Shown here: in pieces, positions 1-64,000 of the stretch | How positions within the stretch are numbered: position 1 is the first letter of the stretch | Layout of the letters: each line of letters begins with the position of its first letter | From: Candidatus Latescibacterota bacterium | GTDB lineage: Bacteria > Latescibacterota > UBA2968 > UBA8231 | Assembly: GCA_965197905.1 (NCBI GenBank) | Contig: CBDAOB010000004.1 | Coordinates: forward strand, 832,001-896,000 | Reading direction: 5' to 3' | Length of the DNA stretch: 64,000 nucleotides | Notes under the pieces: model-generated | The model's database searches: none | What the model was told of the DNA's origin: nothing | Seen by the model: only the letters and a program-made list of their open reading frames with translations | Made by a program: the position numbers and the translations under genes

Positions 1-1388
1 CGCATCTTTCAGGGGCCATCCGATTCAAGACCATTTCGTTCCTGGACGCGAAGCAATTCGATCACGAGGAATTTCTGGGTCTGCATCAGTATCTGGAACA
101 GACGTTTCCTGTGGTTCACCAAACCTTGACGAAGGAAGCGGTCGGAGATTTCAGCCTTCTTTACACGTGGGCGGGAGATGAGCCGGCGGGGAAGCCCATT
201 CTCCTCTATGCCCATATGGATGTTGTACCGGTCGAGGCCGCGAGGGAAGGCGATTGGACCTACCCGCCTTTTGAGGGACGTATCGCCGAGGGCTACATCT
301 GGGGCCGGGGCGCCCTGGATGTCAAAGTTGGTGTTTTGGGCATCCTTGAGGCTGTGGAAACGTTATTGCGAAAAGGATTTCAGCCCCGACGTACGATTTA
401 TCTCGCCTTCGGCCATGATGAGGAGACAGGGGGGAAAAGGGGTGCTGCCACGATTGCCACACGTTTGCATTCCAGGGGAATCGAACTCGAATGCGTACTC
501 GACGAAGGTCTCGTCATCACGGACGGTATCTTGCCGGGTGTTTCCAGGCCAGTTGCTCTGGTCGGCATCGCGGAGAAAGGCAAGGTCAGTATCGAACTCA
601 GTGTAGAAAGCAAAGGCGGGACCGCCGCAATGCCTCCCCCACATACCGCCGTTGGCATCCTTAGCACCGCGATTCACCACCTTGAGAGCCATCCATCCCC
701 GTCAAGAATCGAGGGGCCCGTTCGTCAGATGTTCGAGTATGTGGGACCGGAAATGCCCTTTCTCACGCGCATGGCAGTGGCGAACCTCTGGTGTTTTGGC
801 GGACTGCTCGAGCGACAGCTTGCCGTATCGCCGAGCACAAATGCTCTGATCTCAACTACTATGGCAGCGACGATGTTTTCGGCCGGCATCAAGGATAACG
901 TATTGCCGAAATCTGCCCGGGCAGTCGTGAACGTTCGGATTTTGAGCGGCGACAGTATTGCGGGTGTTGTCGAACGTACTGACCGGATTATTGACGACCC
1001 ACGCGTGAACATTCGCCCTCTGGAGCACAGTGTCTTTGAACCATCCGACGTGTCGGACCTCGTGTCTCCGGGTTTTAAGATGCTTCAGCGGACAATCCAT
1101 CAGGTCTTTCCAGACGTGATTGTCGCTCCCTCGCTGCTCATAGGAAGGACCGACTCCAGATATTTCGCCCCACTGACCCGCAACATCTATCGGTTCGTTC
1201 CGATGCGGCTCAACGTCGAGGATCTCCAGAGAATTCACGGTCGTGACGAACGCATCTCCCTCGATAACTACGAGGAGATCGTGAGGTTTTACATGCAGCT
1301 GATTCACAATTCTTCCTTCGATGTGCAGTTCGCCACGCAATCTGCCGTGCGCGTAATCGGCACCGTTAGGCAGCGCGAAAACGGATGA
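1..1388 (+). CDS. M20 family peptidase (carboxypeptidase S/PM20D1-like), 5' end outside window
   Basis: Motifs AHMDVVP, IWGRGALDVK, GHDEE, DEG, IHGRDERI. The frame is open from position 3 (HLSGAIRFKTIS...), so the gene starts before the window. Confidence 0.9.
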   Translation, partial: HLSGAIRFKTISFLDAKQFDHEEFLGLHQYLEQTFPVVHQTLTKEAVGDFSLLYTWAGDEPAGKPILLYAHMDVVPVEAAREGDWTYPPFEGRIAEGYIWGRGALDVKVGVLGILEAVETLLRKGFQPRRTIYLAFGHDEETGGKRGAATIATRLHSRGIELECVLDEGLVITDGILPGVSRPVALVGIAEKGKVSIELSVESKGGTAAMPPPHTAVGILSTAIHHLESHPSPSRIEGPVRQMFEYVGPEMPFLTRMAVANLWCFGGLLERQLAVSPSTNALISTTMAATMFSAGIKDNVLPKSARAVVNVRILSGDSIAGVVERTDRIIDDPRVNIRPLEHSVFEPSDVSDLVSPGFKMLQRTIHQVFPDVIVAPSLLIGRTDSRYFAPLTRNIYRFVPMRLNVEDLQRIHGRDERISLDNYEEIVRFYMQLIHNSSFDVQFATQSAVRVIGTVRQRENG

Positions 1389-1397
1389 GGTCCCGAA

Positions 1398-2489
1398 ATG
1401 ACCAGAACCTTCTCGTCGTGGGTCCTAGAAGCTGCGGCTTTGCGGACGGCCTTTGCTCAGATCCGCGAGGATCCCCTGCTCGACCTCTGGGTGGTCAACC
1501 AGTTTGTCAGCGACGCGCGCGTGATCATGATCGCATCCGGTGGCTGTACGGCAGCACTCTTGGCCTCAGCACCGAAAGTCGCCCGGCTACACTTGGTCGA
1601 TCCCAATCCTGCGCAGTTGGCCCTGTCGCGGCTCAAGCTCCGGCTGCTGCAGACAACCGATCCCGCAACACGCCTAGCCTTGCTGGGTCACGCTCCGATG
1701 CCCGCTGCAGAAAGACAGGCACGCCTGGAGGCAGAGTTGGCGGCGCTCAGTCTGCCAACCGACGCGCTAGGGACGGTGGCTTACGTAGCCCGGGTTGGCC
1801 CCGACCACGCGGGACGCTACGAATGCGTCTTCGCCGCCGTCCGAAAGGCACTGAGCGGCTCCGCCGAAGATCTCGAAGCTGTGCTCAGACTGTACGATCC
1901 GGCCGAGCAGCAACGCCGGGTCGCACCGTCAACCGCGTTGGGCCGCCAGCTCGACGAAGCCCTCGACACGGTTATGGCGCTGCCCAACCTGGTTCGACTG
2001 TTTGGCGAGGAGGCGACCAAGAATCCGGTCGAGCCCTTCTCTCGTCATTTCGCCCGCCGCCTCCGCTACGTCCTGGCCGCGCTTCCCGCCGACCGCAATC
2101 CCTACCTGTGGCAGATGCTCAAGGGATGTTATCCAGACGGTAGCGCGTCCCCGTGGCTGACCGTACCGGTGCCCTCCCAGATGTCGCAGGTCACGTGGTC
2201 GGTCAGGCTCATGGCTGAGGCGCTGGAGGCGGCACCGGTTTCGTTCGACTTCGTTCACTTGTCGAACATCCTGGATTGGCTCTCGCCGGAGAAGGCCCGG
2301 GCTACACTAGAGTTGGCATGGGGGGCACTACGACCCGGCGGATGGACGCTCATCCGTCAACTCAACTCGGTTCTTGATATCCCGGGCTTGGGGCGCAGGT
2401 TCAACTGGCACACTGCAGAGGCGAATGATCTGCATGCCCGCGACCGCAGCTTCTTTTATCGGGCATTGCACCTGGGGAGCAAGTCATGA
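1398..2489 (+). CDS. DUF3419/BtaA-like SAM-dependent transferase (possible 3-amino-3-carboxypropyl transferase)
   Basis: FAQIREDP, IASGGCT, VDPNPAQL, HLSNILDWL and C-terminal DRSFFY motifs typical of DUF3419. Confidence 0.75.
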   Translation: MTRTFSSWVLEAAALRTAFAQIREDPLLDLWVVNQFVSDARVIMIASGGCTAALLASAPKVARLHLVDPNPAQLALSRLKLRLLQTTDPATRLALLGHAPMPAAERQARLEAELAALSLPTDALGTVAYVARVGPDHAGRYECVFAAVRKALSGSAEDLEAVLRLYDPAEQQRRVAPSTALGRQLDEALDTVMALPNLVRLFGEEATKNPVEPFSRHFARRLRYVLAALPADRNPYLWQMLKGCYPDGSASPWLTVPVPSQMSQVTWSVRLMAEALEAAPVSFDFVHLSNILDWLSPEKARATLELAWGALRPGGWTLIRQLNSVLDIPGLGRRFNWHTAEANDLHARDRSFFYRALHLGSKS

Positions 2490-3435
2490 TCGTCCATGAG
2501 TTGCGGACGGCGCCTCCGCCGGAGCTAGCCAAAGCCTTGGATCGTTTCGAGGAGCAGTTCCACTATCCGCTTGGCCCCGATCGGTTTTTTCATATCAACC
2601 ACGGGGAGGACTATCCGCGTTTTTTCCGCGCAATGGGCGAAGGGGCATGCTTCGTGGCCGAGAGGGAGGGGAGAATTCTGGGTGTCATGGGTGCAGCCCT
2701 TCGGCGCCTTGTCCTGCCAGGAGGAGAGGAACGCTCGGTAGTCTACCTTGGTGACATGAAAATCGATCCTGCAGGACGCGGTGGCAGGACGCTCCTCCGG
2801 TTGGTGGGGGCGGTGCGGCAGTGGGTAGGAGCACGGGCGGAAGCGGCCTTTGCCGTCGTGATGGACGGCACTCCCGCCACACCGACCCGCTACACGGGAC
2901 GTCTTGGGATTCCGCTCTTTTCAGAGCTCGGAAAGATCATGGTCCTGCGTTTGCCTACTTCGGGAATCCAGGTTCATTCCGATCATGGCTGGTTGACGAC
3001 CGGGGAATGCGGCGGTATCTGCTACTCGCGCCTGAGCGCGGGCGGGTACGCTTGTCCCGTCGGCAACCCAGCCGAGCGCTCCGAGATGGAGCCTGCCTGG
3101 CTCATGGAACCCGGAGGCCGGGCCTGCGGCCAGCTGGAAGACACGCGCCGAGCCAAGCGGCTGATCGCCGACGACGGGGCCGAGATGCGGAGCGCCCGCA
3201 TCTGTCTTGCTTCGCCTACCAAGACTGGAGTGCCGGCGTCAAGTTGCTGCAGGTTGCACTCCGGCGTGCCGTCAGCCGGAGCTTTCCCGACCTGTTCGTA
3301 GCCGTTCCCGCCCGGGAAGCGAAGGTATTCTGCCAAGCACTGGAGGAGATGGAAGTCGTTGTAGCGCCCGCGACGGTTTTCGGCACAGGGCTGGAGCCCG
3401 GGCTCCTTTGGAACATCAACACCGCGGAGATCTAA
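2486..3435 (+). CDS. GNAT-like N-acyltransferase, frameshifted near 3195
   Basis: YLGDMKIDPAGRGGRTL motif A. The C-terminus (HLSCFAY...NTAEI) is in the 2821..3435 frame. ATGA overlap with the upstream gene. Confidence 0.65.
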
Positions 3436-3438
3436 GCC

Positions 3439-4116
3439 ATGAGTCAACCGAGCCGAGCACCACACGTCACTACCTGCGCCGATGCCGTCCTCAAGCGCAT
3501 CGAAATCCTGCACAACCCCTACCTCGACGCCTTAGAGGACGGCACGATGACTCTGGATTGCTTCCGCCGAACGCAAGAACAGTTCTTCTTCGCGGTGACG
3601 TTCTTCCCCCGCCCGATGGCGGTCCTGGTCGGTCGCATTCCGGATCCGCGGCATCGCCTCGACATCCTGCATAACCTGGTTGAGGAGCACGGCGAGTTCG
3701 AGGAGCAGGCCTTTCATCACACCACATTCCAGCAATTCCTATGCACCATCGGCAGCCAACCGGAGAAGCTCGACGACCTCGGCCCCTGGCCGGCGCTGCG
3801 TGCGTTCAACAGCGTCTTGACCGCTTCCTGTGTAATGGACGAGCTGGAGGTTGGCGTCGCCTGCATGGGGATTGTCGAGTACGCCTTCGCCGGCATTTCC
3901 GCTGTTATCGGCAAGGCGGTGGTGCAGCGCGGATGGGTATCCGAAGAGCGGCTCGTTCACTACAAACTGCACGCCGAGATCGATGAGCGTCACGCCGAGG
4001 AGTTCTTCGCCGTTATCGAGCCACCATGGGACGACGAGCGCCGCCGTTACTTCCGCACCGGCCGGGTCGGCCAATTGATTAGCTGCCTAAAGAGGAGACC
4101 AATTCTTGCTGCCTGA
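3439..4116 (+). CDS. Heme-oxygenase-like diiron oxidase (TenA/PqqC/CADD superfamily); C-terminus probably replaced after ~4057
   Basis: NLVEEHG...HHTTF, GIVE and HYKLHAEIDERH provide candidate diiron ligands. It starts 3 bp after the GNAT stop. Confidence 0.7.
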   Translation: MSQPSRAPHVTTCADAVLKRIEILHNPYLDALEDGTMTLDCFRRTQEQFFFAVTFFPRPMAVLVGRIPDPRHRLDILHNLVEEHGEFEEQAFHHTTFQQFLCTIGSQPEKLDDLGPWPALRAFNSVLTASCVMDELEVGVACMGIVEYAFAGISAVIGKAVVQRGWVSEERLVHYKLHAEIDERHAEEFFAVIEPPWDDERRRYFRTGRVGQLISCLKRRPILAA

Positions 4117-5029
4117 CCTACTCATCACCCTGCTTTGCGCCGAAGTTCTATGCCGATTCGAGGCTCTAGGCGTCCCATGGAAGGCTGACAGCCTAGGGCG
4201 CCGGAGAACACTGAATCGTCGACTGCCCGGTTCTGTCCGAAGAGTTCTCTGTCTTGGCGCTTCACACACTTTCGGAGCGCGAGTCAAAGAGGCCCGTTCC
4301 TATCCCTCGCAACTCGAAAGACTGCTCAAGACCCAGACAGAGCGAATCCATGTGCTGAACGCTGGAATCTCTGGGCACACCTCTGTTCAGACCTTGGCGC
4401 GAGTGGACAGAGACGCCTTGGCTTTCCGCCCTGACGTTGTCGTGCTTTGGGTGGGCACAAACGATGGAATGTTGAAGAGCCGACCTGACCCCAAAAGCGG
4501 TGCTCGCCCATTTGATGCACCTCCTTTGGCAACGAGGTCTGCACTGTTGACGACATTGGATTCTCTTCCTCCCGTCATGTATTTGACCAGCGTCCTTGGC
4601 AGGCCAAGTGCTGCTCCGCAGGATCTGTTACCTCGGGTGGATTTACAGGAGTTCTCGGCAACCTACGATAGAATCTTGAAAAGACTCAGTGCCCCATCCG
4701 AAGCACGAATCGTTGTGCTCAAGATTCCCAGGGTCCCCGATCACTTCAAGCGCGCGCCAGAGCAATTGGTGGTGGCGCAAAGGAAGATGCATGCGGAATA
4801 CAACTTGGTGATCTCCCGCCTGTGCAAGCGACACAGCGTTCCTCTCATTACACCGGATGACTTCCTGAAAGCAGACTGCTACTTGAACGATGGCCTCCAC
4901 TTGAACCGAGAAGGAAACGCACCTGTAGCACGAGCGGTTCGCGATGTTTTGTTATCTGGGCCAACGCCGATACTATCGACGACGCCCGAACAAGACGCTG
5001 CAACGGACGCGGACAACCCGCGCCACTGA
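4106..5029 (+). CDS. SGNH/GDSL hydrolase
   Basis: Blocks LGASHTFG, NAGISG, GTND and DGLHLN. Confidence 0.85.
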   Translation: MLPDLLITLLCAEVLCRFEALGVPWKADSLGRRRTLNRRLPGSVRRVLCLGASHTFGARVKEARSYPSQLERLLKTQTERIHVLNAGISGHTSVQTLARVDRDALAFRPDVVVLWVGTNDGMLKSRPDPKSGARPFDAPPLATRSALLTTLDSLPPVMYLTSVLGRPSAAPQDLLPRVDLQEFSATYDRILKRLSAPSEARIVVLKIPRVPDHFKRAPEQLVVAQRKMHAEYNLVISRLCKRHSVPLITPDDFLKADCYLNDGLHLNREGNAPVARAVRDVLLSGPTPILSTTPEQDAATDADNPRH

Positions 5030-5861
5030 GCTTCGCGCTCCGAGATCGAGAACTCTGGTGGTACCGGGAACGCTCGCAAAAGACAAGGTTAAAGCATGAT
5101 CAAAGAATACGACCATTACGACGCCATTGGTTTGGCGGATCTCATTAAAAAAGGTGAAATCTCTGCTGGGGAGGCCGTCGGCTCGGCAATTGAAAAAATT
5201 GAGGAGCTCGACGAAAAAATCAATTCGGTAGTCTTGAAAATGTATGACCATGCAAAATGGAAGATTGATCAAACTTCAAAAGCCTCCCCCTTATTTGGTG
5301 TTCCATTTTTAATTAAAGATTTGGGGATCAATTACAAGGGGTTTCCATCAACAGGTTCTTGTCGGTTCACGCGCGACTACACTCCCGACACCACCTCAAA
5401 TATGATGGAGAGATTTTTAGAAGCAGGGTTGATCCCATTGGGAAAAACAAATACGCCTGAAATGGGAATCATGGGTGTCACGGAACCCGAAATGCGGGGA
5501 CCTTGCCACAACCCTTGGAATCTGGACTACACTTCTGGCGGCTCAAGCGGTGGAAGCGCAGCAGCCGTGGCAGCAAGAATGGTCCCGTTGGCTCAAGGGG
5601 GAGACGGAGGTGGATCCATTCGAATTCCAGCTTCGGCTTGTGGACTTGTGGGTCTCAAACCCTCGCGTGGGCGAACGCCCTTTGGTCCCGACGCCAATGA
5701 ATCCTGGATGGGGCTTGTGGTTCAACATGTTTTAACCCCGCTCGGTTCGCGATTCGGCACTTCTGCTCGATTTGACGAAAGGAGCAGACGAAGGGGCCGC
5801 TTATACAGCTCCTGAGACACCCGGCACGTATTTGGAGAGACTCCATCATGACCCAAAGAAA

Positions 5862-7393
5862 GGGTGTAGCCTCGTTTTTACGCTGCCCTTTTCAGGGTTG
5901 TTATGGGTGTGGTCTGCTGGAGATACCAGTTCCAGAAAGCATCCCATCGTTTCGATTGCACCTGGACTCGTAGGTTGAGGATCTGCTGACCTCCGTGGCG
6001 GGTCCATCGCATGCCGCTGCGTTTGAGTCGGTGGCCGACGATGGTCTTGGCGGCGGCCTCCACAGGGCCACTGGAGATGATCAAGCCCGAGGCGTGATAG
6101 CCAGCGTATTCCATTTTGTCCCGGTTGTTGCGAAAGTAGCCCATTTCGGTGGTCGCCTGGCGATAACGGTCCGATCGTCTTCGGAGTTTGCGACGGTGGT
6201 AGGAAAAAGAGCGGATCAAGCCCGCCACGGCGTTGGGTGTATGGCGCAGTTTGTGCCGCCAGGATCGATACCAGCGATCCGCCTTCGCCGACTTTTTGCC
6301 GAAAAGGTGCTCCGCCGCCATCGACAGATGCTGCGCCGCGTGATAGAAGTCCAGAATGCGGGTGAAACCCTCGAACACACCATGCTCGTCGACGATGCGC
6401 CAGATCTCTCGTTTGCCGTCGGCCAAAACGACACGATGGTCGTAGCCACCCTGCTGCAACGCCCGGGCCGTCTGCTCCACCAGGCCGTTGACCAGGGTCG
6501 TCATCTTCGCTTCCGGCATACGCGCGGCATAGCGCACATCGACTCGTTCCGGCTCTTCGACCTCTGGATCCAGCGGCGTCAGGTAGGTGGCGACCATGCC
6601 CACACCCGCCTCCTTCCAGGCGGTGGGCGTGGTGTCGGTGGCCGCCATCGGTCGCTCGGCCGGACGTCCGCGCTTGGGCGCTGGCTCTCGCAGGGGGACG
6701 GTGACGCCGTCCCAGCTCACAACGAGCGTGTCGCCCTCGGCGTCCAGCGGCGCCGCGCCTTGCAAGGCCAGCTCGAGCTGTTCGGAATCGGCACACTGTC
6801 CGACGGTGGTCAATACGTGCTGGATAGCCGTACGCGATGGCGGCTCCGGCAGCACTTCACCCAAGCTGTCCTCGACTTCGGCCGGGACCAACCGGGCGCC
6901 CAAAAACGCCGTTCCAACTCCGGCACCATGAATCGATTCACCATGCCGCAACGCTCATCCAACCCGGCTCGGTCCGCCATGGTCTTCCTGATACAGCCGA
7001 CGTGGCACTACGACCTTGCCCCACAGACTCATCCACTCCTTGTCGACCATTTGCTTGAAGCGGTACAGCCGACCGTCGTTACCCAACGTGTCGGAGGCGA
7101 CCTCACAGGCGTGCGCCAATCGCAGGAAACCGGTCCGACCGATCTCATTAGCAGCTCGCAGCTCGTTCATCGCCAGGCGAAACGCTGCCGGTCCTCCTTG
7201 TTCGGATCAGCCGGTTTTCCCACTGCAGGACATTCTCCTGCAATTTCGTCACACACGCGCTCAGATCCTGCGTATTTTCCATCTGGGACCTCCTTCCGGG
7301 TTTGGGCGTATGTCCTTACACCCAAAGTACATTCGTGCCTGGAATTGGGGTCCCGCTTTTTATGCACAAATACGTAAATCAGAACCTACACCC
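5862..7393 (-). mobile_element. ISKra4-like (p-MULT, IS256-related) insertion sequence, 1532 bp
   Basis: Imperfect TIRs GGGTGTAGCCTCGTTTTTACG / GGGTGTAGGTTCTGATTTACG. 8-bp TSD CAAAGAAA at 5854-5861 and 7394-7401. Confidence 0.9.
5878..7170 (-). CDS. ISKra4-family DDE transposase (frameshifted near 6955; true start uncertain)
   Basis: SWDG, LADG, LDFYHA, ISSGPVEAA and RLKRSGMRW motifs. The 5' part is in ORF 6955..7170. Confidence 0.85.
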
Positions 7394-8393
7394 CAAAGAA
7401 ATTAAGGATCGCTTTTTCGTTTGAATCTATCTACGGAAAAGAAACTCACCCTGTTTGCCGGAAAGCCTTAGAGAATCTGTTCAACTCTGCGAGCACCTCG
7501 GTCACGAAGTCATTGAAGCGCACCCGCAATACGACAAGCAACGCATGGTGGAATCCTATCTAACGATCGTGGCATGCACGCAAAGGGAGTTAGAGGATGC
7601 CTCATATTTACTGAATAAACCTTTGAAGGCTTCTGAGTTTGAACTCTTAACATGGTTTTTGTATCTCGCCGGGAAAAGCCTAAAGGCTGAGGACCTTACG
7701 AGTGCAATCGGATCCATGCGTGACGCTAGCCTCATCTTAGGGAAGTTTTTTCAAGAATATGATCTTTTCATGACGCCCACCCTAGCCCATCCTCCTAGTC
7801 CCATTGGGTTGATGGATCTTAAGGTTCATGAAGTTGTCGCCATCAACGCTGCGAAGCTTGCACCCAAACGAATACTCATGAAGAAAATGCTAAAACAAAT
7901 GGCGGAAACAGGACTTGAAAGAACACCCAATACCCAGCTTTTCAATCAATCAGGTTCTCCCGCCATTTCCCTACCGCTCTATCATGATGAGCCATCTCAA
8001 CTCCCCATCGGTATTCAGTTTGCTTCGGCTTACGGAAGAGAAGACCGACTCTTTGAGATAGCTGGTCAACTTGAATGCGCCCGGCCTTGGGCCGATCGAA
8101 AACCTCGCTTTTCGAATTAGATCTCGAAAAATTTTCGGGATATAATTCGTCCAAGATGGACCTCATGAAGAAGAGTTTTTCAGGCGGTTTGACCTGCCCC
8201 CACGTTAGGACCATACGCAAGGAGAGTTTCGTGATGATTTATTGTTTCTTTGTGCTGTTGCTGCTTCATGCACTGACACGCTCTTGCTTGCCGTTCCTAA
8301 TTAGCAAACGGTTAGGTAGAAGCGACATGATCGAGGCGAGGCGATCTATGACTTATCCTATTGTTATTGATCAAGTAGAAGTACCCCGTTCTC

Positions 8394-8693
8394 TCATTCG
8401 ACCCAGTAGGAGTAGAGCTGCGCGCGCCGGGCTCGAAAGCGCAGCGACACGGAGCGGCCTTCGATACCTGCCCACGAGCCGTTCTTCCATTCGAACGCAC
8501 CGCGCAGTTGGTCCCCTTCGAGCGGATGGGACAAAGCCAGTACGGTTCCCGCTTCGTCCAGCACTTCCACAGCCAGCGAACCCGGCGCATTGAGATTCGC
8601 GCAAAGGGTGGTTCCCGCCGCTTCGAATGCCGAAGTAACCAGGACACCTTCCTCCTCGCCGATGGGAACCGCGAAGGCGGTCTGTTGACTCAT
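8394..8693 (-). pseudogene. Internally collapsed beta-propeller hydrolase paralogue (N-terminal 12 aa fused in frame to C-terminal beta-sandwich)
   Basis: MSQQTAFAVPIG is joined to EEEGVLVTSAF...LYSYWVE, which matches the C-terminal domain of 8725..10311. Confidence 0.7.
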
Positions 8694-8724
8694 AGCTCAG
8701 TTCCTATGGCGGCATCGTCCTGGC

Positions 8725-10311
8725 TCAATGGGGCGCCGGCTCCGTCACCGCGTCGAACCAGTAGGAGTAGATGGACGCCTTGCTCGCCGTGAAGCGCAGC
8801 TGCACCGGCCGATTGACCGCCGCGGCCAGATCGCCGCTTTTCCACTGCACCGGATAGCGTAGATGATTGCCCTTGATCGGTTCCGATGCCGCGATCGAGC
8901 TGCCCGACTCGTCCAGCACCTCCACCTCCACCGAACCGGCGGCCGCGTCGAGATTGGCGAACAGCCACGGGCTCTGCATTAGGAACGAATCGGTCAACAC
9001 TGACCCTTCCGTGCCGTCGGCATCGAGGGAAACGAACCCGTCTCGCCTGAGCACCGCGCGGCAGACGCCCGTAGTCCGAGGATTGTCATCCTCGTGAGGC
9101 GAGCGATACTTGCCGCCGTAGTAGTAGAACCACAGCTCGCCGTTCATCTGCACCGGGCGCGAAGGCGACATGATCTGGCTCAGATCGTAATGTCCCGTGT
9201 CGATGGCCGACGGGGTTATGAATGCCGCCCGCTCTGCAACCCTGCTCCAGTTGTAGAGATCCCGGCTGCTGGCAAGTTGCACGATGTGGAAGCCATCGGA
9301 GTTCTCGTTCACGTCCCCGGTATGATGAAAGAACGCCGCCATGCCAATGTAGAGACCCTCATAGCGGAACACCCCCATATTGTAGACGTCGACGAAATAC
9401 TCTTCGGGGACGTTGTAGATTGGCTGCACCATCTGCGGATTGGCCAGGCGCTCGGCGATGTGCTCTCTGGCCAGCTCCTGGTCCCTGTCGTCGGCATGAA
9501 AGACCAGCTCCGGCTGGCTCCAGTGCTCGAAGTCCTTGCTGGTGGCCAGCGCGATCGAACGACCGCGGCGTCCCATCTCCCCTTCCTTCAGCGCGGCGAT
9601 GTAGGTCCGGGTCACCTCGTCGAAGCTCAGGTGGCCCGTATCCCCCGTGGGCAGGCCGGGACGGTCCAGGGCACGCCAGTGAATCCCATCGTGGCTGACC
9701 GTAAGGTCGTGCGTCTGGAAGCAGCCCCTGCCTTCGAAGCGCTCGTCCGCCGGCGCGTTCTCCCGCTGCTCAACCTGGATCACCCAGCTCAACTGATACT
9801 GACGCGGATCGTTGAGCACGTGGCCACGATGGTAAGCCAGGCGCCACGGGTTGTGGTCCAGCTTCCAATGCTGGGCGATGGGGCTCACCACTCGTTCCAT
9901 GGCGCCGCGGAGATGAATGCTCTTGTAGCGGCGGGAGGCGTCCGGGTCATGAGGATCGAAGATTACATGGTAACCGCAAGGTCCGGCCACCAGATTGTTC
10001 TCCAGCGAACCCCTGTGCTCCGTGCAGCGTAGGCGCGGTCGCTCCCAGTCGACGCCGTCTTCGCTCTCGAACAGCGCCGTGCCGCCATCTACCGTCACCC
10101 AGACCCGAAAACAGTGGGCGATCGGGTCCCACGTTGGCGCGCCACCGATCATCAGACTGGTTTCGTGCGGATAGTCGAGCTCGATTACCGCACCTTTCTT
10201 CTCGGGCGGATGCAGGACACGTTCGAGGTTCTGGATCGTAGCGACCCCGTGATCGTCGAGAAAGAGCTGGCGCTGACCGAGCAGAATTTGGAACGGTTTT
10301 GCCGTCATCAT
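8725..10311 (-). CDS. Beta-propeller glycoside-hydrolase-like protein (GH32/43/130-like) with C-terminal beta-sandwich
   Basis: RQLFLDD, Asp-box-like SxDGxxW repeats, RRDGFVSLDA. No signal peptide visible. Confidence 0.7.
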   Translation of the reverse strand: MMTAKPFQILLGQRQLFLDDHGVATIQNLERVLHPPEKKGAVIELDYPHETSLMIGGAPTWDPIAHCFRVWVTVDGGTALFESEDGVDWERPRLRCTEHRGSLENNLVAGPCGYHVIFDPHDPDASRRYKSIHLRGAMERVVSPIAQHWKLDHNPWRLAYHRGHVLNDPRQYQLSWVIQVEQRENAPADERFEGRGCFQTHDLTVSHDGIHWRALDRPGLPTGDTGHLSFDEVTRTYIAALKEGEMGRRGRSIALATSKDFEHWSQPELVFHADDRDQELAREHIAERLANPQMVQPIYNVPEEYFVDVYNMGVFRYEGLYIGMAAFFHHTGDVNENSDGFHIVQLASSRDLYNWSRVAERAAFITPSAIDTGHYDLSQIMSPSRPVQMNGELWFYYYGGKYRSPHEDDNPRTTGVCRAVLRRDGFVSLDADGTEGSVLTDSFLMQSPWLFANLDAAAGSVEVEVLDESGSSIAASEPIKGNHLRYPVQWKSGDLAAAVNRPVQLRFTASKASIYSYWFDAVTEPAPH

Positions 10312-10323
10312 GTCAGCCTACTC

Positions 10324-11974
10324 CTAGCCACGAACCCGCAGCTGCGCTGCGTCAAGCACGACGGCAGAAGAGGCGGACTCGCCGCGGTTCTGCACCGCCA
10401 CGTCCAGCTGATTCTCACCGCGACGGATCTGCCCGGCATCGAGCTTGCCCTGCAGCCACTGACCTTCCTTGGGGTTTCGGTGCGGATCGGCCGGTTCCAG
10501 CCCATCGACAGCTGCGCCGTTGAGTTTCACCGAGAAGTCGTCACCGGGAACCCAATCCCACAGATGCAGGCTGAAATCGATGCTGGCCGATCCGACATCC
10601 TCGCCCACCTGAAAACCCGCGGACACCGGTAGGGTTACCTCTCGGACCTCGGAGAAGCTATTGGGGCCTGCGAAACGCTCGATGCCGTAGAGCTTGTCTT
10701 TTCCGGCCATGGTTGCCGTTTCGCCGATCTCGCGCCACCATTGCGGCTCGCCGAAAGCGGGATTGAAGATGTAGAGCCCATCGGCGCCGGCGTTGAACAG
10801 ATTCGAGGCGGCACCGCGCCAGGCGGGGAGTGTGCCCTCCCACCCGTTGAACACAAGGATGAACGACGGTTTGCCGGCGCGTTCGACCTGCCCCCCGTAG
10901 AGGGTCTCTACCCACGACCTGGACTCTCTGTATTTGCCATCGCTGAGGCCGAGAAAGGCCCAGCTATCTCAGAAGCCCCAGGACACACAGGGGTAGACCG
11001 GGACCTCGTATTTGTGTCCCAGGGCGATGATGTCGCTGTAGGAACTACAAAACACCGAGTCGTAGTTGCCGCCGGGCATGAGCTGGTCGATCAATCCCTC
11101 CGCCAGCCACGTTTCCAGGTCGACCCCGACATGGATCGAATCGGCGAGGTTGAACGGCGTGTGCGCCGCCAGCAGCAGTGGGCGGCCGCGGCGGTTGGCC
11201 TGCTCGTCCGCCATGCGCCGGATGCGCCGCAACAGATCATTCATCAGCTCCAGATGCTCCGGCTCGACGGGATTCCCCTCCAGCGATTCGCGGAAGAACG
11301 GGAAATACTTGAAGAACTCCATGCCGATACAGTCGACGTCGTAGTTCTGCGCCACTTCCTGAATGATGGAAAAGATGTACTCGCGCACTTCGGGAACGGC
11401 AAAGTCCAACCCTGTCCAATTCGCTTTGGGGCTGCCGCCGTATTTATCCCAATCGCCCTCTTTGCCCATCATGAATTCGGGATGCTCCTGTTTGAACGGA
11501 GCCAGACCGTAGGTCCATCGACGCGAACCGGGCGGAAAGGCGTCGTGGACATCGTTCATGCGCAGGGCCCAGACCGCCTCCATGCCGTGCTCGTGGCTGA
11601 AATCAAGCTGTATTTGCAAGGTGTCGCGACCGTACTTTTCCACCAATTCCAGCGGGATCCCCTTGCCGTAGAATCCGCCCAACTTCGTATGGTGCGAAAA
11701 GGTCGTAGAATCCGCCCAACTTCGTATGGTGCGAAAAGGTCAGACCCGCCATGCAAGGGGAGAACCAGTTGCTGTCCACCTGGGTGCCGATCAAGGGCGT
11801 GCTGCGGGCATCGAGAAAATCTTGTACCAGATCTCCGGTGGCGCGCACCGTCAGCGCTTCGGAAACGTCATACTCATGTTCCACTCCGGAGCGCGCTTCG
11901 ATTACATCGTCGCCGTCGTTGTTGTAAATGATCCGACGTTTCCGCCAGCGCGCCTTCAGTCGGTCTGCATCCAC
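10324..11974 (-). pseudogene. GHL10-like TIM-barrel hydrolase, disrupted
   Basis: IIYNNDGDD, LRMNDVHD, LDFAVPEVRE and GADGLYIFN. A 37-bp tandem duplication causes a frameshift. TGA at 10969-10971 stands where the paralogue has TGG. Confidence 0.75.
11667..11740. repeat. Perfect 37-bp tandem duplication
   Basis: CGTAGAATCCGCCCAACTTCGTATGGTGCGAAAAGGT occurs twice (11667-11703, 11704-11740). Confidence 0.9.
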
Positions 11975-12044
11975 GTCTTAATCTCCCCGTCCTTAGTCTC
12001 GCACCCAGAATAACAGAAACCCGAGTGTCTGATTCAAAGGTCTT

Positions 12045-12400
12045 TTGTTTTGCCTCTGGTGCCGGTTGCTACTTCGCCGCATGGTGATCTTCTTTCCGGC
12101 GAGATTGCCTGGTCGCCGGTGGCCTGCACCGCCTTCCGACGGCAGCATGCATATGTTGCTGCCGATGGCGTTCTCCACAATGGCCCTGGAAAAGGGCTGG
12201 GGAATCATCCATCCATTGAGCGACCAGATAGATATCCGGAGAGATCTCCGAATACGTCGTGATCTACGGTCCCAGAAACGAAGAGGAACTCCGAACGATC
12301 TGGATAATCGCTCAGGTCTCTTATACTTTGCGCGCGGCGTGAGTATGGAGAGTTCGACGGCGATCACACCCGCGAGCTTGGGCGAGGTTAAGGACAGCTG
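12045..12400 (+). pseudogene. DUF5519/luciferase-domain family remnant, frameshifted
   Basis: SDGSMHMLLP and EKGWGIIHPL, then in another frame YVVIYGPRNEEELRTIW. Confidence 0.55.
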
Positions 12401-12657
12401 CGCTAGTGCTCTGGCACATCAATCCTTGTATTTCGCCGCCCATGCATCCCGGCTGGCCACGTTAGCTCGTGAGGCGTCTCGCTTCAGCACCGTAGAGGAG
12501 GCGATCGCATGATTCGGCGTTCCCCGTCGAGCGGATCCTTTACGCCTGCCTCCCCAATCTCTTGTCCTCCTCGTTCAGCCACGCCTCGTACTCTCGCGGA
12601 GCCGGCCCCGGCTCCTCCGACCCGTGCCGGAGCATTTGACCGTCTAGCCGCACGTAG

Positions 12658-13503
12658 TCAAGGATGTGTTTCCAGCCCCGTGTGTTTCTTCACCAGCTCT
12701 TTCAATTCCGGTTTCTCTTTCATGGACGCGAGCTCGATCGTCTCCGGATCGAGCTCGATCCCGGCGGCGGCGGCATCCTTAAGTGCCTGGTCCATCTTTT
12801 CGTTGCTGTAGAACTGGGGCCGGAAGTTGAAGAACATCATGACCCGGTCGCGATCCTTGGGAAGCCAGGGAAGCGCTGCGTGATTCAGGCGCAACGGCAT
12901 GATGAGCATATCGCCCGCATTGGCGGTCACGTTGATGAATCCCAGCTTTTCGCGTTCTTGCGGATCTGTCGGGTGAGCATTCTTCTCGTAGAACAGCTCT
13001 GGCGGGTAAGTGAAGCTCGCCCGGTGAGCGCCCGGCACGACCAACAGACCTCCGTCCCCTGGGCGCACGTCGGTCAGGTAGACGAAGAAAGCGGCCCAAT
13101 CGCAATAGATTCTGCGGTGTACCACATCCGTATAGAACCGGGGTGCATCCTCGTGCATTTCACGGAGAATGTCCTTGCGCAAATGGAAGTTGTGGAAGCC
13201 GTGGTCCGAATTCTGCACCATCAGGGTGCCGTCGATGACGCGGGGCATGTTGTTGGTTAGATGACAGGCGTAATCGAGAACCCGGGGGGCGTAGGTGATC
13301 TGCTCCAGAACTTTGTCGTGGAGAAAAGCGTTTCGGTACTTGTCCCCGTAGCCGTCTCCCTTCTCCCCGGCGAGGAGGTGCTCGCATTCGTTGACGATGC
13401 GATCGGCGCTCTTCTTTGCCTGCGCCACGGTCTCCGCGTCCAGGACGTTCTCCACTCTCAAGAATCCAAGAGTATCTAACAAGTACAGCTCTTCCTCGGT
13501 CAT
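12658..13503 (-). CDS. Phytanoyl-CoA dioxygenase (PhyH) family protein
   Basis: LGFLRVENVL, YLTDVRPGDGGLLVVPGAH, AGDMLI...LNHA. Confidence 0.8.
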   Translation of the reverse strand: MTEEELYLLDTLGFLRVENVLDAETVAQAKKSADRIVNECEHLLAGEKGDGYGDKYRNAFLHDKVLEQITYAPRVLDYACHLTNNMPRVIDGTLMVQNSDHGFHNFHLRKDILREMHEDAPRFYTDVVHRRIYCDWAAFFVYLTDVRPGDGGLLVVPGAHRASFTYPPELFYEKNAHPTDPQEREKLGFINVTANAGDMLIMPLRLNHAALPWLPKDRDRVMMFFNFRPQFYSNEKMDQALKDAAAAGIELDPETIELASMKEKPELKELVKKHTGLETHP

Positions 13504-13777
13504 CGCTCACCTACCTTGTTTATGGGATTGACTGACTGAAAGCTGAGTGCGCACGACATCACCTCACGTGATGGCATTCGGACCCTGCTGATTCTGGTGA
13601 AAACTGAAAAGGATCGGTGTCGAGCACAAGGTCAAGGCGGCCGCCGGTCCGACCAGAGGGGACGATCGATTCGGCGCCCCCACAATGATTGACATGGCCA
13701 AACTGGGGCGATACCGTTGACCCAACGGTAACAACCCCCGGGCTAATTGGCTTGGCGCCTGCATAGAGAGGAATGTC

Positions 13778-14662
13778 ATGAAAGTCCGCATTGCCACCTG
13801 CCAACACCCCGTGAGTGGCAATCTCCGGCGAGACTGTGATGTCATGTTGCGCTTGATGGAGAACTCCGCCGATGAGGGTGCGCATATTACTCATTTCTGC
13901 GAGTGTGGCCTCGGCGGTTATGCCGGAGCTGATATCCCCAACTTTGGTCGATACGACTGGGAAAAGGACCTGCAGTGCAAACGGATTTTGGCCGAACAGG
14001 CGCGCTCGCTGCGTATATGGCTCGCTTTCGGCGGCAATCATTTCTTGAGCGACAAGCTGCTGCCCCACAACAGCGTATTCATTGTGAATCCCCGGGGAAA
14101 ACTGGTCGATCGTTACGACAAGATCGTCCGGGTTATCAATCCCAAAGAGATTGGCAGCTCGGACGGCGGCGACGAGAAATTCTATTCAAACGGCACCCAG
14201 ACGGTGGTCTTCGACGTCAAAGGCGTAAGGTTTGGGGTCCTGATCTGTGCCGATTTCCGCAAACCTCAGCTCTATCAGCACTACAAATCGATCGGCGTGG
14301 AGGTGATGTTGCACTCGTACCACAATGGAGGTCAGGATCCGAAATATCTCCGCCGCATGAAGAACGTCTGGAGGGACATCGTACCGGCTACCATGCAGTT
14401 TTTCGCTTCGAACAACGACATGTGGATCAGCGTCCCCAACACCTCCCGCCGCCAGAGTTGCTGGCCATCATTCTTCGTGACGCCTGACGGAGTCGTCGAC
14501 GGCAAACTACCCCTGCACAAGACCGGAATCCTGATTTCCGAGGTGGATACGAAGAAGTGGTACTACCGCGTCCCCCATCTCGAACACACCCCGATAACCC
14601 AGCTCTATCGAACCCCGTATGTAAGAAGGGCGAAACGCTCCAGTTGCCGCACGGAGTTCTAG
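13778..14662 (+). CDS. Carbon-nitrogen hydrolase (nitrilase superfamily)
   Basis: E-K-C triad context: FCE, YDK, GVLICADF. Confidence 0.85.
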   Translation: MKVRIATCQHPVSGNLRRDCDVMLRLMENSADEGAHITHFCECGLGGYAGADIPNFGRYDWEKDLQCKRILAEQARSLRIWLAFGGNHFLSDKLLPHNSVFIVNPRGKLVDRYDKIVRVINPKEIGSSDGGDEKFYSNGTQTVVFDVKGVRFGVLICADFRKPQLYQHYKSIGVEVMLHSYHNGGQDPKYLRRMKNVWRDIVPATMQFFASNNDMWISVPNTSRRQSCWPSFFVTPDGVVDGKLPLHKTGILISEVDTKKWYYRVPHLEHTPITQLYRTPYVRRAKRSSCRTEF

Positions 14663-14703
14663 CGATCGCCTGGACGGTTGGCCGTGACCTGGCGGCGGCG
14701 CAG

Positions 14704-14802
14704 TCAGCGAACGCGCAGCTGCGCTTCGATCACGTCGTCGCCGTCGTTGTTGTAAATGATCCAACGTTTCCGCCAGCGCGCTTTCAGTCGGTCTGCATCC
14801 AT
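14704..14802 (-). pseudogene. Collapsed GHL10-like paralogue: 32-aa in-frame mini-ORF
   Basis: MDADRLKARWRKRWIIYNNDGDDVIEA+QLRVR*. The upstream RBS region matches that of the gene starting at 24296. Confidence 0.8.
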
Positions 14803-14824
14803 GTCTCAATCTCCTCGCCCTCGG

Positions 14825-15286
14825 TTATGTGGATCTGGTAGTACTCGCCGGCTGGAAAAGTTCCATGCTGATGCCGTCCGGATCTTCCATATACACGCCC
14901 CAGGCCCCCTTGTTCACACCCGCAGTGATCTCGACGGGCGACGAGCGAAATTTCACGCCCGCGGCGCGCAATTCCTCATAGGCCGCCTGTAAATCATCCA
15001 CCACAAAAGCCACGTGCGAACTCCCCACATTATTGGTGCGCACATCGGCCGCCTGCCCCTTGGGCACCGCGTATTCGAACAGTTCGATGACGTGGTCCGA
15101 GCCGGCAATGCGCAGATGTGCCGCTTCCACCACGCAGTCGGGAAAAGCGACGATGTCGCGGAAGTACTGATTGTCGATGCGGCGCTGCCAGAGCACTTCG
15201 CAACCCAGCAAACCCACATAGAATTCGAGCGAGCGTTCGAGATTGGCCACTGTATAACTCGTGTGGTGCGCACCGACGACTTTCAT
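14825..15286 (-). CDS. VOC/glyoxalase family protein
   Basis: HHTSYTVANLERSLEFY, IELFEY, HVAFVVDDL, YMEDPDGISMELF. GAGGAG RBS. Confidence 0.85.
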   Translation of the reverse strand: MKVVGAHHTSYTVANLERSLEFYVGLLGCEVLWQRRIDNQYFRDIVAFPDCVVEAAHLRIAGSDHVIELFEYAVPKGQAADVRTNNVGSSHVAFVVDDLQAAYEELRAAGVKFRSSPVEITAGVNKGAWGVYMEDPDGISMELFQPASTTRST

Positions 15287-15297
15287 ATTCCTCCTCT

Positions 15298-16065
15298 TCA
15301 GAAAAGCTGATACGCCCCCCAGCCGCCGTCCACCCGCAGCACTTCCCCCACGATGTAGGAAGCTTCGTCGCTGGCCAGATAGAGCACGGCTTCGGCAATC
15401 TCCTGCGCCGTGCCCAACCGCCGCATGGGGGTGCGACGCTCGTACATCTCCAGCGAGGCGGTGCCTTCGGCCAGGCCTTTCTCGACCATTTCGGTCAACA
15501 CCACACCGGGCGCCAGCCCCACCACCCGCACACCGCGATCTGCCCACTCGATGCCCAACGCCTGCGTGAGCATGATCAGAACCTTGGCCGCACTGTAAGC
15601 CGCCCGTCCCTCAACGGCGAGATATCCGTTGACCGAGGCCATATTGACGATGATGCCCCACCCGCGCGCCAGCATCGGCCGGGATACCGCCTGGGCGCAG
15701 TAGAATGCGCCCGAAAGCATCACCGCCACACTGTCATCCCATTGCTCGGGCGGTAAATCCTCGGCCGCTCCCTTGTAGGCCACCCCTGCGTTATTCACCC
15801 ACACATCGATCTGCCCGCGCTCATCGACCAGTTGCTCCACCAGAGCGAGACTCTGCTCCGGCTTGCGCACATCCAGGGCGGCAAATTCGGCTTCCAGCCC
15901 CTCGCCGCGTAACAGCTCCGCTGCTGCTGCGCCGCGCTCAATGTCGATCTCGGCCAGCACCACATAAGCTCCGTCACGCCCGAAATAGCGGCCGATCTCC
16001 AGGCCCAGACCGCGCCCGCCTCCCGTGACTACCACCGTCTGCCCGGCGAACCTCACCTCACCCAT
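15298..16065 (-). CDS. Short-chain dehydrogenase/reductase
   Basis: [21 protein letters not shown]. Confidence 0.9.
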
Positions 16066-16858
16066 CGGAGGCCGCCTCCGGAAAACCGACCGCGTTCAAA
16101 TTGCCCCACGGCACCCAACCCCCGTCTACTCGCAGATTCTCACCGGTGACGTAACTAGAGCGGTCCGAAGCCAGGAAGAGCACCGCGTCGGCCACCTCCT
16201 GCACCTGCGCCAAACGGCCCAGCGGTACGCGCCTGGCATAGGCCTCAAGGCTCACGTGTCCCTGGCGCACGGCCGCTTCGATCATCTCCGTGTGCACCAC
16301 CCCCGGGGACACGCAATTCAGGCGAATATTGTACTGCGCCCACTCGGAGGCCAGCACCTCGGTGAGCACCAGCACGCCTCCTTTGGCGGCGTTGTAGGCC
16401 GAGCGCATGGGCCAGCCACCCATGCCGCCTATGGATGCGATGTTGACTACGGTGCCACTGCGCTGCGGGATCATGGCCGCCCGCGCGACCGCCTGCATCA
16501 TCAGGAACGGGCCGGTGAGTAGCACGTCGATCTGCAGGCGCCAGTCCTCCTCCGGCATGTCTTCCGACTTGTGCAGCGCAAAGACGCCGGCATTGTTGAC
16601 CAACACGTCGATGCGTCCGTGCTCGTCCATCACCTGCTCGGCCAGTGCGACGCACGAATCGGACCTGGCCACATCGAGCCCGATGGCCTGGGCGCGAACG
16701 CCCTGTTCTTCAAGTTGGGCGGCGGTCTCGGCCCCCTGGTCGAAATCCAATTCGCCGATGACCACCCTGGCGCCTTCGCGGCCGAAGGTTTCAGCGATGC
16801 TCCGACCAATGCCGCGTCCACCGCCGGTGACGATTGCCACGCGATCTTCTAATAACAC
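16058..16858 (-). CDS. Short-chain dehydrogenase/reductase
   Basis: [20 protein letters not shown] start after a purine-rich RBS. Confidence 0.9.
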
Positions 16859-16949
16859 CGTTGCGCTCCCTTCTCCTGTGCGTCCCGTGTCGATAGCTCG
16901 CCGCGAAGCGATGGAAGCTGAATGGGGTGACGCCGATCCGAAACTCCGC

Positions 16950-17705
16950 TCACGCGCTAGCCGCTTCCACGGCCGCCAAGGCACGCTCGCACAACGCCGC
17001 GACCGGACCCGTAGACCAGCCCAGCCAACCGTTGAGTGATCGCTCCTCTCCGAGCTCCAGGCGCTCCGCCATCGGACTACAGTGGACGCAATTCAAGGCC
17101 GGATCGGTATTTCCGCAGTATTCGTTGTGGGTCTCCCACGCCATTGCAGTCGCACCACCGGTGGTGGCTTCCACCGCGATCACCGACGGGCCGGTATCCG
17201 CATCGGGCATGCTCAGAAACGACGACTTGTCGGGGTCGTGATGGTCGTGGCACTCCGCCTTGATGCCGTCGGTGGCGACGTTCTTGAGATTTCCGCCGAC
17301 CCAGCAGTAGGTGCGGTCCCCCATCTGATCCAGGAAGGTGTTCGCTTCCGCTAGCTGATAGCAGGTTCCCACCGTGATCTGTTCCAATGCCCGGTCGGAG
17401 GTGTTTACCAAATCGTACCGCGGAACGAGATGATCCTCGCCGATCTCGACGACCGCGTCGAGCCGAAGAGTATCTCCATCGACCAGTCGTGAGCGCAGCA
17501 CCTTGCCATTCTCCTCGGTGCTCCATTCCATAGGACCGGAACGAGCCTGACGGTAGATCGAAGCATCCTTGTCGCCGGCCTTTTCCGGTATCCAGAGACG
17601 AAAGGCCTGAGAAGGGAACGCGTCCACGGAAATCTGCAGCACCGACATCTGTAGCGGCGGATAGAGCACCAGCGGCAACGTCCTAGGGGCGACGGAAACG
17701 TACAT
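16950..17705 (-). CDS. Hypothetical protein with chimeric N-terminus
   Basis: Coding-like ORF. Its first 7 codons are identical to the start of 20149..20943. Confidence 0.5.
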
Positions 17706-17881
17706 GACTTGGTTTTGTTGGGCCGTTCAGATAATCATCAGAACGATGCCCATAAGGACGAAAGTGGGTATCGGGTTCAAAGTAAACAGCGCGAATACGA
17801 ACATAGTGGTGTGCGTCAGAAACTCCCTATCATTCAGTGCTCACCCTCTTCACCTTCCGCACTCAGCTGTCTTCGGGCGGC

Positions 17882-20131
17882 TTACCGCACCAGCGCCAGC
17901 TTGCGGGTTTCCACCTGCGCTCCGGCTCTCAATCTGAGCAGGTAAATCCCACTAGCCAGGGTGCGGCCGCGGGCGTCCCGACCATTCCAACGCACCGTAT
18001 GGACTCCAGCCCCTCGCGTCGCCTGCGCCAGTTGTACCACCTTCTGCCCCGCTAGATTGTGCAGCGCCAGCTCGATCTCACTCGGCCTTTGCAGTGCAAA
18101 TCGAATAACCGTTTCACTGTTGAACGGATTGGGGTAGTTCTGCTCCAGGGTGAAGATCTGTAGCGGCGTTGGTGTGCCCTCTTCTTGCACGCTAGTTGTT
18201 GCTGGAGGAGGTAACGCGGCCGCAACCAGGCGCATATCGTCCAGAAAAAATGTTCCTTGCAGCCTCCCCGTGAAACCAATAGAGGTGATTACATCCAAGC
18301 TCAGAAAATCCATTGGCATCTGTACGAGCTGCCACTCCCTATTGTTCATATCTAGAGCAATGCCCTCCCGACTACCGTTCAACAGGCGCACCAATTTTCC
18401 GTTCACGGCTAGGTTGAGTTCCGTGTCACCGAACGACGGTGCCGCTACATCTCCTGGGTGAAAAGCGAAACGCAGGGAGTATCCGAAAGGATCTGTAGGT
18501 TCCATGAGTTCATAGAGCACGCGAAACGCGCCATTGATATTCCCGAATGCCAGCGCCGAAGCGCCCTGGTGAGCAAACGTGTCCTCTTGGACATGCAGCT
18601 CCACGCCGGAGATACGGTTTGTCTGCCAGCGATCTGTCAAAACATCTTCAAAGATTACCAGGTCCTCGACTGGGAGAATGTGAAAGGGTAGTCTGTAGGG
18701 GTATATGCGACTTCGATCATCTTCTAACTGCACTTGTATTCGATGCTTCCCGCTGTGCACTCCTAGGGGCACTCGAAAATGCCCGGTATATACGCCGTCT
18801 CCGCCCGCTGCATCGCCCCCCGTCCCTTTATCGAACAACAACCATTCGTCTGCCTGGTCTACGCTCAAGAATCGGGCGGCAACCCGGGTGATCTCGCCGA
18901 TAATCCCGCGGGGCGATCTAGCCGTCGTCGCCGCGACCGTTATCCTGTCCGTTCGACCCACAACCGTAGAATCCGCACTAAGCGACACCTGCCTAATCGC
19001 GTGCGACGGCTCATTAAAGCGAAGCGCCAGCAAGCCAGACTGGCCAAGGCCACCGAAGACCTGCCCGTTATCCGCCACATAGATTAAGCCGTTGGTATGG
19101 GGCTGAGCACTCCAGGCGCCACGGGTGACGAAGTATGCGATCTCCACCGGCCGCTCCGGCGTAAAAAGGTCGAAAATGCGCACCCCGGCATCGTAATACG
19201 CCCAGTAGAGTAGGTGGTTCTGGATATACGGGTTGTGCGGGCCCTCTACTTCGCCCAGCGGAGGCGGTTCAGCGCGAAACACACCCATCCTCGTGGGGTG
19301 ACGTGGATCGGTCGCGTCGATGATGTGCAGGGCGCGTTCCCAGCCGCCACTTTCCTGGTTGCAGTAAACCAATCCCTCCTCCATCCAGGCGCTGTGCAGC
19401 CCTTCGACGATCGGCAAGGACGACAGGGTAAGCGGACGGTCTGGATCAGCAAGGTCCAGAATGGCGAGACCGCCAGTTCCGGGTCCCAGGTCGTTGACGA
19501 CGCTGAGGAAGGCCGTATCGTCGCGGATAAACACATCGTGGACGAAACTACTGAAACCTTCGACGTCGCTGCTCCAGAAGCCCGATGCAAACGGCTGCCT
19601 GGGGTCCGAGATATCCAGAACGGTTAGCCCCGCTATGGCGACGTGCGCCAAATAGGCCCGTTCCCTATAAAGGAAGAGGTTGTGCACCCCGCCGGGTGCC
19701 GAGAAATGCGATAGGATCTCAGGATCAGAGGGTTTGGAGATATCGACCAACACCACCTCACCTCCGAATCCGCTGCTGTCGCCTGCTCCTTGCGTTCCGA
19801 TAGCAGCCAGATTCCCGCTGACCTTTACATCGAGCGCGGCCGCATCCGACACAGTCAACACCGTGTCCAAACGCATGGCCTGCGGATGTGAGATGTCGAC
19901 GACATGCAGGGAGCCCCGCCGCCAGCTGCCGACATAGGCATGATTGTCCACGACATACAGGTCGGCCACGGCGTCTAGTAAAATGCTGTCCACCATGGTC
20001 ATATTGAGGGCATTGCCGGGGTCCCGCTCACCCGTGTGCCCATCGTGTGGTTCAGCGGTGCTGGCTAGAACCAGACTGACGCAGGCAGAAACACACCTCA
20101 CGGGACCTAGTGGCCTCGATAGATCCCGCAT
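17882..20131 (-). CDS. Secreted LVIVD-repeat protein with C-terminal FlgD/T9SS-type sorting domain
   Basis: Signal-like N-terminus, LxVxDxSxP repeats, LFDKGTGGDAAGGDGVYT, and LEQNYPNPFNSET...LASGIY. Confidence 0.8.
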   Translation of the reverse strand: MRDLSRPLGPVRCVSACVSLVLASTAEPHDGHTGERDPGNALNMTMVDSILLDAVADLYVVDNHAYVGSWRRGSLHVVDISHPQAMRLDTVLTVSDAAALDVKVSGNLAAIGTQGAGDSSGFGGEVVLVDISKPSDPEILSHFSAPGGVHNLFLYRERAYLAHVAIAGLTVLDISDPRQPFASGFWSSDVEGFSSFVHDVFIRDDTAFLSVVNDLGPGTGGLAILDLADPDRPLTLSSLPIVEGLHSAWMEEGLVYCNQESGGWERALHIIDATDPRHPTRMGVFRAEPPPLGEVEGPHNPYIQNHLLYWAYYDAGVRIFDLFTPERPVEIAYFVTRGAWSAQPHTNGLIYVADNGQVFGGLGQSGLLALRFNEPSHAIRQVSLSADSTVVGRTDRITVAATTARSPRGIIGEITRVAARFLSVDQADEWLLFDKGTGGDAAGGDGVYTGHFRVPLGVHSGKHRIQVQLEDDRSRIYPYRLPFHILPVEDLVIFEDVLTDRWQTNRISGVELHVQEDTFAHQGASALAFGNINGAFRVLYELMEPTDPFGYSLRFAFHPGDVAAPSFGDTELNLAVNGKLVRLLNGSREGIALDMNNREWQLVQMPMDFLSLDVITSIGFTGRLQGTFFLDDMRLVAAALPPPATTSVQEEGTPTPLQIFTLEQNYPNPFNSETVIRFALQRPSEIELALHNLAGQKVVQLAQATRGAGVHTVRWNGRDARGRTLASGIYLLRLRAGAQVETRKLALVR

Positions 20132-20148
20132 GTTAGACGGCCAAGGAT

Positions 20149-20943
20149 CTATTCCATGATCAGCGTTTCGAACCAGTCTCGTATCCTGATCTTGTCGGCC
20201 TCGTTACCGAAACCAAGGTTGTACCAACCCTGATAACCTCCGCTTTCGAGTCTTTCGAATAGCGACGGGAAGTCGATAGTGCCTTCACCAGGAACCAGAT
20301 GGATCTCATACTCGCCGGTGTTGTCGTTGACCCGAACCTGGCCGATGTTGTCGGTCCCGAAGGCGTCGAGGAAACTGGACCATCCTTGGGGTACGAGATG
20401 ACCATGGGCGACGTTGAAAGCCCATTTGAAGTTGGGGGCTTCGATCTCGTCGAGGAACCAGTGCATTTCCTCAACGTTGTGCGGGATATAATGAATTTCG
20501 GCGAGGTCGGGTTCTTTGTTGTGGTTCTCGAAGTAGACCATCTTGCCCAGCTTATCAGCCCGATCCACGAGTCTCTTGATGCGGTCGACCGCGGCCTGCC
20601 GGCGAAGCTCAGTGTCGCCGAAATGATAGCCGCCGTGACCGATGATCCAGCCGGCGCCGATCGCCTCGGCCAACTGCAGGTTCGCTTCCAGGTAATCATC
20701 GACGGCTTCCGACATGATGGGGACGTATTCCGCGTTGTTGATCGCTGAAACAGGATGGACACCTATCTGGAGCTCCGTTTCCTCCAGGAGGGCACGCGCC
20801 TTCGAAGCACGTGCTTTGCCAAATGAGGCGATGTCGTTCGGCGCATTGTCAGCGTTGAAATCGATGAATTTGAAGCCGTTGTCAGCACCCCACTCGATTG
20901 ACCTTTCGATGGGAAGGTCTTTGGGGGCGACGGAAACGTACAT
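20149..20943 (-). CDS. Sugar phosphate isomerase/epimerase (xylose isomerase-like TIM barrel)
   Basis: FENH, NVAH, HLVPGEGTIDF. Confidence 0.8.
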   Translation of the reverse strand: MYVSVAPKDLPIERSIEWGADNGFKFIDFNADNAPNDIASFGKARASKARALLEETELQIGVHPVSAINNAEYVPIMSEAVDDYLEANLQLAEAIGAGWIIGHGGYHFGDTELRRQAAVDRIKRLVDRADKLGKMVYFENHNKEPDLAEIHYIPHNVEEMHWFLDEIEAPNFKWAFNVAHGHLVPQGWSSFLDAFGTDNIGQVRVNDNTGEYEIHLVPGEGTIDFPSLFERLESGGYQGWYNLGFGNEADKIRIRDWFETLIME

Positions 20944-20949
20944 GACTCC

Positions 20950-22585
20950 TCACACCTGGTAGGCGAACACCTTGGCCTGGAACATCGTAAGTCTGATGGC
21001 CAGCATCTCGCCGAGGCGGGAGATGTCACTCCTGCCCTGCCAGGTGACCACCTGGTCGAGACAGTCGCCCGTCAAGCGGTCACATTCTTCAAAGGTGAAG
21101 CCGGGAAGTGGGTCCACGTCTCCGTGGAACATGGAGGGGATCATGTGCAGCAGCTCCACGCTGACCCAACCGCCAGGCTTGCAGCGGTAGTTCAGCCGCA
21201 GCTCGTCGTTGCGGCGGCTGATTGTGGGTATGGTGAATCGCCCCGCGGCGGCCGCCCTCTATGCCGCAGAAGCGATGGGGCTGCCACAGGGCCCATCCTG
21301 GCTTCATTGGTTGTCGCTGGGGGAATAAGGATGGCTCAAACCCCTCCTTGATGTTGTGCAGTCTCGAATACCCCATGTAGGGAACGCCCCAATAGCCATC
21401 CGGCAGCTGCACGACACCGGACAGCCAGCTCATAACCATGCAATCTTCCCCGCTGCCCGGGGGGCCGAGGTTTATGATGGCCTGTCGCTCCGGGCGGTAC
21501 CAAATAAGACCGTCGCGGCTGAAGGCTATCTGCACATCCATCTGACCTGTTATCTGGTGGAAGATGGGTACGGTCATGCCGTGGATGTCCGTGCGTCCTG
21601 GATAAGGGAAGTAGTTGTGGCTGTAGAAAGAGATGTCCAGGTCATCCTGGGAGTCCGGGTGCATCGTGAGCTTGGGTGCCGGCCAGTGGCGAAAATCCCT
21701 GGTTCTGGCGATTCCATTGGCCCTGCGGACGATCTCCGTCTCCTGCGCACCCGTGCCAATGCCCATCGGCTCCTCCGGGGGGAAGCCCTGGGGCTGCATG
21801 TAGGCGAAATAGGTACCACTCTCTGGCTCGTACCCGGCGGCGATGCCCCCGTTGACGGAGTAGTCTGCCAGGGGCTCCTCTATCCGCTTCCAGTGGAGGC
21901 GGTCTGGGGAGGTCCAGCCGACCATCCACCCCCGCAGCACCACCTTGCGGCCACGATACTCCAGCCCTTCGTACTGCATAGCGTCCCATCGCTTGACGGC
22001 CTCATTCCCCGGGCCTTCCGGACCCACATCGTCTAGCTGCTCCCACGTATCCGGGTCATACCAGTGGCCTTCGGCTCCCATTGCCTTGAAGCGCTCGTCA
22101 GGCGGCGCCGAGGGGTCTTCGAAGAATCCGGATGCGCCGATGGGAGGTTGGCCAAGGAGGTTGTTCTTCTTTGAGCCGTTGTACTCCACCTCACCTAGCT
22201 CGGGACGGATCCAGTGGTAGGCGTCATCACTGACGGCGTAACACACACGAGCCCCCGAAGTGTAGTAGAGCAGGTGATGCCTCCCATCTTCCTGCCACAT
22301 ATACTTCGCACCAACTCCTTCGGCCTCCCACTCCACTTCTCCGTCAAAAGTCATGGGAACTTTGGTGGCCTTCTCGATCTTAAGCTCGACGCCCACAGGC
22401 GCATCGTAGAGGTTGTATTCGCCCTGTCTAGAAACGCAACGGTTGCCGGGAAAGACGTCCACCACATCGATCAGTGGCGTCCAGGTGCCGGGATTGCTTC
22501 TCGGGCGCACCCAATCGCCTGGATAGAAACCTTTCCATTCGCCGGTGAGCTTTCTTTCTTTGACCATCTTTTCCCTTTCCGTCAT
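20950..22585 (-). CDS. Beta-propeller hydrolase-like protein, frameshift near 21255
   Basis: YAVSDDAYHW and IAFSRDGLIW. The C-terminal domain (LRLNY...AKVFAYQV) is in the 20950 frame. Confidence 0.65.
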
Positions 22586-22599
22586 GGTGTCGGACCTCC

Positions 22600-22656
22600 C
22601 TAGGCCAGCACGGCGAAGGAATAGTGCGACTGCCGCAGATAAAAGCGTTCGGCCAT
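22600..22656 (-). pseudogene. Collapsed beta-propeller paralogue: 18-aa in-frame mini-ORF MAERFYLRQSHYSFAVLA*
   Basis: AAGGAG RBS. Start MAE and end YSFAVLA* match 24371..25807; the last 24 bp are identical. Confidence 0.75.
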
Positions 22657-22662
22657 TGTTGG

Positions 22663-24296
22663 CTACTCCTTCCCACGAACCCGCAGCTGCGCTGCGTCAA
22701 GCACGACGGCAGACGAAGCGGACTCGCCGCGGTTCTGCACCGCCACGTCCAGCTGATTCTCACCGCGACGGATCTGTCTGGCATCGAGCTTGCCCTGCAG
22801 CCACTGACCTTCCTTGGGGTTGCGGTCCGGATCGGCCGGTTCCAGCCCCTCGACCGCTGCGCCGTTGAGTTTCACCGAGAAGTCGTCGCCGGGAACCCAA
22901 TCCCACAGATGCAGGCTGAAATCGATGCTGCGCGCACCGGCAGATCCGACATCCTCGCCCACCTGAAAACCTGCGGATACGGGGAGGGTAACCTCCGGGA
23001 CTTCGGTGAAGCTATTAGGGCCTGCAAAACGCTCGATTCCGTAGAGCCTGTCTTTTCCCGCAATAGTTGCCGGTTCGCCGATCTCGCGCCACCATTGCGG
23101 CTCGCCGAACGCGGGATTGAAGAGGTAGAGCCCATCGGCGCCGGCGTTGAACAGATTCGAGGCGGCACCGCGCCATGCGGCGAGTGTGCCCTCCCAGCTG
23201 TTGAACGTGAGGATAAACGATGGTTTGCCGGCGCGTTCGGGCTGCCCCCCGCAGAGGGTCTCTATCCACGACCCGAACTGTCTGTATTTGCCATCGCTGA
23301 GACCGAGAAAAGCCCAGCGATCCCAGAAGCCCCAGGACACACAGGGGTAGACCGGCACCTCGTATTTGTGTCCCAGGGCGATGATGTCGCTGTAGGAACT
23401 GCAAAACACCGACTCCAAGTTGCCGCCGGGCATGAGCTGGTCGATCAATCCCTCCGCTAGCCACGTTTCCAGGTCGACCCCGACATGGATCGAATCGGCG
23501 AGGTTGAACGGCGTATGCGCCGCCAGCAGCAGTGGGCGGCCGCGGCGGTTGGCCTGCGCTCATCCGCCATGCGCCGGATGCGCCGCAAAAGATCGTTCAT
23601 CAGCTCCAGATGCTCCGGCTCGACGGAATTTCCCTGCAGCGATTCGCGGAAGAATGGGAAGTACTTGAAGAACTCCATGCCGATGAGGTCCACGTCGCAG
23701 TTCTGCGCCACCTCTTCGATGATGCGGAAGATGTGCTCGCGCACCTCCGGCTTGGCGAAATCCAACCGGGTCCATTGTCCTCTCGGATGGTGTTGACCGT
23801 GCTTCTCCCAGTCGCCTTCCTCACCCATCAAACAGTCGGGATGATCTTGTTTGAACGGCGCTATCCCGTAGGTCCAGCGGCGGCTTCCAGGTGGAAAGGC
23901 GTCGTGAACATCGTTCATGCGCAGGCACCAGGCTGCTTCCATGCCGTGCTCGTGGCTGAAGTCCAGTTGGATCTGGAGGGTGTCGCGGCCATACTTCTCC
24001 ACCAGTTCCAGCGGGATCTCCTTGCCGTAGAACCCTCCGAGTTTGGTGTGGTGGGAAAAGGTGAGACCCGCCATGCAACTGGCGTACCAGTTGCTGTCCA
24101 CCTGCGAGCCAATCAGAGGCGTGCTGCGAGCATCGAGGAAATCCTGTAGCAGATCTCCGCTGGCGCGCACCGTCAGGCCTTCGGAAACATAATACTCCTG
24201 CTCCACTCCGGAGCGCGCTTCGATCGCATCGTCGCCGTCGTTGTTGTAGATGATCCGGCGTTGCCGCCAGCGCGCCTTCATCCGGTCTGCATCCAT
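22663..24296 (-). CDS. GHL10-like TIM-barrel hydrolase, 2-bp frameshift near 23557
   Basis: Close paralogue of 10324..11974 with an extra GC relative to that copy. Confidence 0.75.
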
Positions 24297-24370
24297 GTCT
24301 CAATCTCCTCGCCCTCGGTTTTTCCATCCGAGAGTCCTCCTGGTGTCTCACGATCTAGCGGCCGAGGTAT

Positions 24371-25807
24371 CTAGGCCAGCACGGCGAAGGAATAAAGCTG
24401 CGTGTGCTTCAGGCAAAAGCGCAGGCGCACCGGCTGCTCGACGTCCCGCAGCTGCTTGCCGCTTTTCCAGGTCACCGTATGGCGCAGGCCATCCGACGTG
24501 ATGGGCTGACACTCGTCTCGTGTCAAACCCTCGATCGGTTCCCCGTACAGGTTCAGTGCCTCCACCTGCAGCAATCCCTGGGAAGCATCGGCGTTCACTA
24601 CCAAGCCGCCGCCGCCGTCAAAACGTAGCCCCCTGGTCACCAGCATCCCTTCCTCGTCACCCGCATCGAGCGACACAAAACCATCCAGTCGCAGTTGCGC
24701 CAGACCGAGGAAATCCCCCACCATCTCGCATCCATCAATCGTTTTGCCAAGGAAATCTGCAATGTTTAAGTGCGGCACATTCGACCCCCGATAGTAGATC
24801 CAGATCTCGTCGTCCCGCACGAACGCCTTCTCTCCATAGACGCGTCTTGCATCCCACGTCCCCGGAGTTCCCCTCAGAAAGCACTGGCGGCTGCCCACCC
24901 GCGACCATTCCTTGCCGTCGCGACTGAAGGCCAGTTGCAAATCGAGGGTGTAGTTGAAGCCGGCGAGCGGTCGGGGATCGTCCGTGAACTCGTGGTAGAC
25001 GGTGAGAAACCCGACATAGCAACCCTGGTAAGGCAGCACGTGCATATAGTAAAAATCAATGCCGGGGCCGTCCCTGTCGTCAGGGGTGATGATCTCCTCC
25101 ACGCTCGTCCAATGCACGAAGTCGATACTCTCGCTGCGCCCGACGCGCCGCGTGGGAAAGGCCGAGGCGTCGGCGATCCCGCTCCACCGCTTTATGTGAT
25201 GGCCGTTGGGCCGCACGTACAGCACGTAGCGGCCATACCGCTCGTCCCAGAAAGGCAGGCTGAAGCCGTCGCCCGTTGGTTTCAGCACGGGATTGTCATC
25301 GTGGGGCGTCCACTGCAGTCCGTCCGGGGAGAAGGCGACGGCTACCCCGCCAGCGCCAGCGAAGTGCACCATCTTGTAGCGGCGTTCCGGGTCCGTCTCC
25401 GTGGTCTCTTTGAGGACCGGACCGCGCATGGGTGTGTGCAGCGCGATCAGATTGTTCGCCGCAGACCCATCGTATTCCACCAAACCCAGATCGGGACGGG
25501 TGAAGTTGACACCGTCCTCTGAAAGGGCATAGGCCAACGCCGGAACTCCTTCTGCGGTGGCTCGCGCACTATACCAGTACTTGTAGACCTTCTCCTCGCT
25601 ATCAAAAACCAGAGCCATGGGCACGATTCGCTGCCCCTCCCAGGGCTTCTCGATTTGGAAGACTGGATTTCGATCGTGTTTCACCGGCTGGTGGACAAAG
25701 CGCGAGATATTCTCCAGTCCGTCGATCAAATAATCGTCGACGAACAGCTGGCGTTCGTTGCCGATGTCCAGGACTACCGGCAGGCGGGGTACAGTGGGTT
25801 CGGCCAT
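24371..25807 (-). CDS. Beta-propeller glycoside-hydrolase-like protein
   Basis: RQLFVDD, SEDG/SPDG/SRDG boxes, RLDGFVSLDA. Confidence 0.7.
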   Translation of the reverse strand: MAEPTVPRLPVVLDIGNERQLFVDDYLIDGLENISRFVHQPVKHDRNPVFQIEKPWEGQRIVPMALVFDSEEKVYKYWYSARATAEGVPALAYALSEDGVNFTRPDLGLVEYDGSAANNLIALHTPMRGPVLKETTETDPERRYKMVHFAGAGGVAVAFSPDGLQWTPHDDNPVLKPTGDGFSLPFWDERYGRYVLYVRPNGHHIKRWSGIADASAFPTRRVGRSESIDFVHWTSVEEIITPDDRDGPGIDFYYMHVLPYQGCYVGFLTVYHEFTDDPRPLAGFNYTLDLQLAFSRDGKEWSRVGSRQCFLRGTPGTWDARRVYGEKAFVRDDEIWIYYRGSNVPHLNIADFLGKTIDGCEMVGDFLGLAQLRLDGFVSLDAGDEEGMLVTRGLRFDGGGGLVVNADASQGLLQVEALNLYGEPIEGLTRDECQPITSDGLRHTVTWKSGKQLRDVEQPVRLRFCLKHTQLYSFAVLA

Positions 25808-25825
25808 TATGCCCTCGGCCTGGTG

Positions 25826-25949
25826 CTCAGTGAGATTGTCACTTTACGGTTTCTTCTTTGAAAGCGAGCTCGCCGGGCGAAGGGAGAAAGTCCTCGACAA
25901 CTTCAAGATCCCCAAGGGCTTCGTCACTGTACTTTATTTTCGCGCTCAT
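25826..25949 (-). pseudogene. Truncated copy of BrnA/CopG-like antitoxin 5' end
   Basis: MSAKIKYSDEALGDLEVVEDFLPSP..., nearly identical to the 5' end of 28709..28972. Confidence 0.75.
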
Positions 25950-25957
25950 GGATTGCC

Positions 25958-26440
25958 TTATAGGGCTGTAATCTTGGCTCGGGAGACTGGATCTGCCAGG
26001 TGTTTGTCAATTGTCTCCTTCTTTGCGAAAGACAGGAATTTGGTCTCATTGACTGCACAGTTAAGTGGGACCGCTTCGTCGCGGAGAGATTCTCCGAAAA
26101 GGAGGTACCAGAACCATTTCTTGAGTACCAAACTCATCACGCTTTTCGGTACTTCGCCAGATTTCCGCCATCGAGTGACCGTGCTGCGGTGAATCTGCAG
26201 GCAATCCGCCACATCAGAAAATGACTTGTCCGTCAGGTCACAAAGAAACTCCAATTCGTCCATCGAGAGGGTGGTGTCACTTCCACAGATTTCGTTGGCA
26301 ATCGCTCGGTGGATCCGGTAGATCTCCTCTTCTGAAATAGCCGCAGTGCCATCGGGCAGTGAGATCAGCCGTAGCTCTGGAACAGTCCAGGTTCGACCGG
26401 CGGCCTGGTATGGGTAGTTCTTTTTAGTCTTGGTCTTCAT
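25958..26440 (-). CDS. HTH-containing protein (antitoxin-like)
   Basis: SFSDVADCLQIHRSTVTRWRKSG Cro/XRE-like HTH. Confidence 0.65.
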   Translation of the reverse strand: MKTKTKKNYPYQAAGRTWTVPELRLISLPDGTAAISEEEIYRIHRAIANEICGSDTTLSMDELEFLCDLTDKSFSDVADCLQIHRSTVTRWRKSGEVPKSVMSLVLKKWFWYLLFGESLRDEAVPLNCAVNETKFLSFAKKETIDKHLADPVSRAKITAL

Positions 26441-26813
26441 CGTCGGTATCCTTGGCGAATTGGTTTGACCGGGCGTATGCCTCAGCTTCCTGCAGGGTTC
26501 TCAGACTGGGTGACGACTCAGTGCCATCATAGAAACAGAACAGAGAAGCGTACATCACCATATCGTCCTCTATATACAGTCGGAAACAGCCGTAGTATCC
26601 GGGTCCCCTGCCGTCAGGAGAAGGGGCCCATACCGCGATCTCAACGCGATCATCAACACGGTTAGCACGTCCGAGATAGACACCCTCTCGAACGAGGTAG
26701 GGCAGTTTCTGTCGAGCCAGCGCATACCTTGGCGTTTCCGGCTGGTGGTCGACGAACCGGTGGGCAGCGGAAAGCTGTTTCACGGCGTCCCACCAGACGT
26801 GCATTTCTCCCAT
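26424..26813 (-). CDS. Hypothetical protein, toxin-like position upstream of HTH gene
   Basis: 129 aa; overlaps the HTH gene by 17 bp. Confidence 0.5.
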   Translation of the reverse strand: MGEMHVWWDAVKQLSAAHRFVDHQPETPRYALARQKLPYLVREGVYLGRANRVDDRVEIAVWAPSPDGRGPGYYGCFRLYIEDDMVMYASLFCFYDGTESSPSLRTLQEAEAYARSNQFAKDTDDEDQD

Positions 26814-26847
26814 TTGTTGAATATATCAACAATGCGCTATTGTGCAA
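26814..26847 (-). promoter_or_regulatory. Sigma70-like promoter with overlapping operator palindrome
   Basis: Minus strand TTGCAC-16bp-TATATT (with TG extended -10), 6 nt before ATG. Perfect TTGTTGA-N5-TCAACAA at 26814-26832. Confidence 0.55.
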
Positions 26848-27015
26848 CTTCGTGCGTTATGCTCTGGGCAAACAAGGCGTGGCTGACTGGAGGATCGATG
26901 CGAGGTCCGGTCGGGACCGGTGATCTGACTCAATTACCTTGCCATCGGTTCGATCGATCGGCTTTCCATCATTCCCCAGCTTGGACATGTTGCTTCGGTG
27001 CTCGTGAAGTCCCCC

Positions 27016-28488
27016 CTACTCCTTCGCCACGTACAATGCGTACACCTTCGCGTCCTCAGGCCTGAGCCCGTCGCCGTAGTTCACCTGCAAGCGGAACGTC
27101 TCCCCCGCCGGCAGCTCCTCGCGCTCCTTCCAGCGCACTGGCAACCGGAAGCCATCCTCGGTCAGCGGCACACAGGCATCCCCGGAGTACCCCGGCAGCG
27201 GATGGAACCCCTCGTCCAGCACCTCCACCGTCAGCGGCGAATGCTCGTTCAGATCAGCGTTAGCAAACACCTTCAGCGGACCGTCGCCGGCACGCAGGGG
27301 GCAGGTGATGAAGTGGGGCCGCGGCCGCGTGATCGGAAAGAACTCCCCCTCGCCGAAGATCATCTCGTCGAAGGTCTCGAAACACCCAAGCCGGTCCCGA
27401 TGCCAGCTGGCGCAGCGGACGTCGCTGCCGTAGATCATCCCGTACCACATCAGGGTCCGGTCGCCGTGGTTGACCATCGCCGGCCCGTGGCCGTGGGTAA
27501 TCGCTTTGCCGTAGCGGTTGGGTTGTTCTAGCTCGCCGATGGCGGGGATCAGCTTGAAATCAGGAATCGGCTCGCGATAGCGCAGGGCGTCGTTTGAGAC
27601 CACCAGCCCCAGGTCCATATCGATCCGGCTCTGGTCACCCATCGGGTTTCCGTGCCACATGTCGTAGACCCCGATGATCACATTGCCCCGGCTCCATAAC
27701 ATAGCGCCCTGGTGGGCTTCCTCCGACATGTTGTGGTGCGGCACCATGGGGCGTGGCGACACGTTGTCTCTGCTGAAACTGAGACAGGAGGCCTGGGTCC
27801 AGGTCTCGAAATCGTAGGAGGCGAAGGTCACCATCTTGCGGGCGATGCCGAAGTGGGAACCGTGGTAGCCGAACTCATCCTGGGAGGTGACGTAATAACA
27901 GCCGTTGTGTTTGACTACGCTGCCGGTCTCCTGGGCGGAGCCTACCGGGTTGTTGGGAGACGCCCGCCAGCGCAGGCCGTCGGCGCTGTAGGCCACCGCA
28001 AGGCTGTTAACGAATTGGTTGGCCTCGATGCACATCTTGAAGCGGCGGTCGGGATCGGGGTCATCCGGATCGTAGAGCACGGGCGCGCTGGTCAGGCAGG
28101 GCTGGCCGGCGAACAGGTCGATGATGTTGTTGTTTTTGTTGCCGTTGAACTCCACCAGGCCCAGCTTCGGTTTCTCCCAGTTAATGCCGTCCTGGCTGAC
28201 GGCATACCCCAGTCGCCGGCCCCCTTTGTCCTGGCTGCTCCAGGCCTGGTACCACATGCGCAGCTCGCCATCGAAATCGATAACGGTTCCATAGAAACAG
28301 ACCAGCTTGTCATCGGGCTCGCCGGGACTTCCGCGGCGCAGGACGATCGGGGGTTTGTTGTACGGGGTCTTTCCCGGAGTCAGCTGCAACCGCAGTCCGG
28401 TGCTGAACGGGATGCCGTGGTTGTCGAAGGGAAACAGCACCGCTTCTTCGACCGCAACGTTGGCAACCCCGTTTTGCACGTCTAGCAT
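27016..28488 (-). CDS. Beta-propeller hydrolase-like protein (tandem paralogue)
   Basis: YAVSQDGINW, YSADGLRW. Highly similar to 29282..30751. Confidence 0.7.
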   Translation of the reverse strand: MLDVQNGVANVAVEEAVLFPFDNHGIPFSTGLRLQLTPGKTPYNKPPIVLRRGSPGEPDDKLVCFYGTVIDFDGELRMWYQAWSSQDKGGRRLGYAVSQDGINWEKPKLGLVEFNGNKNNNIIDLFAGQPCLTSAPVLYDPDDPDPDRRFKMCIEANQFVNSLAVAYSADGLRWRASPNNPVGSAQETGSVVKHNGCYYVTSQDEFGYHGSHFGIARKMVTFASYDFETWTQASCLSFSRDNVSPRPMVPHHNMSEEAHQGAMLWSRGNVIIGVYDMWHGNPMGDQSRIDMDLGLVVSNDALRYREPIPDFKLIPAIGELEQPNRYGKAITHGHGPAMVNHGDRTLMWYGMIYGSDVRCASWHRDRLGCFETFDEMIFGEGEFFPITRPRPHFITCPLRAGDGPLKVFANADLNEHSPLTVEVLDEGFHPLPGYSGDACVPLTEDGFRLPVRWKEREELPAGETFRLQVNYGDGLRPEDAKVYALYVAKE

Positions 28489-28518
28489 TGCTTCAGCTTT
28501 CTCTGGGGTTCTAGGATT

Positions 28519-28645
28519 TCAAATCGTTCTCAAGCCCGCCACGTACAAGGCGTACACCTTCGCATCCTCCGGCCTGAGCCCGTCGCCGTAGTTCACCTGC
28601 AAGCAGAAGGTCTCCCCGCCAGAGAGCGCGCGCTCCGACCATCTT
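28519..28645 (-). pseudogene. 3' remnant of a third copy of the 27016/29282 gene
   Basis: GETFCLQVNYGDGLRPEDAKVYALYVAG. Confidence 0.75.
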
Positions 28646-28708
28646 GGACTCTGATTGATCTGAATTTTGCACACGTCTGCAAAATTGGGCAGCCTCGCGC
28701 GACCGGGC

Positions 28709-28972
28709 TTAGCGCTTCCGACTCGAATCGGTCGTTAGAGTACGCTTGTATTTCTCAACATATGAATCGAGGAGTTTTCGAATCATTTTCTGATAGGGCG
28801 TATTGTGCTCCTCCGCCTTCTCTTTGAAAAATTGGACACTCGACTTGCTAAGTGAGATTGTCACCTTTACGGTTTCATCTTTGAACGCGAGCTCATCGGG
28901 TGAAGGGAGAAAATCGCCGACAACCTCGAGGTCCCCAAGGGCTTCGTCACTGTACTTTATTTTCGCTCTCAT
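28709..28972 (-). CDS. BrnA/CopG-like antitoxin
   Basis: DFLPSPDEL...KVTISLSKSSVQFFK...PYQKMIRKLLDSY. Confidence 0.7.
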   Translation of the reverse strand: MRAKIKYSDEALGDLEVVGDFLPSPDELAFKDETVKVTISLSKSSVQFFKEKAEEHNTPYQKMIRKLLDSYVEKYKRTLTTDSSRKR

Positions 28973-28974
28973 GG

Positions 28975-29205
28975 ATTCCCCTGCCTTTCCTCCAATATCC
29001 GGCGCCAATGATGCGGATTACGTTGCGGCGGTAAGTAAAATGCCAGAGCCGGCCTTGCCAAAACGATAGAATCGTTCCTCCTTCGCCGTACTGTGGGTCA
29101 GGTCTTTGGCTATGACACGCTTGGGATCAGCGAATGCATATTGTGCTTCCGCGAACGCAATGCCGTGCTTCTTCTGGTTCTCAACGTCCTTCTCGGCGTC
29201 CCACA
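28975..29205 (-). pseudogene. BrnT-family toxin remnant
   Basis: WDAEKDVENQKKHGIAFAEAQYAFADP...IRIIGAGYW. The start is missing and there is an internal deletion/frameshift. Confidence 0.7.
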
Positions 29206-29281
29206 GCGGTCAGGATCTCTTACTCGTAGTTATGCCGCGCAGTGGGCTGAATATTCCCTTCGTAGCTCCGTAAGAACCCCG

Positions 29282-30751
29282 CTACTCCTTCGCCACGTAC
29301 AGCGCATACACCTTCGCATCCTCCGGCCGCAGCCCGTCGCCGTAGTTCACCTGCAGGCGGAACGACTCCCCCGTCGGCAGCTCGTCGCGTTCCTTCCAGC
29401 GCACCGGCAAGCGGAAGCCATCGTCCGCCAGCGGCACACAGGCATCTCCGGAGTACCCCGGCAGCGGATGGAAACCTTCATCCAGCACCTCCACCGTCAC
29501 CGGAGAGTGCTCGTTCAGATCGGCGTTGGCGAACACCTTCTGCGGACCGTCACCGGCGCGCAGGGGGCAGCTGATGAAGTGGGGCCGCGGCCTGGTGATC
29601 GGGAAGAACTCTCCTTCGCCGAAGATGATCTCGTCGAAGGTCTCGAAACACCCAAGCCGGTCCAGGTGCCAGCTGGCGCAGCGGATATCGCTACCGAAGA
29701 ACATGCCATACCACATCAGGGTCCTGTCGCCGCGGTTGACCATCGCCGGTCCGTGGGCATGGGTGAGCGCGCGGCCGCGGTCGTCCGGTTGCTCGGGCTC
29801 GACGGCGGCGGGGATGAACTTGAAATCGGGAATCGGCTCGCGATAGTGCAGGGCATCGTTCGAAACCACCAGGCCCAGGTCCATGTCGATCCGGTTCTGC
29901 TCACCCATCGGGTTGCCGTGCCACATGTCGTAGCACCCGATGATCACATTGCCGCGGCTCTGCAACATCGCGCCCTGATGGGCTTCCTCCGCCATGTTGT
30001 GGTGCGGCTCCATGCGCCGCGGCGGCACGTCGTCGCGGCGGAAACTGAGACAGGAAGCCTGGGTCCAGGTCTCGAAATCGTAGGAGGCGAAGGTGACCAT
30101 CTTGCGGGTGATGCCGAAGTGGGAGCCGTGGTAGCCCAGCTCGTCCTGGGAGGTGACGTAATAACAGCCGTTGTGTTTGACCACGCTGCCGGTCTCCTGG
30201 GCCGGACCCACCGGGTTGTTGGGCGATTCCGTCCAGCGCAAGCCGTCGGGGCTGTAGGCCACCGCCAGGCTGTTGACGAACTGATTGGCCTCGATGCACA
30301 TCTTGAAGCGACGGTTGGGATCGGGATCGTCCGGATCGAAGATGACGGGCGCGCTGGTCAGACAGGGCTGGCCGTCGAACAGGTCGATGATGTTGTTGTT
30401 TTTGTTGCCGTTGAACTCGATCAAGCCCAGGTTCGGTCGTTCCCAGTTGTAACCGTCTTGACTAACCGCATAACCCAAGCGCCGGGACTTGTCCAGACTA
30501 CTCTTGGCCTGGTACCACATGCGCAGCTCGCCGTCGAAATCGATGACCGTACCGTAGAAGCAGACCTTCTCGTCATCGGGCGCGCCAGGTTCGCCGGTGC
30601 GCAGGACGATGGGGGGTTTGTTGTAGGGGGTCTTTCCCGGAACCAGCTGCAGCCGCAGTCCGGTGCTGAACGGGATGCTGTGCGTGTCGAAGGGAAACAG
30701 GACGGCTTCGTCGACCTTGTTGATGGGAGCTGCGTTGTGCACTTCCAGCAT
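29282..30751 (-). CDS. Beta-propeller hydrolase-like protein (tandem paralogue)
   Basis: Near-duplicate of 27016..28488. Confidence 0.7.
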   Translation of the reverse strand: MLEVHNAAPINKVDEAVLFPFDTHSIPFSTGLRLQLVPGKTPYNKPPIVLRTGEPGAPDDEKVCFYGTVIDFDGELRMWYQAKSSLDKSRRLGYAVSQDGYNWERPNLGLIEFNGNKNNNIIDLFDGQPCLTSAPVIFDPDDPDPNRRFKMCIEANQFVNSLAVAYSPDGLRWTESPNNPVGPAQETGSVVKHNGCYYVTSQDELGYHGSHFGITRKMVTFASYDFETWTQASCLSFRRDDVPPRRMEPHHNMAEEAHQGAMLQSRGNVIIGCYDMWHGNPMGEQNRIDMDLGLVVSNDALHYREPIPDFKFIPAAVEPEQPDDRGRALTHAHGPAMVNRGDRTLMWYGMFFGSDIRCASWHLDRLGCFETFDEIIFGEGEFFPITRPRPHFISCPLRAGDGPQKVFANADLNEHSPVTVEVLDEGFHPLPGYSGDACVPLADDGFRLPVRWKERDELPTGESFRLQVNYGDGLRPEDAKVYALYVAKE

Positions 30752-31232
30752 AGCCTCAATCTCCTGTGGGGTTCGTGGGCTGCTTAGGGGATCAAACTAA
30801 TAAGGAATATGGCCGGGGGGCGCACGGATGCCAGGGTTGGGGTGATCGGTGAGCAAGTGTTGGGCAGCGGCTGCTGCCCGGTGACGGCGTCGGGTGCGGT
30901 TAGCACCGAGACCGTGGTTTGAGGATGTCACCAACGGTTGCTCCCTCGCCTTCCAGAAGGATTGATTCGACGGCGGGAAGGTCGGTGGTGAGCGATCAAC
31001 CGGTCTTCACCGCCGACATCGCTGCCACAGAGTCGTGTCGACTGACCGAGGTTTAGCGAAGCGGCGCGCTGTTTCCGGTGCTGTGTCTCGGCCACATAAG
31101 TCGTCCACAGTGGAAAGATCTGAATTGGCGAAACCCGGCCAATCACCGACCAGCGCCAAGAGGCAGTCAGGCAGTGCATTGTTATGCGCTTCTCTCTTCT
31201 CGTGATTTTCAATCAACCGTTTCACTGTCCGG

Positions 31233-31290
31233 TTTAAACATCACCTGCGGTCAAAATCATCAAAGGCCGTCAGGGCATGTAATGTTATGT
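31233..31290 (-). other. Degenerate attC-like site
   Basis: ACATAAC overlaps the stop codon; ACATGCCCTGACGG...CCGCAGGTGATGT arms. R' spacing is non-canonical. Confidence 0.4.
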
Positions 31291-32790
31291 GCCCTTCGTC
31301 TCGCTCTCCTCTGCTGTTGCAAGTTTTAGATTGATCTCGGCTTGCTCCAGACCGGGCGTGAGTTCAAGTGCGGTCTTGAGGAGCCTAATCGACTCATCCC
31401 TATTGCCTTGCTGCAGAAGCACGAGCGCCTTGTTGTTGAGAGCCGCGGCCTTCGCATTTGGAGGGGCGGACTCGAGACCTATCACCTTGTCGAACTCTTT
31501 GATGGCCCAATCCAGCTCTCCCATGTGAAGAAGGGACAAGCCGCTCTGGATCGTGATGCTTGGAGGGCCCGACACTAGCTGTCCTTGTTCGATCGTCCCT
31601 TGGGTTGGTACTCTCACCGTCGGCATTGTCGACATCACGTCAAATTCGCGGCCCACCTTGTGCGCGGCAGCGATGCGAATCGCGATCAGTTGGCCAATCA
31701 CAGGACGCTCGTCGACATGGTCCAACAAGTCGCTGTTGATGCTGTCTTGCGCATACCTAAGAAGAGCTCGATGAAGCAGGTTTTGAACGGCCATCTCGCG
31801 CGCTTCAGACTGCCTTTGCCCGCCGAGTGTCCGAGCATGCTCGGCCAGATTGTCGAAGAGGCGGGTGTCGCCAAAGAGGAGATATTCAGCCGCTGATGGT
31901 GATAGCTTCGCCAGTTTTACAATTGCGGCAACAAACTCCGGGTCTGAGCCGCAGTGGAACCTTGTGGCAACTAAGGCCCCTAGGTTCTCATCGAGCATCG
32001 CTCGGTAGTAATCAGAGTCCAGCAGCTGAGCTTTATTGGAGCTTCGTAGCATGCGGCTGGCAAGCCGGAGAAACCCGTCAGTCGATGACGTCGGGGACGC
32101 TTCCGACCCTTCTTGCACAAGTCCAGCCGCACGCAATCGAGAAAGGCTGCTCTCATCTTCGACTTGCATTCCTTGAAGAATCGAGCCAAGTAGCTCTAGG
32201 TCTGGCGGAGTCAGGTCTGTCTTGCTCGTCTCAGAAAGCGTGTCTTCGATCCTCGAGTCCTGGGCGCGCTTTCGAACCCAAGTAGCGAGGGCCTCTTCAA
32301 TCTCCTCCTCGAGTTTCTCGTTGCTCTGGAAGTCTTTGTGGTAGACCCCTTTTGTGCCAATCTCGTTTTTGAACTCAAGGACTCTTGCGAGTTGCTCATC
32401 GGGAGCCCCTGCAAGATCTGGAGGAGGTGGACGGAAATACATCATAACCTCTGGCGGGGGTTCCTCAATGCCGCGACGGGAAACAATCCTCTCGTATTCC
32501 TCAAGCGTCCCGCTTTCGACAAGGCCAGTGTCGCTACCAAAGCGTACGTGGAGAATGCCGATGAAGGCATGCGCCCTGTCGACCTCGGCGTTGATTACTT
32601 CCTGTGCGCGATCTGCCATGCCGACGGGTACATTCTCCCATCCTCGTGGGACTATGGTGATCCCCAAGTCTCTCGAGACCAGACGGTCGATCCGCAGGAC
32701 AGCTCGACGTGCAGCGTCTCTCGCGTCCGCTACATCGCTGGGTGACGCGACAAAAACGAGGAGTTCTCTGAGTAGTCGCTCGTCCGCCAT
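31285..32790 (-). CDS. DUF4062 (TIR/NDT-like) domain + C-terminal TPR protein
   Basis: VFVASPSDV, FIGILHVRFG, SGTLEEYE; TPR (AAALNNKALVLLQQG). Own GAGGAG RBS and ATG at 32790. Confidence 0.7.
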   Translation of the reverse strand: MADERLLRELLVFVASPSDVADARDAARRAVLRIDRLVSRDLGITIVPRGWENVPVGMADRAQEVINAEVDRAHAFIGILHVRFGSDTGLVESGTLEEYERIVSRRGIEEPPPEVMMYFRPPPPDLAGAPDEQLARVLEFKNEIGTKGVYHKDFQSNEKLEEEIEEALATWVRKRAQDSRIEDTLSETSKTDLTPPDLELLGSILQGMQVEDESSLSRLRAAGLVQEGSEASPTSSTDGFLRLASRMLRSSNKAQLLDSDYYRAMLDENLGALVATRFHCGSDPEFVAAIVKLAKLSPSAAEYLLFGDTRLFDNLAEHARTLGGQRQSEAREMAVQNLLHRALLRYAQDSINSDLLDHVDERPVIGQLIAIRIAAAHKVGREFDVMSTMPTVRVPTQGTIEQGQLVSGPPSITIQSGLSLLHMGELDWAIKEFDKVIGLESAPPNAKAAALNNKALVLLQQGNRDESIRLLKTALELTPGLEQAEINLKLATAEESETKGT

Positions 32791-32806
32791 TGGCTCCTCT
32801 TCAGTC

Positions 32807-32897
32807 ACATGACGATTGAACTCAGCGCCGCGCGCAAGAGTGTCCGCTGCAGTGACGCCGTTCACCTTTGCACGGTCTGCTCGATTGCTTGTTAGGG
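32807..32897 (-). other. Degenerate attC-like site
   Basis: CCCTAAC...ATCGAGCAGAC...CTGCAGCGGAC...CGCTGAG...GTCATGT, between a stop codon and the next start. Confidence 0.45.
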
Positions 32898-32909
32898 CTC
32901 GCTGATCCC

Positions 32910-33999
32910 CTATGACACCGTTGATCTCACTTTGCGAATGATGAACGCCCCAAATCCACGCTGATAGTCGGACCTTATCGGCTCCAAAGTTAAGAGCGCC
33001 CAATGTGCTGCCGCCGGCAGCGGTGATAGTCGCCTCGCCACCTGCCTCAGCGAGGAATTCATTGACAAGACCGTTGATGTGGAGGCCGTGTGTCCACCAT
33101 TCACGCCCAAAGTTGATGGCGTTGTTCGTGCCGATCACGAACCACGGCCATCGCTCCATCCAAGCCTCAGTCATCTCGGTGTCGGGAATCCGCTCAGGTT
33201 CGGATGCTACTGTGTAGTAAGTCAGTACCAGACCAGTACCCACCCCGTAGGCTATCATCGTGTCACCGATTGCGACCCCTGCAGGTCGTCGTTTCGAAAA
33301 GTGGAGTTCGTCAGGGCTTGCTGAGAAATCCGTTCCCTCAATGATGGGATCATCGCTCACCCCGATCGGTTTGAGCCATATCGTGGAAGATATCTCCTCG
33401 GCAAGCGGCTTGCCACGTGACTCCATCACCTCGTTAAGGTTCAGCTCGATATTCTCAGAAGGTGTTGGCTCTCCGTGTTTCTGCCGATAGTCATCGAGAG
33501 CTTCTAGCATCACGAGCGCATCGTCGACTGATAGGTCAAGATAGTCGGTTGCGTCGGCAATCGTGGACTCAAGGGTCGTCAACGTGTCGGTGTCCTCAAT
33601 CAGAACGCCCCACTCGCGATTCTTGTGGAGTCCAGACTCGGTGAAATTCGCAGAGGTTATTACCGCAGCGAATACGCGGGCACTGTGGCGAAATATATAG
33701 ACCTTTCCATGTAACCGATTGTTGATCGAGACTCGGAGGTTAACATGCCCCAATGCTTGGGCCAAATCCATAAGGGATACGATCGCATCTAGCTTCCGAA
33801 ATTGCTCCTTAGTCCGCGGCTTGAGAGTCGTAATCACGTGAAGATCACGGAGCTGGGTGAGATCGAAACCGCCTAACAGTTCTTTCATATCGGACGCCAG
33901 GAACGGCGACATGAGTGTCATTGATGTCGCTCTCTCGACGAGTCCTGCAAGTTGAGGAAAATGCCCCTCTGTCGCGGTTGAGTTCGTGACGATTCTCAT
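32910..33999 (-). CDS. PLD-domain (NgoFVII/PLDc-type) nuclease with C-terminal EVE/PUA-like domain; frameshift near 32960
   Basis: MSPFL and LHGKVYIF...ITSANFT...NREWG. The likely true stop is in the 32910 frame. The C-terminal domain call is inference. Confidence 0.7.
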
Positions 34000-34012
34000 T
34001 TTTCCCTTGTTG

Positions 34013-34065
34013 TCCGAACGCGGAGTTGAGCGGTGTAACACGTCCGCTCGAACGACTGGTTAGGT
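34013..34065 (-). other. attC-like recombination site
   Basis: ACCTAAC-N5-GTT(C)GAGCGG...CCGCTCAAC-N5-GTTCGGA, with one extrahelical base in L''. Confidence 0.7.
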
Positions 34066-34090
34066 GGCACCTTCACCTGCGACACTATTC

Positions 34091-34885
34091 CTAGGTCGTC
34101 TTACTATTGATGTAATGCAATAGCGTATGGATAGAATCCAAAGTCAGATCCGCCTCCGGTTTGTCGAGCAGCTGTTCATTCGGATGGGCCAGTGACGCCC
34201 GATTTCGTAAGGGGTTCAATGTATCAATAACAGTCGACAAGGCACGTAGCAAACGCGTAATGTCGTCCGACCTCGGCCCATCAGCTTGCAGGGACGGATG
34301 TGAATCTCGAAGTGCTCGAAATAACCGCGTCACACTTGCTTCCTCAGCGATCTCGATATCGGCATTAACGCAAAGCTCCCGGAGATATCCGTGAAATGCG
34401 GTGTGCGCTCGGTCGACGCCACTTGTAGAGCCGCGCCCTGATATTAGGTGTCGAGCATCGGCTAGGGCTTCCTCAACAGTTCGGGATGTGATTCCCAGGT
34501 GCGGTTCCGCCACAGGTGCTATTGAGCCATCACCCAAGGAAGCCCCTATAGCGATAAATCGAACATCTATAGGGCAAATTTCGTTAAGTGCTGACGAGAT
34601 CTGTTTAAACTCAAAACGGCTAGTCGGCTCGGAATACTTATCTACGAGCTTTGCGTATGTATCGATCGGGAGTTCCGTGTAAAGAACCACAAACTCGTCG
34701 CCGAAGAAATTCTCGCCCTCTCGAAGTTCGAATTGCATGGATTCGAACATCTCTGATGCTTCGAAATTGCCGCGCGCTTTTAACAATTGCAGCACGCCGT
34801 TTCGAAACGATTTCCAATTATTCGAAAATGCCAGATCTCCGATACTGTAATCTTGAGCTCCACTACCCGAGACTAGCGTGAACAT
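34091..34885 (-). CDS. Abortive infection Abi_C (HEPN-like) domain protein
   Basis: C-terminal LRNRASLAHPN motif preceded by DRAHTAFHGYL. Confidence 0.7.
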   Translation of the reverse strand: MFTLVSGSGAQDYSIGDLAFSNNWKSFRNGVLQLLKARGNFEASEMFESMQFELREGENFFGDEFVVLYTELPIDTYAKLVDKYSEPTSRFEFKQISSALNEICPIDVRFIAIGASLGDGSIAPVAEPHLGITSRTVEEALADARHLISGRGSTSGVDRAHTAFHGYLRELCVNADIEIAEEASVTRLFRALRDSHPSLQADGPRSDDITRLLRALSTVIDTLNPLRNRASLAHPNEQLLDKPEADLTLDSIHTLLHYINSKTT

Positions 34886-34911
34886 CGGTTAATTCCTGAT
34901 GTGACCGCGCC

Positions 34912-35029
34912 ACCTAACGCAGTGATGACCTGCGCGGAACGACCAATCGTCTTTGAGCCCGTGGTTGCAGTCGAGCATCCCAGCAGCTTCAACCTCAGTG
35001 TCAATAGTCTGGTCCATCCCCTGTCATGC
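34912..35029 (-). other. attC-like recombination site
   Basis: GCATGAC...GATG(G)ACC...GGTCATC-N5-GTTAGGT (canonical R'). Confidence 0.6.
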
Positions 35030-35086
35030 AATGTAGGACGCCCCGCGGGAGTGTCTCTGTGCTCGGAGGATCCGTGGCAGGCCGTT

Positions 35087-35650
35087 CTATCCGTCTTCTG
35101 CCTTCGGAAGGCCGTCGCTCATCTTCGACTTTTCTGACTTTGTCAGGCTGAACACCTGCTTGAACAGCGTCTCGAGCTTCTCTACGGCCTCCCGGGAGAA
35201 CATGCCGACCAAGCCTGCTAGACCTGCCAGCCCGTAAATGTTCAGCTTCTCTACCTCTACGTTGGTCGTCAGGATTCCACCTCTGATGATCAGGTAGACG
35301 ATGACTGAGAGCGCCGAGCTGATAACTGGCCGTAGCATGTACCACCACGCCCACCGACTGACCAGAGCGTTGTTCCCGACATACCTGATGAAGGAACTCC
35401 CCGTCTCAACAAAACTGCCCAGTGATCCCATTAGCAGTATTATCAAGAGGTAGCTGACTTCGGCGTCCACCTGCCATCGGTCTGGCATGGCACCATTGTT
35501 TGAAGTGCCTTGCTTGGGCCACAGATGCACAAGGCAGTAGAGCGATGCTGCGTACACAACAAGGAGATAGGTACCGACCAGTAAAATCGTAACCCAATGG
35601 TTGGTGGGAGGATTTTCCGTATTGCCGTCGTTACTTGGTCGATCTTTCAT
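35087..35650 (-). CDS. Multi-pass membrane protein of unknown function
   Basis: About 4 hydrophobic segments; GSLGSF...YVGN...WY.LRP...RGG. GGAGG RBS. Confidence 0.65.
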   Translation of the reverse strand: MKDRPSNDGNTENPPTNHWVTILLVGTYLLVVYAASLYCLVHLWPKQGTSNNGAMPDRWQVDAEVSYLLIILLMGSLGSFVETGSSFIRYVGNNALVSRWAWWYMLRPVISSALSVIVYLIIRGGILTTNVEVEKLNIYGLAGLAGLVGMFSREAVEKLETLFKQVFSLTKSEKSKMSDGLPKAEDG

Positions 35651-35760
35651 GTGGGACCTCCATCTCGCCTACGCATCCGCCGTTGACGCACCCGTCAGGC
35701 TATAGCCTCCCTCTCGGCCGGCATCGCATTCACCCGTTCCCCACTTCGAACGAGGCAAGG

Positions 35761-36333
35761 TCATCCGGTCGTTGAGTCCATTCTCCGTTCCCAGTGTCTC
35801 ATATGTACCCTTGGATCTACTGCGTCCACGAGGCGTGCTCGGGCATGGACAGTCACCAGACCTATGACCAAAGCAAGGAAACACCATACAAGCGAGTCCA
35901 TGTCAAGGCCCTCGAGGCGGACAATGGGAAGCTGCGGAGTCACCGTTGCAAGCCCGACAAGAGATGCTACGTTGAGACCTACGGAGCTCAGGACAAAGGC
36001 CGAAGCTGGAGTCCCGAGACTGCGGTAGGTGTGAGTTGATTGATATCTAGACCACTCCGCCTCCCAGCCCAGCCCGGGAACGTGTGGTTCGATGAACAAC
36101 TGGATGTACCGACCGACTCGGAACATCCCGTGGTACAACCCCACCACGTGGTACATGCAGGATATCACTATGAAAGGAACGACGAGAAAGACCCATCGGT
36201 TGTCTTGATCGGCCGCGTACGCAAGTCCCGCACTGCTGGCCACCAGCATCAATCCCTGCACTTGCAGAACCATTGTTTGCTTGCTCACGATCTCTTGGCG
36301 TAGGGCCTGATACTCGGCCAGTCTAGCGTCCAT
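35761..36333 (-). CDS. Multi-pass membrane protein of unknown function
   Basis: EYQALRQEI followed by about 4 hydrophobic segments. Confidence 0.6.
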   Translation of the reverse strand: MDARLAEYQALRQEIVSKQTMVLQVQGLMLVASSAGLAYAADQDNRWVFLVVPFIVISCMYHVVGLYHGMFRVGRYIQLFIEPHVPGLGWEAEWSRYQSTHTYRSLGTPASAFVLSSVGLNVASLVGLATVTPQLPIVRLEGLDMDSLVWCFLALVIGLVTVHARARLVDAVDPRVHMRHWERRMDSTTG

Positions 36334-36690
36334 TTCTTCCAAGCGTCACCTATCCATCAGCGATCACCTCGCCGCTCCAAGCCTCGGTTGGGCTTCCTTG
36401 TGTATGGGTGTCCTGCCAACTGGCCCCCACGCATGACTAGTGATTGTGCTGCGTAAATCCCGGCACTATCCTGTCGTAGCCGCCAGAGATGCCTGCACAA
36501 CTAACCTGGTTGAATAAATGCGCAATGGCATATACGAATACATTACCGAATTCGGCATTCCTCAACAAGCAGCGTTTCTCCGCGCGAAGGTTTCGTCATC
36601 GTCGTATTATCTGCCGTTGAGTCCAAGAGTAGAATTCACACAAGTCCTTGATGGCCTGCTTGTAGGGTCATAGCTCTCCGAAGAATCGTA

Positions 36691-37221
36691 ATGACCACTA
36701 CCGACGTCGACATCCGACCCCTCGAACTCTCCGACGCCCCCGCCGTCCAGCGCTACGCCTCCGACCAACGGGTTGCCCGCACCACCACTATCCCTCGACC
36801 CTACCCCGAAGACGGCGGCGAGCAATTCGTCAAGAAATGCCTAGGTGCCCACGAACAAGGCCGGCTGTTTCCGTTCGCCATCCTTGCCGACGAGGAAATG
36901 ATCGGTGTACTTGAACTGAAGGTGGTAAAGGGCCAGTACCGCACCGTCCAGTGCGACTACGGCATCGCCTCTTCCCACTGGGGCAAGGGTATTACGACCC
37001 GGGCCGTCGGCCTCGCCCTGACCTACGCGTTCCAGGAACTCGACATGGCGACCGTGAACTCGGGTTGTCTCGCGCGCAATCCCGCGTCGGCCCGCGTTTT
37101 GGAAAAGAACGGATTCACGGAGATCGGCCAGTTCATCTACAACTCACCCAAATTCAAGGATGAGCCCGCTCGTCGTTTCCGTCTCACCAAACAGGAATGG
37201 CTGCAACGAAACCCGGAGTAG
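36691..37221 (+). CDS. GNAT N-acetyltransferase (RimJ/RimL type)
   Basis: HWGKGITT, NPASARVLEKNGF. Confidence 0.85.
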   Translation: MTTTDVDIRPLELSDAPAVQRYASDQRVARTTTIPRPYPEDGGEQFVKKCLGAHEQGRLFPFAILADEEMIGVLELKVVKGQYRTVQCDYGIASSHWGKGITTRAVGLALTYAFQELDMATVNSGCLARNPASARVLEKNGFTEIGQFIYNSPKFKDEPARRFRLTKQEWLQRNPE

Positions 37222-37228
37222 TAGAAAG

Positions 37229-37762
37229 ATGCTGACCATCCGCCCGATCGATCCCGAAGAGGATCGTGACACCCTGCTCGAACTGCACTGTATGGGCAAC
37301 TACGACAGCGAAACGCCGTGGGCGCGGACGATCTCCTACGACGACTACCGCGAGAAATGGCTGAGCACGGAGCAGACCGATTCCTTCCTGACCCATCTGT
37401 CCCAATCCATGGAGGATGAGCGCACCATCGCCTCCATCTGGGAGGAGGGCGGTCTCGTGGTCGGTTTCGTCTGGGTTGCTATTCGAGAGGTGGAGGGTTA
37501 CGACGTGACCATTGCGGAGATCAACGACATCGCCGTGAGCGAATCCCATCGCCGCCGGGGCATCGGCACCGAGATCCTCGAGCACGTAGAAGCGCTGGCC
37601 AGGGAACGCGGCGCCGATCTGTTGCGCTCCGATACCGGCATCGAGAACCTCGCCTCCGACCGGCTCCATACCAAGGCCGGCTTCAAACCGATCCGCACCG
37701 AATACGAGAAGGTGCTGACGCCGCCGCCCATGGCGAGAAGCGTGTGCAACCCCTCCTCATAG
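37229..37762 (+). CDS. GNAT N-acetyltransferase
   Basis: VSESHRRRGIG, ENLASDRLHTKAGF. Confidence 0.85.
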   Translation: MLTIRPIDPEEDRDTLLELHCMGNYDSETPWARTISYDDYREKWLSTEQTDSFLTHLSQSMEDERTIASIWEEGGLVVGFVWVAIREVEGYDVTIAEINDIAVSESHRRRGIGTEILEHVEALARERGADLLRSDTGIENLASDRLHTKAGFKPIRTEYEKVLTPPPMARSVCNPSS

Positions 37763-37769
37763 CCGCGTG

Positions 37770-38818
37770 ACGCCGCCGTGCCCTCCAATCCTACGACGCC
37801 CTGCTCGACGGCATTGACGAGATCATCGACGCCCAGAAGGATCTCGGCACCCAGGCGCGTGGCCGCCGCCTCGCCCGCAGCTACTGGGAGATCGGCGACG
37901 CCATCCACGTCCACCTGCTCGCCAACGAAGGCAAATCGACCTACGGCGAGCGTTTCTTCACCCGCCTTTCAAATGATCTAAACTTAGACCAGTCATTAGT
38001 TTATAACATGATCCGTTTTCGTCGGTGCCAAATTTGGAATCAATTCCAAAATTGAGCTGGACCCATTACGTCCAGATCATCTCCCTCAAGTCGGGTCGAC
38101 AGCGCGAATTCTACGAACGCGCCGCCGCCGAATCGAGCTGGACCGTGCGCGAGCTCAAGGAACAAATGAAGGCCGACCTTTTCGCCGATGCTCGCCAGGT
38201 ACGTTCCGTCGCCTTCCGACCCGGCGGCGAGCACCAAGGGTGCGCCTCACGCCGCGAAAAGGCGAGCTCTACACCTACCGCCTGATTCCGTCACTGCCTG
38301 GACAGGCGCAAGATCTCGCCGTCGATCTGGGATTTGACAACCATTGGCTAGGACCGATCCGGGATATCACCGCTCCCCGGGTCGGCATGATCGTTGCGGC
38401 CGAAAAAAGCAGAGGCGGCAGCCAGCCGCGCTACCACTTCTCCGTCAACCGGCGCCGCGGCCGCAAACTCTACACCGTCAAAGCCCTCTGCGAGCGTGTC
38501 ATCGACGGCGACACCATCCTCGCCCGCATCGATCAGGGGTTCCACATGTGGCATGCCGCGCGCTTGCGGCTGCGCGGCATCGACACCCCCGAGCTCTACT
38601 CCAGCGCCGGCCGCCGGGCGCGCGAATTCGTGCAGGCAACAATGGATCAGTGCGACTTCGTCGTCATCTGCACCGCTAGCCGCGACAAATACGGCCGTTA
38701 TCTCACCGACCTGTTCTACCTGCCGGGTGCGACCCACCCCGCCGACGTACTGCGCGATGGATTCTTCCTCAACCTTGAGTTGATTGATCGCGGACACGCG
38801 CGTCCATACGCTCCGTAG
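37770..38818 (+). pseudogene. DUF1016 (YhcG) N-terminal domain fused to thermonuclease (SNase) domain, frameshifted
   Basis: YWEIGD...YG, LSWTHY...REFYE...WTVREL; then VIDGDT...RLRGIDTPE...DKYGRYL. Confidence 0.7.
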
Positions 38819-38984
38819 AAAAAGCGTCGAAGCCGCGCAGTGCGGGATGGATTTCGGTTGAACGGGATATAGGAGCTGGGGCACAGCGGCACAGGTACAC
38901 TTCACCCACGCGTGCGTGACAAAATCAGGCGTAGGCGAATTCCGCTTGGAGATGTGGCCGCGCCGATGCGATGGGTGGCGCGAC

Positions 38985-39078
38985 CACCGGCGTGGGGTGC
39001 CAACACCCCGTTATAGCGAATCAGATTCAGCCGCGGCGGCGGTACCAAAGCGGCGAGTTTCTCGATGAGTTCGAGGGG
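38985..39078 (-). mobile_element. IS91-family (Y2) transposase remnant
   Basis: PLELIEKLAALVPPPRLNLIRYNGVLAP. Confidence 0.7.
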
Positions 39079-39264
39079 GGAAGCATCACGTGGGTGCTGC
39101 CGGGGCTGGTCGTCGGTCGCGCGGGTGTTGGAAACAACGATACGGCCGCGATGTATCCACTGTAATGGTGGCGTCTCCTTGCCCGTGTGGCATTTTGGGG
39201 TGCTCGCTAACACCCAGGATACGCCGCCATTACACGACTTTCGGTTATACCCCCGGTCAGCAAG

Positions 39265-40289
39265 TTACGGGATTCTCACTCCCCTTCCTGATTGATAGAC
39301 AACAGCCTGAAATAGCGGCGAGTCCCAGATGTTGTCGAAATCTGGATCGACGGTCGCAAGGTAACGACAATATTCCTTTTGCTCAATTGACTTCGCCAAG
39401 CACGCCAATGCTTCCTGCAGGCTGTGCATCTTCGAATGGGCACACGCAAGGTTGTAATTGAACATGTGAAAATCATTCTTCTCTTTAAGCCGCTCAAAGA
39501 CGTCGATCGCTTCTTGTGGTCGATCAAGCTTAATGAGCGCGACGCCTTGTTCCTTTCGCAGTAGCTCGTGCTGAGGGTATAAATCTAATCCTCTTATACA
39601 CACACATCAAGACATTCCAGGTAGCACTGATGTTGTTCAATGCCCTCATCTCCGGCCTCACCCCTCAAGAAATACATATCAGCCAATGCAAAAAAGTCTT
39701 CGGCGGTCGGATTCTTCTTCTTAAGTTTGTTTTTGTAGCGTTTTATGCGCTCATCAAATTCAGCTATTGATAAAGATTTCTTGTCTGTGTATTTCCTCAG
39801 TAGTGTGGCTCGATGCTTGCTGATTGCTCCAAAGCGAATCAGTTGGGCGTGCATTTCCGTTCTCTCGTTGCTGCTTTCTTTGTGTAGGTGCTTGAATATT
39901 GCGTTTTCCATGGCGCTGGTAATTCTCTTGCAAACAGCCGGCGTTAGCTGCTTCCTGTATTTTATTGCCTGGTAGTTGGATATCATGCCAGGAATGCGTT
40001 GCGAGGTTGGAATAACAATTAGTAAAGGTTTTCCAAGGGCTACGACCTGCCCGGTTTCATACATCACATTAGGGTTGCAGTCTTCTAGGAAGGAAATAGA
40101 AACCAGACACCTGCGAATAGTGGCGTGGATCTCATCAAGCCAAATCTCACCTCCCTGGATTTTCATATAGGTTCCAAGGGAGAATTTTGGGAATGCGGTT
40201 CTGATTGCAGGACCCAACTCATTCGCAATGAACGTCTTGAACTTAACTTCATCAGGCATAGAAACGAAAATTTTTCGATGTTCTAGCAT
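39265..40289 (-). CDS. Nucleoside-deoxyribosyltransferase/TIR-like + TPR protein, frameshifted at ~39600
   Basis: IFVSMP and NPNVMYETG...LGKPL; C-terminal YNLACAHS...DPDFDNIW TPR end. The break lies in a short AC repeat. AT-rich. Confidence 0.65.
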
Positions 40290-40669
40290 GATTCAGTTCT
40301 CACATTACCATAATGTTCAGAATTGATGAAATTTTCGCCCTCAGTGGCAATTGTTCGCCAATATCTGTATGACTTCGAGTCGGTCGCCTTCATTCTTTGT
40401 TCGCGCCTAAGTCCTGTCTTCAAATCAATCCCCCTCTAATTGCCGTCGGAGTACCATATCTTTGTCGAACAGGTTCTCGATGGTGGTGTTTGTGCCTACC
40501 TCGGTGGTCGGGTTGGCGACAGCGGGAGTGGCCTGCGTCCGTTAACGCTCATTGCCAACACGCTCATCGGCGAAGATAATAGCAATTATCGATGCGTTTG
40601 TGAAGCAGAAAATTATGTTATGCGAATTTTATTCGGACTTGTAGGTTTTTCTTCGCCGGTTTTTGACAG

Positions 40670-40724
40670 ACTGCCCGGACAGGCGCAAGATCTCATAGTC
40701 GGTCTGGGATTTGACAACCGTTGG
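40670..40724 (+). repeat. ~55-bp diverged copy of 38293..38347
   Basis: CTGCC.GGACAGGCGCAAGATCTC...GTCG.TCTGGGATTTGACAACC.TTGG is present at both sites. Confidence 0.75.
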
Positions 40725-40910
40725 ATACGCCCGAGCCCCGGGCTGGCACGATCGTCACCGCCACGAAAAGTAAAGTCAGCAGCCAGCCGCGCTACTGACG
40801 ATTCGCCCGGTCGAACCTGGGCGGGATCGACCGCCGGCAATTCGCCCGGTGAGTCCAACCTGAAAAAGCTTCTCGCAATATGGCACACAACTCGCGCGAA
40901 CCACATCGCT

Positions 40911-42374
40911 TCAGTTGACGACCGCTTTGAAGCTGAACAGGTCCATATTGTCCAGGTGGAAGCGCAGTCGGATCTGCTGCCCTCGCAACGAGTCGATCTT
41001 CTTCGCGTCGCCGTTCCACGTCTGCCGTAGAGCCGTACTATCACTCGTTACAGGATCGGCGTCCGCGAGGGACAGGCCCGCTATCGGATCGAGCGCTTCC
41101 GTCAATACCTCACAGCGGAGCTCACCGGCGCCGCTGCCGCCGAGAACCGCCGCGTTGATACTCAATTCGCCGCCCGGCCACTCGATAGGTACGGTCGTCA
41201 GCGTGCCGGGGAATCGGTTCGCCCGCAGTGAACAGAATCCGTCCGCTCTGAGCTGTGCGAGTCCGAGTCCGCGCCCGAACGTGAGGTGTGCGCTACCATG
41301 CATCGCCTGGCCGCCCCAGTAGTAGAACCACAGCGTCGACACGGGGTGTTGATACCTGAGCCGCCTCTCGAGGTCGCCCGACGCTGCCGGCTTCGATGCG
41401 CCGCTCGTGCGGATCGGTGGGCTGAGCGCCGTATCGGTAACCGCACAGTCGAATGCACCGCCGGCACCACCTCCGGGAGCGGGCGGCAGAAAAGAGGTGC
41501 GTGGGCGCGGCCGTTTCCAGTCCTTCGCATCGCGACTGAAGAGCAATGCCATTTCCCCCCATGACTCGTTCACTTCCCAATACCATTGGAACAGTCCCAC
41601 CCAGACGCCTTCGTAGGGGAACGCGTGCGCGTGGTAAATCTGGCCCGCCGGATCGTCTTCGAGGTCCGGAATGAGCACCCTCGTCGGCTCGCCAGGTTCG
41701 GCCTCCGTAAGGTTGCACGCGAGTCTGTGGGCCGTTCGCGGTAGGTTCCAGCGCTGGATATCCTCTTTGCCCCGTCCGATGAGGAGATAGGGGTAGTCGG
41801 GATTTCCGCTGAAGGTTGCCGTTGTACGGTCGTGGAATCCGTGTTCGAATCCGTTTGGGCGCTCCTGCACCCAACGCCAGTGGACGCCATCAGGAGATTT
41901 CAGGAAATACCCCCTGTAGTGTTTGCTGTCGGGCGGCCAGCACAGGCTGATAAACATGGTCCACGGCTCGTCAGCGTCCGGCTCGTGAAGGATGGTCGGC
42001 GCTGTCGTGCGCCCTGCCGGGCCGAGATCCAGGACGATATTCGTCATCTCGCCGTTACGACCGCGATACACGTCCAGTTCGGGCCGACGCCAGTGTATGC
42101 CATCGTCGGACACGATCATACAAATGGCGAACTGTATTTCCGGATATTCCGGCGGCGAGAGCGTTACGTACCACGCTTTCCATAGCCCATCGGCCGGATC
42201 GATATACACGCCGCCAAGATAAACGATCCCATTGCCTTCCCATGGAGCCCCAACGGTATATACGGGATTGTCGAAATACTTGTGGGGCTGATGCATCACC
42301 CGCTGCAACCGAACCGATTGTTCGATTATAGCATCATCAAGGAATAGTTGAGAATTACGGAGGTCGAATTCCAT
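40911..42374 (-). CDS. Beta-propeller glycoside-hydrolase-like protein
   Basis: SQLFLDD, SDDGIHW, SPDGVHW, RADGFCSL. TAATG-coupled to the upstream GHL10-like gene. Confidence 0.7.
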   Translation of the reverse strand: MEFDLRNSQLFLDDAIIEQSVRLQRVMHQPHKYFDNPVYTVGAPWEGNGIVYLGGVYIDPADGLWKAWYVTLSPPEYPEIQFAICMIVSDDGIHWRRPELDVYRGRNGEMTNIVLDLGPAGRTTAPTILHEPDADEPWTMFISLCWPPDSKHYRGYFLKSPDGVHWRWVQERPNGFEHGFHDRTTATFSGNPDYPYLLIGRGKEDIQRWNLPRTAHRLACNLTEAEPGEPTRVLIPDLEDDPAGQIYHAHAFPYEGVWVGLFQWYWEVNESWGEMALLFSRDAKDWKRPRPRTSFLPPAPGGGAGGAFDCAVTDTALSPPIRTSGASKPAASGDLERRLRYQHPVSTLWFYYWGGQAMHGSAHLTFGRGLGLAQLRADGFCSLRANRFPGTLTTVPIEWPGGELSINAAVLGGSGAGELRCEVLTEALDPIAGLSLADADPVTSDSTALRQTWNGDAKKIDSLRGQQIRLRFHLDNMDLFSFKAVVN

Positions 42375-43972
42375 TACTGTCTCACATACAATAGCGCGCA
42401 ATCGAGCGCGATCGGTGTCCCTGTAGACTCAGCCCGCGTGTTCAGGCTGACTTCGAGCCTGTTTTCACCATTGACGACCCGGTCGGGCTGCACCTCGCAC
42501 TCCAGCCAGTGGCCGGCGGGCGCCGCGTCTAGAGTCTTCTGCGGCCGTAGACCATTCAATGCGACATCGTTGAATTTCACCGATATCTCATCGCTCGCAG
42601 CGAGCTCCCACAAGTGCAGGCGAAAGCGAAAGGGGCCCTTCCGCGAGCTCAGATCTTCGCCGACTTGAAAGTGCGCTTTGGCTGTCTCTCCGGGCTGCAG
42701 TTCCAGTTCACGAAGCCGCTCGAAGCTGCAGGCACCGCGGAAATCGTCGACGCCGAAGAGCTTGTCTTTGCCTGCCATCGTTTCGAGATCTCCGATCTCC
42801 ATCCACACCTCATCGTTGACAAAGGCGCCGTTGAAGACGTAGATGCCGTCGGCGCCGGCAGCGAGCAGATTGGTCGCGGCTCCGCGCCAGGCAGGCAGCA
42901 TGCCTTCCCACTCATTCATCTCGATCGTGAAGGACGAGCCGGTCTCCCTCAGGGATGCAGCCCAGGATTTGTACTCCCTGTACTCGCCGTCCGTGAGATC
43001 GAGGAACGTCCATGGATGCCAGAACCCCCAGCCGATGCAAGGATACACCGGCACATCATGGTCGTGTCCCAGTTTGATCATGGGGCCGAACGACTCGGTC
43101 ATGTGCGACTCGACGCCGCCGCCGGGTATCAGCAGGTCCAACAGATCCTCGGCCAGCCAGGTCTCCAGGTCCAGGCCGATGAAACGCGCGTCCGCCAGAT
43201 TGAACGGCGTGCGCGCCGCCACTAGCAGCGGTCGCCCTCGCTTGTGGCCGACTTCGTCGGCCAGCTTCCGCACCCGCCGCACCAGGGCCGTCATCATCTC
43301 CACGTGCTCCGCCTCGACTGGAAGCATGTCACGGGTCGGACGGAAAAAGGGATAGTGCCGGAAGAAGTCCATCTCTATCCCGTCGACGTCGTAGTTGCGC
43401 GCCACCTCGTCTATATTGGCAAAGACGTGGTCGCGGACCTCGGGAAAGCTGAAATCCATTCCCGACCAGACCTTCTTCGAACCGTCCTCCTTTTCCCAGT
43501 CTGCCGGCTCGCCCATGAGAAATTCCGGATGGTCGCGTTTGAAGGGCGCCAGACCATAGGTCCAGTAGGACGACCCGTCAGGGTGGGAATCGTGTACGTC
43601 GTTCATGCGCAATGACCAGAAGGCTTCCAGCTCGTTCTCGTGACAGAAATCCGTCTGAATCTGCAGACTGTCGCGTCCGTAGGTTTCGACCAGCTCCAGG
43701 GGAATCCCCTCGCCGTGGAACCCACCCAGCTTGGTATGGTGGGAGAAGCGAACACCGGCCATGCAGCTGCAATACCAGCTGCTGTCCACCTGCGTTCCGA
43801 GCAGCGTCCGGGCGCGGGCATCGAGAAAGTCATCGATCAGCTCGCCGCTCTCGCGCCCCGCCAGGCCTTGAGCGGAATCCTGCGGCGTCCTCGCCTGGAT
43901 TACGTCGTCGCCGTCGTTGTTGTAAATGATCCGCCGTCTGCACCACCGTGCGTCTCGTCTGGTCTGGTTCAT
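42374..43972 (-). CDS. GHL10-like TIM-barrel hydrolase
   Basis: IIYNNDGDD, SLRMNDVHD, YDVDGIEMDFFR, GADGIYVFN. Confidence 0.75.
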   Translation of the reverse strand: MNQTRRDARWCRRRIIYNNDGDDVIQARTPQDSAQGLAGRESGELIDDFLDARARTLLGTQVDSSWYCSCMAGVRFSHHTKLGGFHGEGIPLELVETYGRDSLQIQTDFCHENELEAFWSLRMNDVHDSHPDGSSYWTYGLAPFKRDHPEFLMGEPADWEKEDGSKKVWSGMDFSFPEVRDHVFANIDEVARNYDVDGIEMDFFRHYPFFRPTRDMLPVEAEHVEMMTALVRRVRKLADEVGHKRGRPLLVAARTPFNLADARFIGLDLETWLAEDLLDLLIPGGGVESHMTESFGPMIKLGHDHDVPVYPCIGWGFWHPWTFLDLTDGEYREYKSWAASLRETGSSFTIEMNEWEGMLPAWRGAATNLLAAGADGIYVFNGAFVNDEVWMEIGDLETMAGKDKLFGVDDFRGACSFERLRELELQPGETAKAHFQVGEDLSSRKGPFRFRLHLWELAASDEISVKFNDVALNGLRPQKTLDAAPAGHWLECEVQPDRVVNGENRLEVSLNTRAESTGTPIALDCALLYVRQ

Positions 43973-44053
43973 TGATTTCTGCCTCTGCTGGTTGATGTTC
44001 GCGTGGCGCTGTCAGGTGTCCGCTGCCAGCGATTGTTGTGTCGTTTCTGTCAA

Positions 44054-44830
44054 TTATGGTATCGTGAAATCCTTCTCGTAGGCTTTCAGGCAGTCTTCTT
44101 TCGACCCTTCAAACAGATATATTCTACCTCGGATCGTCTTCTTCTCGCCTCTAGCCAAAGGGCCAACTTTTACGGAAAGGTGCATGCACTTCAAGGGGTT
44201 GTGCCCTTGAGCGGACAGGAACGATTCCCACGCGATTCCCATCACATATCGTCCGTCATCGCTTTCTCTAATCATTATGCCGGCATAGGCATCGCGATCG
44301 GATGTGGGCCACTTCTCATCAAAAACAAAAATCCCGTCTTCCTTCTCTTTATTCCAGGACACAACCTCCGGGCGACATTCGTGGTTAAAGTGGATTTCAC
44401 GAGGAAATTCGCCCTTTATTAATTCCAACCCGTTCTTTCCTTGGAAGTATGTATGGACGTGCCCTTCATCCAGAAAAAGGGGGTTTCTCCCCAATGGGTT
44501 TCTTGTGGGACCGGGGGTGAAACAGGGAATAATTGCAGCAATGGCTGGCCATTCATGCTGCGTCTTATTAGTAATCTCCAGAGATAGTTCGGCACCATTC
44601 TTTGTCGCATTGATGTGCATCTTCAACCATTCAGCATCGATATGTGCGGTTGCTCTGTTTTCATCAACACGCCATTCCCAATCGCATGCCCCCTCCGTAT
44701 GCTCGCCCTTTGTTACAGCATCAAACAAATGCCATTCGTAAAAATAGAGGAAGGCGAATTGGTTTCTATCGGAACAAGATTCTAACCGGATACCTCTTTC
44801 CCATTCTGTAAGCTTCATTGTGTTGTTCAT
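44054..44830 (-). CDS. Hypothetical protein
   Basis: AT-richer 258-aa ORF; the longer ORF call includes an IS remnant upstream. Confidence 0.55.
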   Translation of the reverse strand: MNNTMKLTEWERGIRLESCSDRNQFAFLYFYEWHLFDAVTKGEHTEGACDWEWRVDENRATAHIDAEWLKMHINATKNGAELSLEITNKTQHEWPAIAAIIPCFTPGPTRNPLGRNPLFLDEGHVHTYFQGKNGLELIKGEFPREIHFNHECRPEVVSWNKEKEDGIFVFDEKWPTSDRDAYAGIMIRESDDGRYVMGIAWESFLSAQGHNPLKCMHLSVKVGPLARGEKKTIRGRIYLFEGSKEDCLKAYEKDFTIP

Positions 44831-44834
44831 AGGC

Positions 44835-44925
44835 CTCTGCGGGCGGGGCACGATGGCGGCGCGGTCGCTGTTGTTAGGCGCCAACACGCCGTGATAGCGG
44901 ATCAGGTTAAGCCGTGGAGCACCGC
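44835..44925 (-). mobile_element. IS91-family transposase remnant
   Basis: PRLNLIRYHGVLAPN...RAAIVP. Confidence 0.7.
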
Positions 44926-44998
44926 GCCAAGCGCCTCTCGATCGAGCCAGATTCCGGCTGGTTAGTAACGACAATGCCGTTTATGCTACCTATCCGTT

Positions 44999-46150
44999 TT
45001 ACCACAGCTCGCGAGAGGCCAAGCGCGCTCCTTCTGCCATCGCCGCCAATTTCGCCCACGCAATCCTGGGATCGATTTTGGGATCGGTCGTGGCGAAATG
45101 TGCGAACCCGCAGTCGGTACCGGCGATCACGTTCTCCCTGCCAACCAGTTTCGCGTACCGGACAATCCGCTGCTGCACGAGTTCGGGATGTTCGATGAAG
45201 TTGGTCGTCGAATCCAGCACTCCCGGAATAATCGTTTTTCCGTCGGGAAGTTTGATGCTCTCGAACAGCTTCCACTCGTGCCCGTGGCGGGGGTTGGCGG
45301 CCTCGAAAGAGAGGGCGGAGGGTCGGGCCCTGAACGCGAGATCGATGATGTCCGCAAACGGCGTATCGAGGTGATGCGGTCCCTCGTAGTTGCCCCAGCA
45401 CAGGTGCATTCGCAGCCGGTCCGTCGGGATATCGCGCAGCGCGTGGTTCAGCGCCTCCACATGGAGCTCCCGTATACGATTCAGGTCGTTGGAGCTGTAG
45501 TTCAGCCGCTCCCAGCCGCTCATGGTCAAGTCTGGACAGTCGACCTGCAGCACGAGGCCCGAACGAAAAATGGCGTCGTATTCGACCTTCATCGCATCTG
45601 CCAGCGCGTAGAGATATCCTTCCTCGCTGTCGTAGTACTGGTTCTTGCAAAAATGAGCCAACAGTCCAGGAGAAGCCGCAGTCATGAAGACTTCCTCTGG
45701 GCTGGCGTCGGTCAACGCTGCCTTCAAGTTGTCCAGGTCCTTTTGAAGAAGCGCGTGCTCCGTGTACTCAATGGGCCCGGTGCATACCGGCAGCCGTATG
45801 TCGCTGCTGACGATGGTGCGCCGCTCTCGCGCCAACCGCTGGGTGTATTCGGGGAAGTCTTCGACGACAATGGCCGGCCGGGGACGATCCCGATCCTCAA
45901 GACCGCTGAGGCGATCCTTGGCGTAGGTAGAGTAGGCTACCTTGCCCTGCTCGCCATCGTTGATCACGTCCACGCCGGCGGCGCATTGCCTGGTGACGAC
46001 CTCCTCTACCGACTGAGCGATGAGAGAATCCAGCGCAGACAAGTCAAGACGCTCTCCTGCTTCTTTTGCGCGCAATTGCTCAGCCAGGTTTGCAGACCGC
46101 GGCAGACTACCGGTGTGCGTGATGAGAATCCTGTCGGTGCTGCGTCTCAT
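44999..46150 (-). CDS. Cobalamin-independent methionine synthase II family (MetE C-terminal-like)
   Basis: THTGSLPR, INDGEQ, HLCWGN, GTDCGF. Confidence 0.85.
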   Translation of the reverse strand: MRRSTDRILITHTGSLPRSANLAEQLRAKEAGERLDLSALDSLIAQSVEEVVTRQCAAGVDVINDGEQGKVAYSTYAKDRLSGLEDRDRPRPAIVVEDFPEYTQRLARERRTIVSSDIRLPVCTGPIEYTEHALLQKDLDNLKAALTDASPEEVFMTAASPGLLAHFCKNQYYDSEEGYLYALADAMKVEYDAIFRSGLVLQVDCPDLTMSGWERLNYSSNDLNRIRELHVEALNHALRDIPTDRLRMHLCWGNYEGPHHLDTPFADIIDLAFRARPSALSFEAANPRHGHEWKLFESIKLPDGKTIIPGVLDSTTNFIEHPELVQQRIVRYAKLVGRENVIAGTDCGFAHFATTDPKIDPRIAWAKLAAMAEGARLASRELW

Positions 46151-46324
46151 ATTCGATGAAGCCGCTTGATATCTAGTATTTAGGTCGACACCCTCTGACA
46201 AGTAATGGCATAGGAATAATAGTTGCCAGCTTGCCGGCATCAAGATAGACACCTTTAAGTCGAAGCTCGCCGCGTGAAACGCATGACATGAGTGATTTCG
46301 AGCACCGCCAAGGCGAGTAACCCC

Positions 46325-46515
46325 ACAGCAGGCCAGTCATGATGCTGGCGCGCGCGGGACTGCATATAGGCTGGGCTACGTAGGCGTTCTGGAAGACGAA
46401 ACTCTCGTCCGCCAGGGCCGTTCATGGTCGGGGTGTGGATGCGCTCGTTGCCGTAGCAGCGCAACGTGTCGTAGCGCTGTTGGAAATGAAGAGGAGATTG
46501 GGCTTGGCCTTTTAC
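46325..46515 (-). pseudogene. Sulfatase N-terminal remnant
   Basis: PNLLFI...QQRYDTLRCYGN...TP...FQNAYVAQPICSPARASIMTGL (CxPxR motif), frameshifted. Confidence 0.7.
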
Positions 46516-46541
46516 TTAGCTCGGCCGAACTTCCCTCCACC

Positions 46542-47510
46542 CTAAACCCCAGTCGCCATCCAAACGACATTAGGCTTCTTTGATACCCCAAGCGCTAAGT
46601 CATCGTCGAAGTCGTCAGCATCTTGGTAGGTACCGAATAAGCGATCCCAGAAAGTAAAAAAGCCACCGAAGCTGGCATTATAGACACTGGGATGGTTGGC
46701 GTGATGCAGGCGGTGGAATCTGGGGGTGACCAGGACCCATTCGAGCCATTTCATTCTGAAGCGTATATTGGCGTGCATCCAATGATCGGCTAGGACGATG
46801 ACCGCGATAATGTAAATGATAATCCAGTTGGGCAGGAGGAACCACGCCATTAGGATGCTACTGAAATTTCGAATGACATTGTCAAGAAAGCTCGCACGCA
46901 CACCTGAGAACCAATACAGTTGCTCGATGCTGTGATGCCACACATGCATGCGCCAGCACAGGCGGGTGTGCAGCAGGCGATGTAACCAGTAGTAGATCAG
47001 ATCGCTTACGATGAATAACATCACAATTCGATAGACCAGTGAATAGTCGGCAATGTAGCTGTCGATTACAAAATGTTTTAATTCCGCCAAAAGTTCAAAG
47101 CTGCCGAGAACAGAGTAGGTAAACATCACAATTGGGACGACTAGTAAATCTTTAAATTTGCTCAGTAGGTGGACTGTGAAGAAGGCGACTAAATCGTTTT
47201 TAATGCAACCCTTGAAGTCTATTTTTTGGTAAGCGAAAAAGTACTCGGCAAAAGTGAATACTGAACCACTTATAAAGAATAACAGCAGAAAATAATTCCC
47301 GTGCCTGAGTACTCCTTCGATGGCGGCGAATAAGAGGTAGCCGACGATTAGTAACGAGGTGATGTACAGAGCGGCCTGGTACAAGTAATGTTGTTGAATC
47401 CTCTCGACAGGGGCCCTGAGCGCGCCAAACAGGGCCATACGCTCTGAAATACCTCGAATGAGAAAGAGCGCGAATAAAAGATAGAAAACATGGGTGCTGG
47501 TCATGTTCAT
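46542..47510 (-). CDS. Sterol desaturase/fatty acid hydroxylase family membrane protein
   Basis: His boxes HRLLH, HVWHHS, HAN, HRLHH; WDRLFGT. AT-rich. Confidence 0.85.
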   Translation of the reverse strand: MNMTSTHVFYLLFALFLIRGISERMALFGALRAPVERIQQHYLYQAALYITSLLIVGYLLFAAIEGVLRHGNYFLLLFFISGSVFTFAEYFFAYQKIDFKGCIKNDLVAFFTVHLLSKFKDLLVVPIVMFTYSVLGSFELLAELKHFVIDSYIADYSLVYRIVMLFIVSDLIYYWLHRLLHTRLCWRMHVWHHSIEQLYWFSGVRASFLDNVIRNFSSILMAWFLLPNWIIIYIIAVIVLADHWMHANIRFRMKWLEWVLVTPRFHRLHHANHPSVYNASFGGFFTFWDRLFGTYQDADDFDDDLALGVSKKPNVVWMATGV

Positions 47511-47546
47511 GAAACCTGCGGCCTATGGCGTTGGATCAGTCTGTAT

Positions 47547-48389
47547 TTATTTGTGCTGGTGGTCCAGTTCCAAAGGCATACCTGCGGTAATGTCGTTGTC
47601 CGTTCCGGCGGTGACCGGCCAGGCTTGGCCGCCCTCGAATACAAAGTCTTCCCTGCCGCACAGCCACAGGAACATACGTGCAACACGGACGGAGTCGTGC
47701 CATTTCTCGGGCATTGCGCGGCCTGTGCCGAATGGGATCTTGGTGAAATCGCACTGCGGATCGGCAACCCAGTCGCGCCTGGGTGTGACCGTGCGCCGGT
47801 AGGTGTATTTGAGCAGGTTGCGGATGCCGCTGGCCGTGGAGCTGCTGGCGCGATGCCACATCGAGCAGTGGGTGATAAAGATCGAGCCGGCCGGCGCCAC
47901 CGTCTGCACGGCCTGGCGAATGCTACCGTATTGGGTCATGTAGCGACGCTTGATACGCAGAAAGTGAGAGCTGGGCACGATCTCTGTAGGTCCCAGGCCC
48001 GCGGGCGTGTCCTGTGGATAATAGAACACAAACAGGCTGTCGAGCCGCGGTGAATCGATCGCCCCGCTGTCGCGGTGCCAGCCGCCGCTCGTAGCGCGCG
48101 GGCACTGGACGCGGTGGTTGCTCATGACCATGGGCGATATAAAGTCTTTGCCCAGGAGCGAGCGCACCGCCCCCGCTGCCTGCTGGTTCTTAGTGACGTG
48201 GTCGACGAACCACTCTTCATCCAGGATCTCCATCGGCTGTCCCTCCGGATTCCTGTCGAGGAATTCAGTCGTGCGGCGGTTGACCTCGTCGGGGACCACG
48301 GCCTCGAGCATCATGAAGCCATTCTTGCAGAATTCAATCACCTGCTGGTCGGTCAGTGTCGGTTCGCAATCGTATATCTCTCCTCGCAT
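47547..48389 (-). CDS. PhyH family dioxygenase
   Basis: WHRD, GPTEIVPSSH, AGS...MWHR. Confidence 0.8.
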   Translation of the reverse strand: MRGEIYDCEPTLTDQQVIEFCKNGFMMLEAVVPDEVNRRTTEFLDRNPEGQPMEILDEEWFVDHVTKNQQAAGAVRSLLGKDFISPMVMSNHRVQCPRATSGGWHRDSGAIDSPRLDSLFVFYYPQDTPAGLGPTEIVPSSHFLRIKRRYMTQYGSIRQAVQTVAPAGSIFITHCSMWHRASSSTASGIRNLLKYTYRRTVTPRRDWVADPQCDFTKIPFGTGRAMPEKWHDSVRVARMFLWLCGREDFVFEGGQAWPVTAGTDNDITAGMPLELDHQHK

Positions 48390-48678
48390 GATCTGTCCTT
48401 TCCGTGGATTTATTTCTCGCGGATAAATTCGCAGCCGAGCCCGTAAGCTCCGTGCCGCATCTGCTTACGGCGCCTGATAGTGGCAATGAAAACCGCCGAC
48501 GTAGAATAATTACGGTAAAGAATTTCGGCGGTCCCACCAAGAGCCGCGGCTAGAGATTGAAACTACAGAGGGTTCCAGACGCTATTTGCCAGATCTTGAC
48601 CCGAATCAAGCGCTTACATTATTGTTCTGTCTAGATCATCACTTTCCAAAGTAAAGCGATGGTGGAGGTGAGCTCATA

Positions 48679-51639
48679 ATGTGGCGATCGTTCCATAGAT
48701 ATTGGAGCTTCTTATTGCTGGTATGGGCCACGGCAGGCGCGGAGCAAGCGTCTCGTGTGGCGATTCCCGAAGTGGGGCAGCACCGGCCTTTTCTGCGCTA
48801 TGAGCGGCCATCCTACCGAAACTTTGCCTTTGATCACTTCACCAACTACGAGGATCACACCTGGGGCGTGCGGGAGGCCGGGATAGCAACCCGGCTAAAT
48901 TCGAGCGAGGTAGTACGGGCGCATGCCTTATGGAGCCCTATGGGGGATTACGTCACGACCGGGTACGATCTGTTCACCTGGATCGAGCGGCGCCAGCCGG
49001 AACAGCGCTGGGGCAGCGCGCTCTTCAAAGACTGGGCGAGTTGGTCGGATGAGTTCAACAATGTGGTGGTGGCGAGCGACGGCTACGGGGGCTGGGGCTA
49101 CAGCGCCATCGTCGGCGACGGCTTGATCGCCCGCCTCACGCCGCTGACCCTGTCGATGACGGATTTCAATGGCCTGCGGCTGGACGTGTCTCTGCCCCGC
49201 GTGAAGTTCACCGCTCTGGGCTCGCGCATTGCCCGGCCGAATAGAGAGTCGTACCTGAGCTCCGAAAATGCCGCAGAGTTCGAAGTCGACCATTCCACCT
49301 TACTTGCAGGCGCCCGCGCCCAGGCTGATCTAGGCGCGCTGCGCCTGGGTCTAAATGGAGTGAACCTGCACTCCTACAATAGCACGCAGGCGGGCAACAG
49401 TACGAAGGGCCGGCTACGGGCGGATCAGCCGCTGTACGAGTGGCTCATCGTGCGCATTTCCGATGACGCGCCCGCCGACGGGCGGGGTGGGGCCGTAGTC
49501 CAGGACGTGCGGCTCATCCTCAATGGCCAGGCGCGGCCCGATCTGCCGCCGCAGGTAATCCGGCAGCAGGCCGGCGCCTCATCCCAGGTAGGGCGCACGC
49601 TCTCATCGGGTGCCTTCGTTCCGGTCTTCTACAGCAGTATCGGCGGACCTCCCCAGTATTACCACGGGCAGGAGATCCCACTCTATGCGGACTATCTCTA
49701 CCGCCTGGCGCACGAAAGGGGTGAAGACGTGAGCAAGGATGCCCACGTGGAGGGATTGCTGGCGAATTTTGCGCCGGAAGACCCGGGGGGGGTCCTGCAC
49801 GCCGATAGGGAGGAGCAATTGGTCTACCTCTTCGATCTGGGGCAGGAACCCCACGTCGAGTCGGTGGAGGTGGAAGCGGTTTTGGGCAATGACTACCGGG
49901 TGGAGTGGGCCGGCTTGCGCCTGAGCAAGGGCGGCGCGACCGCTTCCAAAGTCGAGCAGCGGTTGCAAGGCACCTTCTACCGCACCGTCCTGCGCGCCCG
50001 GGGCAGCGTCGAGGATAGGTCGAATCTCAGGCGGGTGCGCTTCAAAGTGGGCGAAAACACGGCGATTTTCACCTACAGTGCGGACGTGCATCTGGCGCTG
50101 AAAGGCCTGGAGGTCAGCGGCGAGTATGCGCGTTCGGCGGTATATGGGCGCTATCCGGCCCACTTAGAGAGGCAATCCTTGATCGATGCAAGTCCACGCT
50201 TTGCGAATCGGGGCTCGGCCTACTTTGTCAATGCGGTCCGCTGGTTCGAGCGCGGCCAGATGGGGGCGGAGTACTTTTCCATGAACCCGGGCTTTACGAC
50301 CGAGATGCAGACCTATCTGCCCAAGGATTTCGGCTACTCATCGAGCCGCGGCTACAGCCCTTTTGCCGGGTTGGCCAAGGATACCGTCATCTGGCGGCTG
50401 GTGCAGGACAACGAGGACGGGGACCGCTGGAAGGATGTCATCCTGGGCAATGTCCTGGGCAGTCCATGGTCATATGATCGTCGCGCGGAGAGAGGTAATG
50501 ACGGGGATGGAATTTTCCCGGGGCAGGACGAAGACAAAGACGGGATTGTGGATACGGACCGCAACTTCAATGGCATCCCCGACTACGAAGAGCTCTTTCT
50601 GATGTACGAGGTGGAACCCCCTGAATACGTCTACGGCCTGGACCGCAACCACAACGACGAGCCCGACCATCGCGAGGACGATTGGTTCCCGGACCACCCC
50701 TACGATGCGGACCAGCGCGGCTACCACCTCTTCGGGCAGGTGGATCTGAGCCGGCACGGGTCGGTGGGGGTGGGACGCTACGCGGTCAAGGGACTGGCCA
50801 GCGGCGGGCGCAACCGCTCGACCTATGCCCTCTTGAACTACCGCCGGGAGGACGTCGCACGGGTCCGCCGGCTCTTCTTCGAGAACCACTTCCGCCGGGT
50901 AGAGGACGATATTCCTGACGAATTCAACGAATTCAGTAGAGCCATTGGGTTGGAGCGGGTGGAGCCAGTTGATACTCGGGGTAGTGGAGTAGTGCAAAAT
51001 GTTGTTTTCGACATCACCCGGCATCAGGATCTGTTGTTTTATCAGGACAGCTATGTCAACGAGACCTACCTGGAGGGGGCGTTCCGACCCTGGTCGACGC
51101 TGAATTTGGTGCAGAAGCTGCGCTCACGGATCAACTGGCAGCAGGGGGGGCGATTGGCCAATGACAGCTTCCAGCGCCAGCGCCGGCTGGACTTTTGGGC
51201 GGTGACCAGCCGAGTGGACTATACCTGGCAGTGGGGCAAGCTGCGCGTGGTGCCCCAATTCAAGTTTTTGCTCTTGCGCCTGCAGGACCGGGAGGCCGAC
51301 TTGGCCCTGCGCTCCGAGTACCGGATGATCCCGATCCTCAAACTGAGGTATCCGCTGATGAGCCGGACGACGCTGCAAGTGGGGGCACAGGGCTGGGGGC
51401 CGCTGCCCTATCGGCTCAAAGACCGGACCGAAAAGCGCAACAGTCTTGAGCAGCGCACCGCGGTTGTCTCGCTGACAAACCGCTCGCGCTATTTTGGTTA
51501 TGACATGTATACGATCATCGGCTTCAGTCGAGAAGAGCTGGACTTCGACGTGCGTTTTCAGCGCTTCAGAAACTTTGATAGGTGGACGCTTTTCGTGCGC
51601 AATCTGATCGGCTTTGGCGAATTTGGACGGTTGTTGTAG
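48679..51639 (+). CDS. Large secreted/outer-membrane protein of unknown function
   Basis: Signal peptide, DxDxDG-type Ca-binding-like repeats, beta-strand-rich C-terminus. Confidence 0.65.
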   Translation: MWRSFHRYWSFLLLVWATAGAEQASRVAIPEVGQHRPFLRYERPSYRNFAFDHFTNYEDHTWGVREAGIATRLNSSEVVRAHALWSPMGDYVTTGYDLFTWIERRQPEQRWGSALFKDWASWSDEFNNVVVASDGYGGWGYSAIVGDGLIARLTPLTLSMTDFNGLRLDVSLPRVKFTALGSRIARPNRESYLSSENAAEFEVDHSTLLAGARAQADLGALRLGLNGVNLHSYNSTQAGNSTKGRLRADQPLYEWLIVRISDDAPADGRGGAVVQDVRLILNGQARPDLPPQVIRQQAGASSQVGRTLSSGAFVPVFYSSIGGPPQYYHGQEIPLYADYLYRLAHERGEDVSKDAHVEGLLANFAPEDPGGVLHADREEQLVYLFDLGQEPHVESVEVEAVLGNDYRVEWAGLRLSKGGATASKVEQRLQGTFYRTVLRARGSVEDRSNLRRVRFKVGENTAIFTYSADVHLALKGLEVSGEYARSAVYGRYPAHLERQSLIDASPRFANRGSAYFVNAVRWFERGQMGAEYFSMNPGFTTEMQTYLPKDFGYSSSRGYSPFAGLAKDTVIWRLVQDNEDGDRWKDVILGNVLGSPWSYDRRAERGNDGDGIFPGQDEDKDGIVDTDRNFNGIPDYEELFLMYEVEPPEYVYGLDRNHNDEPDHREDDWFPDHPYDADQRGYHLFGQVDLSRHGSVGVGRYAVKGLASGGRNRSTYALLNYRREDVARVRRLFFENHFRRVEDDIPDEFNEFSRAIGLERVEPVDTRGSGVVQNVVFDITRHQDLLFYQDSYVNETYLEGAFRPWSTLNLVQKLRSRINWQQGGRLANDSFQRQRRLDFWAVTSRVDYTWQWGKLRVVPQFKFLLLRLQDREADLALRSEYRMIPILKLRYPLMSRTTLQVGAQGWGPLPYRLKDRTEKRNSLEQRTAVVSLTNRSRYFGYDMYTIIGFSREELDFDVRFQRFRNFDRWTLFVRNLIGFGEFGRLL

Positions 51640-51856
51640 GCACAGACAATAGTCTGATCGTCTTCTTGCGAGTCGTCGCCACTGAACGCTCGCACGTCAC
51701 CGAGTAGCTTCTCCAAGATCCCTGCGGAAAGACCCGCCTAGCAGCCCTGGCGTACCGTCTCCGCCGTCTGATCGAGCCCGAACATATCCCCAGCACTGTT
51801 TCGTGCTTCCATGAGGCCATCGGAGCAGAATGCGAGAGCGCGTTAAGGAGATATCC

Positions 51857-52552
51857 ATGACAAAACCACTCATATCCTCTGAAGTTATCGAGGATCTGCG
51901 TCAGATTGACAGCGCAACGGTTGCCAATGCAATCGAGCATTTCAATCTACGTGATCCAGTCACTGGATATGCTTCCTGGGAGTTGCCATGCCAATTTCCC
52001 AAACTGGCACCCATGGTCGGCTACGCTATAACCTGTACGGCGGACACCACAACTGCTGGCGATAATCGCCCCATGCGGTTGCATGAACTACTGGATATTA
52101 TCCACGATGCACCAAAGCCCGTTGTTTTGGTCGCACAGTACGTGGGACCAGACCGCCAACGCACTTGCCTGATCGGTGATATGTTTGCGGCCACCCTGCA
52201 AAAGCTTGGTGCGGTTGGCGTGGTCACAGAGTTGGGAGGGCGTGATTTTCGGGGCATTGAAGAGCGGGCGCCAGGCTTTCAACTTTTTTGTCCAGGTTCA
52301 GTGGTATCTCACGGATATGGCCTCTATCATGATTTCAACCTGACAGTATCGGTCTGCGGCCTGACAGTCCAACCCGGCGATCTGCTTCACGGCGATGCCA
52401 ACGGGATTGTCCACGTGCCCATTGAAATCGCTGAGGATGTGGTAGCACAGAGCAAACGCGTGCTGGAGGAAGAGGCAGCATTCTTTGATTTTCTGCACAG
52501 TGATGCCTTTAGCTACGAAGGGTTGAAGCAACGTATGGGACGGAAAGACTAG
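51857..52552 (+). CDS. RraA/HMG aldolase family protein
   Basis: IDSATVANA, IGDMFA, GGRD, VQPGDLLHGDANG. Confidence 0.85.
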   Translation: MTKPLISSEVIEDLRQIDSATVANAIEHFNLRDPVTGYASWELPCQFPKLAPMVGYAITCTADTTTAGDNRPMRLHELLDIIHDAPKPVVLVAQYVGPDRQRTCLIGDMFAATLQKLGAVGVVTELGGRDFRGIEERAPGFQLFCPGSVVSHGYGLYHDFNLTVSVCGLTVQPGDLLHGDANGIVHVPIEIAEDVVAQSKRVLEEEAAFFDFLHSDAFSYEGLKQRMGRKD

Positions 52553-52616
52553 ATCGATATCAACCAGAGGACACACAAGTTGTCAATTTATGCCAGCAAC
52601 CTAGAGGAAACTGCTA

Positions 52617-53495
52617 ATGGCTCTAAAATATTCGATCATTATAGACACGCTGGGGACATTCGGTCTCAGCATATGGGATAACCCGCGCGAAGTATTTGAG
52701 CAGGTGGCGCATGCAGGCTACGATGGCGTCGATATCACTGCTGAGCCAGACCGGATTGATTTGAAACGCTATCGTGAAGTCACTGATATAGCCCGATCAG
52801 CAGGATTAGAAGTGGCCGCATTGCTGGGGGCGTGGGCTACTTGGCACGCAGGTGAAGCCAGAGATCTGGGTTCACCTGATGATGCAGTCAGACGCCATGC
52901 CATCGACTATGCCAAGAAGTGTACGAATTTGGCTGTAGAGTTAAATGTGGGGATCTATGAGATCTGCTGTGCGCCCGCCGTCCCCCAATATCCAGCTCAC
53001 GAGACGCCTCTAAACATCGTTCGCGAAAATTTTGTCAAGTCTGCCCGCGAAATCAGTCAGCACGCGGCCGGGCAGGGCGTGAGCGTAGCGATGGAGCCGA
53101 TCAATCGCTTTGAGGGTTATGCAGGCTTTATGAACAGCGTCGTGGATGCCGTGAGTGTGGCAGAAGAGGTCGGTGAAGACAACCTCGGAGTGATGGTAGA
53201 CTTTTTCCATGCCAATATGGAAGATGTCTCCGTTCCCAGCGCGATTCGTTGGGCAGGACCAAGGCTTATGCTCATCCATCTGGCTGACAGCAACCGTCAG
53301 ATGCCGGGTACCGGCCATGTTGATTTCACCCAAGTGATCCGAGAACTTGATGAAATTGACTTTGACGGCTATCTCTCTCTCGATTGCCTCCCAGCCAGAC
53401 CCGATGCCAAGACTTATTTGGAGGGCTCCATTGGCTACATGAAACAATTGGAGCAGGCTGTTGCGGTAGAGCAGCAGTTGGCTGGGACAAGCTAA
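52617..53495 (+). CDS. Sugar phosphate isomerase/epimerase (D-tagatose/psicose epimerase-like)
   Basis: EPINRFE, DFFHANME, HLADSNRQMPGTG. Confidence 0.85.
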   Translation: MALKYSIIIDTLGTFGLSIWDNPREVFEQVAHAGYDGVDITAEPDRIDLKRYREVTDIARSAGLEVAALLGAWATWHAGEARDLGSPDDAVRRHAIDYAKKCTNLAVELNVGIYEICCAPAVPQYPAHETPLNIVRENFVKSAREISQHAAGQGVSVAMEPINRFEGYAGFMNSVVDAVSVAEEVGEDNLGVMVDFFHANMEDVSVPSAIRWAGPRLMLIHLADSNRQMPGTGHVDFTQVIRELDEIDFDGYLSLDCLPARPDAKTYLEGSIGYMKQLEQAVAVEQQLAGTS

Positions 53496-53524
53496 TGGAT
53501 CTCAACTCGGCGCTTGCGTGAGCC

Positions 53525-54334
53525 CTATGACTCGGCTGGCACGAATTGTTCGACGATCTTCTTGAAACTCGGCTGCAGCCCCTTCTCCCTTATCTCCATC
53601 AGTTCAACCGTCTCCTCATCCAGTTCAATCCCATGCTCTTGCGCTGTCGCCACCGCCTCCATATCGCCGCGATAGGTGTCCTGCGGTACGAATGTGTAGA
53701 AGATACATCTTCTGTCCCTGTCTTCGGGCACCCACTTGAAGGCAGCGTGCAGCAGTCGGAGAGGCATGATGATGGCGTCGCCCGCCTTTACCGGAATGTT
53801 GACTGCACCTAAGCCGTCCAGCGCCTTAGGCGAGTCTTTCTTGGGGTAGACGAACGTCGATTTGTGTGAGCCCGGAAGAACGACGAGGCCGCCGTCGCCC
53901 GGCTCTACGTCTGTGAAGTAGACGGCAATGAAAAAGAGATCGCAGAAGATAGATCGAGTCTCAAAACTGGAATAGAATCCTGGTGCGTTTTCGACCCTGT
54001 ACCAATTTATTTCCTTCTGGCCGTGAAAGCCGTGTTCAGTATGCGAGGCGCCGTTGATCATCAAGCCGCCGCCGGTGAGGCGCGGCATGTTGTTGAGGAG
54101 CTCACATGCATACTTCAACATCTTGGGAGATCTCGGTATCCGTTCCAGAACCTTGTCGTAGAGGAAGGCGCCGGGATATTTGTCACCATATCCAGAATCC
54201 TTGTATAGATGCGAGCAGTTCTCGACGATCTTTTCTGTTGCCTCGAACGCTTTGGCTGTGGTTGCCTTGTCGATCATAGCCTCTACTTTGAGGAATCCAA
54301 GAGTATCGAACAAGTAGAGTTCTTCGTCTGTCAT
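53525..54334 (-). CDS. PhyH family dioxygenase (paralogue of 12658..13503)
   Basis: MTDEELYLFDTLGF, TDVEPGDGGLVVLPGSH. Confidence 0.8.
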   Translation of the reverse strand: MTDEELYLFDTLGFLKVEAMIDKATTAKAFEATEKIVENCSHLYKDSGYGDKYPGAFLYDKVLERIPRSPKMLKYACELLNNMPRLTGGGLMINGASHTEHGFHGQKEINWYRVENAPGFYSSFETRSIFCDLFFIAVYFTDVEPGDGGLVVLPGSHKSTFVYPKKDSPKALDGLGAVNIPVKAGDAIIMPLRLLHAAFKWVPEDRDRRCIFYTFVPQDTYRGDMEAVATAQEHGIELDEETVELMEIREKGLQPSFKKIVEQFVPAES

Positions 54335-54740
54335 GATTCGTCCTTTATCTGTGGGATTGCGAAAACAACCGATCGACAATAAACCAAAAAATGCTGGCTG
54401 TCGAGGAGGTCGCCCGAGTGAAAAAAAGACTGTCACCCTGATCAATTCCGGCATCGGCGCCAACGGCATATCCACTCTCAGCCCGAATTACAAGGGCGGC
54501 GGCAAACCCGCCGGCCTCGGAGCGACTCGACAGCCGTGTGATCGCCCATCAGCCCGACCTGCTCGTCATCAGGCTGAGCAATTTCGTCATCGAACCGGGA
54601 AAGAAGCTGGACTCCGGAGTAGTTTGACACAGATTTGGATAAACTTAGTGATTAATCGTAAGTTAAAACCCGCAAAATAGAGAAAATACGCACCCGGCGC
54701 ACCCGGCGCCGAGCAGCGATCACTAAACCGAAAGCAGCGT

Positions 54741-56821
54741 ATGGGGCGCGAGCTAGCACCACAACGAGTAAAGATCCCGTTCGGCCAGGCTGTGCGAATG
54801 GTAGGCCCGTATGCCGGGAACAAGATTGTCGAGCAGATCCGCAGCATATCACTGATCGTTGCTTACCTAGTGTTGTTCCAGCTGGTCGTGCTCGGCATAC
54901 CGGTGGCTAGTGCGACCGTGGTGGCGCTGGGCATCGGCGTGGTAATCCTCGGACTAGCCCTCTTCATGGAGGGGCTGTTCCTCGGTCTCATGCCCCTCGG
55001 CGAAATCTGTGGGATCATGCTGCCGCAGAAAACAGTGCTGCCGGTGATCCTGATCTTCGCCTTCATTGTCGGCCTTGGCGCAACCTTTGCAGAGCCGGCC
55101 ATCGGCGTGCTCAAAACCGCGGGTTTCTCGGTGAAGGCGTGGAACGCCCCGCTGTTGTTCCTGCTTCTGAACAAACATTCTGCGATCCTCGTATGGGCCG
55201 TGGGTGGCGGCGTCGGCTTAGCGGTGCTGTTCGGAATGCTGCGCTTTCTCTATCACTGGTCGCTGAAGCCGTTCATCTTCGTTCTCTATGCCGTCATCGG
55301 ATCGGTCTCCATCTGGGCGTTTTTCGATCCCAATCTGGTCCATATCACCGGGTTGGCCTGGGACTGCGGCGCCGTGACCACTGGACCGGTAACGGTGCCC
55401 CTGGTGCTGGCGCTGGGTATCGGCATTTCCCGGGTCGCCTCTCAAGGCGAAGGCGGCACCGCCGGCGGTTTCGGCGTGGTGACCCTGGCTTCCGCCTTTC
55501 CCATCCTTGCGGTTCTCAGCCTCGGTCTGTTATTGCAACCCGGCACCCTGCTGCCCATGAGCGATGTCGAATTCTCGAGCCTCCGCAATCGCGATCAGGC
55601 ACTGCAGCTGTTCAGCGACAAGAACGAGCTGACGGGTTATGTGCTTCGCAACGGCAGTCCCCAGGGACGGGTTGCTTTCTTTGGCGACAAAGATGCGCTG
55701 AACGATGAAGTCGTCAGACTCGCTGGCGATGCAGCCGAACAAACGGCAACCTTTGGCACCACCTTGGCGTTCGAGCACTGGCTGCTGACCAGCGCTACTC
55801 ACGAGCAGCGTTTGCGTGTCTACGGCTCCGAGGAACGCGTACGCGAGAAGGTCGGGGCGCTGACCGATGCTCTCGAAGGTCAGGTCGACACAGCGGAATT
55901 GCTTATGGGGAACACCCTCGCGGCCGCACAGGCGATCATCCCGTTGAGTCTGTTCCTCATTCTAGTTTTGCTGGTCATCCTGCGCGAGAGAATCAGGCGA
56001 GCGGACGAGATGGTTCTGGGTCTCGTACTGGCGGTAATGGGGATGTCGCTGTTCAGCATCGGCATCGAGCTCGGCCTGTCCCGCCTGGGCAGCGAGATCG
56101 GCACCAATCTGCCTTCGTCCTTCAAAGCTGTGGAGATGGGTCAGGAGAAGACTGTCATCCGCAATTTCGATCCGGGCATCGTCTCGCGGGCCATCACGCC
56201 AGGAGGGGAGCTGCAGGAGTTTTTCACGAGCAAAACCGAAGACGGCTATGAGGTGCTACCCTACGCGCCCGAGAACTTCGACGGTAGCACCGGCCGATAT
56301 TCCTTCACGCCGCTAAGCGGGCCGCTGTTTGAAGGATTTTTCGGCGTTTTGGTGGTCGTGTTTTTCGGGTTCATGATGGGTTACAGCGCGACCCTGGCAG
56401 AACCGGCGCTGAACGCATTGGGCACCACGGTGGAAGAGCTGACCGTGGGCACCTTCCGCAAGACGCTGTTGATGCAGGCCGTCGCCATCGGCGTCGGCAT
56501 CGCTCTCGGGGTCGCGCCAAGATCATCTACGACTGGCCGCTGATCTGGATCCTGGTGCCCCCGTACGCTGTTTTGATGGTTCTTACCGTGATCTCCGGCG
56601 AGGACTTTGTTAACATCGGGTGGGACAGTGCCGGAGTAACGACGGGGCCAGTTACGGTGCCACTCGTGCTGGCCATGGGGTTGGGTATAAGCGCTCAAGT
56701 GGGCAGCGTCGAAGGTTTCGGCATTCTCGCTCTCGCCTCGGTCTGTCCGATCCTGGCAGTTCTCCTCGTGGGTCTCCACGTTACTCATCGCCGACGCGAG
56801 GAAGTGGAATCGGCGTCATGA
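54741..56821 (+). CDS. DUF1538 double-domain membrane protein, frameshift near 56510
   Basis: Two AEPA...WDxGxVTTGPVTVP repeats; the final part is in ORF 56555..56821. Confidence 0.8.
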
Positions 56822-56843
56822 CCTACCGTTCTCCGAGACCGTT

Positions 56844-57959
56844 ATGGACACTGTAGAAGCGGCCCAGGTTACCTGCACCATCTACAATCCGGTAACGGAC
56901 AAGGCGCTGGAGATCATGAGGGCCCTGGACGTGCAAGAGTATCATCTGCAACCCAGTCGCGCGGTCGTTCTCAAGCGCCGGTCGGGGTTCATGGGTATCG
57001 GGGCCGGAATCGTGCTGGAAGAGGAGCCAGCGGACAAACTTATTTTCTATGTCCCGTTGGCCAATGCCAAAGCCGCCGTGCAAGCACTGGTGGCCGCGTG
57101 CGACCTGAGCATTCCGGGCCACGGCAGCGCCGTTTACGAGGAGGTGGAGATCGGCCGTGGATCCGCCTGGGAACAGCATCCGTTAGCCCCAATTGCCGGC
57201 TCGGAGAACATCGTCACCGAGGAAAACCTCGCCAGCCTTACCTGCACGGTGCAGCGGGGCCGCGCCGACAGGATCGTCAAAGCGGTGCTCGGATTGGGGG
57301 TCCCCATGCCGCAGGTCACCACCGGCGAAGGCACGGGGCTGCGGGACAAGTTGGGACTGATCCGAGTCGCCATGCCGGCCGGAAAGGATGTGGTGCACGC
57401 CGTTGCTTCGGATCACGAAGCCACCGACATACTTGGATCACTGGTCGACACCGCCCGGTTGGACCGTTTCGGTTCCGGCTTTATCTACGAGTCGCCCATC
57501 GCAGGCGGTGTGGTCAATAACATGGTCATTCGTGGTCAGCGGCACTCCGCTAGCATCGAGCAGCTGATCGGCGCGGTCGATAAGTTGATGGGATCGACCG
57601 ACTGGCGCAAACGATCGCTGGGCGGCGACGATCCCATCAAGAGAAACAAGTACCTGTACGACCTGGTCAGCTTGACCCTCATCTGCAACGAAGGCCGCGC
57701 CAGCGATCTGGTGCGCGCGGCGCTGGCTGCGGGGGCCGGAGGGGCGACGATCAGCAAGGCGCGGCACGCCCGCATGGATGGAGCCGCCACCCCGGTATCC
57801 GCAGCGCGCGAGGTGACTGAGCTGGTCATCGGCAAAGATATCGTCGAGGAGATTTCCTCCGGCCTGGAAGCGGCCGGGGTATTCGACGAAGAGGCGGCCG
57901 GGTTTGTCGCCTTCAAACCGGTGACGGTCGCCTGCACCCACCCCACTGTCGATCGCTGA
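56844..57959 (+). CDS. Multi-domain P-II-like protein
   Basis: Three repeats with GEGTG / AGAGGATI / GxGF-type motifs; adjacent to DUF1538. Confidence 0.6.
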   Translation: MDTVEAAQVTCTIYNPVTDKALEIMRALDVQEYHLQPSRAVVLKRRSGFMGIGAGIVLEEEPADKLIFYVPLANAKAAVQALVAACDLSIPGHGSAVYEEVEIGRGSAWEQHPLAPIAGSENIVTEENLASLTCTVQRGRADRIVKAVLGLGVPMPQVTTGEGTGLRDKLGLIRVAMPAGKDVVHAVASDHEATDILGSLVDTARLDRFGSGFIYESPIAGGVVNNMVIRGQRHSASIEQLIGAVDKLMGSTDWRKRSLGGDDPIKRNKYLYDLVSLTLICNEGRASDLVRAALAAGAGGATISKARHARMDGAATPVSAAREVTELVIGKDIVEEISSGLEAAGVFDEEAAGFVAFKPVTVACTHPTVDR

Positions 57960-58038
57960 GGAAGCCTATTCGCGGCGACCCGCCCTATTCAACGCTGGCT
58001 CGATGCGGCATCGCACCGTTATCCAGAGCAACTGAACC

Positions 58039-58674
58039 ATGAAAGAGCTTGCGCCCGGTCTGTTTCACTGGCGGGTTATCTGGCCGGAAATCTGGTCGCT
58101 GGAGTGCTACTTCCTGCAAACAGATGCGGGCAGCGTGATCATCGATCCGATAGAGCCCGGCATCGGACCGATCAACGGGGCGACAGACGTAAAGGCCGTC
58201 ATCATCTCCATCGGGTGGCACGAGCGATCCGCGCGCTTGTTCGCCAAGCGAACTGGAGCACCACTCTTCGTGCCGGAAAGGGATGTGTGTATGATCGAGG
58301 ATCTGGATGACATCGAGACATACGGCGACGGAGACGTCCTCCCGGGCGGAATCAGGGCGGTGGGCGCACCCGGTCTGACGCGCGGGGAACAAGTGCTGTA
58401 CTCAGAGACGAACGGCGGCACCATCTTCGCAGGCGACTGTCTCGGCACAACGGCCAAGTGGGCTCCCGGCGACATGATCCTCGGTGGTCATCCAAATGGT
58501 CATCCCCAACCCAGGGCGACGCTATCCCACTTGAGGGATCTGGATTTCCAGAATCTCTGTCCGGGCCACGGAGATGCCTTGATCGGCGATGGCAAGGACC
58601 GACTGATCGAGCTGTTCGAGTCGGGGGAGTCGACGTCGAAAGAACCGCCGAAAGTCAGCTACTTTCCTCTTTAG
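58039..58674 (+). CDS. MBL-fold metallo-hydrolase-like protein
   Basis: VIIDP, FAGD, LCPGHG; the HxHxDH motif is degenerate. Confidence 0.7.
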   Translation: MKELAPGLFHWRVIWPEIWSLECYFLQTDAGSVIIDPIEPGIGPINGATDVKAVIISIGWHERSARLFAKRTGAPLFVPERDVCMIEDLDDIETYGDGDVLPGGIRAVGAPGLTRGEQVLYSETNGGTIFAGDCLGTTAKWAPGDMILGGHPNGHPQPRATLSHLRDLDFQNLCPGHGDALIGDGKDRLIELFESGESTSKEPPKVSYFPL

Positions 58675-58696
58675 ACCAGAGGGAGATCTACCGCAA

Positions 58697-60250
58697 ATGG
58701 TAGAGCCTATCGCACTGACAAACCGAAAGCAGCTGTTCATTGACAGCAGATGGTTTGCCAAGAGCCACGGAGTCGCTCTGCGAGTCAATCCACCGACAAA
58801 AGCCGATATGGTGTTTGTCCCGGAAAAGCCCTGGGAAGGCACGATATCTCCCTATTCAAACATCGTTGAGCACGAGGGCATCTACAAGATGTGGTATCTC
58901 GCGCATCGCGTGGATGCGAGCAACAAAAAACCCGGAGACGCAGCCTGCACCTGCTATGCGGAAAGCACCAATGGGATAGACTGGGAGCGGCTGAACCTTG
59001 GCTTGTTTTCTTTCGAGGGCGTTGCAGACACCAACATAGTCATGCCGGGTGCCAGTCCTTTCGTCATGATCGATCCCACTGGTCCCGATGAACACCGGTA
59101 CAAGTCACTATCATCGGTGAAAGAAACGGATCGGTGGTCACAGACAGAAGGATGCATAGGGAGCGCGTACGCGTATCTGGAAAGCGAAAAACGCTGGGTA
59201 GAGAAAACCAGAGAAGAAGGGGGAAGAGGATACAAAGAGCTCTACCTGTGTACCAGTGCCGATGGCCTGCGTTGGAACGTCCATCATCCGGGTGCCCTGC
59301 CGTTCTACCACGATTCTCACAATCAGGTGGGATACGATACCAGGCTGCGGAAATACGTTGCTTATGTGCGCTGGCACCAGAAGGGGCGTGCCGTATCGAG
59401 AACGGAATTCGACGATCCCATGGTGCTACCCTGGCCGTTCAGGGAGAACCTGAAAGCAGAGCGAGGACCGGGAAATTCGAGGGCACGAGTAGGGGATGAG
59501 ATGCAGGTGGTGCTGGACCGTGACGAAGCAGATCCGGTGGATACGGATCTGTATACGCCTGGTGTCCACCAATATCCCTGGGCAGCGGACGCATATTTTT
59601 CGTTCACCACTCCGTACAGGCACTATCTGGTCGGTGACACATCCGATACTACGACGCGGGGAAAGGACGAACGGGGACGATACCGCAACGACGGACCGAT
59701 AGATGTCCAGCTGGCCGTCAGTCGCGATGGAATCGACTTCTCGCGGCCCGATAGAAAACCATATGTTGGCCTGGGCATTGAGGGCAGTCATGACGGCGGA
59801 CAGGTGTACATGATGCATGGCATGGTCAGGAAAGGTGATGAGATCTGGCAATACTACGTAGGCTCGCCGGTTACTCATGGAGTCGAATCAGCGCAGAAGT
59901 CGAGTGGCATTCGTCGAGTAGTCCAGCGCCTGGACGGATTCATGTCTGCCGATGCGGAGTACACCGGAGCAGATTTCACTACACCCCTACTGACCTTTAC
60001 CGGTAGCGAATTGACAATCAACGTAGATTGCTCCGCTATGGGCGAAGTGTGGGTGGAGATCCGAGACGACTGGAACCATCCCATCCCGGGCTATACGCTG
60101 GACGAGGCGATCAGTATCGACCGGAACCATGTTGCGGCAAAAGTGAGGTGGCGAGACAGAGATACGGTTGAACCCCTCATCGGCCGCCCCGTACGGCTGC
60201 ATTTCAAGCTGCGGGCATGCAAGCTGTATGCGTTTCAGTTCGTCGACTAG
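58697..60250 (+). CDS. Beta-propeller glycoside-hydrolase-like protein
   Basis: KQLFID, SADGLRW, SRDGIDF, RLDGFMSADA. Confidence 0.7.
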   Translation: MVEPIALTNRKQLFIDSRWFAKSHGVALRVNPPTKADMVFVPEKPWEGTISPYSNIVEHEGIYKMWYLAHRVDASNKKPGDAACTCYAESTNGIDWERLNLGLFSFEGVADTNIVMPGASPFVMIDPTGPDEHRYKSLSSVKETDRWSQTEGCIGSAYAYLESEKRWVEKTREEGGRGYKELYLCTSADGLRWNVHHPGALPFYHDSHNQVGYDTRLRKYVAYVRWHQKGRAVSRTEFDDPMVLPWPFRENLKAERGPGNSRARVGDEMQVVLDRDEADPVDTDLYTPGVHQYPWAADAYFSFTTPYRHYLVGDTSDTTTRGKDERGRYRNDGPIDVQLAVSRDGIDFSRPDRKPYVGLGIEGSHDGGQVYMMHGMVRKGDEIWQYYVGSPVTHGVESAQKSSGIRRVVQRLDGFMSADAEYTGADFTTPLLTFTGSELTINVDCSAMGEVWVEIRDDWNHPIPGYTLDEAISIDRNHVAAKVRWRDRDTVEPLIGRPVRLHFKLRACKLYAFQFVD

Positions 60251-60412
60251 GAGCGTGTCCGAGTATCCCATTTGAGCTGCCGGGGCGTCATTGCTGCCCC
60301 TGTCTGCGTTGCGCTTCTCTCTCTGAATTCCCCAATTCAGATCGCTCACGCGCCTTGCCATCGACAACAATGACGCCCCCTCGCTTGTCAAAGCGAATAC
60401 TCGGACACGCTC
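60251..60412. mobile_element. MITE, 162 bp
   Basis: Perfect 16-bp TIR GAGCGTGTCCGAGTAT, CTAG on both sides (60247-60250, 60413-60416), nested internal palindromes. Confidence 0.8.
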
Positions 60413-60442
60413 CTAGGCCGTGGTGCTGAGAAGGGGGTGAGA

Positions 60443-60830
60443 ATGGAGAGATTACTGGTGGTAAGGCATGGGGAGAGAGAAGACACAGATCCTGCTTGGC
60501 GGAGTACGGCGGCAAGACCGTTTGATCCTGGATTGACCGAGAAGGGCCGATCGCAGGCAATGCGATTGGCGCAACGATTGGCAGCGGACAAGATCACTCG
60601 GATCTACTCGTCACCCTACCTCAGAGTGGTGGAACTCGGCCCCGGCGAATAGGCAGATTGCTCCGGTGAGGTGTACTTGCCGCAACATGACCTACCATAG
60701 CCGAAGTGACGAAGTCACAGACCGGCCTCGGCGAGATGTTATGCCCGGACGTTCCGTCGGCTCCGGAGATACTTCCCGTGGCCCAGTTGCAGGAACGCTT
60801 CACATTTGGATGCGTGACCGCTGCCGGTGC
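60443..60830 (+). pseudogene. Histidine phosphatase (PGM-like) family, disrupted
   Basis: VRHGER...GLTEKG...YSSPYLR. It is interrupted around 60635-60715 and resumes TGLGEML. Confidence 0.7.
60658..60702. repeat. 45-bp direct repeat, copy 1 (copy 2 at 62079..62123)
   Basis: TTGCTC(C/A)GGTGAGGTGTACTTGCCGCAACATGACCTACCATAGCC, one mismatch between copies. Confidence 0.85.
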
Positions 60831-61239
60831 CTCCCGCTGCGGCGATCTAACGCCTATCGCAGCAACAGCAGTTTACGGGTTTTCACCTGTCCTTCTGCCG
60901 TCCGCAATCTCATACAAAACCCCACTGGACAGATAGCGTCCGTCGCCGTCGCGACCATCCCAACGCGCAGCGTGCGTTCCGGCTTCCAGTGTGCCCTGCA
61001 CGAGGGTTTGCGACTGCCTGCTTCGGCCCTCTGCTAGAGGTTAGGGCCATCTGGCGACTATCTGATTGAGCGGGCAGACCTCGGTGTACCAGTGTCCGGC
61101 GTTGGTTCTTCTTAGCTTCGGTCGGAGGCCGACATCTTGCCGAAGTTGGTTAAACGGTGCATGGCCTTCGAGCCCTCCGGTTTGCATGACCTCGCCCCTT
61201 CCTTACATTACAGTAAGAAGACTAAGTAAGGAGGATCAA

Positions 61240-61473
61240 ATGTTGGCAACGCTCACCAGCAAAGGCCAAGTAACCGTTCCCAGCGAGATCAGGAAACGCC
61301 TGAAATTGCAACCTGGCGACCGGCTGGATTTCGTCCTTCACGAGGACGGTCATATTGAGGTGGTGCCCATGCGCGGTAGCATCACTGAACTGAAGGGAAT
61401 GGTGCCGAGCCCGGCCAAAATCGTTCGACTCGAGGACATGGACGCGGCCATAGCAGATGCCAGCCGCGGATGA
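61240..61473 (+). CDS. AbrB/MazE-family antitoxin
   Basis: ATLTSKGQVTVPSEIRKRLKLQPGDRL. Confidence 0.85.
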   Translation: MLATLTSKGQVTVPSEIRKRLKLQPGDRLDFVLHEDGHIEVVPMRGSITELKGMVPSPAKIVRLEDMDAAIADASRG

Positions 61474-61871
61474 TCGGGATCGACACCAACGTTCTGGTGC
61501 GATACATCGTGCAGGACGACCCCGACCAGTCACGTGCGGCCGTCCGGTTCCTCGAATCAACCTGCTCTTCAGAGCGGCCAGGTTGGATATGCCTGATCGT
61601 GCTGTGCGAGCTCGTGTGGGTTCTGACGCGAGCGTATGGATACCGCCGCGCGACGGTGGCAGATGTGCTCGAGCAGTTGCTGAGCACAACCGAGTTGCGA
61701 GTTGAGCAATCGACTGTCGCCTGGCGGTCGGCGCGAGATTTCAGATCCGGTAATGCCGAATTCGCTGACTATCTGATCGGTCATCTCAACGCCCACCACG
61801 GCGTCGACTATACGATCACGTTCGATCGCAGAGCTGCCGATCAAGATTCCTTTCGACATCTGGCTACCTGA
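61470..61871 (+). CDS. vapC: VapC/PIN-domain toxin
   Basis: IDTNVLVR, LCELVWVL, FADYLI, TFD; ATGA overlap with the antitoxin. Confidence 0.85.
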   Translation: MIGIDTNVLVRYIVQDDPDQSRAAVRFLESTCSSERPGWICLIVLCELVWVLTRAYGYRRATVADVLEQLLSTTELRVEQSTVAWRSARDFRSGNAEFADYLIGHLNAHHGVDYTITFDRRAADQDSFRHLAT

Positions 61872-62148
61872 TGGTGCCGGAAGAAGAGCGCGCTGGCAAT
61901 CTACTCGATCAGCCTCTGTAGGTTGGACGTTGTCAGAAGGTCTGCTTTGGACGTGTGTCTTCGAGGAAGGGGCCTCGAGCGTGTCCTGCAGTTGACGCGG
62001 ACATTCAGCTGGACTGGGTAGGAGGGCCGAGTAACGCGTTGCTGAGCTATCAGCTGCCTGGAAGCTTAAAAACTCCTGTTGCTCAGGTGAGGTGTACTTG
62101 CCGCAACATGACCTACCATAGCCCGATCAGATCGTAAGAGCCCCTTGT

Positions 62149-63786
62149 CTAGCCCTTGTAGTGAACATATAGCTGCACCGCGTCCAGCACGGGGGGTGTC
62201 TGCATGGATTCATCCCGTTTCCTCGCCACTAGCTCAACCCTGTTCTCCCCCCTGTTGACCTGAGAGGGTCTTAGCTGGCATTCCAGCCACTGCCCCGCCG
62301 AGTGTGTCTGCGTAGGGCCGGCTGGCTTGAGGTCATCGAGAGGTTCATTATTGAGTTTCACTTCTATGTCGTCATTGCTTGCAAACTCCCAGAGGTGGAG
62401 ACGAAATCGCAACTCGGCGGCATTGCTAGACTCCACATCCTCACCCACCTGAAAGTGGACGCTGACGGGTCCTCCTTGCGTCAGCTCCAGTTCGCATACG
62501 TCACTGAAGCTGGAGTCACCACCGAACCGGTCCACGCCGAATATCTTGTCCTTGCCAGCCATAGTCGCGGGATCTCCGATCTCTCTCCACAGGTCGTGCT
62601 TGGCGAAAAAAGCGTTGAAGATGTAGATGCCGTCCGCGCCGGCGTTGAACAGGTTCGTCGCCGCAGCACGCCATGCCGCCATGGTTCCTTCCCACGAATT
62701 GAACGTCACCGCATAAGACGGCCTGTTGATACGCGCAGGCTGTCCGCCGTACAGCGTGCTCAACCACGACTCAAATCTGCGGTGTTCTGCCGCTCCTAGA
62801 TCGAGAAAAGCCCAATGGCCCCAGAAACTCCAGTCGATACAGGGATACACCGGCACGTCGTATTTGTGCCCCAGGTCCACGATCTCCTTGAACGACTCCG
62901 TCATCTCCGACTCGTAGCGACCGCCTGCAATCAAAATGTCGATAAGATCTGCTTGCAGCCATTTTTCCAGGTCTAACCCAACGAAACGTGCATCCGGAAG
63001 ATTGAAAGGTACGCGAGCCGCCAGCAGCACGGGACGCCCCCTTTGCTGCCCTGCTTGGTCTGCCATCTTCCTCAATCGCCGCACCAGGTCTGTCATTATG
63101 TCCAGGTGTTGCTGCTCGACGGGAAGCCACTCTAGCGTCTCGCGGAAATAAGGGAATCTCTTGAAGAAATCCATCTCTATCCCATCCACGTCGTAGTTCT
63201 GGGCGACCTCCTGGATCAACGAGAATATGTGCTCCCGGACCTGTTGAAGACTGAAGTCGAGATAAGACCAGTATTTATTGTGTGCCTTTCCCTCAATCCA
63301 GTCCCCGGGGTCGCCCATCACATATTCCGGATGTTCCCGCTTGAAGTGATCCAGAGGGAATGTCCATCTGCGCGAACCCTCGGGAAAGGAATCGGCTGCG
63401 TCGTTCATGCGCAATGACCAGAATACCTCTATGTCATTCTCGCCGCAGAAATCTGTTTGAATCCGCAGGTTATCGCGTCCATACTTCTCCACGAGCTCTT
63501 GGGGTACTCCTTTTCCGTAGAACCCGCCCAATTTCGTGTGGTGCGAGAACATGACGCCGGCCATACAACTGCAGTAGGAGATACTGTCCACCTGTGTCCC
63601 AACCAGCGGCCTGCTGCGAGCATTGAGAAAGTCATCGATCAGCTCAGCCCCGCTGCGCGCGAACAGCTTCTCCTCGACGTCATGACGACGTTCCACTCCC
63701 GTCCACGCCTCTCTCACGTCGTTTCCATCATTATTGTAAATGATGCGACGCTCGCGCCAGCGCGCGGCTCTCCTCTTCTCGTCCAT
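62149..63786 (-). CDS. GHL10-like TIM-barrel hydrolase
   Basis: IIYNNDG, SLRMND, YDVDGIEMDFF, GADGIYIFN; GGAGG RBS. Confidence 0.75.
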   Translation of the reverse strand: MDEKRRAARWRERRIIYNNDGNDVREAWTGVERRHDVEEKLFARSGAELIDDFLNARSRPLVGTQVDSISYCSCMAGVMFSHHTKLGGFYGKGVPQELVEKYGRDNLRIQTDFCGENDIEVFWSLRMNDAADSFPEGSRRWTFPLDHFKREHPEYVMGDPGDWIEGKAHNKYWSYLDFSLQQVREHIFSLIQEVAQNYDVDGIEMDFFKRFPYFRETLEWLPVEQQHLDIMTDLVRRLRKMADQAGQQRGRPVLLAARVPFNLPDARFVGLDLEKWLQADLIDILIAGGRYESEMTESFKEIVDLGHKYDVPVYPCIDWSFWGHWAFLDLGAAEHRRFESWLSTLYGGQPARINRPSYAVTFNSWEGTMAAWRAAATNLFNAGADGIYIFNAFFAKHDLWREIGDPATMAGKDKIFGVDRFGGDSSFSDVCELELTQGGPVSVHFQVGEDVESSNAAELRFRLHLWEFASNDDIEVKLNNEPLDDLKPAGPTQTHSAGQWLECQLRPSQVNRGENRVELVARKRDESMQTPPVLDAVQLYVHYKG

Positions 63787-64000
63787 TGAGCTCCTCCTTT
63801 TGTGCAGAATCGCCACGCCCGTTTGCAGCCCAAAAAAACGCCGAGCAACCGAGGCGGCGAGCCTTGCCGTAACTGACGATAATGCCAATTATTTGCCCTA
63901 TCCTCAGCCGCTGACCGGCCATTGTGCCCAGTTCAGTCAGATTCATACGTCATCGTGGTCGGTTCGTCCGCCCGTGAGTTCGCGGTCGTGGCTGTGGCGC

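Follow-up and report, generated by a model that had tools for sequence, protein, structure and literature searches.

Engineered non-polar in-frame deletion scars of the Keio-type design leave the start codon, the last codons and the stop codon of a removed gene in frame. The 18-codon stub presented here is like these scars in retaining its start, last codons and stop in frame within an operon, and unlike them in being natural, in carrying no recombinase scar and in showing no sign that non-polarity underlies its persistence. A natural point of comparison is provided by the pseudogene remnants of Kuo and Ochman 2010 (PMC2916853), where the case is made that pseudogenes in bacteria disappear more quickly than neutrality would predict. 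There, as here, a disrupted redundant gene is mostly deleted and a short relic stays in place, whereas our stub keeps both termini fused in frame and belongs to a paralogue-rich 6.7-Mb genome rather than to Salmonella. Danneels et al. 2018 (PMC6054270) ties a selection-free 3n bias of deletions to the spacing of microhomologies and attributes microhomology-flanked 3n deletions to alternative end joining, the bias being shown there for deletions of ≤15 nt, not of kilobase size, and mostly in Ku-less genomes. Our system resembles theirs in its excess of junction microhomology, in k-mers that favour 3n spacing and in a single-codon loss within a pseudogene, and differs from it in having deletions of 0.1-3 kb, Ku and LigD, and blunt ends at half of the junctions. 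Natural start-to-stop in-frame gene stubs were not described as a class in the literature searched, in which subscription papers were thinly covered.

The stub lies in a 64,000-nt window (G000:C4:832001-896000), the whole stretch of DNA analysed here, of a 6.69-Mb genome with 58% GC that is assembled in 5 long contigs without N. Read on the minus strand from 22656 to 22600, it translates as MAERFYLRQSHYSFAVLA followed by a stop. Its two segments correspond by homology to opposite ends of a single full-length gene family: 10 nt at its start and 24 nt at its end are identical to the 478-aa paralogue P0001 (25807→24371), and the 24-nt 3' match (E=2e-6) is confined to these two places in the 76 family genomes. 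Global alignment to P0001 yields a 1,377-nt deletion and a second loss of 3 nt, the Leu codon before YSF, for a net loss of 1,380 nt, which bears out the sequence-only reading of this ORF as the two ends of a paralogue of 24371..25807 with about 1.4 kb removed in frame. The main junction carries 1 nt of microhomology when compared with P0001; microhomology of at least 2 nt, a mark of alternative end joining, is absent there. The RFYLRQSH segment is the same as P0001 at 17 of 23 nt (6/23 differing, plus the gap) and is nearer to the allele P0002 (RFYLKQTQL), so that the parent of the stub would have been a sister copy and not P0001 itself.

The surrounding signals are compact. The stub ATG stands 6 nt past the stop of the GHL10-like gene (24296→22663), and 14 nt separate the end of the stub from the next ATG (22585), that of a propeller-like gene. 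The AAGGAG motif at 22671-22666, 9 nt upstream of the stub ATG, is a putative ribosome-binding site of the stub, and a GGAGG (22599-22595) comes right after its stop. A scan for promoters and terminators returned no signal exceeding those of shuffled sequences; from the terminator scan came a small hairpin of 5 pairs and a 3-nt loop in the diverged part of the stub (22625-22637, minus strand), which is probably due to chance. An atlas search gave matches only to clusters without a name. The features discussed below are collected in Table 1.

Table 1. Coordinates, within the window, of the stub, its neighbours and the related scars.
Feature	Position	Strand	Remarks
18-codon remnant ORF of P0001-type gene	22600..22656	-	MAE joined to RFYLRQSH, then YSFAVLA and stop
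5' stub	22647..22656	-	10 nt; exact match to the first bases of P0001 and of the longer 5' stubs of G015, G034 and G002
3' stub	22600..22646	-	last 24 nt identical to P0001; one Leu codon missing
Shine-Dalgarno-like AAGGAG	22666..22671	-	in last codons of upstream gene; spacer shared with G015 and G034
Upstream GHL10-like gene	22663..24296	-	2-nt insertion (+2) at ~23556 splits gene
P0001, intact 478-aa paralogue	24371..25807	-	family like GH130/GH32 five-bladed propellers
GGAGG, ATG and 6 in-frame codons ahead of conserved start 22567	22568..22599	-	
Downstream propeller-like gene	20950..22585	-	+1 frameshift at ~21257
Borrowed start	20924..20947	-	24 nt identical to those that open gene 17705→16950; joined in frame to 20943→20149
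Second in-frame collapse, GHL10-like, 32 aa	14704..14802	-	next gene convergent
Third in-frame collapse, propeller-like, 99 aa	8394..8693	-	next gene convergent
One-sided 3' stub of 28488→27016 gene family	28537..28617	-	same left junction in G002

The P0001-type family to which the stub traces is very large, with more than 100 tblastn hits in the genome that holds the window (G000) and 189 matches in the same-genus genome G002. A profile of 60 homologues matches beta-1,2-mannobiose phosphorylase 7fip (E=8e-14) and beta-fructosidases, and 15 of the 60 family members match PF00251 at E≤0.01, while P0001 alone matches no Pfam family. By profile, the family is similar to the GH130/GH32/GH117 five-bladed beta-propeller glycoside hydrolases and phosphorylases, and the parent of the stub appears to resemble a propeller-like glycoside-hydrolase gene of the GH130/GH32 type.

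Comparison with relatives provides a history for the slot between the two neighbouring genes. In both G015 and G034, a GHL10-like gene of 88% identity is followed by the same spacer and then by ~127 nt of a P0001-type 5' end, and because these elements are shared we conclude that the slot truly once held a P0001-type gene. This synteny bears out the earlier claim of a collapsed gene that kept its ribosome-binding site, start and stop in an old operon slot. The 23-nt spacer plus start is identical in G000, G015 and G034, these being the 3 that hold it among 76 family genomes, and the 5' pieces of G015 and G034 each break off at a different junction of their own. G002 carries a 57-nt 5' stub joined out of frame to the 3' end of a glyoxalase gene, a full orthologue being absent from that genome, and in contigs of run X5 a P0001-type 5' piece runs into the beginning of the downstream gene at two different sites, 22575 and 22579. 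Taken as sequence comparisons, these cases indicate that the slot of the collapsed gene has been broken repeatedly and differently across relatives. The longer allele proposed as a check at the same spot in related genomes was recovered as a ~127-nt 5' part in G015 and G034 and at full length in none of the 75 other family genomes. A full-length allele with the RFYLRQSH end was not found either, a metagenome scan yielding only relatives of 31-35% identity. The exact 18-codon mini allele is absent from the 75 other family genomes and from a scan of a genome collection that may leave out near genomes, and among the 76 genomes the stub is present in G000 only.

The GHL10-like and propeller genes are 88-97% identical at the DNA level between genomes assigned to different genera (G000, G015 and G034), which points to recent transfer of the two genes. 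The window itself looks like a duplicated module undergoing reciprocal loss: the P0001 type exists as an intact copy and a stub, the GHL10-like type as two split copies and a stub, and the 251-aa gene as an intact copy at 17705 with a 24-nt start stub at 20947.

We consider the stub to be, more probably than not, an end-joining deletion scar in a redundant paralogue whose frame was kept by chance, that is, a product of ordinary gene decay. A second P0001-type copy would have sat behind the GHL10-like gene, as the synteny indicates, and would have been redundant given that an intact copy lies 1.7 kb upstream. Break repair, most likely by Ku-LigD NHEJ or by microhomology-mediated alternative end joining, would then have produced the 1,377-nt internal deletion and fused codon 3 with the terminal codons, and a further codon would have been lost. 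The survival of the ends is explained by breakpoints that fall within densely packed genes and so leave short stubs behind. Retention of the frame would be a matter of chance, at about 1 in 3 and somewhat more where codon-register microhomologies guide the join, a bias that does not explain the stub junction because only 1 nt of microhomology is present there. The 18-aa peptide would have no function of its own and would probably be translated, harmlessly. Against this neutral reading stands the fact that the stub requires two 3n losses by chance.

The junctions of other deletions speak for this account. Blunt joins make up 20 of the 40 curated junctions, which fits the presence of Ku and LigD genes side by side in G000, G002 and G015 (3 of 5 genomes searched), and gene presence and junction shape together suggest end joining as the repair pathway. 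Microhomology of at least 5 nt occurs at 7/40 junctions against an expectation of 0.65% (p=8e-9), and junctions with at least 2 nt of microhomology are in frame in 10/16 cases as compared with 8/24 of those with at most 1 nt (Fisher p=0.07). Within genes, the share of identical k-mers at 3n spacing climbs from 0.36 for k=1 to 0.69 for k=8. Because junction microhomology is enriched and matching words prefer 3n spacing, a fair null for the in-frame share lies above 1/3, and the observed microhomologies alone predict 14.9 of 40 deletions in frame without selection.

Measured against such a null, the census of deletions offers little departure from chance. G000 was compared with 2.4 of the 6.7 Mb of G002, in regions chosen as paralogue-rich, and gave 211 collinear indels of at least 60 nt, 54 of them with both breakpoints in one intact gene, so that deletion scars are a frequent feature of this bacterium. 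Single-gene indels were in frame in 24/54 cases before curation and in 18/40 after it, all sizes included (p=0.083); curated internal deletions of at least 100 nt were in frame in 13/32 (p=0.24), and collapses that keep both ends of a gene in 15/33 (p=0.10), or 12/30 without the three of the window (p=0.28). These shares all lie slightly above 1/3, which speaks mildly against the neutral reading. Among deletions that take at least 50% of a gene, 3/10 are in frame. The excess over 1/3 that had been proposed as a count test of a recurring route was not seen overall, the counts for internal deletions and for both-ends-kept collapses reaching or nearly reaching the outcome named in advance as refuting it; a post hoc excess is seen among the shortest remnants, as described below. 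The both-ends-kept set consists of 30 cases kept from 38 aligned candidates, together with three later cases. Candidate rows (25 + 50) had been cleared of duplicates, self-hits and natural domain variants (BMC, FlgD, pentapeptide and Fn3-like), and 8 of the 38 candidates were dropped for a missing 3' end or a weak or ambiguous alignment, both frames being represented among those whose main junction could be read. The frame of each case was taken from its main junction; two cases counted as out of frame there are net zero after small indels and are not clean ORFs. Frameshifts affect about 10% of the genes shared by G000 and G002 in either direction (95/981 and 91/976). On inspection the breakpoints had seemed biased towards the 5' end, which a KS test did not bear out (p=0.32). 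A first within-genome census, with 179/198 in frame, was rejected as dominated by repeat proteins, and junctions between different genes (25/33 in phase in G000) were rejected as mostly shared motifs in intact paralogues.

The length of the remnants leaves room for selection to act after the deletion, a reading that we regard as unlikely. Deletions would be random, with out-of-frame scars undergoing further deletion or being purged, and short in-frame stubs that run from start to stop would persist; being out of frame would be costly because the stop is lost and because read-through in a genome of 58% GC yields long aberrant peptides. The stub would then represent an end state that is tolerated on account of its tidy start and stop and not for any peptide function. 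Consistent with this, remnants of ≤211 nt are in frame in 9/13 cases (p=0.009 vs 1/3), or 7/11 without those of the window (p=0.04), as compared with 6/20 longer remnants (Fisher p=0.04), although the length cut was picked post hoc with the data in view, two discovery cases are counted, hand curation had removed 8/38 candidates, and the protein-level search masked in-frame remnants of at least 600 nt, which inflates the contrast between short and long. Overall, the remnants that are in frame are also shorter than the others (Mann-Whitney p=0.008, or p=0.023 when the three of the window are left out). Both losses in the stub are 3n, and in a collapsed glyoxalase gene of G015 (L017:9625→9467) an out-of-frame 302-nt loss and a 1-nt loss together leave a 52-codon ORF that returns to the native stop. 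The faster-than-neutral removal of pseudogenes argued in PMC2916853 points the same way. However, the three cases found after the idea had been formed comprise one in frame and two out of frame at the main junction, one of the two regaining its native stop.

We therefore offer only as a tentative and rather doubtful generalisation a gene-loss sieve in Latescibacterota, in which short in-frame stubs would be a stable end state, out-of-frame scars would be eroded or restored to frame, and start stubs would sometimes be reused as N-termini, as at 20943. If such a sieve operates, translated 'ghost' ORFs of 15-70 aa would form a hidden layer in genomes, preserving a record of lost genes and revealing what out-of-frame translation costs in nature. 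Should the in-frame excess among short stubs hold, it would furnish a countable natural test of the cost of out-of-frame remnants, a standing question in pseudogene extinction dynamics. Caution is warranted in that such stubs get called as small proteins, as the 32-aa and 99-aa stubs of the window have been in public protein collections, and in that striking in-frame cases are an ascertained subset.

The sequence-only reading had favoured a recurring route, or selection, that keeps ribosome-binding site, start, stop and frame and so spares downstream genes from polarity in the manner of a 'non-polar knockout', and this we now judge very unlikely. The stub does have a same-strand neighbour on either side, at 6 and 14 nt, and a seemingly intact isomerase gene follows later in the same run, but the overall in-frame counts fit the null and the other collapses do not share this setting. 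Three in-frame collapses had been claimed in the window, and two more were indeed found, which we take to be those meant: 14802→14704, and 8693→8394 with 1,062 nt lost at a 7-nt microhomology. Both face convergent genes and have no same-strand gene after them. In the wider set, a same-strand gene follows within 60 nt after 3/14 in-frame and 4/16 out-of-frame remnants (p=1.0). Both neighbours of the stub are frameshifted, a point tempered by the chance that these frameshifts postdate the collapse; reinitiation could also soften polarity. The orthologues of the downstream gene have their start at the codon corresponding to 22567 (four full-length with MVKERK, one with MANERI, and P0192 likewise), and since this conserved start lies 32 nt past the stub's stop, a tight coupling to it cannot be taken for granted. 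Furthermore, other lineages broke the same slot without keeping the 3' end, and conservation of the stub together with an intact downstream gene was not seen across the 76 genomes, the stub occurring in G000 only and next to a frameshifted gene.

That the stub is an assembly or consensus artefact, two similar sequences having been collapsed, is highly improbable even though no record crosses its junction among the matches listed from four contig-only runs and the exact mini allele was found neither in the 75 other family genomes nor in the collection scan, because no repeat links the two ends (1-nt microhomology) on which they could collapse, the neighbouring scar at 28537-28617 is common to G002 and the neighbouring frameshift recurs, as the aberrant tail of the downstream gene, in a protein from another assembly, with the long contigs free of N and a 3' stub that differs from P0001 at 6/23 nt plus a gap, and so is no copy of it, also speaking against collapse.

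The genes next to the deletion scar bear further traces of rearrangement. The 22568-22599 extension of the downstream gene is possibly a stub of another lost gene; a source gene was sought and none found. Beyond it, the sugar-phosphate isomerase gene 20943→20149 begins with MYVSVAP joined to KDLP, whereas 5/5 homologues listed begin with MS(D/N)RFGFDAPKDLP. Its first 24 nt are the native start of the 251-aa gene (17705→16950), and the fusion is in frame at AP codons common to both genes. The start belongs to the 17705 gene family and was donated to the 20943 gene.

Elsewhere in the window, two scars are not in-frame collapses. At 28617-28537 the 3' stub of the 28488→27016 family joins a short element with an inverted repeat (28537-28703, minus strand); the junction is also found in G002 (L016:13773-13949), where the element occurs elsewhere at L016:16117-16195. 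At 25957-25824 (minus strand) lies a 134-nt 5' stub of one toxin-antitoxin-like gene. Small toxin-antitoxin-like gene pairs, presumably BrnT/BrnA-like, stand between the large paralogues at 25958-26813 and 28709-29204 (minus strand), and in G002 comparable pairs lie between the tandem copies of the GHL10 gene. The second GHL10-like copy of the window (11967→10324, minus strand) is broken by a 37-nt insertion at 11700-11736 relative to the G002 copies and is missing 9 nt at ~10586.

Some genes carry two or three separate internal deletions, namely at G000:C4:985265-985782 and, in G002, in the L094 region (block 5.98 Mb) and the L134 region (3.69 Mb). Their remaining pieces are 92-100% identical to the intact copy, and multiple deletions in such near-identical copies suggest that deletions pile up fast or arise together. 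Between the paralogue clusters, 31285-40289 (minus strand) holds a defence-like gene island with a PLD/NgoFVII-type domain accompanied by DUF4062 and TPR, and with Abi_C. Finally, a 45-nt direct repeat, identical at 44/45 positions, occurs at 60658-60702 and 62079-62123, 1.4 kb apart and flanking small ORFs.
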